A stretch of 64,000 nt of DNA from an uncultured Verrucomicrobiae bacterium (GTDB taxonomy: Bacteria > Verrucomicrobiota > Verrucomicrobiia > Limisphaerales > JAFGQR01). The translations under genes were made by a program, and so were the position numbers. Below are positions 1-64,000 of the stretch, one piece after another. How positions within the stretch are numbered: the first letter of the stretch is position 1; each line of letters opens with the position of its first letter. The DNA lies in NCBI GenBank assembly GCA_963788655.1, contig CAWBHS010000110.1, forward strand, positions 96,001-160,000. The letters are read 5' to 3'. The notes under the pieces are model-generated. The model was not told the origin of the DNA and ran no database searches. It was given only the letters and a program-made list of their open reading frames with translations.

Positions 1-1
1 C

Positions 2-337
2 CTGACCCACGTAAAAGACGGGGCGGAAGCGCTGGCCCTGCTCCGGCGCGAGGCCCCCTTTACCATGGCCCTGCGCCCGGACTTGATCCTGCTGGACTTG
101 AATCTGCCGCGCAAAGATGGCCGGCAGGTCTTGGCGGAAATCAAGAACGACGCCCAATTGCGCCGGATCCCGGTGGTCGTGCTGACGACGTCGCAGGCCG
201 AGCAGGACATCCTCCGGGCCTACAATCTGAACGCCAATTGTTACATCACCAAACCCGTGGATTTGGAACAGTTCCTCACGGTGATTCGCAGCATTGAGGA
301 ATTCTGGCTGACCATCGTCAAATTGCCCAACGAGTAA
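2..337 (+). CDS. Single-domain response regulator, Rcp1-like (5' end outside window)
   Basis: Frame is open from base 2 ([11 protein letters not shown]...). [26 protein letters not shown] and ANCYITKP are receiver-domain motifs. Confidence 0.9.
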
Positions 338-348
338 GGCCCCAACTC

Positions 349-2307
349 ATGGAACCCGCTTCCGCCAAGCCAGCCCGCGACGCAAAGTCCTCCGGTGCTC
401 CGCTATCCGCGGCAGCTCCATCGGAGCGACGTGGATTCCTCTCGCCGTTGCGCGTTCGCCTGTCATTGCTGGTTCTGCTGGCCTGGTTGCCGGTCGTGGC
501 CTTGGTGATTGCCTCGTCCTTTTCTGACCGTGCCAAGGCGGCGGCAGCGGCCAAAGAGGATTTGTTACGGACGGTTCACACCGTGGCCCGCCGGCAGCAG
601 GAATACATCGATTCCACCCGTCAATTGCTCCGCGCCTTGGCGCGCTGGCGGTTCCTCGTTCCCGAAAATGCGGATCGCGCCCGCGAACAATTTACGGAGA
701 TTTTGTCCCTGCAAAAAACCTATGCCGACATCGGCGCCATCGATCATGAGGGACGAGTATTCGCCAGTGGCCGGCCCGACATGACCGGTCGGAATCTGGC
801 GGAACGCGCGTTCTTTCGGGAAGCGATGAAACGGAAGAAATTTGTGGATGGTGATTATCATCTGGATCGGGCGACCGGCAAAGCGGTCCTTTGGCTGGCT
901 CACCCGGTCACCAACCACGCGGGTGCAATCAGAGGTTTGGTCTATGCCGCGTTGAATCTGGATTGGATTTATCAATTCGCGCCCCAGGTGGACCTGTTGG
1001 AAAACTCGCACCTGATGGTATTTAACCGGACCGGCACGCTCTTGTTACAGTATCCGGACTCGGATCAGGTCCAGGCAGACGGATCACGAACGAACATGAC
1101 CGGTCTGGTGCAATTCCTGATGGAGGACAACGAGGGATCAGGGTTGGGAGGCAGCCGCACCCAGAACCGGATGGCCTATGCGTACGCTGCGCTGAGCAGC
1201 ACCGGCGGCTTTGCGGATGCCTGGGCGGTCGCTAGCATTCCGGCCGCCACCGTCTTCAGCGGGGCCCACTTGGTGCTGATGCAGAATTTGACGTTTCTGG
1301 GATTTGTCGGAGCGTTGGCGCTGGGGGCGGCGTGGTTTGGTGGGGACGTGTTGGTACTGCAACCGGTCAACACGCTGGCCCAGGCCACCCATAGCATCCG
1401 CGGCGGTAATTTCAAAGTGCGGCCCGATATCAAACATGCGCCGGCCGAATTGGCCGAATTGGCCGAGGATTTCAGCGCGATGGCCCGGTCGCTGGAGGAA
1501 CGCATCGCCGAACGGGAACGGGCCGAAGCCGAACTGCGCCAACTCAACGAGGAATTGGAGCAACGGGTCGCAGCCCGGACGCAGGATCTGAAACGCTCTA
1601 ATGAGGAGTTGGAACAATTCGCCTACGTCGCTTCGCACGATTTGCAGGAGCCCCTGCGCATGGTGATCAGCTACATGCAGTTGTTGCAGCAGCGTTATCA
1701 AGACAAGCTGGATGCCAACGCCGGAGACTTCATTGAGTTTGCCGTGGAGGGCTCGCGGCAGATGCAACGGCTGATCAACGACCTCCTATCGTATTCGCGG
1801 GTAGGCACGCGGCAACGACCGTTGGAACCGACGGACATGGAACGGGTCCTGGAACGGACGCTTACCAATTTGAAAGTGGCCCTCGAGGAAAGCGAGGCGG
1901 TGATCACGCACGACCCGCTGCCGGTCGTGCTGGGCGACGCCACGCAACTAGGCCAGTTGTTGCAAAACCTGATTGGCAACGCGATCAAGTTCCGCGGCTC
2001 GCATGCGTGTCGCGTCAACGTATCCGCGCGCCGGAGGGAATCTTGCGGCGGCGCTGGAAGGGAAACCGCCCCGCTCTGGGAATTTGCCATCCAGGACAAT
2101 GGGATTGGGATTGCGCCGGGGGATTATGAACGGATATTTGTCATTTTCCAACGGTTGCACAGCCGCGGGAAATACTCGGGCACCGGGATTGGCCTGGCGA
2201 TCTGCAAAAAGATTGTGGAACGACACGGCGGATGCATTTGGCCGGAGTCCGAGTTGGGCAAAGGCGCGCGCCTGTGTTTTACCCTGCCTGGCGTGCGGGC
2301 AGCCTGA
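349..2307 (+). CDS. Membrane sensor histidine kinase (Cache-like periplasmic domain, HAMP, HisKA, HATPase)
   Basis: Two hydrophobic helices, H-box FAYVASHDLQEPLR, N-box QNLIGNAIKF, G-boxes DNGIGI and GTGIGLAICKKIVERHGG. Confidence 0.92.
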   Translation: MEPASAKPARDAKSSGAPLSAAAPSERRGFLSPLRVRLSLLVLLAWLPVVALVIASSFSDRAKAAAAAKEDLLRTVHTVARRQQEYIDSTRQLLRALARWRFLVPENADRAREQFTEILSLQKTYADIGAIDHEGRVFASGRPDMTGRNLAERAFFREAMKRKKFVDGDYHLDRATGKAVLWLAHPVTNHAGAIRGLVYAALNLDWIYQFAPQVDLLENSHLMVFNRTGTLLLQYPDSDQVQADGSRTNMTGLVQFLMEDNEGSGLGGSRTQNRMAYAYAALSSTGGFADAWAVASIPAATVFSGAHLVLMQNLTFLGFVGALALGAAWFGGDVLVLQPVNTLAQATHSIRGGNFKVRPDIKHAPAELAELAEDFSAMARSLEERIAERERAEAELRQLNEELEQRVAARTQDLKRSNEELEQFAYVASHDLQEPLRMVISYMQLLQQRYQDKLDANAGDFIEFAVEGSRQMQRLINDLLSYSRVGTRQRPLEPTDMERVLERTLTNLKVALEESEAVITHDPLPVVLGDATQLGQLLQNLIGNAIKFRGSHACRVNVSARRRESCGGAGRETAPLWEFAIQDNGIGIAPGDYERIFVIFQRLHSRGKYSGTGIGLAICKKIVERHGGCIWPESELGKGARLCFTLPGVRAA

Positions 2308-2400
2308 CGCTTCGTCCGCGGCGCCTGCGTTGGGCCTGCCAACTAAAGGGTGGAAACTCCACGGGAAAAGGGTATCGTGCGGCAACACCATAATCTGGCG

Positions 2401-4428
2401 ATGAAGGCTACTACGGTGACGGGAAAAATACGGGTATTATTGATCGAAGACAGTCCCGGGGACGCGCGCTTGATGCGCGAGTATCTCGCAGACCCGGACG
2501 GAGAAATCTTTGAACTGGGGCACGTCAACAACCTGGCTGAAGGCTTGAAAAGCCTGGAGCAAGGCAACATCGGCTTGGTGCTGTTGGATTTGTCACTGCC
2601 CGATTGCCATGGGATCGCCACGTTCACTAAAACCAAAACGTGTGCTCCGGATGTGCCCATCATCGTTTTGAGCGGTAGGGATGACGAGGCGCTGGCGATG
2701 CGCACAGTCCATGAAGGCGCTCAGGATTATCTGGTCAAAGGGCAGGTGGACAGCCGGCTGTTGCTCCGCGCGATGCGCTACGCTATTGAACGAAAACGCG
2801 CCGAGGAAGCCCTGGCCAAGGAGCGGGATCTGCTGCACACGCTGTTGAACAGCCTGCCGGATCGGATTTATTTCAAAGACCGCAACAGCCGCTTCATTCG
2901 GATCAGTCGCGCTGTGGCGGAGCAATTCAAGATCAAGGATCCGCGCGAAGCGCTGGGCAAAACCGACCGCGATTTCTTCCTGCTGGAACACGCGCAAGCG
3001 GCCTTGACCGATGAACAGAAAATCATCCGCACGGGCGAAGCCATCTTGAATAAGATCGAGCGCGAAACTCTAGCCGACGGAAAGATTACTTGGGCGCTGA
3101 CTTCGAAGCTGCCGTTGAAGAACAAACGCGGCCGTATCATTGGCAGTTTCGGGATTTCCCGCGACATTACCGAGATCAAGCAAATCGAGGCGGCCCTCGG
3201 TGCCGAGCGGAATTTGCTGCGTAACTTGATTGATAATCTGCCGGACTACATCTACGTCAAAGATCGCGCGGGATGTTACCAAATCGACAACATTGCGCAT
3301 CGGCGTTTCTTGGGGGTCGAGAAGCTGGATGACGTAGTGGGCAAAACCGACGCGGATTTCTTTCCGCTGGAAACGGCCGAACAATTTCGACAAGACGAAC
3401 AAACGGTTTTCGAAACCGGCCATCCCGTGCTCAACCGTGAAGAACCGGTCATCGATCGCTCCGGCACGGCCCGATGGCATTCGACGACCAAGGTTGCGCT
3501 GCGCGATTACGAAGGCAAAATCACCGGACTGGTCTGCATCAGCCGCGACATCACCGAACGCAAGTTGTCGGAAGAACAGTTGCGTCAGGCCTACGCCGAT
3601 CTGGCGCAGAGCAAGGAACAACTTCAACAAACGCTCGATGAATTGAAGAAATCCCACGAAGAACTCAAGGCCGCCCAATCGTATCTCATCGAAGCGGAGA
3701 AGATGCAGACCGTGGGCCGGTTGGCGGCCGGCGTGGCACACGAAGTCAAGAATCCCTTGGGCATCCTGGGCATGGGCGTCGAGTACTTGGCCAAGTGCCT
3801 GGATAACGCCGATCCCAACGTGGCGCCCGTATTGACCGACATGAAGGAGGCCATCAGCCGTGCGGACTCAATTATTTTGGGCTTGCTCGATTTTTCCGTG
3901 CCGCGCGACTTGAACGCCCGGGCCGAAGATTTGACCGCGCTGTTGGAACAAACCCTCACGATGGTACGTCACGAAATGTCCCTGGTGCCCATTCAATTAG
4001 TCAAGGAGTTGGCTGCAGACCTACCGCGGTTATGGCTGGATCGGAACAAAATTATTTCCGTTTTCGTGAATCTCCTGACCAACGCCATCCATGCGATGAG
4101 CGTCGATGGCGGCACCCTGACAGTTCGTACCTACGCCACCGAGTTACAGGCCCGGGAAACTGACCGGGATGCCGGTTTGCGGAGCGGCGAGCGGTTCCGG
4201 GCGGGGGATAAGGTGGTGGTCGCCGAGGTTCTGGATACCGGCAAAGGGATTCCAGAAGAAAAGCTGGCGCAGATTTTCGAACCGTTCTTTACCACCAAGC
4301 CCACCGGTAAGGGCACCGGATTGGGTTTGACGGTCACCAAGCGTATCATTGAAATGCACGGCGGCAGTATTGAAATCCGCAATCGCCAAGAAAACGGGGC
4401 GCAAGTCAGAGTCATGTTCCGAGCCTGA
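2401..4428 (+). CDS. Hybrid kinase REC-PAS-PAS-HisKA-HATPase
   Basis: VLLIEDS...LLDLSLPD receiver, two IYxKD...GISRDITE PAS/PAC units, AGVAHEVKNPL H-box, FFTTKPTGKGTGLGL. Start could alternatively be the GTG at 2350. Confidence 0.92.
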   Translation: MKATTVTGKIRVLLIEDSPGDARLMREYLADPDGEIFELGHVNNLAEGLKSLEQGNIGLVLLDLSLPDCHGIATFTKTKTCAPDVPIIVLSGRDDEALAMRTVHEGAQDYLVKGQVDSRLLLRAMRYAIERKRAEEALAKERDLLHTLLNSLPDRIYFKDRNSRFIRISRAVAEQFKIKDPREALGKTDRDFFLLEHAQAALTDEQKIIRTGEAILNKIERETLADGKITWALTSKLPLKNKRGRIIGSFGISRDITEIKQIEAALGAERNLLRNLIDNLPDYIYVKDRAGCYQIDNIAHRRFLGVEKLDDVVGKTDADFFPLETAEQFRQDEQTVFETGHPVLNREEPVIDRSGTARWHSTTKVALRDYEGKITGLVCISRDITERKLSEEQLRQAYADLAQSKEQLQQTLDELKKSHEELKAAQSYLIEAEKMQTVGRLAAGVAHEVKNPLGILGMGVEYLAKCLDNADPNVAPVLTDMKEAISRADSIILGLLDFSVPRDLNARAEDLTALLEQTLTMVRHEMSLVPIQLVKELAADLPRLWLDRNKIISVFVNLLTNAIHAMSVDGGTLTVRTYATELQARETDRDAGLRSGERFRAGDKVVVAEVLDTGKGIPEEKLAQIFEPFFTTKPTGKGTGLGLTVTKRIIEMHGGSIEIRNRQENGAQVRVMFRA

Positions 4429-4557
4429 CCGCCTGAAACGGCACCTTCCGGCGATCTGCGAAAAGTGGACCCTGGGATCAGGGGCATTCGCCGCAAGGAG
4501 GGCCAATGAGAATGAGTTGACTGCTTCTGTGAAAGTGGTATCACGTGGATCAGCGGC

Positions 4558-4959
4558 ATGGATAAGAAGCGCATATTGATTATTGACGATGAACCGAGCT
4601 TCACGCGAATGGTAAAGCTCAATCTCGAAAAGACCGGGAGTTTCGATGTTCGTGAGGAGAACAAAGCCACGTATGCGCTGGCCGCTGCCCGCGAATTCAA
4701 GCCCGATTTGATATTGTTGGACGTCATCATGCCTACCATGGATGGAGGCGATGTGGCAGCTCAGCTCGAGAATGATAAATCGCTGCAAGGCACGCCGATT
4801 GTGTATTTGACTGCCACTGTTTCCCGCCGGGAAGCAGGTATCGGCGGCTTGAACAGCGGGGGGTCGCTTTTCTTGGCCAAACCAGTGAGTCTGGAACACC
4901 TCATCAAGTGCATCAACGAAAACGCCAAGAAAACTGAGGAATCGGAAGAAACGCCTTAG
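4558..4959 (+). CDS. Single-domain response regulator
   Basis: ILIIDDE, PDLILLDVIMPTMDG, FLAKP. Confidence 0.9.
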   Translation: MDKKRILIIDDEPSFTRMVKLNLEKTGSFDVREENKATYALAAAREFKPDLILLDVIMPTMDGGDVAAQLENDKSLQGTPIVYLTATVSRREAGIGGLNSGGSLFLAKPVSLEHLIKCINENAKKTEESEETP

Positions 4960-5041
4960 GGCATGGTTTCTGACATCGGGGATGACCACTTACTTCGTCG
5001 TTTAGAAGCAGCCAAAAATCGCGAGCGAGATGGTACAATCA

Positions 5042-5067
5042 AATGGGCCGGACGAATCCGGCCCATT
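5042..5067. terminator. Perfect 11-bp stem hairpin between convergent genes; possible terminator
   Basis: aatgggccgga-cgaa-tccggcccatt. There is no long U-tract. Confidence 0.4.
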
Positions 5068-5451
5068 GGTGATAAGGTCGTATACGCCTTCACCCAGGCG
5101 CTCAGAAGGGTAGTGAGGCCAACTTTCCTACTCGCTGTTCGAACCTCACTACAAGCAAGACCTTTCTGCCAACCCTAAACGAACAGCGAAATCTTTCGCT
5201 CATAGAATAAGATAGTCACAAACCTGATTTTGTTCAAAATAATTTCATGACTCCAGAGCAAGTAGCTGGTTTTAAAGTCATTACGACTAAAGATTTCTCC
5301 AATGACTCGATGGATATTGATGGTCTGGCGGGTCATATAATTGTTCAAGGGTCACCTGAAATAATCACAATTCTCATCGTGGATTGCCCGATCTCGAAGC
5401 AAGATTCTCCGGCTAGCAGCAATCCAGCTATTCCTTCGATTGCAGTTCCGT

Positions 5452-7013
5452 TCAGGCTTTCGGCTGCGGGTGCCGCCAAACATGGCCATCAGACTCGAGC
5501 AAGGCCTCCGCAGCTTTGGGACCCCAAGTGCCGGCGGTATAGAACTCATCTTTACGAGAGTCCGATTGTCCCACCCTTGGCGAATGGGATCGACAATGTT
5601 CCAGGCAGCTTCGACTTCGTCCCGACGGAGAAATAGTGTCGGATCGCCTCCCATGGCCTCGAGCAAAAGCCGTTCGTAGGCCTCAGGAGTGTAGGCTCCG
5701 AATTCCGAGTCATAACTGAAATGCATGCGCACTGGCCGCAACTGCATCGTTGGCCCCGGAATCTTCCCGTTGAAACGGAGGGATATGCCCTCATTGGGCT
5801 GCAAACGCAACGTAATCGAATTGGCGTCTAAACGGGGGCCGCATTGAGCGGCAAACAAGACGTGGGGGGTTTCGCAGAATTGCACGCGGACTTCGCTGGC
5901 GCTAACCGGAAGATTCTTGCCGGTGCGCAGATAGAAAGGCACGCCGGACCAGCGCCAATTGTCGATGAACAGCTTCAAGGCGACATACGTTTCCACATTG
6001 GAATCCGGACGCACTTTTGGCTCCTCACGATAAGCGGCTCGAGGGTTCCCATTGATCGTTCCAGTGGTGTATTGGCCGCGCACGACCGCACTTGGAACGT
6101 GCTCCGCGTCGAGGATGCGAATGGAGCGAAGCAATTTGACCTTTTCGTCACGGATTGCTTCCGCTTCCAGTGACGTGGGCGGCTCCATGGCCACCAACGC
6201 CAGCACCTGCAACAAATGATTCTGAACCACGTCACGCAAGGCTCCCGTTTCCTCATAGAAACCGCCGCGCGCGCCAACGCCAAATGTCTCGCTCAGGATG
6301 ATTTGCACATGGTCCACCATTTGGCGGTGCCAGAGATTTTCGAAAATCGCGTTGGAGAACCGGAACATCAGGATGTTTTGGATCGTTTCTTTGCCCAGAT
6401 AATGATCGATGCGAAAGATCTGCTTTTCATTCGCAAACCGGGTGAACACCTCATTAAGTTCACGGGCCGAAGTTAGGTCATGTCCAAAGGGCTTCTCAAC
6501 CACCACGCGCTGCCAGGAACCGCCGGTTTCACCCTTGGCCAGCAGGCCAGACTGAGCAAGGTTCTCGATGATGGTGGCGAACTGGCTGGGTTGGGTGGCA
6601 AGATAGAACAGCAGGTTCTTCTGCAAGGATTCCGGTTGGAATCGCTTCAGCGTATGGCCCAGGTTCGTGTAGGCCTCGGTTTCGTTGAGGTCACCCCGGC
6701 AATAAGAAACAAGCTGCGCAAAATCATCCCATTGCCGGGGATCAATTGGCTTGGTTCGGGAGAACTGTTCCAACGCCCCTCGCAGTTCCTCACGCCATTG
6801 CGCGTCGGATTTTTCGCGCCGGGCAAAGCCCACGATCCGAACTGGCGTGGGTAATTGCCGGCCAATGAACAGATGGTACAGCGCCGGAATCAATTTGCGG
6901 GCCGTGAGATCTCCACTGGCACCAAAGATTACGATGGTACACGGTTCGAGGTTTTTTTGGCGGGTGTCCAGCCGGCATACCAATAGCTCATCCAATGGAT
7001 CAATGTATTTCAT
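5452..7013 (-). CDS. zwf: Glucose-6-phosphate 1-dehydrogenase (1-nt indel near 5555)
   Basis: IFGASGDLTARKL, RIDHYLGKE, WSGVPFYLRTGK. The canonical C-terminus DEFYTAGTWGPKAAEALLESDGHVWR continues in another frame to a stop at 5452. Confidence 0.93.
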
Positions 7014-7093
7014 CCGCGAAACACCTTCGCCAGTTTCGCACGAAATAGCAATCCCCGATGCGGGAAGACGAGCATTGAGCCGGGGAAAGTCTG

Positions 7094-7726
7094 TTATCGG
7101 GACAGTAGGCCAACGACCTGCCGGCGATCAATGGCACCGTAAGTGCGGCTGTCTTCGCTGATGCCGCGATTGTCCCCGAGCACGAAATACTGGTGGTCAC
7201 CCAGAACCACATACATTTGCTTGGAAAAGGGACAATCCGTCCGGGTGCCCGGCAGGAGATAAGGCTCTTGCTGCTGGGCACCGTTCAAATACACCGCGCC
7301 ATCCTTGACCTCGACCGTTTCGCCGGGCATGCCGACGATGCGTTTGACCGCATAATCCTGGTGGCCCGGATCCCGAATCACCACTAATTCGTCTCGTTGC
7401 GGCTCCCGGTAGTGGTAGCTGAGGCGGTTAAGGATGCACCGATCACCGTCCCGAAGCGTCGGCATCATGCTGCGGCCTTGAACGACGACAGCGGTTACCA
7501 CGTAACGGCTGACGAGATGATAACTGACCAGCGAGAAGATCAACAACCAGGCCAACACCAGAAGCTGACGCCGACATTCGACGAACACCGTTGACGGTTC
7601 CTGGCTTCGTATCGCTCTCGGTCTCCCCGGCACTATTGGATACGACACAGAAGTGGTCCTGGGAGGAAGGCTTGGGCCTTCCTCCCAGGTTTTTCTTTTT
7701 TTTGGTTGGGTCGGCAGAGAAATCAT
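7094..7726 (-). CDS. lepB: Signal peptidase I
   Basis: TM helix, then catalytic Ser (QGRSMMPTL), Lys (AVKRIVGMPGE) and box E (YFVLGDNRGISEDSR). Start uncertain; ATG at 7726 chosen. Confidence 0.88.
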   Translation of the reverse strand: MISLPTQPKKRKTWEEGPSLPPRTTSVSYPIVPGRPRAIRSQEPSTVFVECRRQLLVLAWLLIFSLVSYHLVSRYVVTAVVVQGRSMMPTLRDGDRCILNRLSYHYREPQRDELVVIRDPGHQDYAVKRIVGMPGETVEVKDGAVYLNGAQQQEPYLLPGTRTDCPFSKQMYVVLGDHQYFVLGDNRGISEDSRTYGAIDRRQVVGLLSR

Positions 7727-8174
7727 CGCAACATACGTTTCAACAGCGGTTTCTAATGTGTGCCTTACAGGTACAATTGCCGCGGGGAATGGACAATCAG
7801 GACAACTACCTCGAGGCGGGATGGTGGAATTACACACTTCGAAACAGGGGATTCCCTGGGATTTCCCGCGCCCTTGTAAAGGAGCCCAAGGAACAAGCGA
7901 TACAGACAACTTCGCCTCGAACGCAGGTTTTTCTTCTGCCCGCAGAAAAGGGCGAATGCGTTGGGTACGCAACGTCTTGCGCCAGGCCGGCCGTTACCGG
8001 ATTCAGGACATGCTGAGGAACCAGTCGTTTGCATACGGCCCGCGTCTCCCATTTGTGGCAATCAGTATGGCCGCGCGCCCGAAGCTGACGGGATGTCTGA
8101 ACATTTTGCCTTTCACGAAATGCCGGCACTTTTAGCAGATGACGTTGGTGGCGGCCTGCGGCTAAGATCGCAAC

Positions 8175-9506
8175 GTGAAGGCAACGACCAACCAGTCTTT
8201 ATTGCGGGTGGTCGCCCGGAGTTTCGTGGCGACCGTCTGGCCGATGGCGTCGCCGAACGATTCGGAGATTCAGCGCCGGCAGAAGGTGGCCGTCCGTAGC
8301 GGTCAGTTGGCGATGGTGGCCATGGTGGGAACCGCCGTGGCCGGCACGGCACTTACGAATTCTCAGACGTTTTCCGGATGGCAACTCCTGGCTCTGGCCG
8401 GGGCGAGCCTCGTTTACATCGGTTGGAGTCTGCACGGAATGCGCGATGCGGTCCGGTCCATGTTGGGCCATCCAGGCGCGCCCACCAATATCGCTGGGTC
8501 GGGCCGGGCCCCGGCTGGAGCGGTGCCTTACTTCACCCTGCAACTGGGTTTGGCGGGGCTGGTGTATTATCTGGGCGACCAAGGAAACGTGGCTCCGTTG
8601 CTGTGGCTGGTGTTGCTGCCGCCGGTGGCGCACAGTGTCATCTTGCTGCGTGGACCGGGTATCGCCGTGGTTTCGGTTCTCAGCATGGCAATTCTCATCT
8701 TCAACCAGCTCTATTGGCACGGGTGGCAATGGGTGCCGAACGCCGGGTTGGCATTTTCCTCCGCGGTGTTGTTTACGCTGGTGTTCACGTTGCTGGCGGT
8801 GAGTTCCGAAAAAGCCCGTGGCGAAGTGCAGCGACTCGCGGGCGAATTGGGTGAAGCCAATCGCAAGTTGCGCGAATACGCCGTGCAAGCCGAGGAACTG
8901 GCCGCCACGCGCGAACGCAATCGGCTGGCCCGGGAAATCCATGACAGCCTCGGACATTACTTGACGGTGGCCAACGTGCAGCTCGAGGCGGCCCGCGCGT
9001 TACACACCCGCGAACCGATGCGCGCTCACGACGCGCTGGTCAAAGCGCAGTCGCTCATTCAAGAAGGGTTGCAGCAGATCCGCCATTCGGTGGCGACGTT
9101 GCGTACTTCACCACTGGACAACCAACCTTTGGCCGAAGCGTTGCGGCAGATGGTGGAGGAAAGCTGCACCAGCGGACTGGCCGCGGAAATGGTGGTCCGC
9201 GGCGCGGTTCGTTACTTGCCAGCACCGGCCGAGCTGACGCTCTATCGGGCGGGGCAGGAAGGGCTTACCAACGTACGCAAACACGCGCAAACGGGCCGCG
9301 CCCAATTGGTGTTGGATTATCAGGATTCGGCGAAGGTACGCCTGAGTGTCAGCGACGAAGGAGCGGGAGCAACGGACGGTGCCGCCAGCGCGAGTGGCTT
9401 TGGTCTGCTCGGTTTGCGCGAGCGGGCGCAACTTCTAGGCGGCGAAGTCCGGGTGCGGACGGCGCCCGGGGCGGGATTCACGCTGGAAGTTGAGGTGCCC
9501 GGTTAA
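8175..9506 (+). CDS. Membrane sensor kinase, HisKA_3 (NarX/DesK-like)
   Basis: Multiple TM helices, ERNRLAREIHDSLGHYLT, QEGLTNVRKHA, GFGLLGLRERAQLLGG. Confidence 0.92.
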   Translation: MKATTNQSLLRVVARSFVATVWPMASPNDSEIQRRQKVAVRSGQLAMVAMVGTAVAGTALTNSQTFSGWQLLALAGASLVYIGWSLHGMRDAVRSMLGHPGAPTNIAGSGRAPAGAVPYFTLQLGLAGLVYYLGDQGNVAPLLWLVLLPPVAHSVILLRGPGIAVVSVLSMAILIFNQLYWHGWQWVPNAGLAFSSAVLFTLVFTLLAVSSEKARGEVQRLAGELGEANRKLREYAVQAEELAATRERNRLAREIHDSLGHYLTVANVQLEAARALHTREPMRAHDALVKAQSLIQEGLQQIRHSVATLRTSPLDNQPLAEALRQMVEESCTSGLAAEMVVRGAVRYLPAPAELTLYRAGQEGLTNVRKHAQTGRAQLVLDYQDSAKVRLSVSDEGAGATDGAASASGFGLLGLRERAQLLGGEVRVRTAPGAGFTLEVEVPG

Positions 9507-9513
9507 TGACCTT

Positions 9514-10179
9514 ATGAAAACGACTTCCGAACCCATTCGCCTCCTGTTGGTGGACGATCAAGCGTTGTTCCGCGAGGGACTGCGAACGCTGTTGTCCGTG
9601 CAGTCGGATTTGGAGGTCGTGGGTGAAGCGGCCAATGGTGAGGAAGCGGTGCAGCGGGTGCAGACGTTGCAGCCCCAGGTCGTCCTGATGGATTTGCGCA
9701 TGCCACGGCTCGGTGGCGTGGAAGCCACCCGGCGGGTGCGCGCCGCGGCTCCCGAAGTTCAAGTCATCGTGCTCACCACGTTTGACGACGACGAGGAAGT
9801 GTTCGACGCGTTGCGCGCCGGCGCGGTGGGCTACCTGTTGAAAGATGCGCCATCGGAAAAACTGGTCGAAGCCATCCGTGCGGCGGCCCGCGGCGAGTCC
9901 TTCCTGCAACCATCGATTGCCGCCAAAGTGGTGGCCGAATTCAACCGGTTGTCTCGCACGCGCCCGCCGGCCAATGCCACCTTGGTGGAACCGCTATCTG
10001 ACCGCGAGTGTGAAGTGCTCCGCCACCTGGCTTCGGGCAAGAGCAACAAGGAAATCGCCGCGGCCTTGGACTTGGCGGAAGGCACGGTAAAGAACCACAT
10101 GACCAATATTCTGGGCAAGCTGGGCGTGCTGGACCGCACCCAAGCCGCCCTCAAAGCGCGTGAATTGGGATTGATTTGA
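9514..10179 (+). CDS. NarL/LuxR-family response regulator
   Basis: LLVDDQALFREGL, VLMDLRMP, LSDRECEVL...SNKEIA...TVKNHMTNILGKL. Confidence 0.95.
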   Translation: MKTTSEPIRLLLVDDQALFREGLRTLLSVQSDLEVVGEAANGEEAVQRVQTLQPQVVLMDLRMPRLGGVEATRRVRAAAPEVQVIVLTTFDDDEEVFDALRAGAVGYLLKDAPSEKLVEAIRAAARGESFLQPSIAAKVVAEFNRLSRTRPPANATLVEPLSDRECEVLRHLASGKSNKEIAAALDLAEGTVKNHMTNILGKLGVLDRTQAALKARELGLI

Positions 10180-10230
10180 AGGAACGACAAATGGTCAAAC
10201 ACGTCATCCATCCGCCTCGGAACATCCATC

Positions 10231-11160
10231 ATGATTGAGGTCATCGGCCTACAAAAGCGGTACCACGAACTGTGGGCGGTGAACGACATCCAGTTCGAAG
10301 CCCGGCCCGGCGAGATCTTCGGTTTGCTGGGGCCCAATGGCGCCGGCAAGACAACCACCATCGGGTGCATCTCAGGCTTGCTGGAGCCGACCGCCGGACA
10401 GGTTCGCGTGTTGGGGCACGACCTCGCACAGGAGGGGCGCGAAGCGCGGAAGCACTTGGGCTTTGTCCCGCAGGAACTGGCGCTCTACGAAGATTTGTCC
10501 GCCACGGAAAACCTGGTGTTTTGGGGCGGGGCGTACGAGATGCGTGGAGCCGCCCTCACCGAGCGGGTTCACGAAGTACTGAACGCCGTGGGGCTTTTGG
10601 ATCGAGCCAAGGAGCCAGTCAAACGCTTCAGTGGCGGCATGAAACGCCGGTTGAATTTCGCGTGCGGGGTTTTACACCGACCGCAAGTCCTCTTGCTGGA
10701 CGAGCCGACCGCCGGTGTCGATCCGCAATCGCGCGTGCGGTTGCTCGAGCTGGTGCGCGCGGAAGCCGCCCGCGGCGCCTGCGTGCTCTACACCACCCAT
10801 TACATGGAAGAGGCCGAAAGCTTGTGCGACCGTCTCGCCGTCATGGATCAGGGGAAAATCATCGCCGCGGGCACCCTGGCCGAACTCCGGCAGATGGTGG
10901 GGGAAAATGATGTGTTGTTGTTCCAAGGTACTTTTGATCCGGCTCCGGTCCGGGACGCGCTCCAAACAATTGACGGCGTGCAGGTCTTGCAGGCCGAACC
11001 CGATTCGTTACGCCTGGCGCTCCGCGATGCCTCACGCAAGTTGGCCGATGTGTTCCACGCCCTGGCCGCCGCTCACGCCACCGTGCGGGAAACGACGCTC
11101 ACCCAGCCCAACCTGGAAAGTCTGTTCATCACACTAACCGGTCGCAAACTTCGCGAATAA
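10231..11160 (+). CDS. ABC transporter ATP-binding subunit (DrrA/LnrL-like exporter)
   Basis: Walker A GPNGAGKTT, signature FSGGMKRRL, Walker B LLLDEPT, TTHYMEEAE. Confidence 0.95.
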   Translation: MIEVIGLQKRYHELWAVNDIQFEARPGEIFGLLGPNGAGKTTTIGCISGLLEPTAGQVRVLGHDLAQEGREARKHLGFVPQELALYEDLSATENLVFWGGAYEMRGAALTERVHEVLNAVGLLDRAKEPVKRFSGGMKRRLNFACGVLHRPQVLLLDEPTAGVDPQSRVRLLELVRAEAARGACVLYTTHYMEEAESLCDRLAVMDQGKIIAAGTLAELRQMVGENDVLLFQGTFDPAPVRDALQTIDGVQVLQAEPDSLRLALRDASRKLADVFHALAAAHATVRETTLTQPNLESLFITLTGRKLRE

Positions 11161-11167
11161 TCCCGCC

Positions 11168-12399
11168 ATGTCCCCCCTCTTCATCGTTGCCCGCAAAGAC
11201 GTGTTGCGCCATTTGAAGGATCCCATGGCGCTCATCTTCTGGGTGGCGATTCCGCTGGTGGTCGGGGTCTTGATGATTCAAGCTGTGGGCGGCAAGCAGG
11301 GGCCGGCGCCACAAGTCCACTTGTTGGTTGCCGACGAAGACGACAGCATGGGCAGCCGGTTTTTGTTGAGCGCACTGGGACAAAGTCGCGCCGCTGAGTT
11401 CATCCGGACGGAAAAGGTGGATCGCTCAACTGGCCGTCGGCACTTGGAAGACGGCGGAGGTAGCGCGCTCCTGGTCATCCCGAAAGGTTTTGCCGAAGCG
11501 GTCCTCCGGGAACAACCCACCCGCTTGACGCTGCTCACCAATCCCGCGCAACGGATCCTGCCGGGCATCGCCGAACAACTCCTGCGTTCGTTGGCCGAGG
11601 GCGTATTTTACCTGCACCGGCTGATCGGTCCGCAACTGCGCGAGATCGTGCAAGGTCCACCCAGCGACGGCGACATTGCGCGCGTCAGCATCACGATCAA
11701 CCAGACGATCCGCAGTCTGGGGCAATACCTCTTTCCGCCGGCGATCCAACTCGAATCGACCATCGTCAGCCAATCCGCTTCCAACCGTCGCACTTCGATT
11801 CCATTCGCCGCCGTGTTTTTCCCCGGAATCGTGCTGATGGCTCTGCTGTTTGCGGCCCAGGGATTGAGTACGGACATCTGGCGCGAGCGCGATGCCGGGT
11901 ACTGCGCCGCGTGTTCACGACGCCGATGGGCCTCGCGACTTTTCTGTCCGGCAAGCTCTTGGCGGCCACCGTCGTGCTGGCCGGCGTGTCCTTGCTATTG
12001 CTGGTCGTGGGAATGGAATACCTGTCACTGCCGCTGGTACGCCTGCCGCTGGCGTTGCTGTGGAGTCTGGGCTCGGGCTTGTTGCTGACCCTGCTGATGC
12101 TGGTGCTGCAATTGCACGCCTCCAGTCGCCGGGCGGCCTGGTTTCTGACTTTCAGCCTGGTCTTCCCGCTGTTCCTGGTCGGGGGCAGCATGTTTCCTTC
12201 GGAAGTCATGCCGGGTTGGATGACGACCATCGGGCGCTGGACGCCGAACGGTTGGGCCACGGAACAACTCAAAGCGCTGTTGCTGGGGCGGTCAGGACCG
12301 TTACCGTGGGTCACTGCGAGTGGGGTGCTGCTGGCTTTGGGCGGCGCTTTGTTTGCCTGGAACGTCCTTCGCCTGGTTCGGGTATTTGCCAGGAGGTAG
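11168..12399 (+). CDS. ABC-2 type permease (indel near 11900)
   Basis: ORF 11168-12088 (…IWRERDAG) joins ORF 11911-12399 (TTPMG…GKLL…GGSMFPSE…TPNGWA) to give one ABC-2 permease. The stop lies just before the next gene. Confidence 0.85.
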
Positions 12400-12401
12400 C
12401 C

Positions 12402-13541
12402 ATGCTGCGTCACGTGGGATTCATCGCACGCAAAGAAGTTCAATACCTGCTCCGCATGCGGGAAACGTTGTTGTGGTTGCTCGTCATGCCGCCGGTATTC
12501 ATGTTTTTCATCGGCACGGTTACGCAGAATTTCGGAGTCAGCGGTCCAGCGCAGGAACACCTGGCAATAGTGATGCCGAAGAATGGCGGTTTCCTGGTGG
12601 ATGAATTGGCGCGTCGGCTTCAAGAAAATGGTTACCAAGTGGACCATCCCGCCACGGCGGAAGCGTTCGCCCGTTACCAGCGACAACTGCGGGTGCCCGA
12701 TGATTTCACCGATCAAGTTCTCGCGGGCAAACCAACCATCGTGCATTTCACCCAACGCGCCGACGGCCTCGTGCGGCAATTGGATCAAGCCCGCGTGGCC
12801 CGCGCCACCTACACGGTATTGGCGGACCTGATGGCCTGCCTGCACGCGGGAGATACGACCGGTCCGGAAGCGTTCGAGCGGCTCCGGCAAATGCCGCGGT
12901 CCGTCACTGTGGACGTACGTCCGGTGGGCCGGCGAAAACAGATTCCGTCCGGCTTCGAACAGTCGGTGCCGGGGATTCTCGTCATGTTCACCTTGATTGT
13001 CATGCTGACCAGCGGGGCGGTGGCGCTCATTGCGGAACGGGACCAGGGCTTGTTGAAACGGATGGCTTCGACCCCAATGTCACGCGGGGAAGTGTTCGCC
13101 GGTAAATGGTTGGGCCGATTGACGATTGGCCTTGTCCAAATTGTATTCGCCATGATCGCGGCCAAAATTCTGTTTCGGATGAACTGGGGACCGAATTGGC
13201 CAATGGTCCTGGTGGTCCTGTTGGCGTGGGCGGCAGTGTGTGCTTCCATCGGTATGGGGCTCGGCACGCTGGCCCGGACCGACGGCCAGGCCATCGGCTT
13301 GGGCGTGCTGGCCAGCAATGTCCTGGCGGCGCTGGGGGGCTGTTGGTGGCCGGTCGAGATTACCCCACCCTGGATGCAGACCGTCGCCAACGCGCTGCCA
13401 ACCGGTTGGGCCATGAACGCGCTCCATCAATTGATCAGCTTTCAAGCCGGACCGACGACAGTTTGGCCCAACCTTGCCGCGCTTTTAGCCCTCGCGCTGG
13501 TCACCGGATTTTTCGGCGTGCGCCGCTTTCGATTCGAATAG
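12402..13541 (+). CDS. ABC-2 type permease
   Basis: AGGAGG RBS at 12391, ERDQGLLKRMASTP, LGGCWWPVEITP. Confidence 0.92.
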   Translation: MLRHVGFIARKEVQYLLRMRETLLWLLVMPPVFMFFIGTVTQNFGVSGPAQEHLAIVMPKNGGFLVDELARRLQENGYQVDHPATAEAFARYQRQLRVPDDFTDQVLAGKPTIVHFTQRADGLVRQLDQARVARATYTVLADLMACLHAGDTTGPEAFERLRQMPRSVTVDVRPVGRRKQIPSGFEQSVPGILVMFTLIVMLTSGAVALIAERDQGLLKRMASTPMSRGEVFAGKWLGRLTIGLVQIVFAMIAAKILFRMNWGPNWPMVLVVLLAWAAVCASIGMGLGTLARTDGQAIGLGVLASNVLAALGGCWWPVEITPPWMQTVANALPTGWAMNALHQLISFQAGPTTVWPNLAALLALALVTGFFGVRRFRFE

Positions 13542-13629
13542 CACGGCCACCGGGTCATGCTCCGGATGTGACTGGTAATGGTGACTTCTGGCACATCACA
13601 TGGCCCGGACGAACCGTTAGCGTTTTCCC

Positions 13630-14160
13630 ATGAAGAAGAAAGGCAAAATCAAGAAGTTCCTTTTGTTGGGCACCGGGGGAGTGGCGCTGGTCGCGCTCGC
13701 CGTCGTTGTTTGGGTCTGGCGCACTTACCATTATACGCCGGTGGAGGTGGTGCAGGATGTGCGGGCCGCCATCGCGGTGCGCAACGAACCGAACTCGGTG
13801 AAGCGGTTTATGGAAGTTCGGTACGGCCCAATGACGGAACCCGCCAATCGGCAGAAGGCCTTTGTGGACTTTTTCAACGTTCCCCATATCGAGGGGCTGC
13901 ACCTGCTGGTCCAACGCATGCCGGCATCACGGCGTGCGTCCTCCATCAACGGGATGGCCCAGTGGGTGGCGAACTATCGGAGCACCATGACGCCGGAGGA
14001 AAAAGCCTCGTTGCGTGCTTACTTCAATACCGACACCGGCCGCACGACGTTGCAGCAGGCCACCGCCAAATACCTTAGTCACGATGCGTACTACCGCGCC
14101 GCCACCGCGCCCGTTATCACCGAACTGATGATCACGATGGCCGAAATTCAGAAGCCATGA
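13630..14160 (+). CDS. Hypothetical membrane-anchored protein
   Basis: Lys-rich N-terminus, one TM helix, helical soluble part. ATGA overlap with the next gene. Confidence 0.75.
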
Positions 14161-15044
14161 AACCACTAATTTCCAATTTGAAAGTCAGCAATCGTCGGCA
14201 AGACCGGAGGTTTGGATCGATGAACAACTTAGAGCCAAAGCTGGGTTGCGGGCACGGGAGCGAATCGCTGCACGATCAGACTGCGGCCACCACCTTCCCC
14301 CTCACCCCAGCCCTCTCCCTTGGGGAGAGGGAGCACGTTCGGCGCCCACCGGGGACAGCGGGCGCTCGCCCATGTTTCGTTGCTGAGAGGGGCATTCCAG
14401 AGCGGGCGGTGAGGTTCGCGGCGCATCCGAAAACCAAGCCAGGATCGACAGCTTTTCCCTCTCCTTGGGGAGAGGGTCAGGGTGAGGGGAATCGGCGGCG
14501 CCACCGGTCCAATCCACCTGCATTTACCTTGATCGAGTTGCTGGTGGTCATAGCGATCATTGCCATCCTGGCGGGACTGCTCCTGCCGGTGTTGGGCCGC
14601 AGCAAGCGCGCGGCGCAGTCGGTGGCCTGCCTGAGCAACTTGCGCCAGATCGGCGTGGCGTTGGAACTTTATCTCCAGGACAACAACTATCGCCTGCCGA
14701 TTTGCGCGCAGTTCCCCAGCGCGGACACCAGCCTGGCGCCCATTACGACCACCCTTCATCCTTATCTTCAGTCGAAGGACATCTGGCGCTGCCTCGCTGA
14801 CCATGATTTTTTCAACCAGGAGCAGACCAGCTACGAGTGGAACCAGTTCCTGAACGGTGCCTCGTACGACCGTCCGCAAGATTGGTCGAAGGTAACCAAG
14901 TCGCTTGTAGAAGAATTTTTCGGTGGCCGCCTCAATACGCCGCTCATCGGCGATGCGAATCCATATCACGGTGCGGAAGGAATCTGGATGGGGAAGAACG
15001 CATTGTATTTTGACGGACGCGTGGAGCGGACCCGCAAGCAGTAG
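14157..15044 (+). CDS. Prepilin-type N-terminal cleavage/methylation protein (H-X9-DG-like family) with an unusually long leader
   Basis: [23 protein letters not shown] at about 14520, [10 protein letters not shown]-terminal H...NALYFDGRV. Confidence 0.9.
14295..14491. repeat. Palindromic REP/MITE-like element inside a coding sequence
   Basis: Left arm ttccccctcaccccagccctctcccttggggagagggag (14295-14333) and inverted right arm ttccctctccttggggagagggtcagggtgaggggaa (14455-14491). Each arm is itself a hairpin. Confidence 0.85.
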
Positions 15045-15076
15045 CTGGCGCTTCTCAGGGGGAACAACGACAAGTT

Positions 15077-15146
15077 GTAGCCGACGATGTGAGGAGGCGG
15101 AATACGGGAAGAGGCTCCAGGTCCGTCTCCTCACGTCCGCTCCTGC
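15077..15146. repeat. GTAG-type REP doublet between convergent genes
   Basis: gtagccgacgatgtgaggaggcgga ... tccgtctcctcacgtccgctcctgc, an imperfect inverted pair. Confidence 0.7.
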
Positions 15147-15151
15147 GCGTT

Positions 15152-17785
15152 CTATTTGCTGGCACCGAGGGCAATCACTCTGGTGCCGTAAGGGGCTGGC
15201 AGCGTAGCGGTGAAGGTCGGTTTTGAGGCGGTAATCATCGGGACTTCATCACCCGTCTCCGCATCGTGGGCGCTTCCCGCCAGGGTGAAGCCAAGCCGGG
15301 CGGGATCAATGGTCACGTGAACGTTCGTCCCAGTCTTGTGCCAGCTTTGCAGCACGAGCAAGAGGGCCTGGTCTTCCCGGCGAGCGAGCAACAGCCATTT
15401 GGTGTCCGGATCATCGACATGGACTGGCGGTTGGTCAGACCAGTAATTGAAAACCTCGCATTGGGGAGTGCCGTAACCGAAGTCGTGTTTCAATTTCTCC
15501 AATTGCTTGAAGTTCTCGAAGGTGGCGAAGGGGTGCAATGGAAAAATCTCATGAACGGTGCGCATGCCCCATTCGCAACGAGCCAACTGCGGCGACAAGG
15601 CGCGGCTATCCCGGCCGATGCCCGTCACCCCGGCCAGGGCGTGCGGCAGACTGCCGGTCTGCCGTCCGGCGGTTTCGGCCAGCAGTAATTGATGCGGGAA
15701 CGGGGTGATCCGCACACCGTCCGCGGTTCGGACGGGATCGACGTGATACCATTCCCACTCGATGTCGAGCGTCGCGTCGCACCAGGTATTCCACGGCAGC
15801 AGGCGCGTATTCGTGATGTGCTGCGTATAGGCCAGCGGGAAGCGCGGAACGCCCTGGCGAACCAATTCCATCATCAGCGTCCAAATCCGCTTGTAATATT
15901 CCCGCTGTTCCCAGATGGGGCAGGCCGGTTGCACCTTGCCCCGGTCGTCAAGATACGCCGCGGACATCATCGGATCGTAAGCCGTGTAAGGCATGGTATT
16001 GTCGAAATAGAGTCCCACGCCGCGCTTCATCCATTCGTTGGCGTAGTGAAGACAAAAGTCACGATAGCTTGCCGGGAAGTTCTGGTGCCCGTGCCCATAA
16101 TTGTTCATCGGTTGCATCGCCCCGACGATTTCATCGCGCTGACGCCACGGCCACTGGGCACGCCATTCGTCCTGGTAAACTTCCCATTCTTCCGTGCTCA
16201 CATCGCTGGCGTGTTCTTCGAAATATGTCTCGGCGGCACAATTCAGAAACCGCTTTTCGAGCGTGAACGGATGCGGTTTTCCCTCCGCCTGAGACGGAGC
16301 AAAAGCGCACTGAGCCTGGTTCACAAAATACCGAAAGTTGCCATCAAACCACGGATTGTCCGCCTTACCCCAAGGATGTTTCCAGGGCTCGGCGCGTTGC
16401 CGGTCAAACTGCTCGAAGACAGTTAGATCGAGTTTGCCCGTCGCCCGCACTTGTTGAATGGCATCGACGATCTCGAAATTGTGGCCGTCCGGATATTTGT
16501 CCGCGCAGATATATCCACCCCAGCAAACGACCGGACCCGAATGCGGCGGCACACCTTGCTGATTGCGCCAGTCGCGGGGCATGGGCCGAGTGGGACTTGC
16601 CTGCAATCCAAATACCAAGCGGTGCGGCGTTTTCAGCAACGAAGGCCGGTTGACGAAATCGATCCGCAGCACCAATTGCTCGCCGCGGCGTTTGAGCGTC
16701 TGAACAATGCCTTTCGGATCCACCCGGTAGCCCCGGTCATTTTCGCCGAAGAAAGCCAGGCCGCGTTCGGCGCCGCCCAGCCAGAGGTACGGGACGAAAT
16801 CGGTAGCGATAACGTGCGACCAGGGGCGGATGTCCCGGCAGGTCCACAGCACACCGTCATCGCTGCCCGGCTCCGCATGCCACAGTGGCGGCAACCACTC
16901 TTCGGGCTTCGAGCCCCAGATGATTTTTCCGCCACGCGGAGTTTGGCCGGCGTAATTGCGTCGCATGCACTCGAAGGCGCAATAATGGAACAAGGGAGCC
17001 TCCCGATCTTTCAGCGGTATCTCCAGCGACAGGCGCTGAATCTCGGTGGCGCGGCGGCCTGGCAACAACTCAATTTCCACCTTCATGCAACCGTCCACCT
17101 CGATGGTCGAAGTCGTCCGCACGCGAACCGGGGCCGATTCGGCTTCCGCTTGATACACCACCGCATCGGCTGCTTGGGAAGTCCATTTTCCCGGACTGAA
17201 CTGCCAGCGCTCCTCACCATTCGCAGTCAGGAGACGCAGGGCAATCGGCGCCGCCAGGATTTCCTTTCCCTTGCTGATGACACTGTCCCACAGCCCAAAA
17301 CCGTTCATCGTGTATTGGCGCAAGACAACGCGGGCTTCGTTTCCGGAAACCGCGATGGGCTCGAACGGCGGGTAAATTTTGTGACTAATCCCGAGCGTGT
17401 TGCCCAGCCAGGGATAGTTCTTGTGCTGGAAGCGTTTGACCATGAATGGCCCGTTTTCACCCAGAGCAATGCGTACATCGTACCCTCCGTCGGACAAGGA
17501 GGGGAGGTCGAGCACGAGTTGGCGGCTCTCGCCGTGAAGAAGAAGCCGGCCTTCCGCCAGCACGCGTTCATCATCCGCTCGGCGCACTTGGACCGTGGCT
17601 GGTGCGGTCGCGTCGTCCGTTAGCGCCTCCGCGGCACGCACCACCAATTTCTGCAACGACGGGTAATAGGAAATGGCCGCCGCCTTTTCCAGCGTAACTT
17701 TCGGTTTGAAGGGTTCCGCCGCATCCGGTGACCGAGCCATCAGCAATACCGCGGTGACCGCAACGAGAAACGGGCTGGTCTTCAT
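15152..17785 (-). CDS. Secreted putative glycoside hydrolase (DUF6067-like)
   Basis: Signal peptide MKTSPFLVAVTAVLLMARSPDA, then WLGNTLG, PYLWLGGAERGLAFF, FGLQASP and GLYFDN, which resemble uncharacterised PVC-phylum GH-like proteins. Confidence 0.6.
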   Translation of the reverse strand: MKTSPFLVAVTAVLLMARSPDAAEPFKPKVTLEKAAAISYYPSLQKLVVRAAEALTDDATAPATVQVRRADDERVLAEGRLLLHGESRQLVLDLPSLSDGGYDVRIALGENGPFMVKRFQHKNYPWLGNTLGISHKIYPPFEPIAVSGNEARVVLRQYTMNGFGLWDSVISKGKEILAAPIALRLLTANGEERWQFSPGKWTSQAADAVVYQAEAESAPVRVRTTSTIEVDGCMKVEIELLPGRRATEIQRLSLEIPLKDREAPLFHYCAFECMRRNYAGQTPRGGKIIWGSKPEEWLPPLWHAEPGSDDGVLWTCRDIRPWSHVIATDFVPYLWLGGAERGLAFFGENDRGYRVDPKGIVQTLKRRGEQLVLRIDFVNRPSLLKTPHRLVFGLQASPTRPMPRDWRNQQGVPPHSGPVVCWGGYICADKYPDGHNFEIVDAIQQVRATGKLDLTVFEQFDRQRAEPWKHPWGKADNPWFDGNFRYFVNQAQCAFAPSQAEGKPHPFTLEKRFLNCAAETYFEEHASDVSTEEWEVYQDEWRAQWPWRQRDEIVGAMQPMNNYGHGHQNFPASYRDFCLHYANEWMKRGVGLYFDNTMPYTAYDPMMSAAYLDDRGKVQPACPIWEQREYYKRIWTLMMELVRQGVPRFPLAYTQHITNTRLLPWNTWCDATLDIEWEWYHVDPVRTADGVRITPFPHQLLLAETAGRQTGSLPHALAGVTGIGRDSRALSPQLARCEWGMRTVHEIFPLHPFATFENFKQLEKLKHDFGYGTPQCEVFNYWSDQPPVHVDDPDTKWLLLARREDQALLLVLQSWHKTGTNVHVTIDPARLGFTLAGSAHDAETGDEVPMITASKPTFTATLPAPYGTRVIALGASK

Positions 17786-17929
17786 GCCGAAATAAAGTAG
17801 CTGACGCGCGGACCGGGCAACAGGCCAATATTTGACAGCGAATGCAGCAGACGCAGTGCAGGCTCGAAAGTATTTGGGAAGGAGATATTTGAATTGCACT
17901 GGGAGAACTTAGTCGTGTTTATGCAGTTA

Positions 17930-17978
17930 CTCCCCAGACCGTGGGATAGAACTGTATTCTATCCCACGGTCTGGGGAG
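17930..17978. repeat. Perfect 22-bp inverted repeat with 5-nt loop
   Basis: ctccccagaccgtgggatagaa-ctgta-ttctatcccacggtctggggag. Confidence 0.9.
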
Positions 17979-17985
17979 CAAGTGG

Positions 17986-18129
17986 GGGGAGCGCGCCCGC
18001 CTCGGGCGCTGCCAACCGGCGCCCTCGCCGGTTGGCCTCGCGAGCCGTCACTGAATCGTGAATGCGTTGGGATGATCGGGAGTGGTTGGCGAGGCGCCAA
18101 CCACAGCGCCCGGGGCGGGCGCGCTCCCC
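17986..18129. repeat. MITE/REP-like element with 26-bp terminal inverted repeats and internal hairpins
   Basis: ggggagcgcgcccgcctcgggcgctg ... cagcgcccggggcgggcgcgctcccc. Confidence 0.8.
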
Positions 18130-18654
18130 TTTTGAACTGAATCGTTACGGTGCAGCAGCCAGCGGCGCGCGCCCGATAAGGGGCGTGCCATTGCGTTCAC
18201 ATCCTGCCCAAGCGGCCGCGGGACAAGTAGGCTCAGTCTTGGGTGGCAATCCTGACGAGCCCTCGGCCCATACGCCGGACGAGAGTCTTCTACCAGGTCG
18301 CCACCGCGCCCGCACAGTAGCTGCACTTTGATTCATTCCCGGTTCCAGCCCGTGGTTGCCGGCAGCCTGCAAGTTGGCGACTTCTACTTGCAGCAAGGAC
18401 GACGGGCACAACCACTAAAACTTCCCCGCTCAAAAAAAATAGAAAATCTTCAAAGAGTACTTGCGCCCCGGCGGGGAGTAGGTTAAACAGGTCTGTCTTA
18501 CAAGGGTAGTGAAACTAATCCTACCTGGGTGCTGTAAGGGTCGCTTCATGGCGGACCAACGATTTACACAAGCATTGTGGCGAATAAATTTTATTCTATT
18601 CCACGAGCCGGCGCATTAATTTGCGCCCGTAAGTTTTTACCGCGGTTACACTGA

Positions 18655-19305
18655 ATGGCGGCAATTTTTCCAAAGTGGACAAACCGGGTGCCCGCAATGG
18701 TGATGGCGGGCGCTTTGTTGATGAGCGGCGGGGTGACGGCAGGCGTGTGGTACTATTTTACGCCCAAGTACACCCGGGTCGGTTATCAACCCATCCAGCC
18801 GGTTGCCTTTTCCCACGCGATTCATGTGGACCAGGTGGGCCTGGACTGCCGGTATTGCCACACGGACGTGGAACGGTCCTGGTATTCGAATGTGCCCTCG
18901 ACGTCCACCTGCATGAATTGCCACAAGCACATTCTCAAGGACGATCCCCGGCTGGCGCCCGTGCGCGAAAGTTATGATATGGAGCAGCCCATTCGCTGGG
19001 TGCAGATTCACAAGTTGCCGGACTACGTGTATTTCAACCACTCGGTCCACGTGAACCGTGGCATTAGTTGCGTGATGTGTCATGGCCCGATTAACAAGAT
19101 GGACGTGGTCTATCACGCCAAGCCATTCAGCATGACGTTTTGCCTGGACTGCCATCGCAATCCGGGTCCCAACCTCCGGCCCAAGGATCAAATTACCAAC
19201 CTGGATTGGGATCCGCACCAACACCTGCCGAAGGAGTGGTTTGCCCGCGCCAAGAAGGAGTGGAAAATCAACGCTTCGCAAAACTGTTCCGCCTGCCATC
19301 GATGA
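18655..19305 (+). CDS. actA: Alternative complex III pentaheme cytochrome c subunit
   Basis: N-terminal TM, PIQPVAFSHAIH, five CxxCH motifs (CRYCH, CMNCH, CVMCH, CLDCH, CSACH), LPDYVYFNHSVH. Confidence 0.93.
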   Translation: MAAIFPKWTNRVPAMVMAGALLMSGGVTAGVWYYFTPKYTRVGYQPIQPVAFSHAIHVDQVGLDCRYCHTDVERSWYSNVPSTSTCMNCHKHILKDDPRLAPVRESYDMEQPIRWVQIHKLPDYVYFNHSVHVNRGISCVMCHGPINKMDVVYHAKPFSMTFCLDCHRNPGPNLRPKDQITNLDWDPHQHLPKEWFARAKKEWKINASQNCSACHR

Positions 19306-22300
19306 AACGGATTCCACCCCCTTGCCCTGAACCGGAAAGCGGCCCGACCTACTGGCGCAGCCTGGATCATTTGGCGGACACGCCCGAGTTTCGTCAGTGG
19401 GTCGAACGGGAGTTTCCCGATGGCGCCAGTGAATTTCGTGACCCGGTTTCACGCCGGCATTTCCTCAAGATCATGTCCGCCTCGTTCATGCTGGCGGGAC
19501 TGGGACTAGCTGGCACCGGTTGCCGGCGTCCGGAGGAACACATTCTCCCGTTTACCCGGCAGCCGGAGGGCTACATCCATGGGATGCCGGAGTTTTATGC
19601 CACGGCGATGCCGACTCGTCGTAGTGCGGTGCCGCTGGTCGTCAAAGCGCACGAATCGCGTCCGGTGAAAATCGAAGGCAACGCCGAACATCCCGATAGC
19701 AATGGCGGGACAGATACGTTTTCGCAGGCCTCGTTGCTGAGCCTTTACGATCCGGATCGCGCGATGCGGTTCACGTACCAGGGCACAACGACCGAACGGG
19801 CGCGAGTGATGGATTTCCTGGATTCATCGGCCCGGAAATTCACAACCAACGGCGGAGAAGGACTGTGCTTCCTGCTGGAGCAAAGCAGCTCACCTTCGCG
19901 GGAACGATTGCTGGCGGCGATCAGCAAGAAATTTCCCCAAGCCCAATGGTTCGTTTATGAACCGGTGAACTTGGACGTCGGGAACAGCGTGGCCAGCGCA
20001 TTGGCCGGTCAACCGGTTAGATCGCGCCACCATCTGGACCGGGCCAAGGTGATTCTTTCGCTCGACTGCGATTTTATTGGGGCCGAGCAGGACGCGCATC
20101 GGTTCATTCGCGACTTCGCGCGTGGACGGAAGCTTACCGGTCCCGGCGATACGATGAACCGCCTTTATGCGGTGGAAGGCTTGCTGACTCAGACCGGCAT
20201 GAACGCCGATCATCGTCTGCGCGTGCCGACAAGTACCGTCGTGGCCATCGCCGCTGCCATCGCCGCTGAATTGGTGACGGGGAATGCGGCAATCAAGGCG
20301 TTGGCGCAAAAGCATCCTTTGCCCGCCGAAGTGGACCGGGCGTGGGTGACCGAATGCGCGGCGGACCTCAAGGCGAACCGCGGCTCGTCATTGATCCTGG
20401 CCGGGTATCGCCAACCGCCGGCCGTTCACGCGCTGGCGCACTGGCTGAACCAGATGTTGGGCAACAGCGGCAAGACCGTCGAGTTCGTGCCGGATTTGCC
20501 GACGCCGGGGAGCATCGAGCAATTGGCCCAATTGCTCGACAACGGCAAGGTGGACACGCTGGTGATCCTGGGCGGCAATCCCGTCTATAACGCACCCGCC
20601 AATCTCAATTGGGCTTCGGCGCAAGCCAAAGCCAAAAGCGCCGTGGTGCGACTGGGTTATTTCGAGGACGAAACCTTTGCGGCCAGCACCTGGCATTTGC
20701 CGATGGCGCACTATCTCGAGTCCTGGGGCGATGCCCGCACCGGCGATGGTACGCTCGTGCCGGTGCAACCGTTGATCTTCCCGCTGTTCGGCGGCTTGAC
20801 TGAACTGGAAGTCCTGGCCCGGATCGGCGGACTGCAAAGTTACCGGCCCTATCAAACGGTTCGCGACACGTTCAAAGAACTGGAAGGCGCCGACAATTTT
20901 GAAGAGAATTGGAAGAAGTTTTTGCACGACGGTTTCCTGGCCAACTCGGCGGTCAAACCAGTTTCGGTGCAATTTGCGCCGGCGCGGTTGGCAACATTGA
21001 TCAATAACGCCACGGCCACGCCGGCTCCGGACAAGGATCGGGTGGAAGTGGTATTCCAACGCGATTACAAGGTGGATGACGGCCGGTGGAGCAACAACGG
21101 CTGGCTCCAGGAAATGCCTGATCCAGTGACCAAAATGACCTGGGACAGCGCCGTGTTGATGAGCCGCAAAACCGCCGAGGCTTTTGGGGTGCAGGCCGCC
21201 CCCACCTCGGGACCGCACCACGGCCGGGCGGAGATGGTGGAAATCGAATTGGACGGGCGCAAGGTCAAGGGGCCGGTTTGGATTCAGCCCGGCATGGCGG
21301 ACTTCGTGGTGGGATTGGCGCTCGGTTACGGCCGGAAGAAGACCGAGCGAGGCGGCACGGGGCGCGTCGGTCATAACGTGGGCGCTTACAATGCCTACGC
21401 CTTGCGCACCAGCGGGGCGATGCACTTCACCGTGGGCGCCAAGTTGCGTCAAGCGGTGGAGACCTATCAGGTAGCCTGCACGCAGGAACACGGCGCGATG
21501 GAAGGACGACCCATCATTCGTGAAGCCAACGCGCAGCAGTACGCCGAAACGCCGCAGTTCGCGAAGAACATGGATCCGATGGCCCACACGCCCTTCATTC
21601 CCAAGGACGCCGAGGGCCGGCCCATCAAGATTTACGAGCACCCGTATCATGCCTACGATGACCGCAAGTCGCAGGACGGGGTTGATCTTTCCGGAAAACT
21701 GTTCCACAGCGACGTGCATCAATGGGGGATGTCCATTGACCTGAATTCCTGCGTCGGATGTACGGCGTGCGTGATGGCCTGCCAGAGCGAAAACAACATC
21801 CCAATCGTGGGCAAGGACCAGGTGTGGCGCAGCCGCGAGATGCACTGGATCCGGATCGACCGCTACTACAGCGGCGACCGGGAAAAGTCGCACGCGGAGA
21901 TGATCGACGATCCGCAAGTCGTCGTGCAACCGATGATGTGCCAGCACTGCGAAGCCGCGCCGTGCGAAAACGTCTGTCCGGTCAACGCCACCGTCCACGA
22001 TGAAGAAGGCTTGAACGTGATGGTCTACAACCGTTGCGTCGGCACGCGTTATTGCTCGAACAACTGTCCCTACAAGGTCCGCCGCTTCAATTTCTTCGAT
22101 TACAACAGCCGCACCGTTCGAGCAGTTGCGGGGACCGTTTTATCCGACGCCGTTGACCAGCGTTACGGACGGCGAATGGGACCTTGAAACGTTGGTGGAA
22201 GAATCCGCAGCGCGGCACGCCAACCGGAAGACGAATGGGAGTTGCATCAAATGGTGAAGAATCCGGATGTCACGGTGCGCATGCGCGGCGTGATGGAGAA

Positions 22301-22709
22301 ATGCACGTTCTGCGTCCAGCGCATCGAGCACGCGAAGATCGCGCAGAAGGTCAAGGCCGGGCGAGTCCGGCGATGTGCAGGTGCCCGAAGGGACGATTCA
22401 AGACGGCCTGCCAGCAGGCCTGTCCCGCGGACGCGATTGTGTTCGGCAACTTGCTGGACCCGAACAGCCAGGTGTCACTGCTCAAGGCAACGGGACCGGG
22501 ATTACTCCGTGCTGGCGTATCTTGCTCACGCGGCCGCGCCTGACTTATCTGGCGCGGGTGCGCAATCCGAATCCGCGCGATGCCGGATTACCATGAGATT
22601 CCGTTGAACATCGCAGCTTACGTCGAGGAATGAGCCCGAGAATCCATTCGCGCCGCATGCCGGGGAGGCCGGCGCTGAGGCGCACTCGCCAGAGAAGGGA
22701 GAGCACTAA
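19302..22709 (+). CDS. actB: ACIII subunit B (molybdopterin-oxidoreductase-like plus Fe-S domain); several indels after about 22110
   Basis: YWRSL, TAT motif SRRHFLK followed by lipobox-like [50 protein letters not shown]. Fragments [22 protein letters not shown] and [16 protein letters not shown] lie in shifted frames. Confidence 0.9.
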
Positions 22710-24151
22710 TGGCTGACACTCTCATCAAGTCCGTTCCCAGTATCCACGCCGACACCGGCGGAATTGGAGCGCATGCCGCTGGTGGCGAACCAGCGCAGCG
22801 TCGGCTGGATTTCCGACCACATTGCCGAGCGTGGCGGAAGGCAAGACGCCGTTGTGGTGGTGGATCGCGTTCGTTCCGAGCGTGCTGTTGACGGTGGTGC
22901 TGCGTTAGCATGATGACGTATCTCGATCTCCACCGGCGTGGGCGTCTGGGGCTTGAGACACCCGGTGATGTGGGGCTGGGACATCATCAATTTCGTCTGG
23001 TGGATCGGCATCGGCCACGCCGGCACGCTGATTTCCGCGATTCTCTTTCTGCTGCGCCAGCGCTGGCGCACGGCCGTCAACCGCGCGGCGGAGGCCATGA
23101 CGATTTTTGCCGTGATGTGCGCCGGACATTTTCCCGCTGATCCACGTCGGGCGCGTCTGGTTTGCCTGGTGGTTGTTCCCGATCCCAACGTCCAACGGCA
23201 TCTGGCCGCAGTTCCGGTCGCCGCTGATGTGGGACGTGTTCGCGGTCTCGACCTACTTCACCGTTTCGCTGCTGTTCTGGTACATGGGCTTGATTCCCGA
23301 CCTGGCCATGATGCGCGATCGGGCCAAGACCAAAGTCCGGCAGATTCTTCTACGGTATTGTTCGCGCTGGGCTGGACCGGCTCGAACCGGCACTGGAGCA
23401 ATTACGAAAAGGCCTACTGATTCTGGCCGGCTTGGCCACGCCGCTGGTGTTGTCGGTGCACTCCATCGTGTCCTTGGACTTTTGCGGTGTCGCAGTTGCC
23501 GGGCTGGCACACGACGATCTTCCCGCCTTACTTCGTGGCGGGCGCGATTTACTCCGGGTTCGGCATGGTGCTGACGCTGCTGGTGCCGCTGCGCAAGATC
23601 TGCAAGCTGGAGGACATCATCACGATGCGGCACATGGAAATGATGTGCAAAGTGACGCTGGCGACGGGTTCCATCGTCGGCTACGCCTATGCGATGGAGT
23701 ATTTCATCGCCTGGTACAGCGGCAATCCTTACGAGCGATTGGACCTTCTGGCAACCGCGTGTTCGGGACCTACTGGTACGGCGGTACTGGACGATGCTGT
23801 CGTTCAACGTGCTGTTGCCGCAGTTGTTCTGGTTCAAGAAGATCCGGACCAGAACCTGGTGGTGGTGTTCATCATTTCGATCTTTGTGAACATCGGCATG
23901 TGGTTCGAGCGGTTCGTCATCATCGTCGACGTCGCTGTACCAGGATTTCCTGCCGGCCAACTGGGGGTATTTCCAGCCGACGTGGGTGGACATGTTGCAC
24001 GTATCTGGGCACGATTCGGTTTGTTCTTCACGCTGTTCCTGCTGTTCATGCGGTTTCTGCCGATGATCGCCATTTCCGAAGTCAAAGGCGTGACGCCGCA
24101 GGCGGACCCGCACCATCCGCTGGGCGGCGCCGAAACGGAGGGCGTCACTGA
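22709..24151 (+). CDS. actC: ACIII subunit C (NrfD/PsrC family); multiple indels
   Basis: Fragments [91 protein letters not shown]. Confidence 0.9.
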
Positions 24152-24690
24152 TGAGCAGAGTCCACTCAAACCTACGGAATGATCGCTGAATTCGGTACGC
24201 GCGGCGGAAATGTTGCACGCGGCGCGAAAAGGTGCGCGACGCGGGCTACCGCGCTGGGACGTGTTCACGCCGTTCCCGGTGCATGGCATGGACGAGGCGA
24301 TGGGCCTGGGAATTCGAAGGTCGGCTGGTTCACCTTCATCGGCGGGGTCACGGGTTACACACGGGCATGCTGATGATCTGGTGGATGAACGCTTACGACT
24401 ATCCGATTGGTGGTCGGGCGGCAAACCGATGTTCAGCCCGTTCCCGGCGTTTCCCGCCGTCCTACGAACTGACCATTCTGCTGGCGCGTTCGGTGCGTTG
24501 ATCGGCATGCTGATCCTGAACCGGCTGCCGCGACTGCATCATCCGCTGTTCAAGTGCCCGGTTCAAGAAGGTGACCCACGACGGATTTTTTATCGCGATT
24601 GAGGCGGACGATCCGAAGTTCTCCGCTGAAGCAACCCGCAGCTTGCTGGAACGCGCCGGCAGCCAGCACATCGAAGAGGTGAAGGACTAA
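24151..24690 (+). CDS. actD: ACIII subunit D (DUF3341); multiple indels
   Basis: Fragments YGMIAEF, WDVFTPFPVHGMDEAMG, GGKPMFS, YELTILL, NRLPRLHHPLF, DGFFIAIEADDPKF. Confidence 0.85.
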
Positions 24691-25346
24691 TGCGCTACAT
24701 CTTTCTCACCTTTATTCTCGCGGTGGTGGCGGTGGTGGTGATTGCCGGGCGTCGCGGCGACTTCTCCGGCGACCGCCGATTGAAGTTTTCCCCGACATGG
24801 ACCGACAACCGAAACTGCGGCCGCAAACCGACAACAAGTTTTTCCCCGACGGAATGAGTTCGCAGCCTGCGGTGCCCGGCACCGTGGCGCGCGGTTCGGC
24901 TTATCAAGACGACGCCGTACAACACCGGAAAGATCCCCGGCACGACTAATTGGGTGGAAATCCTGCCGGTGCCGGTGACTGCCGAATTGATGGCCCGCGG
25001 GCGGGAGCGCTACAACATATATTGCTCGCCGTGCCACGGTCCCACCGGCGCCGGCAAAGGCATTACCACGAATCCGATTTACGGCATGATTGGCGTGGCC
25101 AATTTCCACGATCCGCGCCTGGTCCGCATGGCGGACGGCGAAATCTTCAACACGATCACCTACGGCAGTCCGGCGCAACTGATGCTGGCTTACGGCGGCA
25201 TGATTCCGATTGCGGACCGCTGGGCCATCATCGCCTATGTGCGGGCTTTGCAGCGTTCGCAGTTGGCGACGTTGGACGACGTGCCGGCGGACATTCGCCC
25301 GGAATTGACCAAACCGTTGGCGCCGGGCACGGGAGGGACGCAATAA
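24690..25346 (+). CDS. actE: ACIII subunit E monoheme cytochrome c; indels in the 5' part
   Basis: Hydrophobic N-terminus, FPDMDRQPKLRPQ, RGRERYNIYCSPCHG, DGEIFNTIT, DRWAIIAYVRALQ. Confidence 0.87.
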
Positions 25347-25348
25347 TT

Positions 25349-26593
25349 ATGAACGGCTCGACCTTTGTTGCTACCGTCACGCCGGAACAGCGAAAAGCGC
25401 TGGAGGCCAAAGTCTCGCGGCTGGCGCTGGTCTTCCTGGTGGGAGGCGGTTTGCTGGGGCTCATCGGCCTGTTCACGAATCCCAAACAGTTTGCGTTTTC
25501 GTATCTGCTGGCGTTCATGTTTTTCCTGAGCATTTGTTTGGGAGCGCTGTTCCTGGTGATCATTCATCATCTCTTCGACGCCAACTGGTCGGTGCCAATC
25601 CGGCGAGTTTCGGAACACCTGGCGTTTCTGGTGCCGGTGATGGCGGCGTTGTTCATTCCGATTGCCCTGTTGGGGCCCTCGCAGATTTATTCGTGGATGC
25701 AGAGTGTGCTGGCCGGCCATGCCAACCTTGAGCATGCCTTGCGCGCCAAGCAACCACTCTTCAATCTGCCGTGGTTTTATCTGATTGCCGTGATCCTGTT
25801 CGCGGCGTGGACCTGGCTCTCGTACAACCTGCGCAAGTATTCCATTCAACAAGACCAATCCGGCGCGGCGCGCTGCACCTACAAGATGCGGATGCACTCG
25901 GCCTACGGAATCTACGTGTTCGCGTTCTCGATCACACTGGCGGCGGTCTTTTGGATGATGGCTCTCGAGTACCAATGGTATTCGACCATGTATGGCGTCT
26001 ATTATTTCGCAGGCAGCGTCTGGACGACGTTGGCTACGTTGTACGTGCTGGGGGTGGCGTTCGTGCGGACGGGACCGTTGAGCGCGGTGATGCACCGCCG
26101 GCATTTTCATGACCTGGCCGTGCTGTTTTTTGCGTTCACGGTGTTCTACGCCTACATCGCCTTTTCGCAGTATTTTCTGATGTGGAACGGCGCCATTCCC
26201 GAGGAAACATTTTTCTTCGTGAAACGCGAAACCGGCTCGTGGTGGAGCATGGGTTTGTTGCTGATCTTCGGTCATTTCTTTTTACCGTTTCTGGCCATGC
26301 TGCGGATCGACACCAAGCTGTGGCTGCCGTTGATGCTGCCGTTGTGCGCCTGGGCCTGGATCATGCAATTCTGCGACCTCGCGTTCAACATCATGCCAGT
26401 GTTGCACCCGGAAGGGTTCCAACCGCATTATCTGGACTTTGCGTGCCTGGCCTTCATCGGCGGGGTGCTGGCAATGGTCTTTATCCGGTACTTCAAACAG
26501 CATGCGCCGTATCCGGTGAAGGATCCGCGGCTGGAAGAATCCATCGGGCTGCGTCATGGCGGACCGTTGCCGCCGGCCACGGCACCCGAGTAA
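25349..26593 (+). CDS. actF: ACIII subunit F
   Basis: Multi-TM protein with AFSYLLAFMF, WMMALEYQWYSTMYG, HFHDLA, YIAFSQYFLMWNGAIPEE. Confidence 0.9.
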   Translation: MNGSTFVATVTPEQRKALEAKVSRLALVFLVGGGLLGLIGLFTNPKQFAFSYLLAFMFFLSICLGALFLVIIHHLFDANWSVPIRRVSEHLAFLVPVMAALFIPIALLGPSQIYSWMQSVLAGHANLEHALRAKQPLFNLPWFYLIAVILFAAWTWLSYNLRKYSIQQDQSGAARCTYKMRMHSAYGIYVFAFSITLAAVFWMMALEYQWYSTMYGVYYFAGSVWTTLATLYVLGVAFVRTGPLSAVMHRRHFHDLAVLFFAFTVFYAYIAFSQYFLMWNGAIPEETFFFVKRETGSWWSMGLLLIFGHFFLPFLAMLRIDTKLWLPLMLPLCAWAWIMQFCDLAFNIMPVLHPEGFQPHYLDFACLAFIGGVLAMVFIRYFKQHAPYPVKDPRLEESIGLRHGGPLPPATAPE

Positions 26594-26600
26594 AGTGCGA

Positions 26601-26975
26601 ATGAACGTCAAGCTGACATCTCGAAGCAGTGTGGCGGCCCTGGCGGTGAGCCTACTGGGCTGCCTGCTTCTGGTCTATGCCCTGGTGAAAACCGTGCAAC
26701 ACTACATGCAACCGCCGCCGTTGAACGCCACCCGCGTCGAGGAACGCCAGAAAGCGCTGGCGGAATTGCGCGCGCGGGAACAGGAGCAAACGCAGAATTA
26801 CGGTTGGGTCGATCAAGCACACGGCATTGTGCGCCTGCCGATCACCAACGCCATGGAACTGACCATTCGGGAATATCGCAATCCGTCGGTGGCCCGCACC
26901 AATTTGCTCACCCGCCTCGAGCAAGCCACGAAGCCCCTGCCGAAACCTGAACCGCCGCCGAACCCATTCGAATAG
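26601..26975 (+). CDS. Small single-TM protein, ActG-like
   Basis: One TM and YGWVDQAHGIVRLPITNAM motif. Its position after actF matches accessory ACIII subunits. Confidence 0.6.
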   Translation: MNVKLTSRSSVAALAVSLLGCLLLVYALVKTVQHYMQPPPLNATRVEERQKALAELRAREQEQTQNYGWVDQAHGIVRLPITNAMELTIREYRNPSVARTNLLTRLEQATKPLPKPEPPPNPFE

Positions 26976-26981
26976 CCGGCG

Positions 26982-28472
26982 ATGACCGCGTCCGTTACTC
27001 CCGCTCCCCAAACTTCCGAGACCGCGGCCGCGACGCCGATGGTCGAGCCGCGTGATTCGGTAGCGATCATCGATGCGTCGTGCCGATGGCCGTTAATGCT
27101 GTTGTTCATTGGCGGCCTTGCCTGGCTACTGGGCGGGATGTTCCTGGCCATCATTGCCTCGGTCAAACTGCACGCCCCCGGCTTCCTCGCTCACGCCGCC
27201 TGGCTCACGGTGGGGCGGTTGCGTCCGGCGGCCATGAACGCGCTGATTTACGGTTTTGCGACGCCCGTCAGCCTGGGCGTCCTGATGTGGATGCTGGCCC
27301 GCTTGGGCGGGCTGCGCTTGTTGTATCCCGGTCCCGTTTTTGTGGCCGGCCTGATGTGGAATTTCGGCGTTGTCAGTGGCGTGTTGGGCCTCCTGGCGGT
27401 TGGTTCCACTGGTTTTGAATGGCTGGAAATGCCACCGTACACGCCGCCGTTGTTGTTGATCGCATTTCTCGTCCTGGCCATTAGCGCGCTGATGAATTTC
27501 TCCTTTCGCCGGGAGAAGACCGGGTATGTCTCGCAATGGTATTTGCTGGCGGGCTTGTTCTGGTTTGTCTGGATCTATTCGGCCTCGAGTTACCTGTTGC
27601 TCTACCATCCCGTGCGGGGCGTGCTCCAAGCGGTGGTGGGCGCATGGTTCACCAGTAACCTGCTCGGCCTATGGCTCACGTCCGTGGGACTGGCGATCGT
27701 TTTCTACTTCATCCCCAAACTCCTCCAGCGTCCTTTGCAGAATTACTGGCTGGCGGTCTTTGGCTTTTGGACCCTGGCGGTCTTTGGCAGTTGGACGGGG
27801 CTGGCCCAGTTCGCGGGTGGACCGCTGCCGCGCTGGATGGTCAGCGTCAGCGGCGTGGCCAATGGGTTGATGATTGTGCCGGTGCTCGCCGTGGCGCTGA
27901 ACTGGCATTGGACGCTGGTCGGGAAATATCATCAGTTCAAAACCGACTTCGTGTTGCGGTTCGTCTTGGCCGGCGCGGTTTCGTATCTGGCGGCCAATCT
28001 GTTGGCGAGTGTGGTGGGATTCCAACCATTGGCCGCGCTGACGCAACTGACGCTGGTGCCGGTCGCGCGCGTGCAACTGGCCCTGCATGGCTTTGTGGGA
28101 CTCACGCTCTTGGGCGCCTTGTATTACATCCTGCCGCGATTGCTGCAAGTGAACTGGCCATCGATGAAACTGGTGCGGTTCCACTGGCTGGCCTCGGTCA
28201 TTGGTGTGGCGCTCATGTTCGTGGCGTTACTGGTCGGCGGCCTGATTCAAGGCGGCCGATTGCTGAATCCGGACACCGATTTCGTCAGCGTGCTCAAATC
28301 GACCATTCCGTTTCTCGGCAATGCCGCCTTGGGACTGTGCGTCTTGCTGACGGGCCAGGTGGCCTTGGGGTGGAACCTCGGGTTGATGTTGTGGCAATAT
28401 TGCCAACAGAGCAGTCCGGTAACTGAACTGTTGGAGGCGGTGGACGCCGCGGAGGCGGGAGGGCGACCATGA
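26982..28472 (+). CDS. cbb3-type oxidase subunit I (CcoN) homologue lacking the metal-ligand histidines
   Basis: CcoN scaffold motifs GRLRP, STGFEWLEMP, YVSQWY, FYFIPK, GFW and YYILPRL are present, but the His ligand positions are substituted. ORF is intact. Confidence 0.85.
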   Translation: MTASVTPAPQTSETAAATPMVEPRDSVAIIDASCRWPLMLLFIGGLAWLLGGMFLAIIASVKLHAPGFLAHAAWLTVGRLRPAAMNALIYGFATPVSLGVLMWMLARLGGLRLLYPGPVFVAGLMWNFGVVSGVLGLLAVGSTGFEWLEMPPYTPPLLLIAFLVLAISALMNFSFRREKTGYVSQWYLLAGLFWFVWIYSASSYLLLYHPVRGVLQAVVGAWFTSNLLGLWLTSVGLAIVFYFIPKLLQRPLQNYWLAVFGFWTLAVFGSWTGLAQFAGGPLPRWMVSVSGVANGLMIVPVLAVALNWHWTLVGKYHQFKTDFVLRFVLAGAVSYLAANLLASVVGFQPLAALTQLTLVPVARVQLALHGFVGLTLLGALYYILPRLLQVNWPSMKLVRFHWLASVIGVALMFVALLVGGLIQGGRLLNPDTDFVSVLKSTIPFLGNAALGLCVLLTGQVALGWNLGLMLWQYCQQSSPVTELLEAVDAAEAGGRP

Positions 28473-29173
28473 ACTACGGTCCCTTGCTTTTCTTTGGCGT
28501 TTTCCTGACACTGACCAGTTCGTTCTGGGGTCTGGTCGTGGCGCCCCAATTACAGCTTGGCCGGCAGATGCCCGTCGCCCAGGAAAACGTGGGCCAGTTC
28601 TATCCGGCGCCCCGCTCTGGACTGGCCCAGGAAGGCGCGCAGGTGTACCGCACGTTGGGGTGCGTGGAGTGCCACACGGAACAGGTGCGCGGCTTGGGCA
28701 GTGATCTCGCCCGCGTTTGGGGCGAACGTATTTCCGTGGCTCAGGATTATCTGTACGACGACCCGGTTCAACTCGGCCAGCAACGGCTTGGGCCGGATTT
28801 GACGAACATTGGCGTCCGGCAAACCAACGCCGTCTGGCATTTCCTGCACCTCTTCGATCCCAAACTTACCGTGGTAGGTTCACCGATGCCGCGGTACCCG
28901 TTCTTGTTCGACCGGGAACCGGAAGGAACCCAGTTCCCCTCCCCTTGGGCGCTGACCCCGGAGTTGGAACAGAACGGCCGCAAATTCCACCTGGTTCCCA
29001 AACGGGAGGCCCGGGCCCTGGTGGCGTACCTGTTGAGTTTGCGGTCAGAAGTCTCCTTGTTTGAGGCGCCCGGGCCCAAGCCGGAAACCAACGCGCCCCC
29101 GGCGGGCTCAACTTCCACCAATCAAACGTCCACTCCCGCGGCTGTGAAAACCGGCTCCGCACCCGCGCCATGA
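28469..29173 (+). CDS. ccoO: cbb3-type oxidase subunit II (CcoO)-like monoheme cytochrome c
   Basis: N-terminal TM, GAQVYRTLGCVECHTEQVR, GQQRLGPDLTNIG, WHFLHLFDP, SPMPRY. Confidence 0.88.
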   Translation: MNYGPLLFFGVFLTLTSSFWGLVVAPQLQLGRQMPVAQENVGQFYPAPRSGLAQEGAQVYRTLGCVECHTEQVRGLGSDLARVWGERISVAQDYLYDDPVQLGQQRLGPDLTNIGVRQTNAVWHFLHLFDPKLTVVGSPMPRYPFLFDREPEGTQFPSPWALTPELEQNGRKFHLVPKREARALVAYLLSLRSEVSLFEAPGPKPETNAPPAGSTSTNQTSTPAAVKTGSAPAP

Positions 29174-29937
29174 AGAAGCGAAAGGCCAAGTCCAGCAAAG
29201 CGCGTCCGGCACCCGAACGTCCGCAAGTAGCTCCGAAGGCGCCCAGCCCCGAGCTGGCTCGGGTGCCATCCGTCAAGCCGGCCCGCAAAACGCCTTCCTC
29301 TCGACCGTCTGCGGTGGCCAAGCCCTTGGACGAATCGCCGGAGCCCACCGTGCGTCAAGGTTCGCCGATGCCGGTCATGATGATTGCCCTGTTGGGCTTG
29401 CTCCTGTACTTGGGCGAAGTCCACGTGATCGATACGGCTGGGGACTTCGATCCCCGGGTTTATTATCCATACCAGTCGGTCAAGCAACTCGAAGACCTCC
29501 AACCCAAATCCGCCGCCGACGCCATGTATGTCCAGGGGCGCAAGGTCTATAATTCCATCTGCATCCAATGCCACCAAGCCAACGGCCAGGGTAATCCAGC
29601 GATGTTTATTCCACCGCTGGTGGGTTCGGATTGGGTGCTCGAACCCGAGCCCGGACGCATCATCCGCATCGTATTCAAAGGACTCCAGGGCCCCATTACC
29701 GTGAAAGGCGAGAACTTCGGCCAGGGCGCAATGTTCGCGGTCGGCGATCAGTTGCCGGGAAATGAGGAGGAGAGAATTCAAGAAGTCGCCGCCGTCTTGA
29801 CGTACATTCGCAGCACCTGGGGCAACAGCGCGCCGCCCGTAACAATCGAACGGGTACAAACGGCTCACGAACAATTCAAGAACCGCACTGCGCCCTGGAC
29901 CGCCGACGAGTTGCTGAAGCTCGAACCGAGCGAATAG
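29170..29937 (+). CDS. Membrane-anchored monoheme cytochrome c
   Basis: Lys/Pro-rich N-tail, TM, GRKVYNSICIQCHQANGQG, PPLVGSDWV, AAVLTYIRSTWGN. Confidence 0.9.
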   Translation: MKKRKAKSSKARPAPERPQVAPKAPSPELARVPSVKPARKTPSSRPSAVAKPLDESPEPTVRQGSPMPVMMIALLGLLLYLGEVHVIDTAGDFDPRVYYPYQSVKQLEDLQPKSAADAMYVQGRKVYNSICIQCHQANGQGNPAMFIPPLVGSDWVLEPEPGRIIRIVFKGLQGPITVKGENFGQGAMFAVGDQLPGNEEERIQEVAAVLTYIRSTWGNSAPPVTIERVQTAHEQFKNRTAPWTADELLKLEPSE

Positions 29938-30197
29938 GGGCACCCAAGGATTGTTGGTGGTTTCCAAACGTTAGTTTGGCGACCACGCATTGTCCGTTCT
30001 TATCCCACGAAGGAGTTGAAACCACGGAGTGCTTGGATTGCTCGGATGGGGAAGAGCTTGGCTGAAACGATTCAGTTGGGAGGACGAGCAAGCCGCCGCG
30101 TGGGCCAAGCGGCGAGTGGAGAAAACCTTTGACTTCCGGCCCCCCAACGAGCTGCCAGCGGGATGCCGGCAGCACGTTGGGTTGAAGTGGCGGGTGG

Positions 30198-31850
30198 TTA
30201 CGCGGCTTGGTTCAGGATCGCCTTGAGATCCTCAGCCGCCGTCTTGATTGGCATCAGGTTGAATTTCTCGACCAGCACCCCAAGCACATTGGGTGACACA
30301 AATGCCGGCAACGTCGGACCAAGCCGGATGTTCTTGATGCCCAGGAACAGCAAGGTCAACAGAATCGCCACGGCTTTTTGTTCGTACCAGGAGAGCACGA
30401 GCGACAACGGCAGGTCATTGACGCCGCAGTTAAAGGCTTTGGAAAGGGCCACCGCGATCTGGATGGCGGAATAGGCATCGTTACACTGGCCGATGTCCAG
30501 CAACCGCGGCAGGCCGCCAATGGTGCCAAAGTCGAGTTTGTTGAAACGGAATTTACCGCAAGCGAGGGTGAGGATCATACAATCCTGAGGAACGGATTCC
30601 GCGAACTCGGTGTAATAATCCCGTCCTGTTCGCGCGCCGTCACAGCCGCCGACCAGGAAGAAATGCTTGATGTCCCCGCCCTTGACGGCCGCGACAACTT
30701 TGTCGGCGACGTTCATCACGGCATTATGGCCGAACCCGGTCAGGATGGTTTTATCCGGACCATCCTCCGCAAATCCCGGTGCGGCCAAAGCCGCCTCGAT
30801 GACCGGACTGAAATCGCCATCAGCAATGTGCCGGACATCGGGCCAGGCTACTAAACCGGAAGTGAAAATTCGGTCTTGGTATGCCGGCTGCGGTTCCTGG
30901 ATGCAGTTGGTGGTCATCAGAATGGCGCCGGGGAAGCTTTTGAATTCATCCTTTTGATCCTGCCAGGCGCCGCCGTAATTGCCGACCAGATGCGGGTAGG
31001 CCTTGAGCCGCGGATAGCCGTGCGCCGGCAGCATCTCGCCATGCGTATAGATATTGATGCTCTTGCCTTCCGTTTGTTTAAGCAGTTCTTCGAGATCCTT
31101 GAGATCGTGACCCGAAACCAAAATCGCCTTGCCTTGGAGGGGTTCAATGCGCACGGGCGTTGGCACGGGATGGCCGTAGGTCGTGGTGTGCGCCTGATCG
31201 AGCAATTCCATCACCTGCAAATTGATATCTCCGCACTTGAGGCACAGCCCCAGCAGGCCATCCACGGTGGGATTTGGTTCCGCCAATGCACTCAACGCTT
31301 CATGGAAGAAGGCGTAGATCCCGTCTGCCTCCCGGCCCAGGATCAGCGCGTGGTCGGCATAAGCGGCGGCGCCTTTGACGCCATACAACAACAAGTCCTG
31401 CAATCCGGCCACGTCGGGTCCGAATCGGTCGCGGCGGGACAGCGACGAAACCATCTCCCCTTGTTTGACCAAGCCGTCGGCGGAATCGGCCGGCACCCAG
31501 GTTGAAGGGCCATTGAATGTTTCGGTTGCCGATCCGGCCTTGGCCGCCGCGGCGACATACAGGGTGCGGGCCTCGTCCCGCAGAGCGGCGGCCTTGCGAA
31601 TGATCGGCTCGATGCGTTGCGCGTCAAAATTTACGTTCGTCACGGTGGTAAACAGCGCCTCGATTACAAACCGGTCGAGCGTGGGATCTTTCGCCCCGAA
31701 CTGCCGCGCCCGGTGCGCGAATTGGGAAAGGCCTTTGGTGGCATGCACCAGCAGATCCTGGAGCATGGCGGTTTGTTCATCCTTGCCGCACGTGGCAAAA
31801 TCAGTGCAGCCGGTCCCTTTTGAAGTCTGTTCACATTGATAGCAAAACAT
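30198..31850 (-). CDS. hcp: Hybrid cluster protein (hydroxylamine/NO reductase)
   Basis: MFCYQCEQT...GCTDFATCGK, SGHDL, YTHGEMLPAH, MTTNC, GGCDG, LACGK, GQCND, SWYEQKAV. Confidence 0.97.
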   Translation of the reverse strand: MFCYQCEQTSKGTGCTDFATCGKDEQTAMLQDLLVHATKGLSQFAHRARQFGAKDPTLDRFVIEALFTTVTNVNFDAQRIEPIIRKAAALRDEARTLYVAAAAKAGSATETFNGPSTWVPADSADGLVKQGEMVSSLSRRDRFGPDVAGLQDLLLYGVKGAAAYADHALILGREADGIYAFFHEALSALAEPNPTVDGLLGLCLKCGDINLQVMELLDQAHTTTYGHPVPTPVRIEPLQGKAILVSGHDLKDLEELLKQTEGKSINIYTHGEMLPAHGYPRLKAYPHLVGNYGGAWQDQKDEFKSFPGAILMTTNCIQEPQPAYQDRIFTSGLVAWPDVRHIADGDFSPVIEAALAAPGFAEDGPDKTILTGFGHNAVMNVADKVVAAVKGGDIKHFFLVGGCDGARTGRDYYTEFAESVPQDCMILTLACGKFRFNKLDFGTIGGLPRLLDIGQCNDAYSAIQIAVALSKAFNCGVNDLPLSLVLSWYEQKAVAILLTLLFLGIKNIRLGPTLPAFVSPNVLGVLVEKFNLMPIKTAAEDLKAILNQAA

Positions 31851-31949
31851 AGTCGTCTTCCGTCGTTTCAATTGATGGTTTGGGCAAGCGCCACCGGGAC
31901 ACTCGCGTTCTTACGGGACGGACTATGCAACAGCCTCGGAATTGGGCCT

Positions 31950-31963
31950 TTGATCCACATCAA
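31950..31963. promoter_or_regulatory. FNR/DNR (Crp-Fnr family) binding site upstream of hcp
   Basis: TTGAT-ccac-ATCAA, an exact FNR consensus about 100 bp upstream of the hcp start. Confidence 0.8.
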
Positions 31964-32053
31964 GTTTTTCAACGATCAGTGGCGATTACGGTTAGCATAG
32001 CTTTACCTCCTTGGGCCGAAAGAAACGACAGGAAGCCCCCAAAACTTCCCCGG

Positions 32054-33310
32054 CTAGCTACCGCAGAACCGCTCGAATGCGCCGCCGAAAAGGTTTTGCG
32101 CATCGCGCTGCATTTCCTCCTTCGACACCTCCCAACCCGCGCGGGCCAAATCCGTGTATTTGTCCACCAGCACTTTGGCAATGATCCGGCGCGAGTGTTG
32201 CCATTTATAGATGATTTGATCCAGCACGCGGGCGTCGGAATGTTGCGGCGTTACACTCAGGCCAAGCAACTCCAGTCGCATCCGGGTGATCTCTTCGATC
32301 AGCGAGGGCACGTTGGTGAACCACCAGCAACCAAACGCGTGGAGGTTGCGGAATTTGCGGGCGACCACGCACAGCTCGTGCTGGTTTTCGCGCGCCAGGA
32401 CCGTCGCCAGAAACTTCGTGTCCGGAAACGCGGCACACAAATTCTCCAGCGCGCTCATCCGGCTCAACCCAACCCCATCGCCGGCCAGTTTCAAGGCGGG
32501 ATTCACCTGCCGTTTGACGCCAAACATCAGCGCCATGGGCAGTCCAGCATCCCGGCAATGCGGCAACACCGCCTTCTCCAACAACCGCGCCGCAAATGTG
32601 TCCGCCGGAAAATCAAAGTCGGGACTCAACGACACCATCAGATAACGGGCTTGAATCCGGCGGGTCCAGTCATCGAGAAAACGGCGCACTTCGCTGATGG
32701 TCTTCTCGCTCAAACTCGCGCCAACCGCATAGCCCCACTGGGTCAACCAGGGAATGGTGTCCCCCCACGCCAGAAGCAACGGATCAATGCGTAACGCCGC
32801 CATGAACCGCTCGTCCCGAGCAAAACCCTGCTCCCATTGGGGACGCTCCACCGGGTCGAACGGGGAATTGGTCATACAGATCTTCCGTACTCCCGCCAGT
32901 TCCATGCAACGGGTGACATAGTCCTCCGGCTTCCATCCGGCAAACCAAGCGCGCAAGGCCGGCAGATCCCGCTGTTTGGGGTCCAGACCGAGGGCTTGAA
33001 GCACAGTCAAAACCCCACGGCAGGCCTCCGAAACCGGGGAATTCCGGATAAACAATTGGTCCCAGATCAGGTCGGCTTGCTCCGTTTTTGACAAAGCCCA
33101 GAAGGCTGCGTAGGGCTGCTCAAGATAGCGGAACGCCTCGGCCACCAAGTAGTGATAAACCAGGAGTTCATCAATCCCCCAAAGCAAAAGTTCACCAAAG
33201 GCTGGATCATAGAGATGGGTGTGAATATCCAGCACCGGCGTGGCCGCAACAATCTGTTCGACCTGCGCGGCCAGTTCCGGATGCGGTTGGTGAGCGGACG
33301 TGGAATTCAT
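32054..33310 (-). CDS. uxaC: Uronate (glucuronate) isomerase, amidohydrolase fold
   Basis: DIHTHLY, LWGIDELLVYHYLVAE, MTNSPFD, FGCWWF, PQHSDARVLDQIIYKWQH; divergent Bacillus halodurans-type family. Confidence 0.85.
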   Translation of the reverse strand: MNSTSAHQPHPELAAQVEQIVAATPVLDIHTHLYDPAFGELLLWGIDELLVYHYLVAEAFRYLEQPYAAFWALSKTEQADLIWDQLFIRNSPVSEACRGVLTVLQALGLDPKQRDLPALRAWFAGWKPEDYVTRCMELAGVRKICMTNSPFDPVERPQWEQGFARDERFMAALRIDPLLLAWGDTIPWLTQWGYAVGASLSEKTISEVRRFLDDWTRRIQARYLMVSLSPDFDFPADTFAARLLEKAVLPHCRDAGLPMALMFGVKRQVNPALKLAGDGVGLSRMSALENLCAAFPDTKFLATVLARENQHELCVVARKFRNLHAFGCWWFTNVPSLIEEITRMRLELLGLSVTPQHSDARVLDQIIYKWQHSRRIIAKVLVDKYTDLARAGWEVSKEEMQRDAQNLFGGAFERFCGS

Positions 33311-33550
33311 AAGGGCGGCACCGTATCGAAAAGCCGCGGATGGTTCTACCTTTTTTTCCAGTCAATTGCCAAACATTCCCTTTGACGCCGGAAGCGCGAA
33401 CCTTTTGCGAAATCGGCACCCGGGGTGAAGATTATGTGCTCCAGAACTCGGAACGCAGCAAGGTAGCGCGGATGCCCGCCTCCGCGCGAAGTAATGGGCA
33501 ACGTTGGCATTTCGAGGGCATCCGCGCGGCGGTCTGGAAAATATGCGGGT

Positions 33551-33577
33551 TAAGCCCCCTCTCCTGCTTGCCGATAC
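33551..33577 (+). promoter_or_regulatory. Putative sigma28 (FliA) promoter
   Basis: TAAG-N15-GCCGATAC versus consensus TAAA-N15-GCCGATAA, with exact spacing, upstream of a flagellin-like ORF. Confidence 0.65.
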
Positions 33578-33726
33578 CCCAGTTAGCTTACGATCAAGCC
33601 GGTCCACCATCAGGAAGGTTTGCCGACTCAAGGCGTCCAAGCGGCAATCCAATGGGCCGAATGTGAAGGCGAATGCCCGCGTGAGGCCGCCGGCCGCCCG
33701 ATGATCCGAAGCCACTTAGGTCTTTT

Positions 33727-34497
33727 ATGTTTAGTCAGGAAAACGCAGCAACAACATCGGACGACACCCCCGAGCGTCCTGAACCTCACCGCGAGCCGCG
33801 GTCGCCTTTGACGAATGACAATTCGAACATGATCTACCTGCACTCCCAACCGCCGGACCGGGTTTCCGGAAATCGGCAATCCATCGAAACTGAATCAGAA
33901 CTCCCCCCCGGTTTCGCCCTCCGGCAAGCCCTCGCTTTCAGCCAGGAACAACTGGAGGCCATTGCAAAAATTCGCATCGCTCTGCAACAAATGGCCCTGT
34001 TGGCCCAAGCGGCGCTTCAGGTTCCCGAGGCGGAACGACCGGTTCGGGCCAAGGAATTTCAAACCTGGGTGGCCCGGATTCAACACCACCGGGCCGAAGA
34101 ATTTGCGCAGGCCAAATTGTTCGATGGCCAAACGGTGGTTGTAAACGTGGAGCCTCAGGGCAACCGGCTGGTCATGGCCGGAGTAAATCTGCGTGCCATT
34201 GCCTACACTCAGGTCTTGGATTCCGGGGTGGAACACCCAACTCGCGGCGCGCGCGCCCGGGCCACCACCGAAGCCGCCCTCCGGCAACTGGCGTTCGATG
34301 AAACCATCGTCCGAGCGAATGTGGAACGTTTGCACTTCTGCCTCCAACAAACGCTGATCTTAAATGCGGCCCCAACCGGGGCGGGAGCCCAACTGGCCGC
34401 TCCGATGGGCCACCTCGCCCGTCACGAATCGGGCTGGTCACCTGGCGAAGCCTATTCTCCGCGAAGCCGCCCTGCCTTGCAGACCGCCTTGGGATAG
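33727..34497 (+). CDS. Highly diverged flagellin-like protein
   Basis: ALAFSQEQ...ALQQMALLA...EAER...EF...EEFAQAKLFDG...MAGVNL...Y...AALRQLAFD..IVRANVERL follows the flagellin D1 helix pattern. D0 termini are not recognisable. Start could be 33829. Confidence 0.6.
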   Translation: MFSQENAATTSDDTPERPEPHREPRSPLTNDNSNMIYLHSQPPDRVSGNRQSIETESELPPGFALRQALAFSQEQLEAIAKIRIALQQMALLAQAALQVPEAERPVRAKEFQTWVARIQHHRAEEFAQAKLFDGQTVVVNVEPQGNRLVMAGVNLRAIAYTQVLDSGVEHPTRGARARATTEAALRQLAFDETIVRANVERLHFCLQQTLILNAAPTGAGAQLAAPMGHLARHESGWSPGEAYSPRSRPALQTALG

Positions 34498-34616
34498 AAG
34501 CTTGCCTGGCAATGAACTTCCGGTTACCTGTAGTTGCGAACCGTCAATCTTCACCCATCAGTGATGATGACCACTTTGATAATTGTCGGCACCCGGATAA
34601 CTGCAAACTGATACGT

Positions 34617-34859
34617 ATGGCGGGAACCAGACATCGCCCCAGCAAGCCTCGGAGCAGGAAACCGCAGGCGAAGGCCGTGTTGACCAGGACGGCATCGCCG
34701 CGAGCGGCTCGAACCACCAATCCCGTGAATCGGGGGGGCCAGCCGCCAGTCCGGCCAGCCAAAGTGGCGCGCGCCAAGAAACTGTTGCGTGATCCCGCTT
34801 ATCCTTCGCCCTCGGTGTTGAAAGCCGTGGCGAAAAGGCTGAGCAAAAAGCTCAAGTAA
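34617..34859 (+). CDS. Small basic FlgM-like protein
   Basis: Disordered Lys/Arg-rich N-half. C-terminal PVRPAKVARAKKLLRDPAYPS..VLKAVAKRL resembles the FlgM sigma-binding helices. Confidence 0.5.
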   Translation: MAGTRHRPSKPRSRKPQAKAVLTRTASPRAARTTNPVNRGGQPPVRPAKVARAKKLLRDPAYPSPSVLKAVAKRLSKKLK

Positions 34860-36368
34860 TTAACGGTTGTCGAGCGTTTCGCGCACGGCGGCCACCAGTT
34901 GCGCGTTATCAAAAGGCTTCGGCAAGAAGCGCACTCCATCGATTTCCATGGTCCCATCCGGATCCTGCTCCTGCAACCCGCCGCTAAGTAGAATCGCCTT
35001 GAGCTGAGGCTGCTTTTCCCGCAAACGGATCAAGGCATCCCGTCCGTTCAGGTGGGGCATGTGCAGATCCATCAACACCAGATCAATGGGCGCCGCCTGC
35101 GTGTATTGCTGGATCGCGTCTTCCCCGTCGCGGGCTACCAGCACCTGATAGCCCCGGTAACTCAGCACGGCGCGCATGACCACGCGCACCGCTTCTTCGT
35201 CATCAACCACTAAAATCCGTTCCCGTCCTTCCATCGTTTTAGCGTCCACCATTGCTAGATCCGGTTGACTGGGTGTGGCCGGCGTTTCGCACGACCGTGG
35301 CAGGTAAAGGTGAAACGTGGTTCCCTGCCCCCCGCTGCTCTCCGCTTCAATCCAACCCCCGTGCTCGGAAATCACGCTGAAGGTGATGGACAGGCCCAGA
35401 CCCAGGCCGGTGCGCATATCCTTGACGGTCAGATTCGGTTCAGACAACCGTGCCAACGTTTCCGGAGCCATACCTCGGCCGGTGTCGGCGATGGTCAGCT
35501 TTACAAATTGTCCGGCTTTGCGCGGTGGCTGCGCCTCCACCGCGGCAAGGTTGACCGAGGTCAGCGACATTGTTAACCGCCCGCCGTTGGGCATCGCGTC
35601 GCGGGCATTGAGCCCCAGGTTGACCAAAGCCTGCATCAACTGATTGGAGTCCCCGCGCACCTGCCAGGGGTCGCTGGGGACCGCCGTCCAATTAATTTCA
35701 ATGCGCGGGTCGATGCTATGGCGCAAGACAAACACGACCTGCTCGACCACGTCATTCAAGTTGACGGCGGTGAACTTCCGTTTGGCCTGCCGGCTGAAGC
35801 TCTGCAATTTGGCCATCATGTCCGCGCCTCGTCGCGCGCTGGTTTGCGCGTAAGCCAGGTTGGCTTTCAACGAATCAGGGCATTCGGGAGAGTGAACCGC
35901 CAGGTCAACCTGAGAAATGATGGCCGTCAAAATATTGTTAAAGTCATGGGTGATGCCGCTGGCCAGCGCGCCCACCGCCTGATGTTTGCGTGCCAGGTGA
36001 ACCGCATCTTCCATCTGCTGTTGCAGCGTGATATCCCGAAACCGAGCCGTCACAAAGCTTTTGCCCGCCACGATGGTCCGGCTGAGCCAAGCCTCCAGGG
36101 GCAGCCGTTTCCCCTCCGCTGGCTCCATTTCCAACCGCCGAACCGGGCGAGGCGCGCGCCCCGAAAAATCCAATTCACCGACCTTGAGCTGAGTCCACAC
36201 TTGGGCCAAGGCGGGAAATTGAGTCAACGGCTGTCCCAGCGCCTGCGGACGGGGGCAATGGAAGATATGGGCCGCCGCCTCGTTTAAATAAACGATCCGT
36301 TGTTGTTCGTTCACGCTCAGAATCGCGTCGTCGAGTGAGTTGATGATCGCTTCGGTCAGGCCGTCCAT
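34860..36368 (-). CDS. Hybrid kinase PAS-HisKA-HATPase-REC (CckA-like)
   Basis: GALASGITHDFNNILT, NLGLNARDAMP, ILVVDDE...VLMDLHMP...FLPKPF. Confidence 0.92.
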   Translation of the reverse strand: MDGLTEAIINSLDDAILSVNEQQRIVYLNEAAAHIFHCPRPQALGQPLTQFPALAQVWTQLKVGELDFSGRAPRPVRRLEMEPAEGKRLPLEAWLSRTIVAGKSFVTARFRDITLQQQMEDAVHLARKHQAVGALASGITHDFNNILTAIISQVDLAVHSPECPDSLKANLAYAQTSARRGADMMAKLQSFSRQAKRKFTAVNLNDVVEQVVFVLRHSIDPRIEINWTAVPSDPWQVRGDSNQLMQALVNLGLNARDAMPNGGRLTMSLTSVNLAAVEAQPPRKAGQFVKLTIADTGRGMAPETLARLSEPNLTVKDMRTGLGLGLSITFSVISEHGGWIEAESSGGQGTTFHLYLPRSCETPATPSQPDLAMVDAKTMEGRERILVVDDEEAVRVVMRAVLSYRGYQVLVARDGEDAIQQYTQAAPIDLVLMDLHMPHLNGRDALIRLREKQPQLKAILLSGGLQEQDPDGTMEIDGVRFLPKPFDNAQLVAAVRETLDNR

Positions 36369-36479
36369 ACAATGTCGTCTGGCTTAAGAATGCGCGCCCC
36401 GAGGCGCTTGCCAACCGGCCCGAACATAAAGTTTCGTTGACAACTTGAAAATCGAAAAGAGATAGTTTTTTGCAACGAC

Positions 36480-38108
36480 ATGGATGCTGCAAAACGATCG
36501 ACTCAAACACCTAACCAGCAGGCTGGCTCCGCGGCTCGCACCGGGAAATCCAAACCGCGAACCTCCCCTGCCAGCGATCATCTACCAGAGGACGGATCCC
36601 CGCCGCTGAAGCAACTGGCGGCGTTCTGGCCCGGGGTGGTGTTCCAGCAACGCCCGGATTTCACCTTCGCGTTTGTCACCTCCCAAATGGAAGAGCTGAC
36701 CGGCGTGCCCGTGGCGCACTGGCACACTTCGCCGGTGCGGTTTTGGGACGTTGTTCACGAGCAGGATGCGGAACGGCTGGGCCGCCAAATCCAGGAATGC
36801 GCGCAGGCTCCGGGCTTCGTGACGCTGGAATATCGCCTTCGTAATTTGCAGACTGGCCGTGTCCATTATCTCACAGAACGCCGCCGGGCGCTGCGGAATG
36901 CTGCGGGCGAACTCGTCGGTTACGAAGGCCTTTGGCTGGATTGCACCCGACAAAAGTTGGCCGAACGACGGATGGCCGCCGCGAACTGGAACGAAACCCT
37001 CGCCGTAGTCACGATGGGGCTGGCCCATGACTTTAATAATATCTTCGCGGGGATTTGCTCGCTCAGCGATACTTATCTCTGCCAGGTGGACGCCAGTCAT
37101 CCGTTTCACGAGGGTTTGACGCTCATCAACCAGAAAGCCAACGAGGCCAGCCAACTGGTGAATCGGCTGGCCAATGTCCACCGCGACAAAACCGGCTCCC
37201 GAAGTTACCACGACCTGAACGAGGTGGTGCGGAATGCGGTGGAACTCTTGCGCCGCGTTTTTCCACGGCAAGTCGAATTCACCACTCAGCTCAGCGAGAC
37301 GGCTCTACCGCTTTATGTCGATGCCGTGGCTTTTCAACGCGTCATCATTAATCTGGTGTTGAATGCCGTCGAGGCGATGACCGAACGCGGTGAATTGCGC
37401 TTCGAAACGTCTCAACAAGCAACGCTCGACCGTCCCGAACATGCCGTCGGCATCGTCCCGCGAATGCCTGGTTGCTGTCTGACCATTGCCGACACCGGCA
37501 AAGGCATCCCAATCCGTCATCTGGATTCAATTTTTGATTCGTACTTTACGACCAAATCAGTGAACCACGGGTGCGGTCTCGGCCTGTCCAACGCAAAACG
37601 CTTTGTCGAAAATCATCAGGGATTGATTGCCGTGGAATCCAATGAAGGGGCGGGAACGACGTTCCGTCTCTGGCTGCCGCAGGCCGATTTTACCGAGGCA
37701 GAGCCAGGGGAAGCGAGTTTGCCCCACCGGCGCCGGTCGTTCTTATTGGTGGGGCCGCCTGGTCCCCCGCTCGACGTCATGGCCGCGTTGTTGCGGCAGC
37801 ACCAGGTGCAAGTCTTCACCACCACCGACCACGCTGAAGACTGGTTCCAATCCGGCGAGTACTGCTTTGACGGCTTGATCCTGCAAATCGAGGCCCAGGA
37901 CTTGCAGGCGCCCTCGCTGGTCAGTTTCGTCCGTCAACACACCCCGAACCTGAAGGTGATTCTGCAAATTCTGGGTGGCCAACAGGAGCCAATGGAAACC
38001 CAGTTCCTCTTCCGCGCGGATTTGATTTTGACCCCGGACCTCACGGCGGAGGCCATTTGGACGAAGCTGGAAGAACTCTTCAACCCGCAATCAGACAGCG
38101 ATTCATGA
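36480..38108 (+). CDS. PAS histidine kinase with degenerate C-terminal receiver
   Basis: PAS (FWDVVHEQD), GLAHDFNNIF, NLVLNAVEAM, YFTTKSVNHGCGLGL. The receiver-like tail lacks the acidic residues. Confidence 0.88.
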   Translation: MDAAKRSTQTPNQQAGSAARTGKSKPRTSPASDHLPEDGSPPLKQLAAFWPGVVFQQRPDFTFAFVTSQMEELTGVPVAHWHTSPVRFWDVVHEQDAERLGRQIQECAQAPGFVTLEYRLRNLQTGRVHYLTERRRALRNAAGELVGYEGLWLDCTRQKLAERRMAAANWNETLAVVTMGLAHDFNNIFAGICSLSDTYLCQVDASHPFHEGLTLINQKANEASQLVNRLANVHRDKTGSRSYHDLNEVVRNAVELLRRVFPRQVEFTTQLSETALPLYVDAVAFQRVIINLVLNAVEAMTERGELRFETSQQATLDRPEHAVGIVPRMPGCCLTIADTGKGIPIRHLDSIFDSYFTTKSVNHGCGLGLSNAKRFVENHQGLIAVESNEGAGTTFRLWLPQADFTEAEPGEASLPHRRRSFLLVGPPGPPLDVMAALLRQHQVQVFTTTDHAEDWFQSGEYCFDGLILQIEAQDLQAPSLVSFVRQHTPNLKVILQILGGQQEPMETQFLFRADLILTPDLTAEAIWTKLEELFNPQSDSDS

Positions 38109-38620
38109 ACAAGGAAACCGCCGCCGCTGCCGTCCACAATGCGCCCCCAATTTTGGTGGTCGATGATGAGGCTATCGTTCTGGTGGCCCTGCGCGATCTC
38201 CTGCGCCAACAAGGTTATCAGGTCGTCACCGCCACGGAGGTGGTGTCCGCCCTGAACCTTTTGAGCCAGCAGACCTTTGCCGTGGTGATCGCCGATCATC
38301 AAATGCCCCAACTCACCGGCCTGGAGTTCCTGGCGGAAGCCCGGCGGTTGCAACCGGATGCTTTACGGATTCTGACCACCGGGATGCTTGAGCCGAATAC
38401 GGCATTGGAGGCCATCAACCGAGCCGGCGTTTCTCAATTGTTACTGAAGCCCTGGCGCCGGGAAGAACTGTTGCCAATTGTCCAACAGGCGATGGAACGT
38501 TACTTGACACTCCAGCGCGAGCGCCAACGGCTCGACGACGCCCTGGCCCAAAACGCCGAACTCCGCCGGAAGCTTGAGAAGCTCGAACAACAACTGCGCG
38601 ACACAACGTCACCGAAATGA
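38105..38620 (+). CDS. Response regulator (REC plus coiled coil)
   Basis: ILVVDDE, IADHQMP, LLKPW, C-terminal heptad repeat. ATGA overlap with the kinase. Confidence 0.88.
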   Translation: MNKETAAAAVHNAPPILVVDDEAIVLVALRDLLRQQGYQVVTATEVVSALNLLSQQTFAVVIADHQMPQLTGLEFLAEARRLQPDALRILTTGMLEPNTALEAINRAGVSQLLLKPWRREELLPIVQQAMERYLTLQRERQRLDDALAQNAELRRKLEKLEQQLRDTTSPK

Positions 38621-38660
38621 ACCGCCACGTTGTGGAAGGTTGGCCGAATAGCCGCCACAT

Positions 38661-38742
38661 TCTTGATCCTGCTCTTGCTCTTGCTCTTACTTTTTCCAGG
38701 CGTTAAGCGAGCAAGAACAAGAGTAGGATCAAGAGCAAGAGG
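38661..38742. repeat. Inverted hexamer-repeat element (CTCTTG)n/(CAAGAG)n
   Basis: tcttgatcctgctcttgctcttgctc pairs with gagcaagaacaagagtaggatcaaga at 24 of 26 positions. Confidence 0.8.
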
Positions 38743-38890
38743 AACATACCACAGCTTGACTCAATGGTAGTGGGGCTGGGAACGTGGCCAGGGACCACAC
38801 GAACTGAAATGACTCATGCGTCGATGTTGGGACCGATTGTCTTTTCGCTTTTCCCAATCCGAGAAACCTGCAAACTCATCGCCGAACACT

Positions 38891-40568
38891 ATGAGCGCAA
38901 AATACACCATCGGTCTGGATTACGGCACCAACTCGGTGCGCTGTTTGATCGTCAACACGGCCAATGGCCGCGAAGTGGCCACGGCGGTTTGGGGCTACGA
39001 ACACGGCACCGAGGGAGTGATCCTTTCGCGGGATCCCAACCTGGCCCGGCAACATCCCGCCGATTACCTCAAGGGCGCGGAAGTCACCATCAAGAAAGCG
39101 CTCGCCGCCGCGAAGAAATCCGTGCGCGGCTTCCAGCCGGATCAGGTCATCGGCATTGGCGTGGATACCACCGGCAGCACGCCGTTGCCCGTGGATCGCG
39201 AGGACAGCCGCTGGCCTTCACTAAGAAGTTCGCCAACGATCCCGCCGCCATGGCGTGGCTCTGGAAGGACCACACCAGCGTGGCCGAGGCCGCCGAGATC
39301 ACCGCCCTGGCGAAAAAGATGCGGCCGCAATATCTGGCCAAGTGCGGCGGCACGTACTCGAGCGAATGGTTCTTCAGCAAGATTCTGCACTGCCTGCGCA
39401 CCAGTCCGGACGTGTTCGACGCCGCTTACACCTGGGTCGAGTGCGCCGACTACGTCCCGGCCGCGCTGACCGGAACTGAAGCCCCGGAGAAACTCACCGT
39501 GGGCGTCTGCGCCGCCGGCCACAAGGCGATGTACAACGACCAATGGGGCGGCTACCCGGATGCGGAGTTTCTCGCGAAGCTGGATCCCAAACTGGGCGCC
39601 CTGCGTTCGCGCCTTCGTTCGCAGGCTGCCACCATTGATCGCGCGGTCGGCGGCCTGACGGCCGCGTGGGCCAAACGCACTGGGTTGCCAGCGGGCATTC
39701 CCGTGGCGGTGGGCGCGTTCGACGCGCATCTGGGCGCGGTCGGGTCCGGCATCGCAACCGGGCGCACTGGTGAAGATCATCGGCACCAGCACCTGCGACA
39801 TGATGGTCGTGCCAGTCGGCGACAAATTGGCGGACATTCCCGGCCTGTGCGGCATCGTCAACGGCAGCATCCTGCCCGGCTATTACGGCCTGGAAGCAGG
39901 CCAGTCGGCGGTGGGCGACATCTTCAACTGGTTCGTGAACTACATTCAGCCGTGGGGCCAAACGCTCGGTTCGCACGAGCAACTCACCCGGAGCGCGGCC
40001 AAGCTGAAGCCCGGCGAATCGGGCCTGCTCGCGCTGGATTGGAACAACGGCAACCGCACCATCCTGGTGGATCAGCGCCTCACCGGCCTGCTGCTCGGCC
40101 AGACGCTTGTACACCACGCCGGCGGAAATCTACCGCGCGCTGATCGAAGCCACCGCCTTCGGCGCGCTGACGATCATCAACCGCTTCGAGGAATACGGCG
40201 TGAAGGTGAAGCAGGTCGTCAACTGCGGCGGCATCGCCGAGAAGAATCCGATGGTGATGCAGATCTACGCCGACGTGACGGGTCGCCCGATGAAGATCTC
40301 CCGCTCCGCGCAAACCTGCGCGCTGGGCGCGGCGATTGCCGGCGCGGTCGTGGCGGGAGCCTTCCCAAATTACGCCGCCGCCCAAAAGGCGATGACCGGT
40401 TTGAAGCCGCGCGTGTTCAAACCCAATCCCCAAGCCCATGCAATCTATCGCGAACTCTATCCGCTCTACCGCAAACTCCACGATGCCTTCGGCACGGTAA
40501 ACTGGAAGGGGAACCTCGGCGACGTGATGAAGAAACTCCTCGACATCCGCAACCGCGTGCGGAAGTGA
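38891..40568 (+). CDS. araB: L-ribulokinase (indels near 39205, 39760 and 40105)
   Basis: IGLDYGTNSVR, GVDTTGSTP, LWKDHT, GGTYSSEW, CAAGHKAM, GAFDAH, IGTSTCD, EAGQSAVGD, LDWNNGNRT and EATAFG, spread across four frame fragments. Confidence 0.92.
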
Positions 40569-40580
40569 CAACTTGCCCAA

Positions 40581-40749
40581 GGTAGAGCGAGAATCCGTCG
40601 AGCCCTGATTTTCCTTAGCGTGTTCGTCAATCCAATGCCTAGCAGAAGAAAATGTCTGACATTCGAACACCAAACGCTTCCCGCGTTGACGCTGTTAGGA
40701 GTGCGGAAACGATGCGGGAAGTCAGGGCTCGACGGAGTCTCACCCTACC
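40581..40749. mobile_element. About 170-bp MITE/REPIN-like element, copy 1
   Basis: Terminal inverted repeats ggtagagcgagaatccgtcgagccctga / tcagggctcgacggagtctcaccctacc. Confidence 0.8.
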
Positions 40750-40783
40750 TGTCGAGGGTGGGTAACTGGCTCTTAAACAAAAC

Positions 40784-41476
40784 ATGATCAAAGAACTGAA
40801 GAAACAAGTGTGCCAGGCCAATCTGGATTTGGTCACCGCCGGGTTGGTGCTCCAGACATGGGGCAACGCCAGCGGTCTGGACCGACAGCGTGGTCTCATG
40901 GTCATCAAACCTTCCGGCGTGCCCTACGATGGCATGAAGCCGGAACAGATGGTCGTCGTGTCGCTCGCCACCGGCCAAGTGGTCGAGGGCACACTCCGGC
41001 CCAGTTCGGACACGCCGACGCACCTGGTGCTTTATCGGGCGTTCAAGGACATTGGCGGCATCGTCCACACGCACAGCCTTTACGCCACCGCCTGGGCACA
41101 GGCGAAACGCGAAATTCCGGCTCTCGGCACCACCCATGCCGATTTTTGTTATGGCCCGGTGCCCTGCACCCGGACGTTGACTGGGGCCGAGATTGAAGCG
41201 GCTTACGAAGTTAACACCGGCCACGTGATCGTGAAGCGATTTGCCAAACTCGATCCCTTGGCGTGCCCCGCCGTGCTGGTGGCCAATCACGCTCCATTCA
41301 CCTGGGGCAAGACCGTGGCGGACGCCGCCGAACACGCCATCGTGCTCGAGAACGTGGCCCGCCTGGCCAGTGAAACGTTGCGCATCCAATCTGCCATCAA
41401 AGCCGTACCGCAAACCTTGCTCGACAAACATTACTTCCGGAAACACGGCCCGGGAGCCTACTATGGACAAAAATGA
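40784..41476 (+). CDS. araD: L-ribulose-5-phosphate 4-epimerase
   Basis: TWGNAS, IKPSGV, PSSDTPTH, HTHS, GTTHAD, LLDKHYFRKHGPGAYYGQ. Confidence 0.96.
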   Translation: MIKELKKQVCQANLDLVTAGLVLQTWGNASGLDRQRGLMVIKPSGVPYDGMKPEQMVVVSLATGQVVEGTLRPSSDTPTHLVLYRAFKDIGGIVHTHSLYATAWAQAKREIPALGTTHADFCYGPVPCTRTLTGAEIEAAYEVNTGHVIVKRFAKLDPLACPAVLVANHAPFTWGKTVADAAEHAIVLENVARLASETLRIQSAIKAVPQTLLDKHYFRKHGPGAYYGQK

Positions 41477-43888
41477 TCAAGACACTGACCTCCGTATTGG
41501 GCGGCCTCGCACTGGTCGCGGGCTTTAACTTCGGTATTAGCTCCATCGCATCCGCCGCGGAAAATGCGGCCGGTCCGGTCAAGCTTACCGTTCATGTCGA
41601 TCAACCTGGCCACCCGGTCAGTCCCACACTTTGGGGCATCTTCTTCGAAGACATTAACTGTTCCGCGGACGGCGGCATTTACGCCGAGATGGTCCGGAAC
41701 CGCTCGCTCGAGGACACGGACAAGCCGGAATACTGGTCCCCGGTTGGCAGTGGCTTGGCGGACGTGGAACTGGCGGTGGATTCGACGGAGCCAATGAGCG
41801 CCGAAAAATCCGCATTCACTCAAGGTAACCATTGCCAAGGCTGGTGCTGGCCGTGCCGGCGTGGCAAACGACGGCTACTGGGGCATGTCCGTCGTCAAAG
41901 GGGACACCTACGAACTGTCGCTCAACGCACGCGGCGCCGACGACTTCGCCGGGCCATTGAACCTCTCGCTCGAAAGCGACGACCGCGTCGTGTATGCGCA
42001 AGCGCGGATCCCGAGCCTAAGCCACCAGTGGAAGGCTTATCGATTCTCGCTGACCGCTCAAGGCACCGATCCCAAAGCGCGGCTCGTCATCAGCACCACC
42101 CAACCGGGCACGTTCTGGCTCGATATGGTTTCGCTCTTTCCCCGGAAGACGTGGAAGGGCCATGGCCTGCGCACCGACCTGATGGAAATGCTCGCCGGAC
42201 TCAAGCCCGCCTTTGTGCGGTTTCCTGGCGGCTGCTGGGTGGAAGGCGACACGATGAAATACGCGTACCGCTGGAAGGAAACCATTGGCGATCTTTCCGA
42301 ACGGCGCACGCAATACAACATCTGGCAGTATTACGCGACGCACGGCATCGGTTACCATGAGTATCTCCAAATGGCCGAAGACCTGGACGCTGAACCGCTC
42401 TTTGTCATCAATTGCGGCATGTCGCATCGCGAAGTCGTGCCCATGGATAAAATGGATGAGTTCGTGCAGGACGCGCTGGACGCCATCGAATACGCCAACG
42501 GCCCGGTGACCAGCCACTGGGGGGCGTTGCGCGCGAAGAATGGTCACCCCGCGCCATTCCATTTGAAGTACCTGGAAATCGGCAACGAGAACGGTGGCCC
42601 CGCCTACCAGGAACGTTATCCGCTCTTTTACGACGCCATCCGTGCCCGTTACCCGGAGATGGTTCTTGTTGCGGACGGGCGCACCGAGAAACGCCCGGCG
42701 GACGTTGTCGATGAACATTATTACAGCAATCCCGAGTTCTTCATCCAACACGCCGGCCGCTATGACAACTACGACCGGACTGGGCCCAAGATATATGTGG
42801 GCGAATACGCTGTGACCCAAGGAGCCGGCCAGGGCAGTCTGCGCGGTGCGATTGGTGAAGCCGCGTTCATGACCGGGATGGAGCGCAACTCCGACGTGGT
42901 CACCATGGCTTCCTACGCGCCGCTGTTCGCCAATGTGCATTACAAGAAATGGAACCCGGACCTGATTTGCTACGACAGTTCGCGGGTGTATGGCTTGCCC
43001 AGCTATTACGTGCAGCAGATGTTCAGTCAGCATCGCGGCGACGTGGTGCTGCCGGTGGACCTCGATGCCCCAGTGATCAGTAGCGGTCCAACGGGCGGCG
43101 CCATCGGCGTGGGCACCTGGATGACGCAGGCCGAATTCAAAGACATCAAGGTAACGCGCAATGGCCAGGCTCTTTATTCCTGCGACTTTGCCGACGGCAC
43201 CCAGGGCTGGAAACTGCTGGGCGGCGGCGAATGGAACGTCCAGGACGGAATGCTGCGCCAGAACAGTCCCAAGGAAAACATCCGCGCCATTACCGGCGAC
43301 AAGAACTGGACGGATTACACCTATTCGCTTAAAGCCCGCAAACTGGGCGGGGCCGAGGGATTTCTCATCCTGTTTCGGGTGCAGGACGAAAACGCCAAGT
43401 CCTGGTGGAACCTCGGCGGCTGGGGCAACCGACGTCACGCGGTCGAGATGGGCGGGATCATCGGCAATGAAGTACCGGGCCGGATTGAGACGGGTCGCTG
43501 GTATGACATCCGCATCGTCCTCAGCGGCGGGAACGTCAAGTGTTACCTCGACGGCAAGCTGATGCACGACGTGGATTATCCTTCGATGAAGTCCATTTAC
43601 GCCTCCGCCACGCGGGACAACCACAAGGGCGAAGTGATCGTCAAAGTCGTCAACGTGGACAGCCAACCGCACGCAACCGCGATCCAATTGGACGGCGTAT
43701 CTCAAGTGAACGGCCCGGCCCAAGCCATCGTGTTGACCGCTGCAAACCCTACCGCGGAGAATTCCCTGGCTGATCCCAAGAACGTGGTTCCGAAGGCCGA
43801 GACACTGAAGCTCAACGACGCCACCTTCCAGCATACGTTCCCCGGCAACTCGGTGACCGTACTGCGCATTCCGTCCAAAGCGAAGTGA
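41473..43888 (+). CDS. Secreted alpha-L-arabinofuranosidase, GH51 (indel(s) near 41800-41860)
   Basis: Signal peptide, GIFFEDINCSADGGIYAEMVRNRS, then RFPGGC, EIGNENG, DEHYY, YVGEYA, ERNSDVV, YAPLF. Confidence 0.9.
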
Positions 43889-43892
43889 CCCC

Positions 43893-44623
43893 CAACGTGC
43901 TGCCGGCATCCTGCCGGCAGACCGAACGTGGCAATCGCAGTCGAACTGAGGATGGATGTTGGTGCGCACTCCCCGCGTCCGGTTCTTCCGGCGAGACGCC
44001 GAAAGCACGTTGTCAGCGTGCTGCCGGCATCCTGCCGGCAGACCGAACGTGAAGATTACGTTCGAATTGAGAACCAAGTCTGTGCGCACTTGCCACGCCC
44101 TGGCGGTGAATGATGTCCACATCGTGAACGAATCACCGATGGCTTCCAAACCTCGCGTAGCGTTTGGCGTGCGCCCGGCTTGCCGGCGCTTTCGGATAGG
44201 AACAAGCGATAAAACACATGCGATGCACCCCGCTTCAATGCGGCACCCCGGCACCAAACGAAAGCGGGAGCAAGCTCCGCGCACTCCAAACGCTGGCGCG
44301 ACTCATTGACCACCTTTCCAATGCGAGCGCCCACTATACGACCCCAACCCCAGCGTGCTGCCGGCGTCCCGCCGGCAGTTTGGAACGAAAGCTTCAATTA
44401 AGGACCAATGACCAAAATCCAAGCACCAGCGAATGCCCAAGGTCCAATGACCAATTGCCAACCAACCGGCAGCAATCGCTTGAACGTATGTTGGACCTTG
44501 GGCTTTGGGCCTTCTTTGGCCATTGGGCATTTATCCTTGGTCATTTTGCAGCGACTGCGGTCCAAAAAACAGTTGCTCGCCTCCTTCCATCCGTTCCTGC
44601 CAGCGGGACGCTGGCAGCACGTT
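43893..44623. repeat. Mosaic cluster of at least three palindromic repeat families
   Basis: cgtgctgccggcatcctgccggcag units at 43896, 44017 and 44354, inverted at 44597. Pair tttggcgtgcg...gcgcttt / aaagcgggagcaagctcc...tccaaa at 44153-44301. Heptamer-repeat inverted arms at 44404-44547. Confidence 0.85.
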
Positions 44624-44704
44624 TAACAGCCTTCTTCTCTTCAGCCGGCCCAATAAAAATTGGTTTGTCGGACCGAGTGGCCTGCGGCAAGCTCACGCTT
44701 CCTT

Positions 44705-46032
44705 ATGCAGCAAGTAAACATAGGCATGATTGGTGGCGGCACGGTGGGCAGCGGCGTGTTTCATCACCTGCAACGCAACGGGTCCCTGATGGCGTCGCGC
44801 CTTGGCGTCAAAGTCAGCCTTCGCCGAGTCGCTGTGAAGGCCTTCGACGAACCCCGACCTTATGACATTCCCCGCTCGTATCTGACGACCGACTGGAAAA
44901 GCGTGGTGGCGGACCCCAAGGTCCACGCCATCATTGAACTGGTCGGCGGCACCACGCTCGCCCGCACCATGATGCTGGCGGCGCTGCAAGCTCGGCAAAC
45001 CGGTCATCACCGCCAACAAGGCGCTGATTTCCGCCCACGGCGAGGAACTGTTTGCCGCTGCGCAAAAGTTCGGCACGAACCTTTACTACGAAGCCAGCGT
45101 GTGCGGCGGCATTCCGATCATCAAATCGCTGCGCGAAGGTTTCGTCGGCAACCGGATCACGCACATTTACGGCATCGTCAACGGCACCTGCAATTACATC
45201 CTCACCCGGATGAAGCTGGAGGGCGCCGATTTCGCCGAGGTGCTGGCCGACGCGCAACGCTGGGCTATGCCGAAGCCGAACCGCACCTGGACATCGACGG
45301 CTACGACTCGGAGCACAAGACCGGCATCCTGGCCTCGCTGGCGCACGGGTTCTGGGTCAAGCCCAAAGAGATTCACGTCGAAGGCATTCGCCACATTTCG
45401 CGGTTGGACATGCAATACGCCCAGCAGCTTGGCTACACGATCAAGCTGCTGGGCATTGTGAAACAAGACGGGCAAAAGCGAGTCCGCCGGGAACGGATCC
45501 GCTGATTCAAGTTTCCGTCTATCCCGCGCTGATTCCGAACGCCCACGTGCTGGCCAGCGTGAACGATGTGTTCAACGCGGTGTTCGTGCGCGGCGACATC
45601 GTGGGCGACACGTTGTTTTACGGACGCGGCGCCGGCAAAGACGCCACCGCCAGCGCCGTGTTGAGCGACATGGCGGATGCGGCGCTGGACTTGAAGCCAT
45701 GGCACCAAGCATCGCGTTGCCGCCGTTCGTGCCGCACGCACGCGCAAGGCGCCGTGCGCCGATCGGTGAAGTCGTGTCGCGGTACTTTGTCCGGTCTGAA
45801 CGTGGTGGACCGACCGGGCGTGCTGGCCAAAATTGCCGCCATCTTTGGGCGGACGCAACATCGGCATTTCCTCGGTCATCCAACCGGAAGGCCATGAAGG
45901 TGAAAGCGTGCCGTTGATTCTGATGCTGCACGACGCGACCAACGGCGCGATGCAAAAGGCGTTGGCCAAAATCGCGCGACTGGCCGCCGTCAAAGCAAGC
46001 CGGTGATGATCCGGGTCGAGAACTTCGAGTAA
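44705..46032 (+). CDS. hom: Homoserine dehydrogenase with C-terminal ACT domain; multiple indels
   Basis: GGGTVGSG, ELVGG, VITANKA, YEASVCGGIP, GIVNGTCNYIL, GYAEAEP..DIDG, YGRGAGKDATASAVLSD, DRPGVLAKI. Confidence 0.9.
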
Positions 46033-46072
46033 GGCAACGCGGAGGCAGACGCAAAACCAGTTGATGCCATGT

Positions 46073-47437
46073 ATGGGCACCGTCCTGTTTCAAAGCACCA
46101 ATGGACATTCCGCCGCGGTCAATCTGCGCGAGGCGTTGTTGACCGGTCAGGCACCGGATCGCGGCTTGTATTTCCCGCAGGATATCCGCGGTTTACGGCT
46201 GAAGAAATCGCCGCGTTCGCCGAGATGCCGTATCACGAAATCGCGTTCCGCGTGCTCTGGCCAATGCACGAGGGCGCCATCCCCCCCCAGGCGCTGGCCG
46301 ACATGTGCCGCGAGGCATATGACTTTGACGTGCCCCTGGAAATCGGTCACGACCGCGTCCATGTCGATGCGACTGGATCGCGGACCGACGGCGTCCTTCA
46401 AGGATTTCGCGGCCCACATGATGGCGCGGATGATCGGACGCTTTGTGCGGGAGACGGGCAGACGCTGACCATTCTAACGGCCACCAGCGGTGATACTGGT
46501 TCCGCGGTGGCGACGCGTTTCACGACATGCCCGGCATCCGGGTCATTGTGCTTTTCCCGCTCGCGGAAGTCAGCGACCGCCAGCGCAAGCTAATGACCAC
46601 GCTTGCGCGGAAACATCCGCGCCATGGCGGTTGACGGCAAATTTGACGATTGCCAGGCGATGGTGAAACAGCGCATTTGCCGACCCGGCCTTGCGGCACA
46701 TTCCGTTGTCCTCGGCCAATTCCATCAACATCGGCCGGCTGCTGCCGCAGAGCTGTTTACTATTTTTATGCCGCCTCGCGGCTGGCCCAGCCGGGGGAAC
46801 CAATGGTGTTTGCCGTGCCAGTCCGGCAATTTTGGTGACATGATGGGCGCCGTCGTTGCCGGGAGATGGGGTTGCCGGTCAAACGAATCGTCGGTGCCGG
46901 TCAATGGCAACGACGAATTCCCCCACTTCCTCGCCACCGGCGAGTACCAAAAAATCGAGCCCGTCGCGCAACTGGCTTTCCAACGCGATGAATGTGGGCC
47001 ATCCCAGCAACCTGGCGCGCTTGGTGGCGGTCTATGGCGGGCAGATGGACGAAACCGGTGCGCTCCATCGAACGCCGGATATGGATGCCATGCGGCGGGC
47101 CCTGTTTTCGACGCCGGTCTCGGATGAACAAACTCAGGCCACGATCCGGGACGCTTGGGATCGGCACAAGCTGTTGCTCGAGCCGCACGGGGCCGTCGGT
47201 TGGCACGGATTCCTGGATTATCTGGATTGTGAACCGCTGGGCGACGCGCCGGTGGCCGTGCTGGAAACCGCGCATCCGGCCAAGTTCCCCGAGGAGATCG
47301 AACGTTTGCTCGGCTTTGCGCCGGAAACGCCGCCCGCCCTGGCCGCCCTGGATCAATTGGCCGAGGACTACGACATGATGCCCGTGGACGACGAGTATTT
47401 CCGGTCGTACCTGATTCACCAACACGCCGCGCAATAG
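46073..47437 (+). CDS. thrC: Threonine synthase; multiple indels
   Basis: GQAPDRGLYFP, GPTASFKDF (PLP Lys), TATSGDTGSAVA, GKFDDCQ, SANSINIGRL, SGNFG, SNAMNVGHPSN, ETAHPAKF. Confidence 0.9.
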
Positions 47438-47589
47438 ATCGCTTCCTGCATCCTTACACTGTCCGGGGTAAGGACTACCTGAGCGCGCCCCCCACTGGAC
47501 AAGCCGACCAACTGGCCCCAAATTGAACCATGGCCCTGCGGGGCCCCGGCGCATGCAATGAGGCGTCGGCACGTCGAAAGGATAGTGTG

Positions 47590-48183
47590 ATGGCTATGGT
47601 CAAGTTTGGTGATTTCGCGATGGTTTCGAGGCACAAACTTCTTCGCTCCTGCGGCACGGCGCTGTTGGGAGTTCTCGCCCCGGCAACAGTTTTCTTCAAC
47701 TCAATCCACGCGGCGCAAGTGGCTGAACATCCAAGTGCAATTTCCGCTGTCAACCGGCAAGCGGCAAGCGGTGCGGCCGTTGCTTCAGTTGCCGAGGCCA
47801 GACTGCAGCCGGCCGTTTGGTATTATCCCGCCACTCAAAAGTCGGTTAGCACGCCACTGGGCTTGCCGGTTGCTTACTCGTATTATCCACCCCAGAGTTA
47901 TCCGCCGCACCGGTTCAATCCATATCTTTACGATCCCTCGATCCGCAACCTTTACTCGTTGAATCGCCCCCTTAGCGACATGGACATTCGCCGGAACATC
48001 GACAATCGACTTTTCGACGACACCTTGCTGGACGCCACAAACATCCGCGTCAACGTGCGCAATGGCGTCGCCGTAATGACCGGGTCTGTGAATTACTGGG
48101 AATCGTTCTACCGGGCGGAACGTGATGCTTATATGGCTGGTGCCCGGCGGGTGATCAACCAATTGCGCGTCATCTATCGCTGA
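47590..48183 (+). CDS. Secreted BON-domain protein
   Basis: Signal-like N-terminus, Tyr/Pro-rich linker, SDMDIRRNI...IRVNVRNGVAVMTGSV...GARRVINQLRV. Start uncertain. Confidence 0.8.
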   Translation: MAMVKFGDFAMVSRHKLLRSCGTALLGVLAPATVFFNSIHAAQVAEHPSAISAVNRQAASGAAVASVAEARLQPAVWYYPATQKSVSTPLGLPVAYSYYPPQSYPPHRFNPYLYDPSIRNLYSLNRPLSDMDIRRNIDNRLFDDTLLDATNIRVNVRNGVAVMTGSVNYWESFYRAERDAYMAGARRVINQLRVIYR

Positions 48184-48204
48184 TACGGCCTGCGCGGTAT
48201 TCCC

Positions 48205-48364
48205 GGTAGGGCGAGACTCCGTCGAGCCCTGACTCTCCCGGAGGGTATTCGCAAATCCAAAACCGACCAACGGGAAATTGTGGGGGTTCGATACCCCGAA
48301 GGCTTTTTGCGGTTTCAGCTTATTGTGTTCGAAGACACCGCGGAGAAGTTAGGGCTCGACGGAA
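48205..48364. mobile_element. About 170-bp MITE/REPIN-like element, copy 2 (right arm truncated)
   Basis: ggtagggcgagactccgtcgagccctga ... agggctcgacgga; interior similar to copies 1 and 3. Confidence 0.78.
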
Positions 48365-48431
48365 CTACTGACTTCGTTGCGTCGGATTGCGTATGGCGTC
48401 GGGCGGGACGCCACGTTAAATTGGCGGCGCT

Positions 48432-50969
48432 ATGGCCGAACGGCTGCCCATTTACGAGATCGAGTCTGAATTGGTGATCCGGTTGAAATCCAACCGGCGC
48501 CTCATCCTGCAAGCACCCACCGGCTCTGGCAAATCCACCCAGGTGCCGCAGATGCTGCTGGAACACGGCTTCCTCGACCGCGGCCAGGTCGTCACCTTGC
48601 AACCCCGCCGGTTGGCGACGCGTTTGCTCGCCGCCCGCGTGGCGTCGGAACGCAACGTCGCCCTGGGACGCGAGGTGGGTTATCAAATTCGTTTTGAACG
48701 GGTCGCCAGTGCCGAAACCAAGATCAAGTTCGTCACCGAAGGTATTCTGCTGCGCCAGATGATCCAAGACCCGCAGCTGGCAGGCGTTCAAGCCCTAATC
48801 TTTGACGAATTCCACGAACGCCATCTTTACGGCGACATCACGCTGGCCCGAGCGTTGGATTTGCAGGAAACGTCCCGACCTGACCTGCTGATCATCGTGA
48901 TGTCCGCCACGTTGCAGGCCGGTTTTCTGGAGCAGTATCTGGCGCCGTGCTCGGTGCTGACGTCCGAAGGGCGCACGTATCCGGTCGATATCGAGTATGC
49001 GCTACGTCGTGCCGGGATGACCGCGCCCCCGGTTTGGGAACTGGCGGCCGCCGCGTTCAGCCAGCATGTCCGGACGGATGGCACCGGCGACGTACTGGTG
49101 TTCATGCCCGGTGGCTACGAAATCAGCCAGACCATCGAGGCCATCCGCCATTGCCCGGAAGCCAAGGGTTATCTGCTGTTGCCCTTGCACGGCGAACTAC
49201 CCACGCGCGACCAGGATGCCGCGGTGGCGCGTTACCAACAACCCAAGGTCGTCGTCTCCACCAACGTGGCCGAAACGTCGCTCACCATTGACGGCGTCCG
49301 GCTCGTCATCGACAGCGGCCTGGCGCGCATCCCGCGCTACGATCCGCACCGCGGCATCAACACGCTGTTCATCGAAAAAATCAGCCAGGCCTCGGCCGAT
49401 CAGCGCACCGGCCGCGCCGGCCGAACCGCGCCGGGACGTTGCGTGCGGTTGTGGTCCTCGCAGGAACACTGGGAACGGCCGGCGCACGAGTTGCCGGAAG
49501 TCAAACGGCTGGATTTGTCGGAAGTGGTGCTCACGTTGAAGGCAGTGGGCGTGACCGATTTGCGCCAGTTCCGCTGGCTGGAGCCGCCGACCGAGCAAAG
49601 CCTGGCCGACGCCGAAACGTTGTTGGTTGATTTGGGCGCGTTGGATCACCGGGGGTACATCACCGAAACGGGCCGCAAGATGTTGGCCTTTCCCGTGCAT
49701 CCCCGCTACGCACGCATGTTGTTGGCCGCGCAGGAATATAAATGTGTTTATCACGCGGCACTGGTGGCGGCGCTCACCCAGGGACGCGACCTCTTGATCC
49801 GCAAACCGGGCCGTGACGCCGAACAGTTTCGCGACGACAAATTCGGTGAACGGGCGCCTTCGGATTTCTGGATTTTGATGCGCGGCTGGAATTACGCGGC
49901 GCAAAACAATTTCAACCTCGACGCCTGCCGTAAAGCCGGGGTTCACGCGCTGACCGCCCGGCAAGTCGGCCCGTTGCACCAGCAATTCCTGCGCATTGCC
50001 CAGGACGAAGGGTTGGACATCCAACCGGGCTCCGTGCCGGACGCCGCGTTGCAGAAGTGCATTCTCATCGGTTTCTCGGACCGGGTGGCGCGTCGGCTGG
50101 ACGAAGGGACGCTGCGTTGTGAACTGGTCCATAATCGGCGCGGGGTGCTGGCGCGCGAAAGCGCCGTGCGCAACGTGCCGCTACTGGTGGCTGCCGAAAT
50201 TCGTGAGGTGGAGGGCGCGCAGAAATCCGTAAACACCCTGCTGTCGCTGGCGACGGCGATTGAGGCCGATTGGCTGAAAGAACTGTTCCCGGAAGATCTC
50301 GCGAGTGCCGTGAGCGTCCACTACGACAGCACCGCCAAACGGGTTTGCGCCGAGGAACAACTACGGTTCCGCGACCTGGCGCTTACTTCGCGCCGCGTCG
50401 AGACTCCCCCCGCGGACGCTGCCGCCCGCATCCTGGCCGAGGAAGTTATTCAAGGACGTCTGACGCTCAAGCAGTGGGACCATGGCGTGGACCAATGGAT
50501 TCTTCGCTTAAACCTGCTTAGCCGCTGGTGTCCCGAGTGCGAGTTGCCGCCCATCCTGGCCGAGGATCGTCGGCATTTGATCGAGCAGATTTGTCATGGC
50601 GCCGTTTCCTACAAAGACATCAAGGATCGCGAGGTCAAATCCACGGTCAAGTCCTGGCTGTCGCGCGCTCAACAAGACTTGGTGGACCAGCACACCCCGG
50701 AACGGCTGGCGTTTGCGAATGGCAAGAAGCCGAAGGTCACTTACGTGGCGGACGGGCATCCGTACATCGCGCTGCGGATTCAGGAACTGTATGAAGTGAA
50801 AAGGACGCCGCGCCTGGCCATGAACCGGGAGCCGGTGCTCATTCATATTCTGGCGCCCAACATGCGGCCCGTGCAAATCACCCAAGACCTCGAAGGCTTT
50901 TGGCGCGAGCATTACCCACGCGTCAAACAAGAGTTGCAACGCAAATACCCCAAACACGAATGGCGGTGA
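48432..50969 (+). CDS. hrpB: ATP-dependent DEAH-box RNA helicase HrpB
   Basis: APTGSGKST, QPRR, DEFHER, MSAT, STNVAETSLTI, QRTGRAGR, C-terminal RPVQITQDL..FW...RKYPKHEW. Confidence 0.95.
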   Translation: MAERLPIYEIESELVIRLKSNRRLILQAPTGSGKSTQVPQMLLEHGFLDRGQVVTLQPRRLATRLLAARVASERNVALGREVGYQIRFERVASAETKIKFVTEGILLRQMIQDPQLAGVQALIFDEFHERHLYGDITLARALDLQETSRPDLLIIVMSATLQAGFLEQYLAPCSVLTSEGRTYPVDIEYALRRAGMTAPPVWELAAAAFSQHVRTDGTGDVLVFMPGGYEISQTIEAIRHCPEAKGYLLLPLHGELPTRDQDAAVARYQQPKVVVSTNVAETSLTIDGVRLVIDSGLARIPRYDPHRGINTLFIEKISQASADQRTGRAGRTAPGRCVRLWSSQEHWERPAHELPEVKRLDLSEVVLTLKAVGVTDLRQFRWLEPPTEQSLADAETLLVDLGALDHRGYITETGRKMLAFPVHPRYARMLLAAQEYKCVYHAALVAALTQGRDLLIRKPGRDAEQFRDDKFGERAPSDFWILMRGWNYAAQNNFNLDACRKAGVHALTARQVGPLHQQFLRIAQDEGLDIQPGSVPDAALQKCILIGFSDRVARRLDEGTLRCELVHNRRGVLARESAVRNVPLLVAAEIREVEGAQKSVNTLLSLATAIEADWLKELFPEDLASAVSVHYDSTAKRVCAEEQLRFRDLALTSRRVETPPADAAARILAEEVIQGRLTLKQWDHGVDQWILRLNLLSRWCPECELPPILAEDRRHLIEQICHGAVSYKDIKDREVKSTVKSWLSRAQQDLVDQHTPERLAFANGKKPKVTYVADGHPYIALRIQELYEVKRTPRLAMNREPVLIHILAPNMRPVQITQDLEGFWREHYPRVKQELQRKYPKHEWR

Positions 50970-51013
50970 TGCGGACACTGGGTCAAGCTGGGTGCGCCCT
51001 ACCTCAAAGAAAT

Positions 51014-51116
51014 GCGGGAGCAAGCTCCACGCACTCCAAACGCTGCGCGAGATTGGGGCGGGCCAGCCGCAACGTCGCGCTAGCGTTTGGAGTGCGTCCG
51101 GCTTGCCGGCGCTTTC
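51014..51116. repeat. REP doublet of the same family as 44153-44301, with the arms in opposite order
   Basis: gcgggagcaagctccacgcactccaaacgct ... agcgtttggagtgcgtccggcttgccggcgcttt. Confidence 0.8.
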
Positions 51117-51210
51117 CCATGATGGGTGGCGTGGTTGGGTTTGTTGACGGCCTCGTAGCTTTGAGGCGCACGAGCAATTTGAAGGCGGCTTCGAACGCGC
51201 CCACCCCTCC

Positions 51211-51382
51211 GGTAGGGCGAGACTCCGTCGAGCCCAAACTTCCCCTCATTACGTTCGAAGACCGGAAACCGAAACTGCGGAAAGCCTCCAACCTTTCGAG
51301 AGCCAGCATTTTCCCTTTGGCCGCTTCACGTTTGGCGAACGCCCTCCGGGGAAATCAGGGCTCGACAGAGTCTCGTCCTACC
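51211..51382. mobile_element. About 170-bp MITE/REPIN-like element, copy 3 (inverted relative to copy 2)
   Basis: ggtagggcgagactccgtcgagccc ... cagggctcgacagagtctcgtcctacc. Confidence 0.8.
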
Positions 51383-51446
51383 ACATGCCGCGCAGTTTTT
51401 TACCACATCATCGTTTCAACCTTTCAACGCTTCAACCCCGTCCCCC

Positions 51447-54400
51447 GTGCCCGCTTCACCATCCATTGATGAATTAAAGCGACTCCTGCCGCAGTGTCTG
51501 TTGCCGGATCAGGTGCGGATCGGGCGGTTGTTGGCTCATGGGCTGGCCCAATTGCGCCAAGGCAAGGCGGCGCCCATGCCGGTGGCGCGCTGGCTCGGCC
51601 AAGCCCAGTGCTTCGATTCATCTTCGCCAGCAACGGGCGGCGCTGGCGCAGCATGTTTCCTACCCGGACGAACTGCCCATCACCGCCAAGAAGGACGAAA
51701 TTGTCGCCGCCCTCAAAGCTCATCCGGTGGTGATCGTGGCGGGTGAAACCGGTTCCGGCAAAACGACCCAACTCCCAAAAATGTTCCTCGAAGCCGGATT
51801 GGGCGCACGGGCGCGGATTGGCTGCACTCAACCCCGGCGCGTGGCGGCGCTGTCCATTGCGCGCCGGTTGGCGGAGGAAATGCACGTGGGCTTTGGGCGG
51901 GAAGTCGGATGCAAAATTCGGTTCGCGGATCAGTCCCGCCCCCAGACCAGCCTCAAGGTGATGACGGACGGAATTCTGCTGGCCGAAATCCAGGGTGATC
52001 CGTTGCTCGCCGAATACGAAGCTCTCATCATCGACGAAGCCCACGAGCGCTCGCTGAACATAGATTTTCTCCTGGGCTACCTGAAGCTGCTCTTGCAGAA
52101 GCGCGATGATCTGAAGCTCATCATCACTTCGGCCACCATCGATACCGAGCGCTTCTCGCGAGCGTTTGACGGCGCGCCAGTCATCGAGGTATCGGGCCGG
52201 ATGTATCCCGTGGAACTGCGCTACTCGCCGCTCGACGAAAACGCTGAGGACGAAGGCGAATTGACTTATGTGGACGCGGCGGTAAACGCCGTGGACCGTA
52301 TTCTCGAGGAACCGCTGGCGGGCGACATCCTGGTGTTCATGCCCACCGAACGTGACATTCGCGAAACGTGCGACCTGCTCCAAGCCCAGCATCGGGACCG
52401 GCTGGACGTGACCCCTTTGTTTGGCCGACTGACTTCCGGTGAGCAACAGCGCGTGTTCTCTCCCGGACCGCGCCGGCGGGTGGTGGTGGCCACGAACATC
52501 GCGGAAACCTCGCTGACCGTGCCGCGCATTCGCTACGTGGTGGATACGGGACTGGCGCGCATCAGCCGCTATCATCCCGGCACCCGCAGCAAGCGCTTGC
52601 CGGTGGAACCGATTTCGCAAAGCAGCGCCAATCAACGCAAGGGACGTTGCGGACGCCTGGCGGACGGCGTCTGTATTCGGTTGTATTCGGAGGCGGATTT
52701 CGACGCGCGCCAACCTTACATCGAACCCGAAATCCAACGTTGCGACCTGGCCGATGTCATCCTGCGCATGAAAGCGTTCCAGTTGGGCGAGATGGAAACA
52801 TTCCCCTTCATCGAGCCACCGAGTCCATCTGCCGTGCAGGGCGCCTATCAACTGCTCCAGGAACTCGGCGCGCTCGACGAGCAACGCGAACTGACGCGGC
52901 TCGGTCGTGACCTGGCCCGGTTGCCGGTGGACCCGGCGGTGGGCCGGATGATCCTCGAGGCGCAACACGAACGCGCGTTGCCGGAAGCGCTGATCATCGC
53001 CGCCGGCCTGAGCGTGCAGGATCCGCGCGAGCGCCCGTTGGACCAACGCGACGCGGCCGAAGCCGCTCATCGGCGGTTCCAACATCCGCAATCGGACTTC
53101 CTGACGTTACTCAATATCTGGAACGCCTATCACGACAAGTGGGAATCGCTGAAGACGCAGAACCAGCTCCGCAAGTTTTGCAAAGGGCATTTTCTGTCGT
53201 TCGTGCGCATGCGCGAATGGGTGGACGTCCACGGACAATTGCAGGACGCCGTCGAGGAATTGAAGTGTTCCGAAAGGACCAGTGTTCCACGGGAAACCAA
53301 GCCTCCCCAAACCCACCGTGGCAAACGAGCCGGCGCCGAATTCGATGCCCGTTACGCGGCGGTTCACCGTTCCATTTTAACCGGCCTCTTCGGCCACGTG
53401 GCCCAGCGGGAAAACCGTAACCTGTATCGTTTGGGCGGCAACAAGCAGGCCATGGTGTTTCCCGGATCGGGACTCTTTGAGAAGACCGCTGGCCGTGGCA
53501 GCGAGGGCAAGCCGGCGTCCAAACTCTGCGCGAGTTCAGCCGAACCAACTCCCGCGCAGCCGAAATGGCTGATCGCCGGTGAACTACTTGAAACCTCCCG
53601 GCTGTTCATCCGCATTGTGGCGGCCATCACCCCCGACTGGGTCATCGAACTGGCGCCGCATCTGATCAAGATCGCGCATGAGCATCCACATTGGGATCGC
53701 GAGGCCGGGCGGGTGTTGTGTACTGAACGCATCACCTTGCGCGGGCTGGTGCTGCGCGAGGGGCCGACCGGCTATTTGAAAGTCAACGCCGCGGACGCCA
53801 CGGAGATCTTCATCCGGTCCGCGTTGATCGAAGAAGATCTCGATGGCCGCCACGCTTTCCTGGAACACAACCGGAGGTTGCGCCGCAAAATCGAGATGTG
53901 GCAAACCCGCATGCGCCATCACGCCAGCGTGGACCTGGACGAAGCCTTGTTTGCGTTTTACGCCGCGCGCGTTCAGAACGTCGCTTCGATTCACGACCTC
54001 AATCGGCTGCTAAAAGGGCAGGCCCAAAGCGATTTTCTATGCGCCACCGAAGCCGACCTGTTGGGCGAGCAGGCAGCGAGTTTCGATGCCGGCACATTTC
54101 CCGACGCAGTGCAAGTAGGCCGGCACTCAGTTCCCGTCAATTACGCCTACGCGCCCGCCCAGGAGGACGATGGCGTGACGTTCCGCCTGACTTACGCGCT
54201 CGCCGAAGCGATTGATCCCGCAACCTTGGACTGGGTGGTTCCGGCGCTACGCGAAGAGCGCGTGCATCACTTGTTACGGCTGTTGCCCAAAACGATGCGT
54301 CGCCCGCTGATGCCGCTCAATGTGACCGCGCGCGCAATCGTCGAGCACGTTGACCCAACGTCCGGTTCGTTCCTCGAAGCAATGAGTCAGTTTGTGCGGC

Positions 54401-55461
54401 GCCAATACGGCGTGCTGATCCCGGTCTCAGCCTGGCCGGTCAAGGACTTGCCGCCCCACTTGCAACCGCGGTTTGAAATCGTGGGCAACCAGGACAATTC
54501 ACTGGCTGCTGGCCGCAACCTGAACGCCTTGCTCGACCGCGTGGAACAGGGACGCCAGCCCAACGAAGCCGCCGCATTGCGACGCGCCCTGGCCCGCTGG
54601 GAACGTTATGGGCTTACGGACTGGACCTTCGGCGAATTGCCCGAACGCTGTCTGGTTTCCGAGACCGGCGGCGTCCCGTTGTATTTGTATCCGGGCCTGC
54701 ACGTGGAAAACGGCGATGTCAGCCTGCGACTGTTTCGCCGTCTGAACGAAGCGGAAACCGCCAGCCGGATTGGCCTTCGTCGTCTGGCCGAACTGGTGTT
54801 GCCCAAGGAACTGGCCTGGCTGCAAAAAGACTTGCGTGGCCTGACCCGTTTCGCCCCGCTCTACGCGACGCTCGGGGACACGGATGAATTGATCGAAACG
54901 GCCTGGACCAATCTCCGGCGTCACGTGCTGGCTCCGCCGAATCCGCTTCCGCGCACGGCTGATGCTTTTACCGAATATCTCGAGCGCATTCGGCAACAAG
55001 CTCGTGGTCTTGGCTCACGGTTTATGGATTGGGTGGGTGCCATCCTGGAGAAACGGCAGGAAGCCCTGGTTTGCCGCCGGCCCCTGCCAAACATGCAACA
55101 GGAAATCGACGCGCTCGTGCCGGGGCGATTCCTGGAAAAGATCCCCTTCGAACAACTGGCTCACGTGCCGCGCTATTTGCAGGCGCTATTCATTCGCGCC
55201 GAACGGGCCGCGCTCAATCCGGCCAAGGATGCCGAGAAGGTTCGCCGCGTGCAGCCCTACTCCGTGGTGGCGCGCCAGGTGTTTGCCCAACCGGCCCGTT
55301 CTCCGGAAGCCTTTCGCCGGATGCAACAGTTTCGCTGGTTGCTCGAAGAGTTCAAAGTGTCCGTCTTCGCCCAGGAACTTGGCACCGCCCAACCCGTTTC
55401 GACCAAACGCCTGGACGAAGCGTTGCGCGAACTACGGGAGGCGCAAAAGGTGCAAACATGA
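51447..55461 (+). CDS. hrpA: ATP-dependent DEAH-box RNA helicase HrpA (indel near 51605)
   Basis: GETGSGKTTQLPK, TQPRR, DEAHERSLNIDFLLG, TSAT, QRKGRCGR, C-terminal RWLLEEFKVSVFAQELGT. The N-terminus lies in ORF 51447-51746. Confidence 0.94.
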
Positions 55462-55509
55462 GGCGTCCGTTGGCGCCGCAAAATTCAGACGTTTTTCCCC
55501 GTTGGTGCG

Positions 55510-55665
55510 GTTAACGCTATAGCGACACTTTCACAGATAGGCGCGCGGCCTTTAGGCCGCTTCAAGCACCCAAGGCCAACCAGCGGCTTGCGGAATAGGA
55601 CGGTGAAGCGGCGTAAACGCCGCGCGCCTGCCGCGCTTCGCCGGAACTGTCGCTGCAGTGTTAAC
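55510..55665. repeat. Nested inverted-repeat element between convergent hrpA and nuoI
   Basis: Outer arms gttaacgctatagcgaca / tgtcgctgcagtgttaac. Inner arms aggcgcgcggcctttaggccgcttca / tgaagcggcgtaaacgccgcgcgcct. Confidence 0.75.
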
Positions 55666-55751
55666 GTCCGTTCGGAACAACGGGCCATGGGTCACATCCG
55701 CGTTTGGAGTGGGCGGAGGTTGCTCCCGCTTCCTTGCTGGCGGAAATTCGC

Positions 55752-56300
55752 TCAATGCGCGGCAGCCTTCTTCGCTTCGGCGCGAGCGCGCTGGTCGGCC
55801 AGACGAGTATCCACTTCGTCCGCTTCGGTGGGATGGATCTCGTGATAATACTCGTTGGACTTGGCCAGTTGCTCCTTGTGCAACAGCAGACCCTCGAAGC
55901 GGTCCGCGTTGCTGAGCTCGAACTGGGTGTCCATCTTGATGGAGTCAAACGGACACACCTCCACGCAAATCTGGCAGCTCATGCAGACGGACACATCGAT
56001 GTCGAAAATCTTGGGATGACTCTGCATCTTGCCAGTGTGATCGCGCTTCTTGAAGGTGTCCTTGACGATGTAGATGCACTGCGGCGGACATTCCTTCTCG
56101 CAAATCAGACAAGCCACGCAACGCAAGCCCTGCTCCGGCTCGCCGTCAAAGACCAGGAACGGAAAGCTGCGTGAGCTTTCCGGCAACGGCTGGCGTTCGT
56201 CAGGATATTGGATGGTGACCAACCGTTCCTTGCGGGCGTAACTCCCCAGAAAGTTGCGCGCCGTTTCCTTCAGGCCTTTAATGATTCCAGTGCCAAGCAT
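55752..56300 (-). CDS. nuoI: NADH:quinone oxidoreductase subunit I (2x[4Fe-4S])
   Basis: TIQYPDE, CVACLICEKECP, CMSCQICVEVCP. Confidence 0.88.
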   Translation of the reverse strand: MLGTGIIKGLKETARNFLGSYARKERLVTIQYPDERQPLPESSRSFPFLVFDGEPEQGLRCVACLICEKECPPQCIYIVKDTFKKRDHTGKMQSHPKIFDIDVSVCMSCQICVEVCPFDSIKMDTQFELSNADRFEGLLLHKEQLAKSNEYYHEIHPTEADEVDTRLADQRARAEAKKAAAH

Positions 56301-56320
56301 GCGATGTTTTCAAAAGTTGG

Positions 56321-57592
56321 TTAACGGTCCACCTCGCCCAACACAATGTCCACGCTGCCGAGAATCACGACCACGTCGGCCACGCTGTGTCCCAGACACA
56401 TGTCCTCAAGAATGGTCAGGTTGATCAAGCTCGGCGGTCGTACGCGGTAGCGATACGGATTGGGCGTTCCGTCGCTGATCAGGTAAAAGCCGAGCTCGCC
56501 TTTGGGCGCCTCAATGCGTCCGTAGGTCTCGCCGGGCCGGGGCCGAAAGCCGCGGTTGCGAGCTTTGGGATCTAGGATTGGCCCTTCCGGAATGTCCTTC
56601 AGCGCCTGGTTCAGAATCTTGACCGACTCGCGCATTTCCAAAATCCGCATCATGTAGCGGTCATAGGTGTCGCCGTGCTCCCCGAGCGGGATGCGAAAAC
56701 TAAACCGGTCGTAGATGCCGTATTGATCGACTTTGCGCACGTCGTAATTCACCCCGCTGGCCCGCAGCATGGGGCCGGTCACGCTGGCGTTGATGGCCAG
56801 TTCCCGCGTTAAGCAGCCCACGTCCTGAGTGCGCGCCATCAAAATTTCGTTGGACGTCAGCAGATTTTCGAACTCGTCCAGAAAACGCGGGAATTCATCG
56901 ACCACTTGGCGGGTCCGATCCAGCCAGCCGGGTGGCAGATCGACGCGGCAACCGCCAAACCGCATGGTAATTGCACATCATGCGCGCTCCGGTGAGCGCC
57001 TCGAACAAATCGAGGATCTTCTCCCGTTCGCGAAACGCATACATCAACGGCGTGCCCATAGCCCCCATGTCCTGACCAAAAAGCCTGCCAGGCAGGCATG
57101 GTTTTGCAGGCGGGTCAGTTCACCGGTGATCACGCGGATGTATTCGGCGCGTTCGGGAACCTGGTAACCGGCCAATTTCTCGACCGCCAAAGCGTAAGCC
57201 CAGTTGTTGGTCAGCGAACAAAAATAATCCAGCCGATCGGTGTACGGCATCGAGGCCAGGTACGGCGCGTTTTCGGCGATCTTTTCGTGATTGCGGTGCA
57301 GGTAGCCAAAGACCGGTTTGAGCTTCACTACCTGTTCCCCATCCAACACCACGTCCATGCGAAACACGCCGTGCGTGGACGGGTGTTGCGGTCCCATGGA
57401 CACTTCAAGCACGTCACCCTCAATGACGCCGTCCGGGAGCGTCTTGGGGCGCACCTCATAATTGTGTCCGGATTCCGGCGACGCCATGTCCTTCACCTCC
57501 ATCGGGTCCGCTGTCTCGGCCTGGGCCCGGGGAGTTTTTTCCAATGACTGGAAGGCATTGCCCAAGGTGCCTGTCAGGGTGCCGTCGCTCAT
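56321..57592 (-). CDS. nuoD: NADH:quinone oxidoreductase subunit D (indels near 56965-57100)
   Basis: [49 protein letters not shown]. No CxxC Ni motifs. Confidence 0.92.
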
Positions 57593-58223
57593 GAATGCTG
57601 CTCCTCCGGATAATGCTTTCGCGCCTTCTCCAGCACCTTGGCGTGCGGCGTGGGCTCGTATTCGTAATCGTCGGGCTCGACGTAATCCTTGCGCATTGGA
57701 AAATCCTGAAAGCCGTCCCACATTAAAATGCGGCGCAAGTCCGGATGCCCGTCAAAGACCACTCCGTAAAGATCAAACACTTCGCGCTCTTGAAATTCCG
57801 CCCCACGCCAAACCGGCGTCAGCGAGGCTGCCCGTGCCTTCTCCGATCGGTTCTCGGTTCGCTGGCGAAGAACCAACGGGCCGTGCTTGAGGTTCATGGA
57901 ATAGAGATGATAAACGACCTCGAGGAAACCGGGCTGCAATCGTTCGGACAACTCCTCCACTTCCGTTCCTCGCCGCCAACCACGCGCTTGGTCTTCACTT
58001 TTTCTTTGATCACCTGATCCAGCCAATCCACTCCGGTGACGTTCGAAGCATAGTCGAATTGGAGTTGGGGATCGTCGCGCAAAAACGTCGCCACCGCCAC
58101 GGCATGAGCGCTATCAACCAGCAGCGACGGTGGATTGCCTTCGCTGCCATTGGGCACCATCGCCAATCGCGCGCCGGGGACAGCGGCTTCGGCGCGGGCT
58201 TTGATTTGTTCCAAAGTTTCCAT
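57589..58223 (-). CDS. nuoC: NADH:quinone oxidoreductase subunit C (indel near 57965)
   Basis: [44 protein letters not shown]...FPMRKDY. Confidence 0.9.
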
Positions 58224-58230
58224 CAATCCA

Positions 58231-58845
58231 CTACTCGCTTCGACTCACTTTCGCGGGAGCCCACACCGCCAGGTTCCGGGAAGGCACCAGATCATGTTCG
58301 CCGAATTGGGGCACGGGAAATTCGCTGGGCGCCTGCCGGTTCAGGTGGCGCGGTCGGTCCGGCCCGGTTAACTGTTGGGCGGCAATCTTGCGCTGCAACG
58401 TCATAAACGCATGGATCAGCGCTTCGGGTCGCGGCGGGCAACCGGGAATATGCACGTCCACCGGCAGGTACCGGTCGATGCCCTTGAGCACGTTGTAACC
58501 TTGCTTGAACGGGCCGCCGGAAATGGCGCACGCGCCCATGGCAATCACATATTTCGGCTCCGGCATCTGGTTGTACAAGCGCACCACCTGCGGCGCCATC
58601 TTCTTGGTCACCGTGCCGGCCACGATCATCAGGTCCGCCTGCCGTGGCGAAGGCCGGAACACTTCCGCTCCGAACCGCGCCAGATCCCAGCGCGCCATCG
58701 AGGCCGCGATCATTTCAATCGCGCAACACGCCAGCCCAAATTGGAGCGGCCAGACCGAATTGCGCCGGCCCCAGTTGTACAACTCCTGAAGCGTGGTGGT
58801 GAAGACGCCCTGCTTACTGAGTTCGTTGCTGAGTCCTTCGTCCAT
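58231..58845 (-). CDS. nuoB: NADH:quinone oxidoreductase subunit B
   Basis: [39 protein letters not shown]. Confidence 0.96.
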
Positions 58846-58856
58846 CGCGGCTTGCC

Positions 58857-59252
58857 TTATCCCTGCTTGGGCGCGGGTTCGGTTTTCCAGGTCAAGATCC
58901 CTTTCGCCCAAGCCCACACCAGACCTTCGATAAGTAACAGCAGAAAAACCGTCATCGCCATAAACGCCCCGAAGGGCAATTCATTGAACGCCACCGCGAA
59001 GGGCAGCAAAAACAGGATTTCCACGTCGAAAATTAGGAACATGATGCCAAACACGTAATACCGGGCGTTAAATTGGATCGCCGAGGAACCTTTGGCTTCC
59101 AGCCCGCACTCGTACGTGGCGTTCTTCTGCTCGCCGGGTTTGTGCGGCGACGCCAGCCTCGCCCACACCCGGGCCAATAGCAGTGGGGTGAGGGCAAACA
59201 CGGTGGCTGCCACCAGGAAAATGGTCAGGAACAAATACGCGTGACCGTTCAT
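58857..59252 (-). CDS. nuoA: NADH:quinone oxidoreductase subunit A
   Basis: [18 protein letters not shown], three TM helices, WAKGILTW. Confidence 0.95.
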
Positions 59253-59398
59253 AAACTTTTACCGCAAACCTAGATTAAAACTGTCGATCAAAGACCCTAA
59301 CAATCGCTGCCAAGACCGTCAAGGAACAGGGAATATCCACCGCCGAAGACCGCCAGGCACTGCCTCGATGCGCGCCGCTGCCCCTTCCGGTAGGTCAA

Positions 59399-59674
59399 TC
59401 AATTCTGTTCGGGAACGTGGCGTCGCAGCCCCACGGAATGGGCAATGTCGTCAAACTCTTCGTGGCTGACGTCTTCAAGCTGTTTGCCTTTGGCGGCCAG
59501 TTTTTCGTTAATCTTGACGGCCTTCTCCGTCATCACCTCGTGAGTTTCCTCCGTGCCGCCCACCAGGGTAAAATTGGGCCCTGCCGTCACCCGCTTGTGT
59601 CCATCAGAATCCATACCGACACCCAGCAGATGCGCTTTACCACGTTTTCGTTTTTTACCGGACGATTGCGCCAT
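59399..59674 (-). CDS. Small hypothetical protein
   Basis: Compact ORF filling an intergenic gap with plausible composition (LLGVGMDSDGHKRVT...LVGGTEETHEVM). Confidence 0.7.
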   Translation of the reverse strand: MAQSSGKKRKRGKAHLLGVGMDSDGHKRVTAGPNFTLVGGTEETHEVMTEKAVKINEKLAAKGKQLEDVSHEEFDDIAHSVGLRRHVPEQN

Positions 59675-59763
59675 GAAACGAACCTACGGACTTAGCGGTC
59701 TAAGTCAAGCCAACTGCCACGCTGGCTGTGAAACAAACGTGATCAGTCAACAGTGTTCAGTAA

Positions 59764-61176
59764 TCAGTTGCGCGTCTTGCTATGGAACCGCCAGGAAAGT
59801 GTCAGCGCCGCCGTGCCCAGCCCCGTCGCCAGACCGATCCAGATGCCCACTGCTCCCCGGCCCCCCGGGAAAGCCAGCGTATAACCGAGCGGCACCGCGA
59901 TGATCCAATAGGCCAGCGCCGCCACCAACGCCGGCACCCGCACGTCGGTCAATCCGCGCAAGGCCGACAGCGCCACCACTTGCAAGCCGTCCGCCACTTG
60001 GAACAACGCGGCGACAACCAGCAATTGCGTGGCCAGCAGCACGACTGCCGGCACCGAAACAAACAGCCGCGCGATCGGCCCGCCGGCGGTCATGAACAGC
60101 ACCGCGAAAAGCCCCATGATCATCACCGCCATGGCCAGGCCCATGAATCCAATCCGGCGCACGCGCCGATGGTGTCCGGCGCCCCAGGCGTGGCCCACCC
60201 GGATGCACACCGCCATGCCGATGCCCAGCGAGAACATGAACGACGTGGCCGCGCAACTGATGGCGATCTGATGCGCCGCAATCGCCGCTTTGCTGATCCA
60301 CCCCATCATCAAGGCGGCAAAGACAAACGCGCTGACTTCCAACAAGTGCTGCGCCGCCACCGGCCAACCCAAGTCGATCAACCGCCGGAAGCGCCCCCAG
60401 GCCAGCGGCGCCCACCAGCGAATCGGCTGGAAGCGCCGCAACACCCGGGCGCGCATCGCGTAGAGCAGAATGCCGAGCATCATCGCCAGGCGGGCCAGCA
60501 AGGTCGCCCATCCCGCGCCTTCCAGGCCCAGGGCCGGCGCGCCCCAATGCCCGTAGATCAAGAGCCAGTTCAGCAGAATGTTCAGCAGCACACTGCCCAG
60601 CAGGAACAAGGTGGGCGGCCACGGATGGTTGAGCGCCTCGGAGAATTGTTTGCAACCGTGGCCCACCATCATCGGCAGCATCGAAGCTCCAAACAACACC
60701 AAGTAAGTGCCCGAAGCCGCCACCACGTCCGGCGGTTGACCGAAACGGTCCAACACCAACAGCAGGGCCAACAGGACCAGAACCGTCACCACCCCGCAAG
60801 CAATCGACAATGCCAAACCGTGACGAAACACCTCGCCGGCTTCGGAAGGTTCGCGCGCGCCAAAGGCCTGGCTGGTCAGAATGGCCACCGAAGTGAGCAG
60901 GCCAATGCCAAAAATCATTGGCGGATGCGAGATGGCATTCACGAACGCCGCCGCCGCCAATGGCACCACACCGACGCGCCCGATCATCAGCGTGTCGGCC
61001 AATCCCATCAAAGTATGGCCGACCATGCCCGCCATGATTGGGAAAGCCAGCCGCAGCGTGGGACGCACTTCGCGTACCCACCGCCAGATGCTACGTAATC
61101 GACGTGATCGCATTAATACAACGTGGTTCCAGAGCTTTCCGGAAATGGTTCGGAGCCAACTTAAAAGCCCGATCAT
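59764..61176 (-). CDS. MATE family efflux transporter (NorM-like)
   Basis: LRLAFPI, DTLMIGRVG, LIYGHWGAPALGLEGAGWAT, IAAHQIA, FQVADGLQ...LRGLTD. Start uncertain. Confidence 0.92.
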   Translation of the reverse strand: MIGLLSWLRTISGKLWNHVVLMRSRRLRSIWRWVREVRPTLRLAFPIMAGMVGHTLMGLADTLMIGRVGVVPLAAAAFVNAISHPPMIFGIGLLTSVAILTSQAFGAREPSEAGEVFRHGLALSIACGVVTVLVLLALLLVLDRFGQPPDVVAASGTYLVLFGASMLPMMVGHGCKQFSEALNHPWPPTLFLLGSVLLNILLNWLLIYGHWGAPALGLEGAGWATLLARLAMMLGILLYAMRARVLRRFQPIRWWAPLAWGRFRRLIDLGWPVAAQHLLEVSAFVFAALMMGWISKAAIAAHQIAISCAATSFMFSLGIGMAVCIRVGHAWGAGHHRRVRRIGFMGLAMAVMIMGLFAVLFMTAGGPIARLFVSVPAVVLLATQLLVVAALFQVADGLQVVALSALRGLTDVRVPALVAALAYWIIAVPLGYTLAFPGGRGAVGIWIGLATGLGTAALTLSWRFHSKTRN

Positions 61177-61308
61177 TCGTAACGGCGGCTCGGTAGAGTG
61201 TCACCAGCGTGGACAGGGAGAGTTTGTAGCGCCCTCACCGTTGACTCGTAAGGAATCGCCAGCCACTACTTCGTGCCGCGCAACTCCGTTTGCCCAGCCG
61301 GTTCCAAT

Positions 61309-62004
61309 TCAACCCGGTGCCGTCAGCGAACGCCCGTTGTCTTTCGGTCCCAATTTCAACAAGAAGGGCACCGCTGTTCTTGCCCATTCCTCGGCGCTGG
61401 CATAGCTACTGGCGGATTCGCCAAAACAGCTTTGCAGCATCTCCGTGTTGATCACGCCGGGGTTCAACGGAATGGCCGCCAGTCCGGTTGGCAGTTCCTG
61501 CGCCAGCGCCTGCGTCAGGCCTTCAATCGCCCATTTGGTCGCGCAGTAGGGGGCCACCTCGGCATCGGTGGACCGGCCCCAGCCCGAACTGAAGTTCACG
61601 ATCACGCCACGCTGGCGTTCGATCATCGCCGGCACAAAATGGCGGATCACATTCGCAACGCCTTTGAGGTTCACGTCGATCACCGCCGAAAACTCGTCCG
61701 CCGGCACCCGCCACAAGGGCGCGTTGGGATTGATGATCGCCGCGTTGTTGAGCAACAGGTCCGGCGGGCCGAGGGTTTTCAAAATCCGCGCGGCCCAACG
61801 GCTGACTTCCGCGTCCGCAGCCACGTTGACCGCCGCAAACTCGTGTGGCGCCGTGTAAGCCTGGCGCAACGATTCAATGCGCTCGACCGATCGGCCACAG
61901 CCGGCCACGGTATGTCCCCGGCGGATGAACTCGTCTGCCATCGCGCGCCCCAGCCCGCGAGTGACTCCGGTGATGACCACAGTGCTAGGGTTCATTTTGT
62001 CCAT
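61309..62004 (-). CDS. SDR family oxidoreductase
   Basis: TGVTRGLG, NNAA, SSGWG, YCATK, NPGVINT. Confidence 0.93.
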   Translation of the reverse strand: MDKMNPSTVVITGVTRGLGRAMADEFIRRGHTVAGCGRSVERIESLRQAYTAPHEFAAVNVAADAEVSRWAARILKTLGPPDLLLNNAAIINPNAPLWRVPADEFSAVIDVNLKGVANVIRHFVPAMIERQRGVIVNFSSGWGRSTDAEVAPYCATKWAIEGLTQALAQELPTGLAAIPLNPGVINTEMLQSCFGESASSYASAEEWARTAVPFLLKLGPKDNGRSLTAPG

Positions 62005-62075
62005 TTGTTGGTTTTCCTGGAATTACGTGCTGACTATTTCCCGATCCTTGATTGGAATCAATGCCAATGAACTCA

Positions 62076-62858
62076 ATGAACGCGATGACACTGACCACCG
62101 ACTTTGGCCTTGAGGACTGGTTCGTGGGAACGATGAAGGGAGTGATTCTCGGCATTGCGCCGCGTGCGACGGTCGTGGACCTGACGCACGGTGTTCCCCG
62201 TGGTGACATTCGCGCCGGAGCTTTCGCGTTGGCGGCCAGTTGCCGATATTTTCCACAGGGCACCATCCACACGGTAGTGGTCGATCCGGGGGTGGGCAGT
62301 CAGCGCGCTGCCCTCGTCGTGCGAACGCGCAACTATTTCTTTGTCGGTCCCGACAACGGCGTGCTTTCGTTCGCGCTGGCTTGCGAAGAGATCAAAAGCA
62401 TTCGGCGATTGGAAAGTCCGCGTTACTTCCTTGGAAACATGAGCCAGACCTTTCATGGTCGCGACGTCTTCGCGCCCGTTGCAGCCCATTTGAGCAAAGG
62501 CGTGCCGATGTTGCAGTTTGGTCCCGAAACGAAGGATTATGTTCGCTTGCCCTGGCCACAACTGCGTGAAGCTGGTGGTGCCATTTGCGGCGAAGTATTG
62601 TACCTTGACCGATTCGGTAACGCTATAACCAACCTGCCCAACAATCGGCTCGCCCCGACAAGCACGGTGCGGATTGGTCTCGGTGGAAAGCGTTTGGTTC
62701 CGGTCAAAGCATTCTATAAAGCTGTTCCTGCCGGCAAGCCAGTGGCGGTTCTTGGCTCTGCGGGCTTCCTGGAGATCGCGATCAACGGCGGGAGCGCGGC
62801 AACGAAACTGAAGCTGAAACCAGGCAGCCGGGTGGAGGTCGTGATAGTGAAGGGTTGA
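62076..62858 (+). CDS. SAM hydroxide adenosyltransferase (DUF62, fluorinase/chlorinase superfamily)
   Basis: TLTTDFG, VVDPGVGSQR, GPDNG, TFHGRDVFAP, DRFGN, LEIAIN. Confidence 0.9.
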   Translation: MNAMTLTTDFGLEDWFVGTMKGVILGIAPRATVVDLTHGVPRGDIRAGAFALAASCRYFPQGTIHTVVVDPGVGSQRAALVVRTRNYFFVGPDNGVLSFALACEEIKSIRRLESPRYFLGNMSQTFHGRDVFAPVAAHLSKGVPMLQFGPETKDYVRLPWPQLREAGGAICGEVLYLDRFGNAITNLPNNRLAPTSTVRIGLGGKRLVPVKAFYKAVPAGKPVAVLGSAGFLEIAINGGSAATKLKLKPGSRVEVVIVKG

Positions 62859-62901
62859 AGAGTTGAAGCGGGGATCGGTTGAAGCGGTGCGTCAGGGCGG
62901 C

Positions 62902-63000
62902 GGTAGCGCAGCCGTCTCGGCGGCGAGTTCATTGGGTGTCCCCGCGCCGTTCGCTTCGAGCGGCGAAGCTTCGCGCGAACTCGCCAGCGAGGACGCCCGC
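62902..63000. repeat. Degenerate GTAG-type REP doublet
   Basis: ggtagcgcagccgtctcggcggcgagttc ... gaactcgccagcgaggacgcccgc. Confidence 0.55.
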
Positions 63001-63138
63001 CTGTCCCGAACATCAGAAAATGACTATCCTTGCGGACAATGTTCTTTAATCCTGGATAGATCTTGGTGCATTCGGGACAGCTAGGACGACTGTCCGACAT
63101 CGTTTGCGACATTGCGACATGCGTGCTTGAATTGACTC

Positions 63139-64000
63139 ATGAAGATACTCGTTTCGGGGGCCGCGGGATTGGTGGGGGCCGCGCTGGTGGCGCGCTTCCA
63201 GGGCGAAGGCCATGAGGTGATCGAGTTGCGCCGCCTGTCAGCAGGCCAGACGGACGCGAAGGCAGTTTGGGACCAGAAAACTGGCCGCGTGGATTTGACC
63301 CGTTGCCCTTCACCCGAGGCAGTGGTTCATCTGGCTGGAGAAACGATCGCCCAACGTTGGACCGCTCCCGCCAAAATCCGTATTCGCAACAGTCGGGTGA
63401 ACGGAACCCGCTTATTGGTCGAAGCCCTGACCCAATTGCCGCGGTTGCCGCGCGTGCTGATCAGCGCCTCGGCGACTGGCTACTACGGTGATCGTGGCGA
63501 CGACACGCTTGACGAAACCAGTGCCCCCGGCACGGGCTTCCTGGCCAACGTCGCCCAAGCGTGGGAAGCCGCTGCGAACGGCGCCACGGAACGGGGCGTC
63601 CGGGTCATCACCCTGCGGTTGGGCGTTGTGCTCAGCGAGCGTGGCGGCGCCCTGAGGAAAATGCTACCTGCGTTTCGTTTTGGACTGGGGGGCCGCTTGG
63701 GCAGTGGCCGGCAGTTCTGGAGTTGGATTGCACTGGACGATTTGGTGAATGCGATTCTTTTCTGCCTGAACAATGAACGGTTGCACGGCCCCATCAATGC
63801 CACTTCACCGCACCCGGTCACAAACCGTGAGTTCACTCGCGCCCTGGCGCAGGCGCTGCACCGTCCCGCCCGCCTGCCGGTGCCGGCGTTCATGGTGCGG
63901 TTGGTTTTTGGCGAGATGGGCCGAGAAGCCCTGCTGGCCAGCGCTCGAGTGATGCCCGCGCTCCTGCAGGCGGAAGGATTTACGTTTGAGTTTTCTGAGA
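63139..64000 (+). CDS. TIGR01777 family NAD-dependent epimerase/oxidoreductase (3' end outside window)
   Basis: Not in the ORF track because it has no stop. Manual translation gives MKILVSGAAGLVG, VVHLAGETIAQRW, SASATGYYGDRG, GLGGRLGSGRQFWSWIALDD. Confidence 0.92.
   Translation, partial: MKILVSGAAGLVGAALVARFQGEGHEVIELRRLSAGQTDAKAVWDQKTGRVDLTRCPSPEAVVHLAGETIAQRWTAPAKIRIRNSRVNGTRLLVEALTQLPRLPRVLISASATGYYGDRGDDTLDETSAPGTGFLANVAQAWEAAANGATERGVRVITLRLGVVLSERGGALRKMLPAFRFGLGGRLGSGRQFWSWIALDDLVNAILFCLNNERLHGPINATSPHPVTNREFTRALAQALHRPARLPVPAFMVRLVFGEMGREALLASARVMPALLQAEGFTFEFSE

Follow-up and report, generated by a model that had tools for sequence, protein, structure and literature searches.

A CcoN-like protein without heme and copper ligands in an alternative complex III operon of Verrucomicrobiota

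Can subunit I of a cbb3 oxidase be retained by selection once every ligand of its cofactors has been replaced? This question is raised by a CcoN-like gene in the window, i.e. the whole 64,000-nucleotide stretch of DNA from an uncultured Verrucomicrobiae bacterium that we analysed (Table 1). In CcoN of Pseudomonas stutzeri, whose numbering is used here for the ligands, H60 and H347 bind the low-spin heme b, H345 binds the high-spin heme b3, H207, H257 and H258 coordinate CuB, and Y251 is the cross-linked tyrosine. Across the heme-copper superfamily these six His ligands are regarded as universal, and a widespread, conserved subunit I that has none of them would be an exception.

Table 1. Genes of the operon, with positions in the window.
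Feature	Coordinates	Strand	Evidence
actA, pentaheme cytochrome c of alternative complex III (ACIII)	18655..19305	+	68% identical to L007 ActA; five CxxCH; multiheme cytochrome Pfam matches
actB, molybdopterin-oxidoreductase-like + 4Fe-4S subunit	19140..22706	+	Fer4, QrcC/QrcB-like and TAT-signal matches; tblastn to L007 ActB
actC, NrfD-like quinol-binding membrane subunit	22709..24149	+	365/476 identical to L007 ActC after frame correction
actD	24164..24687	+	PF11821 ActD; 117/174 identical, frameshift-aware alignment
actE, monoheme cytochrome c subunit	24687..25343	+	55% identical to L007 ActE; 148/217 after frame correction
actF, second NrfD-like membrane subunit, intact	25352..26593	+	67% identity over 413 aa to L007 ActF, one frame
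Small single-helix membrane ORF	26601..26975	+	124 aa (139 aa from upstream ATG); between actF and ccoN; 45% identical to L007 counterpart
Ligand-free CcoN homologue	26982..28472	+	496 aa, single open frame
CcoO-like monoheme cytochrome c	28469..29173	+	PF02433 FixO 1.8e-26; CVECH residues 65-69; Met140-Pro141
Membrane-anchored monoheme cytochrome c, CcoP-like	29170..29937	+	PF00034/PF13442; weak TIGR00782 ccoP match; one CIQCH

Fold and ligand positions of the CcoN-like protein

The COX1 profile PF00115 matches residues 39-428 of the protein with an E-value of 7.3e-40 (137.6 bits against a gathering cut-off of 34.8). By this profile and its predicted 12-helix fold the protein is a member of the subunit I family of the heme-copper oxidoreductase superfamily. 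Its score with the ccoN equivalog model TIGR00780 is 138.9 bits, below the curated cut-off of 583.15, while canonical verrucomicrobial CcoN proteins reach 606-680 bits. An AF2 model (mean pLDDT 92.8, pTM 0.92) is predicted to keep the 12-helix scaffold. With this model Foldseek retrieves CcoN and NorB chains as well as subunit I of the ba3 and aa3 types, all at probability 1.00, the closest folds in the PDB being CcoN chains (3mk7_A: TMq 0.84, TMt 0.89, rmsd 2.1 Å). The match to the NorB chain 3o0r_B is weaker (5.3e-10), and of the six His and the Glu ligands for FeB that characterise NorB, the His positions, which are common to CcoN, are all replaced. The first-pass annotation had described a full-length ORF that keeps the cbb3 subunit I scaffold without indels. 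The open frame and the confidently predicted CcoN fold bear out the scaffold; "no indels" was slightly too strong, as the phmmer alignment (query residues 45-476 with 21-461 of the P. stutzeri CcoN chain 3mk7_A) has a few short loop gaps.

This alignment also places each of the four motifs that had been paired by eye where they were claimed to lie, and confirms that none of the six His ligands survives, nor the cross-link Tyr. RLRPLHTN reads RLRPAAMN (nt 27216), with A84 for H60, and WYGHN reads WFTSN (nt 27645), with S225 for H207. YIWAGPHH has become GSWTGLAQ (nt 27786), which substitutes G269 for Y251, A275 for H257 and Q276 for H258, and in IGHVH, now VARVQ (nt 28062), R363 and Q365 occupy the positions of H345 and H347. 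The ExxE loop (FEWLE) is retained as proposed; it aligns with KEYAE, E146 and E149 corresponding to E122 and E125 of the P. stutzeri protein. E146 is conserved in only 115 of 143 ligand-free relatives, by which we mean those of the 232 aligned relatives that keep at most one of the seven ligand and cross-link residues. All 143 are full-length ORFs. Partial patterns occur as well, namely HNSQRYH at locus L109 and HHSSHHH at L082, the full set being HHYHHHH.

Histidines at shifted positions do not rescue the ligand sites. H369 (LALHG), one helical turn past the former H347 position, is His in only 50 of the 143 ligand-free relatives. H401 (RFHW) is His in 138/143, but 66/66 ligand-bearing and 14/16 canonical CcoN proteins have it too, so that it does not count as a substitute. 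No alignment column other than those of H64 and H401 has His in over 52% of the ligand-free proteins. Where CcoN has its heme b3 ligand, the 143 proteins have mostly Arg (71), Gln (25) or Lys (18), and the replacement residues vary from lineage to lineage.

The loss extends beyond the ligands. Twelve other residues, each conserved to at least 90% among ligand-bearing relatives and to at least 80% in canonical CcoN, have not been retained by the ligand-free proteins: W221, T233, Y241, Y255, S258, S294, P323, G342, H355, W403, R448 and G452. Of these, we take the polar, K-channel-type residues Y241, S258, T233 and Y255 together with R448 to be proton-channel or heme-propionate residues, and R448 and W403 presumably have roles beside the hemes. 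R448 corresponds to an Arg that is invariant in 16/16 canonical CcoN proteins. The ten positions that have become conserved only among the ligand-free proteins are occupied by P, F, G, M, L, V or A, and none of them is polar or charged.

Operon, partner cytochromes and host genome

The gene order actABCDEF, small membrane ORF, ccoN, ccoO, monoheme cytochrome c is conserved in Verrucomicrobiota. The locus studied is such an ACIII-cbb3 superoperon, with actABCDEF upstream on the same strand and ccoO and a cytochrome c gene downstream. Among 80 species loci, ACIII genes precede the CcoN gene in 74, which bears out synteny with the act genes, and actF is upstream in most loci; CcoO follows in 77, and 58 keep all ligands (HHYHHHH). 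Nine extra ligand-free loci (L110-L118) are all ACIII-linked. No Pfam match was obtained for actF, of which the ORF 24950-26593 is an upstream over-extension. The small membrane ORF is present in most loci of ligand-free and ligand-bearing operons alike; it matches no Pfam or NCBIfam family, and its nearest Atlas clusters are hypothetical Verrucomicrobiota proteins. A CcoI-like P-type ATPase gene follows the operon in 9 of 41 ligand-bearing and 0 of 12 ligand-free loci with enough flanking sequence, a link to the ligand-bearing state that is suggestive only, being confounded by relatedness.

The cytochromes next to the ligand-free proteins keep their heme sites. C65, C68, H69, M140 and P141 of CcoO are invariant in all 14 ligand-free operons examined, a single CxxCH is found in 25/26 ligand-free loci with a CcoO match, and the cytochrome c further downstream has one CxxCH in 24/24 ligand-free loci that reach that far. 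We then modelled the complex of the CcoN-like protein with its own CcoO. The predicted complex has an ipSAE of 0.86 compared to 0.00 for the best of three controls; 116/157 solved complexes and 2/215 mismatched pairs reach the mark that it attains. At least 96% of the contacts are common to the runs, and the partner pLDDT is at least 78. As solved CcoN-CcoO complexes exist, this pass may reflect only likeness to, or memory of, solved cbb3 structures. The modelled interface is enriched in residues with at least 90% conservation among the ligand-free proteins (25/85 vs 58/365, odds ratio 2.2, Fisher p 0.008), a modest effect on a predicted surface. Together with the invariant heme site of CcoO, the model is consistent with the earlier suggestion that the CcoO interface has been kept. 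H64, R212 and Q216 lie in this modelled interface and are equally conserved in ligand-bearing relatives.

In the same genome, which is 86% complete, we found three full-length PF00115 genes (445-554 bits), no other TIGR00780 match and neither of the cbb3 biogenesis genes ccoG and ccoS. A second ACIII adjoins another heme-copper oxidase gene and has no such CcoN. Nine sampled genomes have a ligand-free copy that was verified, and 7 of them also encode a canonical cbb3 (TIGR00780 above cut-off); among the 6 in which a ligand-bearing ACIII-linked copy was verified, 5 do, and redundancy therefore does not separate the two states. All loci verified here as ligand-free come from MAGs.

The act genes upstream contain about 30 indels between positions 22113 and 24911, roughly 2 kb from the CcoN-like ORF, which itself sits outside this stretch. 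Nine single-base indels fall in the last ~600 nt of actB, from 22113 on (the frameshift-aware alignment ends at 22706), 14 in actC, five in actD and two in actE. In-frame TGA codons occur in actC (22911, 22914 and 23418), actB and actE; an alternative genetic code was considered for them and rejected, as similarity resumes in other frames and the indels explain the codons. The stretch is probably a low-quality patch of the assembly; if the indels were real, the ACIII partner of this CcoN copy would be dead. Frameshifted genes also occur on other contigs of the assembly.

Selection and repeated loss

Loss of the ligands is accompanied by purifying selection. Pairwise identity among the 143 ligand-free ORFs falls to about 40%, yet some 80 positions are still at least 90% conserved. 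The lineage of the studied gene alone comprises more than 100 sequence clusters, and independent assemblies show the same replacements at 48-69% identity. Pairwise dN/dS was computed for gene pairs above 68% identity. It is 0.085-0.137 in the four ligand-free pairs; of 600 ligand-bearing pairs, 18 were covered (6 being the first with over 90% identity, 8 taken at random from 74-82% and 4 more). In the unsaturated pair L048/L052 (dS 0.17) ω is 0.126 for CcoN and similar for its neighbours, 0.078 for CcoO and 0.096 for ActB. A GY codon model yields ω = 0.079 for 19 ligand-free and 0.051 for 21 ligand-bearing genes, on synonymous trees that are saturated (lengths 57 and 30). Values of ω above 1 for ActB, orf547 or the cytochrome c were disregarded, as they arise where the best tblastn fragments from the paired loci span different portions of the gene. 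The ratio of CcoN to ActB distances is 1.29 in 171 ligand-free pairs compared to 0.77 in 210 ligand-bearing pairs; ligand-free genes thus evolve faster and their constraint is relaxed.

The first-pass annotation had argued for selection rather than decay, and the evidence agrees: the loss is common to 143/232 relatives, and dN/dS is about 0.08-0.14, not near 1, though most orthologues in the same operon keep the ligands. With its cofactor residues lost and purifying selection across many lineages, the CcoN-like gene encodes a pseudoenzyme, and neither decay nor sequencing error lies behind the loss of the ligands.

Ligand loss occurred at least three to four times. This follows from the ActB tree, which rejects a single origin of the ligand-free forms: with groups named after the trees had been seen, a single clade of 19 ligand-free loci is rejected in the AU test (ΔlnL 1505, p-AU 1.6e-49), as is a clade uniting the six ligand-free loci of family f5 (p 0.0035), while a single loss is not rejected within the Pedosphaerales/Limisphaerales-type group of 11 loci that contains the studied gene (p 0.54). 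A FastTree of the 232 CcoN rows joins the 143 ligand-free and five partial rows (support 85), as a single ancient loss would. We read this clade as long-branch attraction, because ActB rejects it, an LG+C20 CcoN tree breaks it by putting the ligand-free pair of f4 next to ligand-bearing f4 genes (support 99), and the CcoN data tolerate an ActB-like grouping of f5 ligand-free with f5 ligand-bearing genes (p 0.36).

Possible roles and comparison with known systems

The reading that we favour, at a probability of roughly 0.6, is a catalytically dead, cofactor-free descendant of CcoN that persists as a scaffold in the membrane, with CcoO and the cytochrome c held beside ACIII. Its ancestor would have been the CcoN subunit of an ACIII-linked cbb3 oxidase. 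Unable to bind heme b, heme b3 or CuB, the protein would not reduce O2 or NO, but it would keep the 12-helix fold and the docking surface for CcoO, and so keep the heme-bearing CcoO and the monoheme cytochrome c next to ACIII. Electrons from menaquinol could then leave ACIII via the hemes of CcoO and the cytochrome c to another acceptor, for which the genome's other heme-copper oxidases or a periplasmic reductase are candidates. We infer the scaffold role and the contact with ACIII from gene order only, and the final electron acceptor is likewise inferred. Among the functional options of the first-pass annotation, the scaffold or adaptor appears to fit the sequences best; the transporter or sensor is without support because no polar residues are newly conserved.

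A new role of the protein's own that goes beyond holding CcoO, be it with another cofactor or in quinone binding, proton or ion conduction or sensing, seems unlikely to us. Strong purifying selection, the frequent Arg, Lys or Gln at the former heme b3 ligand position and family-specific invariants without a known role (H64, R212, Q216 and an N-terminal DASCR motif) would suit such a protein. However, the ligand-free group has gained no conserved polar or charged residue and has lost those of the K-channel type, its replacement residues differ between lineages, and H64, R212 and Q216 are as conserved in ligand-bearing relatives and belong to the modelled CcoO interface. Similarly improbable, as judged from the genes, is a structural subunit that would serve mainly the assembly or stability of the ACIII supercomplex, CcoO and the cytochrome c being secondary. 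The strictly conserved place right after actF (74/80 loci), the retention of the gene through repeated loss of catalysis and the precedent of ActB, an enzyme-derived subunit already present in ACIII and not known to hold a cofactor, speak for it, whereas the enrichment of conserved residues at the CcoO interface would not be needed there and the second ACIII of the genome does without such a CcoN.

The remaining explanations have far less to recommend them. A functionless relic that simply has not been broken so far would match the faster evolution, the partial ligand patterns of L109 and L082 and the broken appearance of the adjoining act genes; we regard it as very unlikely given ω values of about 0.08-0.14, the 143 diverged full-length ORFs, the ~80 conserved positions and the >100 clusters of the gene's own lineage. 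Slightly less credible still is a redox enzyme binding heme through non-canonical or shifted ligands. H369 lies close to the former H347 position and H64, H309 and H401 exist, but H369 is a minority residue, ligand-bearing relatives conserve the other three at least as well, so that these are not substitutes, no column besides those of H64 and H401 exceeds 52% His, and R448 and W403, with their presumed roles beside the hemes, are gone. An artefact of sequencing or assembly, which the upstream indels and the frameshifted genes on other contigs might bring to mind, has a negligible chance: the ORF stays open in one frame and aligns with its relatives along its whole length, the same replacements appear in independent assemblies, and substitutions at seven separate codons are not an indel-type error.

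A broader proposal goes beyond the scaffold, and we regard it as possible but doubtful: the ACIII-linked "cbb3" of Verrucomicrobiota may be under selection chiefly for a structural and electron-wiring role in an ACIII supercomplex and not for O2 reduction, and in ligand-free lineages the dead CcoN, CcoO and cytochrome c may be the obligatory exit wire to a different terminal enzyme. This would explain why catalysis died at least three to four times under continued purifying selection, and would make the protein the first known case of a heme-copper oxidase subunit I that persists without cofactors. Recurrent catalytic loss alongside surviving ligand-bearing orthologues and intermediates amounts to a natural experiment on the non-catalytic role of a respiratory subunit, and on how ACIII passes on electrons. 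The ligand-free relatives are annotated as "cbb3-type cytochrome c oxidase subunit I", and genome studies take such genes as a sign of high-affinity, microaerobic respiration (PMC13608581, PMC6688271). Crediting the ligand-free Verrucomicrobiota lineages with a high-affinity oxidase is probably wrong. A full-text literature search returned no description of a ligand-free CcoN, although Ducluzeau et al. 2008 or Refojo et al. 2010 could mention one.

The closest known system is cbb3 CcoN itself (P. stutzeri 3MK7; also 9G6B, 8SMR and 6XKW), with which the protein shares the predicted 12-helix fold (TMq 0.84, TMt 0.89, rmsd 2.1-2.5 Å), 22-24% identity, the GRLRP, ExxE, FW, LPxW and QG motifs and an adjacent CcoO gene with heme c. 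It differs in lacking the six His ligands and the cross-link Tyr, and the ligand-free group also lacks Y241, S258, T233, Y255 and Arg448. Canonical verrucomicrobial CcoNO proteins are fused (open frames of 716-843 aa), unlike the CcoN studied here. Ligand-bearing ACIII-linked CcoN proteins of Verrucomicrobiota (e.g. Opitutaceae bacterium EW11, L075) come from the same operon at 38-44% identity and share D31, S33, K62, H64, T143, W147, R212, Q216, W222, R386 and W392; in contrast, they keep HHYHHHH and evolve about 1.7 times slower relative to ActB. The molybdopterin-like domain of ActB/QrcB, an enzyme fold kept as a structural module, is not known to contain molybdopterin. It resembles the CcoN-like protein as a respiratory-complex module retained after cofactor loss and, in the case of ActB, is encoded in the same operon. 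It differs in fold and, presumably, in stemming from a single ancient event, whereas the loss in CcoN is recurrent and recent enough for ligand-bearing orthologues and intermediates to exist. Co-location of ACIII and cbb3 genes is described for Methylacidiphilum (PMC6688271). Murali et al. 2024 (PMC11214002) present gNOR as the first family in which one active-site His is exchanged, its hemes and metal site remaining; the CcoN studied here lacks all six His, and no substitute set of ligands is conserved.

Ligand positions of the CcoN-like protein and its relatives

The CcoN-like reading frame is open and encodes 496 amino acids. In profile searches its product matches PF00115 COX1 (7.3e-40) and scores 138.9 bits against TIGR00780 ccoN, below the curated cut-off of 583.15, while a phmmer search of all PDB chains returned cbb3 CcoN chains only (9g6b_A, 1.1e-28; 3mk7_A, 1.7e-27). 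In the phmmer alignment all six histidine ligands and the cross-link tyrosine of P. stutzeri CcoN are replaced (H60 by A84, H207 by S225, Y251 by G269, H257 by A275, H258 by Q276, H345 by R363 and H347 by Q365), and E146 and E149 align to E122 and E125. The first-pass annotation had described by eye an intact homologue with every ligand replaced, and its coordinates for these motifs were all correct. An AlphaFold2 model based on a 118-sequence alignment (mean pLDDT 92.8, pTM 0.92) predicts that the fold is the CcoN scaffold: the top seven Foldseek matches in the PDB are CcoN chains (TMq 0.84-0.85, TMt 0.89-0.90, rmsd 2.1-2.5 Å), with NorB and ba3/aa3/bo3 subunit I chains ranking below.

When 5.8 billion proteins were searched, 423 of the 8000 scored candidates matched. 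In an alignment of 121 proteins built on the best 120 of the 423, none of the six histidines is kept in 103, one in 14, two and three in one protein each, and all six in two. Adding 80 loci from genomes and 32 genes sampled across the phylum to these proteins gave a 232-row alignment; here 121 rows keep none of the seven reference residues, 22 keep one, five keep two, single rows keep three and five, and 82 keep all seven. Partial patterns occur at loci L109, L082, L031, L058 and L078 and in database proteins P0069 and P0081. In the order H60 H207 Y251 H257 H258 H345 H347, L109 reads HNSQRYH and retains just the two heme b ligands, L082 (HHSSHHH) is without Y251 and H257 only, and the remaining forms still have one or two of the CuB histidines. 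All look like intermediate stages of this loss.

We then set 143 ligand-free rows against 66 ligand-bearing rows from this type of operon and against 16 CcoN that are canonical or divergent. The ligand-free group has further lost W221, T233, Y241, Y255, S258, S294, P323, G342, H355, W403, R448 and G452, which we take to include proton-channel residues and a heme-propionate arginine of cbb3. The scaffold set conserved across all three groups includes W48, R107, E149, W186, P245, F262, W263, P283, W285, H401 and Q423; a set common only to the ligand-free and ligand-bearing operon relatives includes D31, S33, K62, H64, T143, W147, R212, Q216, W222, R386 and W392. A conserved N-terminal motif (D31, S33, C34, R35 and P37, each at least 90%) supports the longer start at 26982, and the database call of the same protein (P0002, 458 aa) begins 38 residues downstream. 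This motif, IDASCRxP, precedes helix 1 and is absent from P0002; its C34 is present in 128/143 ligand-free rows, 35/66 ligand-bearing operon relatives and 0/16 canonical CcoN.

Operon context and number of losses

Features of the window and of related loci
Feature	Sequence	Position	Strand
actA, actB, actC, actD, actE, actF, small membrane ORF, CcoN-like, CcoO-like, monoheme cytochrome c (gene order)	window	18655-29937	+
Stretch with indels in act genes	window	22113-24911	
Small single-helix ORF in the actF-to-CcoN gap	window	26601-26975	
CcoN-like ORF	window	26982-28472	+
Segment with N-terminal motif (residues 1-38)	window	26982-27095	
Hybrid-cluster protein / hydroxylamine reductase gene	window	30198-31871	-
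Second ACIII (ActD match) with adjoining PF00115 oxidase gene	contig C88	128709-134967	
Split PF00115 gene	contig C11	110683-112015	
CcoO-like gene with insertion	locus L007	11422-12240	
CcoO-like gene with insertion	locus L011	11509-12330	
CcoI-like P-type ATPase gene	locus L044	12919-15648	

Scanning a single genome for each species yielded 597 pattern matches, 530 of them confirmed as relatives; the best 80, which almost all bear the label Verrucomicrobiota, were retained. The act-gene synteny holds: among these best 80 of 530 loci ACIII genes lie upstream in 74 and CcoO downstream in 77, the other three stopping at a contig edge. Five of the six loci lacking ACIII genes have less than 1 kb of upstream sequence, and only L020 presents a full flank without act genes. 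Nine more ligand-free loci (L110-L118), taken from the phylum sample, show the identical layout. Since all seven residues are retained at 58 of the best 80 of 530 loci (no more than one at 18, a partial set at four), most species, the isolate Opitutaceae bacterium EW11 (L075) among them, have a normal ACIII-cbb3 operon, and a minority have one with a dead CcoN. The titles of seven contigs (L012, L028, L032, L048, L054, L081, L085) name Akkermansia muciniphila or Bifidobacterium sp. MAGs, yet these contigs carry the verrucomicrobial ACIII operon; their organism labels are unreliable because the titles misfit the contig content.

Judged by sequence, the operon and the heme-c partners of ligand-free CcoN are intact, and CcoO and cytochrome c stay heme proteins. 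A single CxxCH is found in 25 of the 26 ligand-free loci with a CcoO match (in the exception, L021, CcoO is split over two frames and one piece was scored) and in 24/24 cytochrome c genes, and C65, C68, H69, M140 and P141 of CcoO are invariant in all 14 sequences aligned from ligand-free operons. Seven of these 14 (L007, L011, L012, L042, L048, L051, L070) carry an insertion of about 70-90 residues that immediately follows the CxxCH...QVRQ segment; it is absent from the window's copy, and the length of ligand-bearing CcoO ORFs, mostly 207-270 aa, suggests that it is absent there too. The small ORF before CcoN is conserved in both kinds of operon, matched no Pfam or NCBIfam family and has hypothetical proteins of Verrucomicrobiota as its nearest Atlas clusters; ACIII or the oxidase module could have in it a subunit that has gone unrecognised. 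The hybrid-cluster protein gene (NF003658, 807 bits) lies on the opposite strand, pointing towards the operon end, and was not found downstream at the other loci inspected (L007, L009, L011, L044, L075). A CcoI-like ATPase gene follows the operon at 9/41 ligand-bearing loci and at 0/12 ligand-free loci whose downstream flank spans 5 kb or more.

The genome of the window (8.96 Mb, 115 contigs, 86% complete) contains three further full-length PF00115 genes (445-554 bits, typed to PF00115 only) and a split one on C11; on C88, 4.5 kb separate a second ActD from one of these oxidase genes. No other TIGR00780 match and no ccoG or ccoS was found in this 86% complete assembly. In the phylum sample canonical CcoN above the TIGR00780 cut-off occurs in 36/201 genomes, and it is also present in 7/9 genomes with a verified ligand-free copy.

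FastTree analysis of CcoN alone groups nearly all ligand-free rows (support 85). This single origin was rejected as long-branch attraction, since ActB and a site-heterogeneous CcoN tree disagree with it. In the ActB tree of 73 loci, ligand-free and ligand-bearing loci are interleaved along taxonomic lines, requiring nine changes, at least six of them forced by well-supported branches. With ActB from 40 loci, a single clade of 19 ligand-free loci is rejected (delta lnL 1505, p-AU 1.6e-49), as is one of the six ligand-free loci of family f5 (p 0.0035), while a common clade of the 11 loci in the group that includes the window is not (p 0.54); the groups were named after the trees had been seen. 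The site-heterogeneous CcoN tree places the ligand-free pair of family f4 (L110, L112) beside f4 ligand-bearing genes (support 99), and CcoN data do not reject the union of f5 ligand-free with f5 ligand-bearing genes (p 0.36). The direction of change, loss rather than gain, depends on the canonical outgroups carrying all ligands. We conclude that the trees imply three to four independent losses as a minimum: one in the window's group, one in f4 and two or more in f5; L114 and the partial L109 and L082 may add more. Catalysis has been lost repeatedly and the gene retained.

Constraint and alternative explanations

Slow decay of the gene would account for a constraint that is relaxed about 1.5- to 1.7-fold, yet what remains is strong and indicates purifying selection. 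Nei-Gojobori omega is 0.085-0.137 for the four ligand-free pairs close enough for an estimate, against 0.018-0.166 for ligand-bearing CcoN pairs. The unsaturated pair L048/L052 gives 0.126 for CcoN (dN 0.021, dS 0.17) and 0.078, 0.055 and 0.096 for its neighbours CcoO, ActF and ActB. GY+F3X4 estimates, both on saturated trees, come to 0.079 across 19 genes of the ligand-free group (438 codons, tree length 57) and to 0.051 across 21 of the ligand-bearing group (457 codons, length 30); the CcoN/ActB p-distance ratio at the same loci is 0.77 (210 ligand-bearing pairs) versus 1.29 (171 ligand-free pairs). The proposal of a selected pseudo-oxidase rather than decay is supported by these values. Non-canonical heme binding would need other ligands, for which shifted histidines such as that of LALHG had been named as candidates. 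This set was rejected: only H64 and H401 are conserved in the ligand-free group, both are kept in ligand-bearing relatives too, and the LALHG residue H369 is histidine in just 50/143 ligand-free rows. The alignments thus reveal no conserved ligand set by which the protein could hold hemes or copper.

An artefact, though very unlikely, has a precedent next door. Frameshift-aware alignment to L007 proteins requires 30 one- or two-base skips within the indel stretch (nine at the actB 3' end, 14 in actC, five in actD and two in actE, with 74%, 77%, 67% and 68% identity after correction) and none in its flanks. Several in-frame TGA codons in the act genes result from these indels. On C88 the ActD match, adjoining a PF00115 oxidase gene, spans two frames with one TGA, as does the split gene on C11; frameshifts are therefore not confined to the window. 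The stretch is probably an unpolished assembly patch rather than gene decay; if the indels were real, the ACIII of this operon would be dead in the source organism. A role in ACIII assembly would fit the position behind the act genes and the retention of the gene after loss of catalysis, but would not call for the conservation enriched at the modelled CcoO interface (see below). A new function of the scaffold itself would fit the strong purifying selection; against it, conservation gained in the ligand-free group is confined to apolar or small residues (P82, F92, G109, M150, L205, V211, L252, A258, G370, G451).

A possible scaffold for CcoO and comparison with known oxidases

The CcoN-like protein most plausibly acts as a membrane scaffold that holds CcoO and cytochrome c beside ACIII; the c-type hemes, their normal acceptor heme b being gone, would hand electrons to another oxidase or reductase. 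Modelling with its own CcoO gave a median ipSAE of 0.86 over three runs (best of three controls 0.00), a mark reached by 116/157 solved complexes and 2/215 mismatched pairs, with at least 96% contact agreement between runs and partner pLDDT of at least 78. As CcoN-CcoO complexes are already solved, this pass denotes likeness and does not prove binding. Positions with 90% or higher conservation among ligand-free rows are over-represented in the modelled interface (25/85 versus 58/365; odds ratio 2.2, Fisher p 0.008), where mean conservation is 0.71 versus 0.62 and which contains the family-specific K62, H64, T76, T143, W194, W197, R212, Q216 and W222.

A full-text literature search, beyond whose reach lay Ducluzeau 2008 and Refojo 2010, found no account of ligand-free CcoN. 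That ACIII and cbb3 genes lie together in Verrucomicrobia has already been published (PMC6688271), and such genes are interpreted as oxidases (PMC13608581). Murali et al. 2024 present gNOR as the first HCO family with one active-site histidine replaced (PMC11214002).
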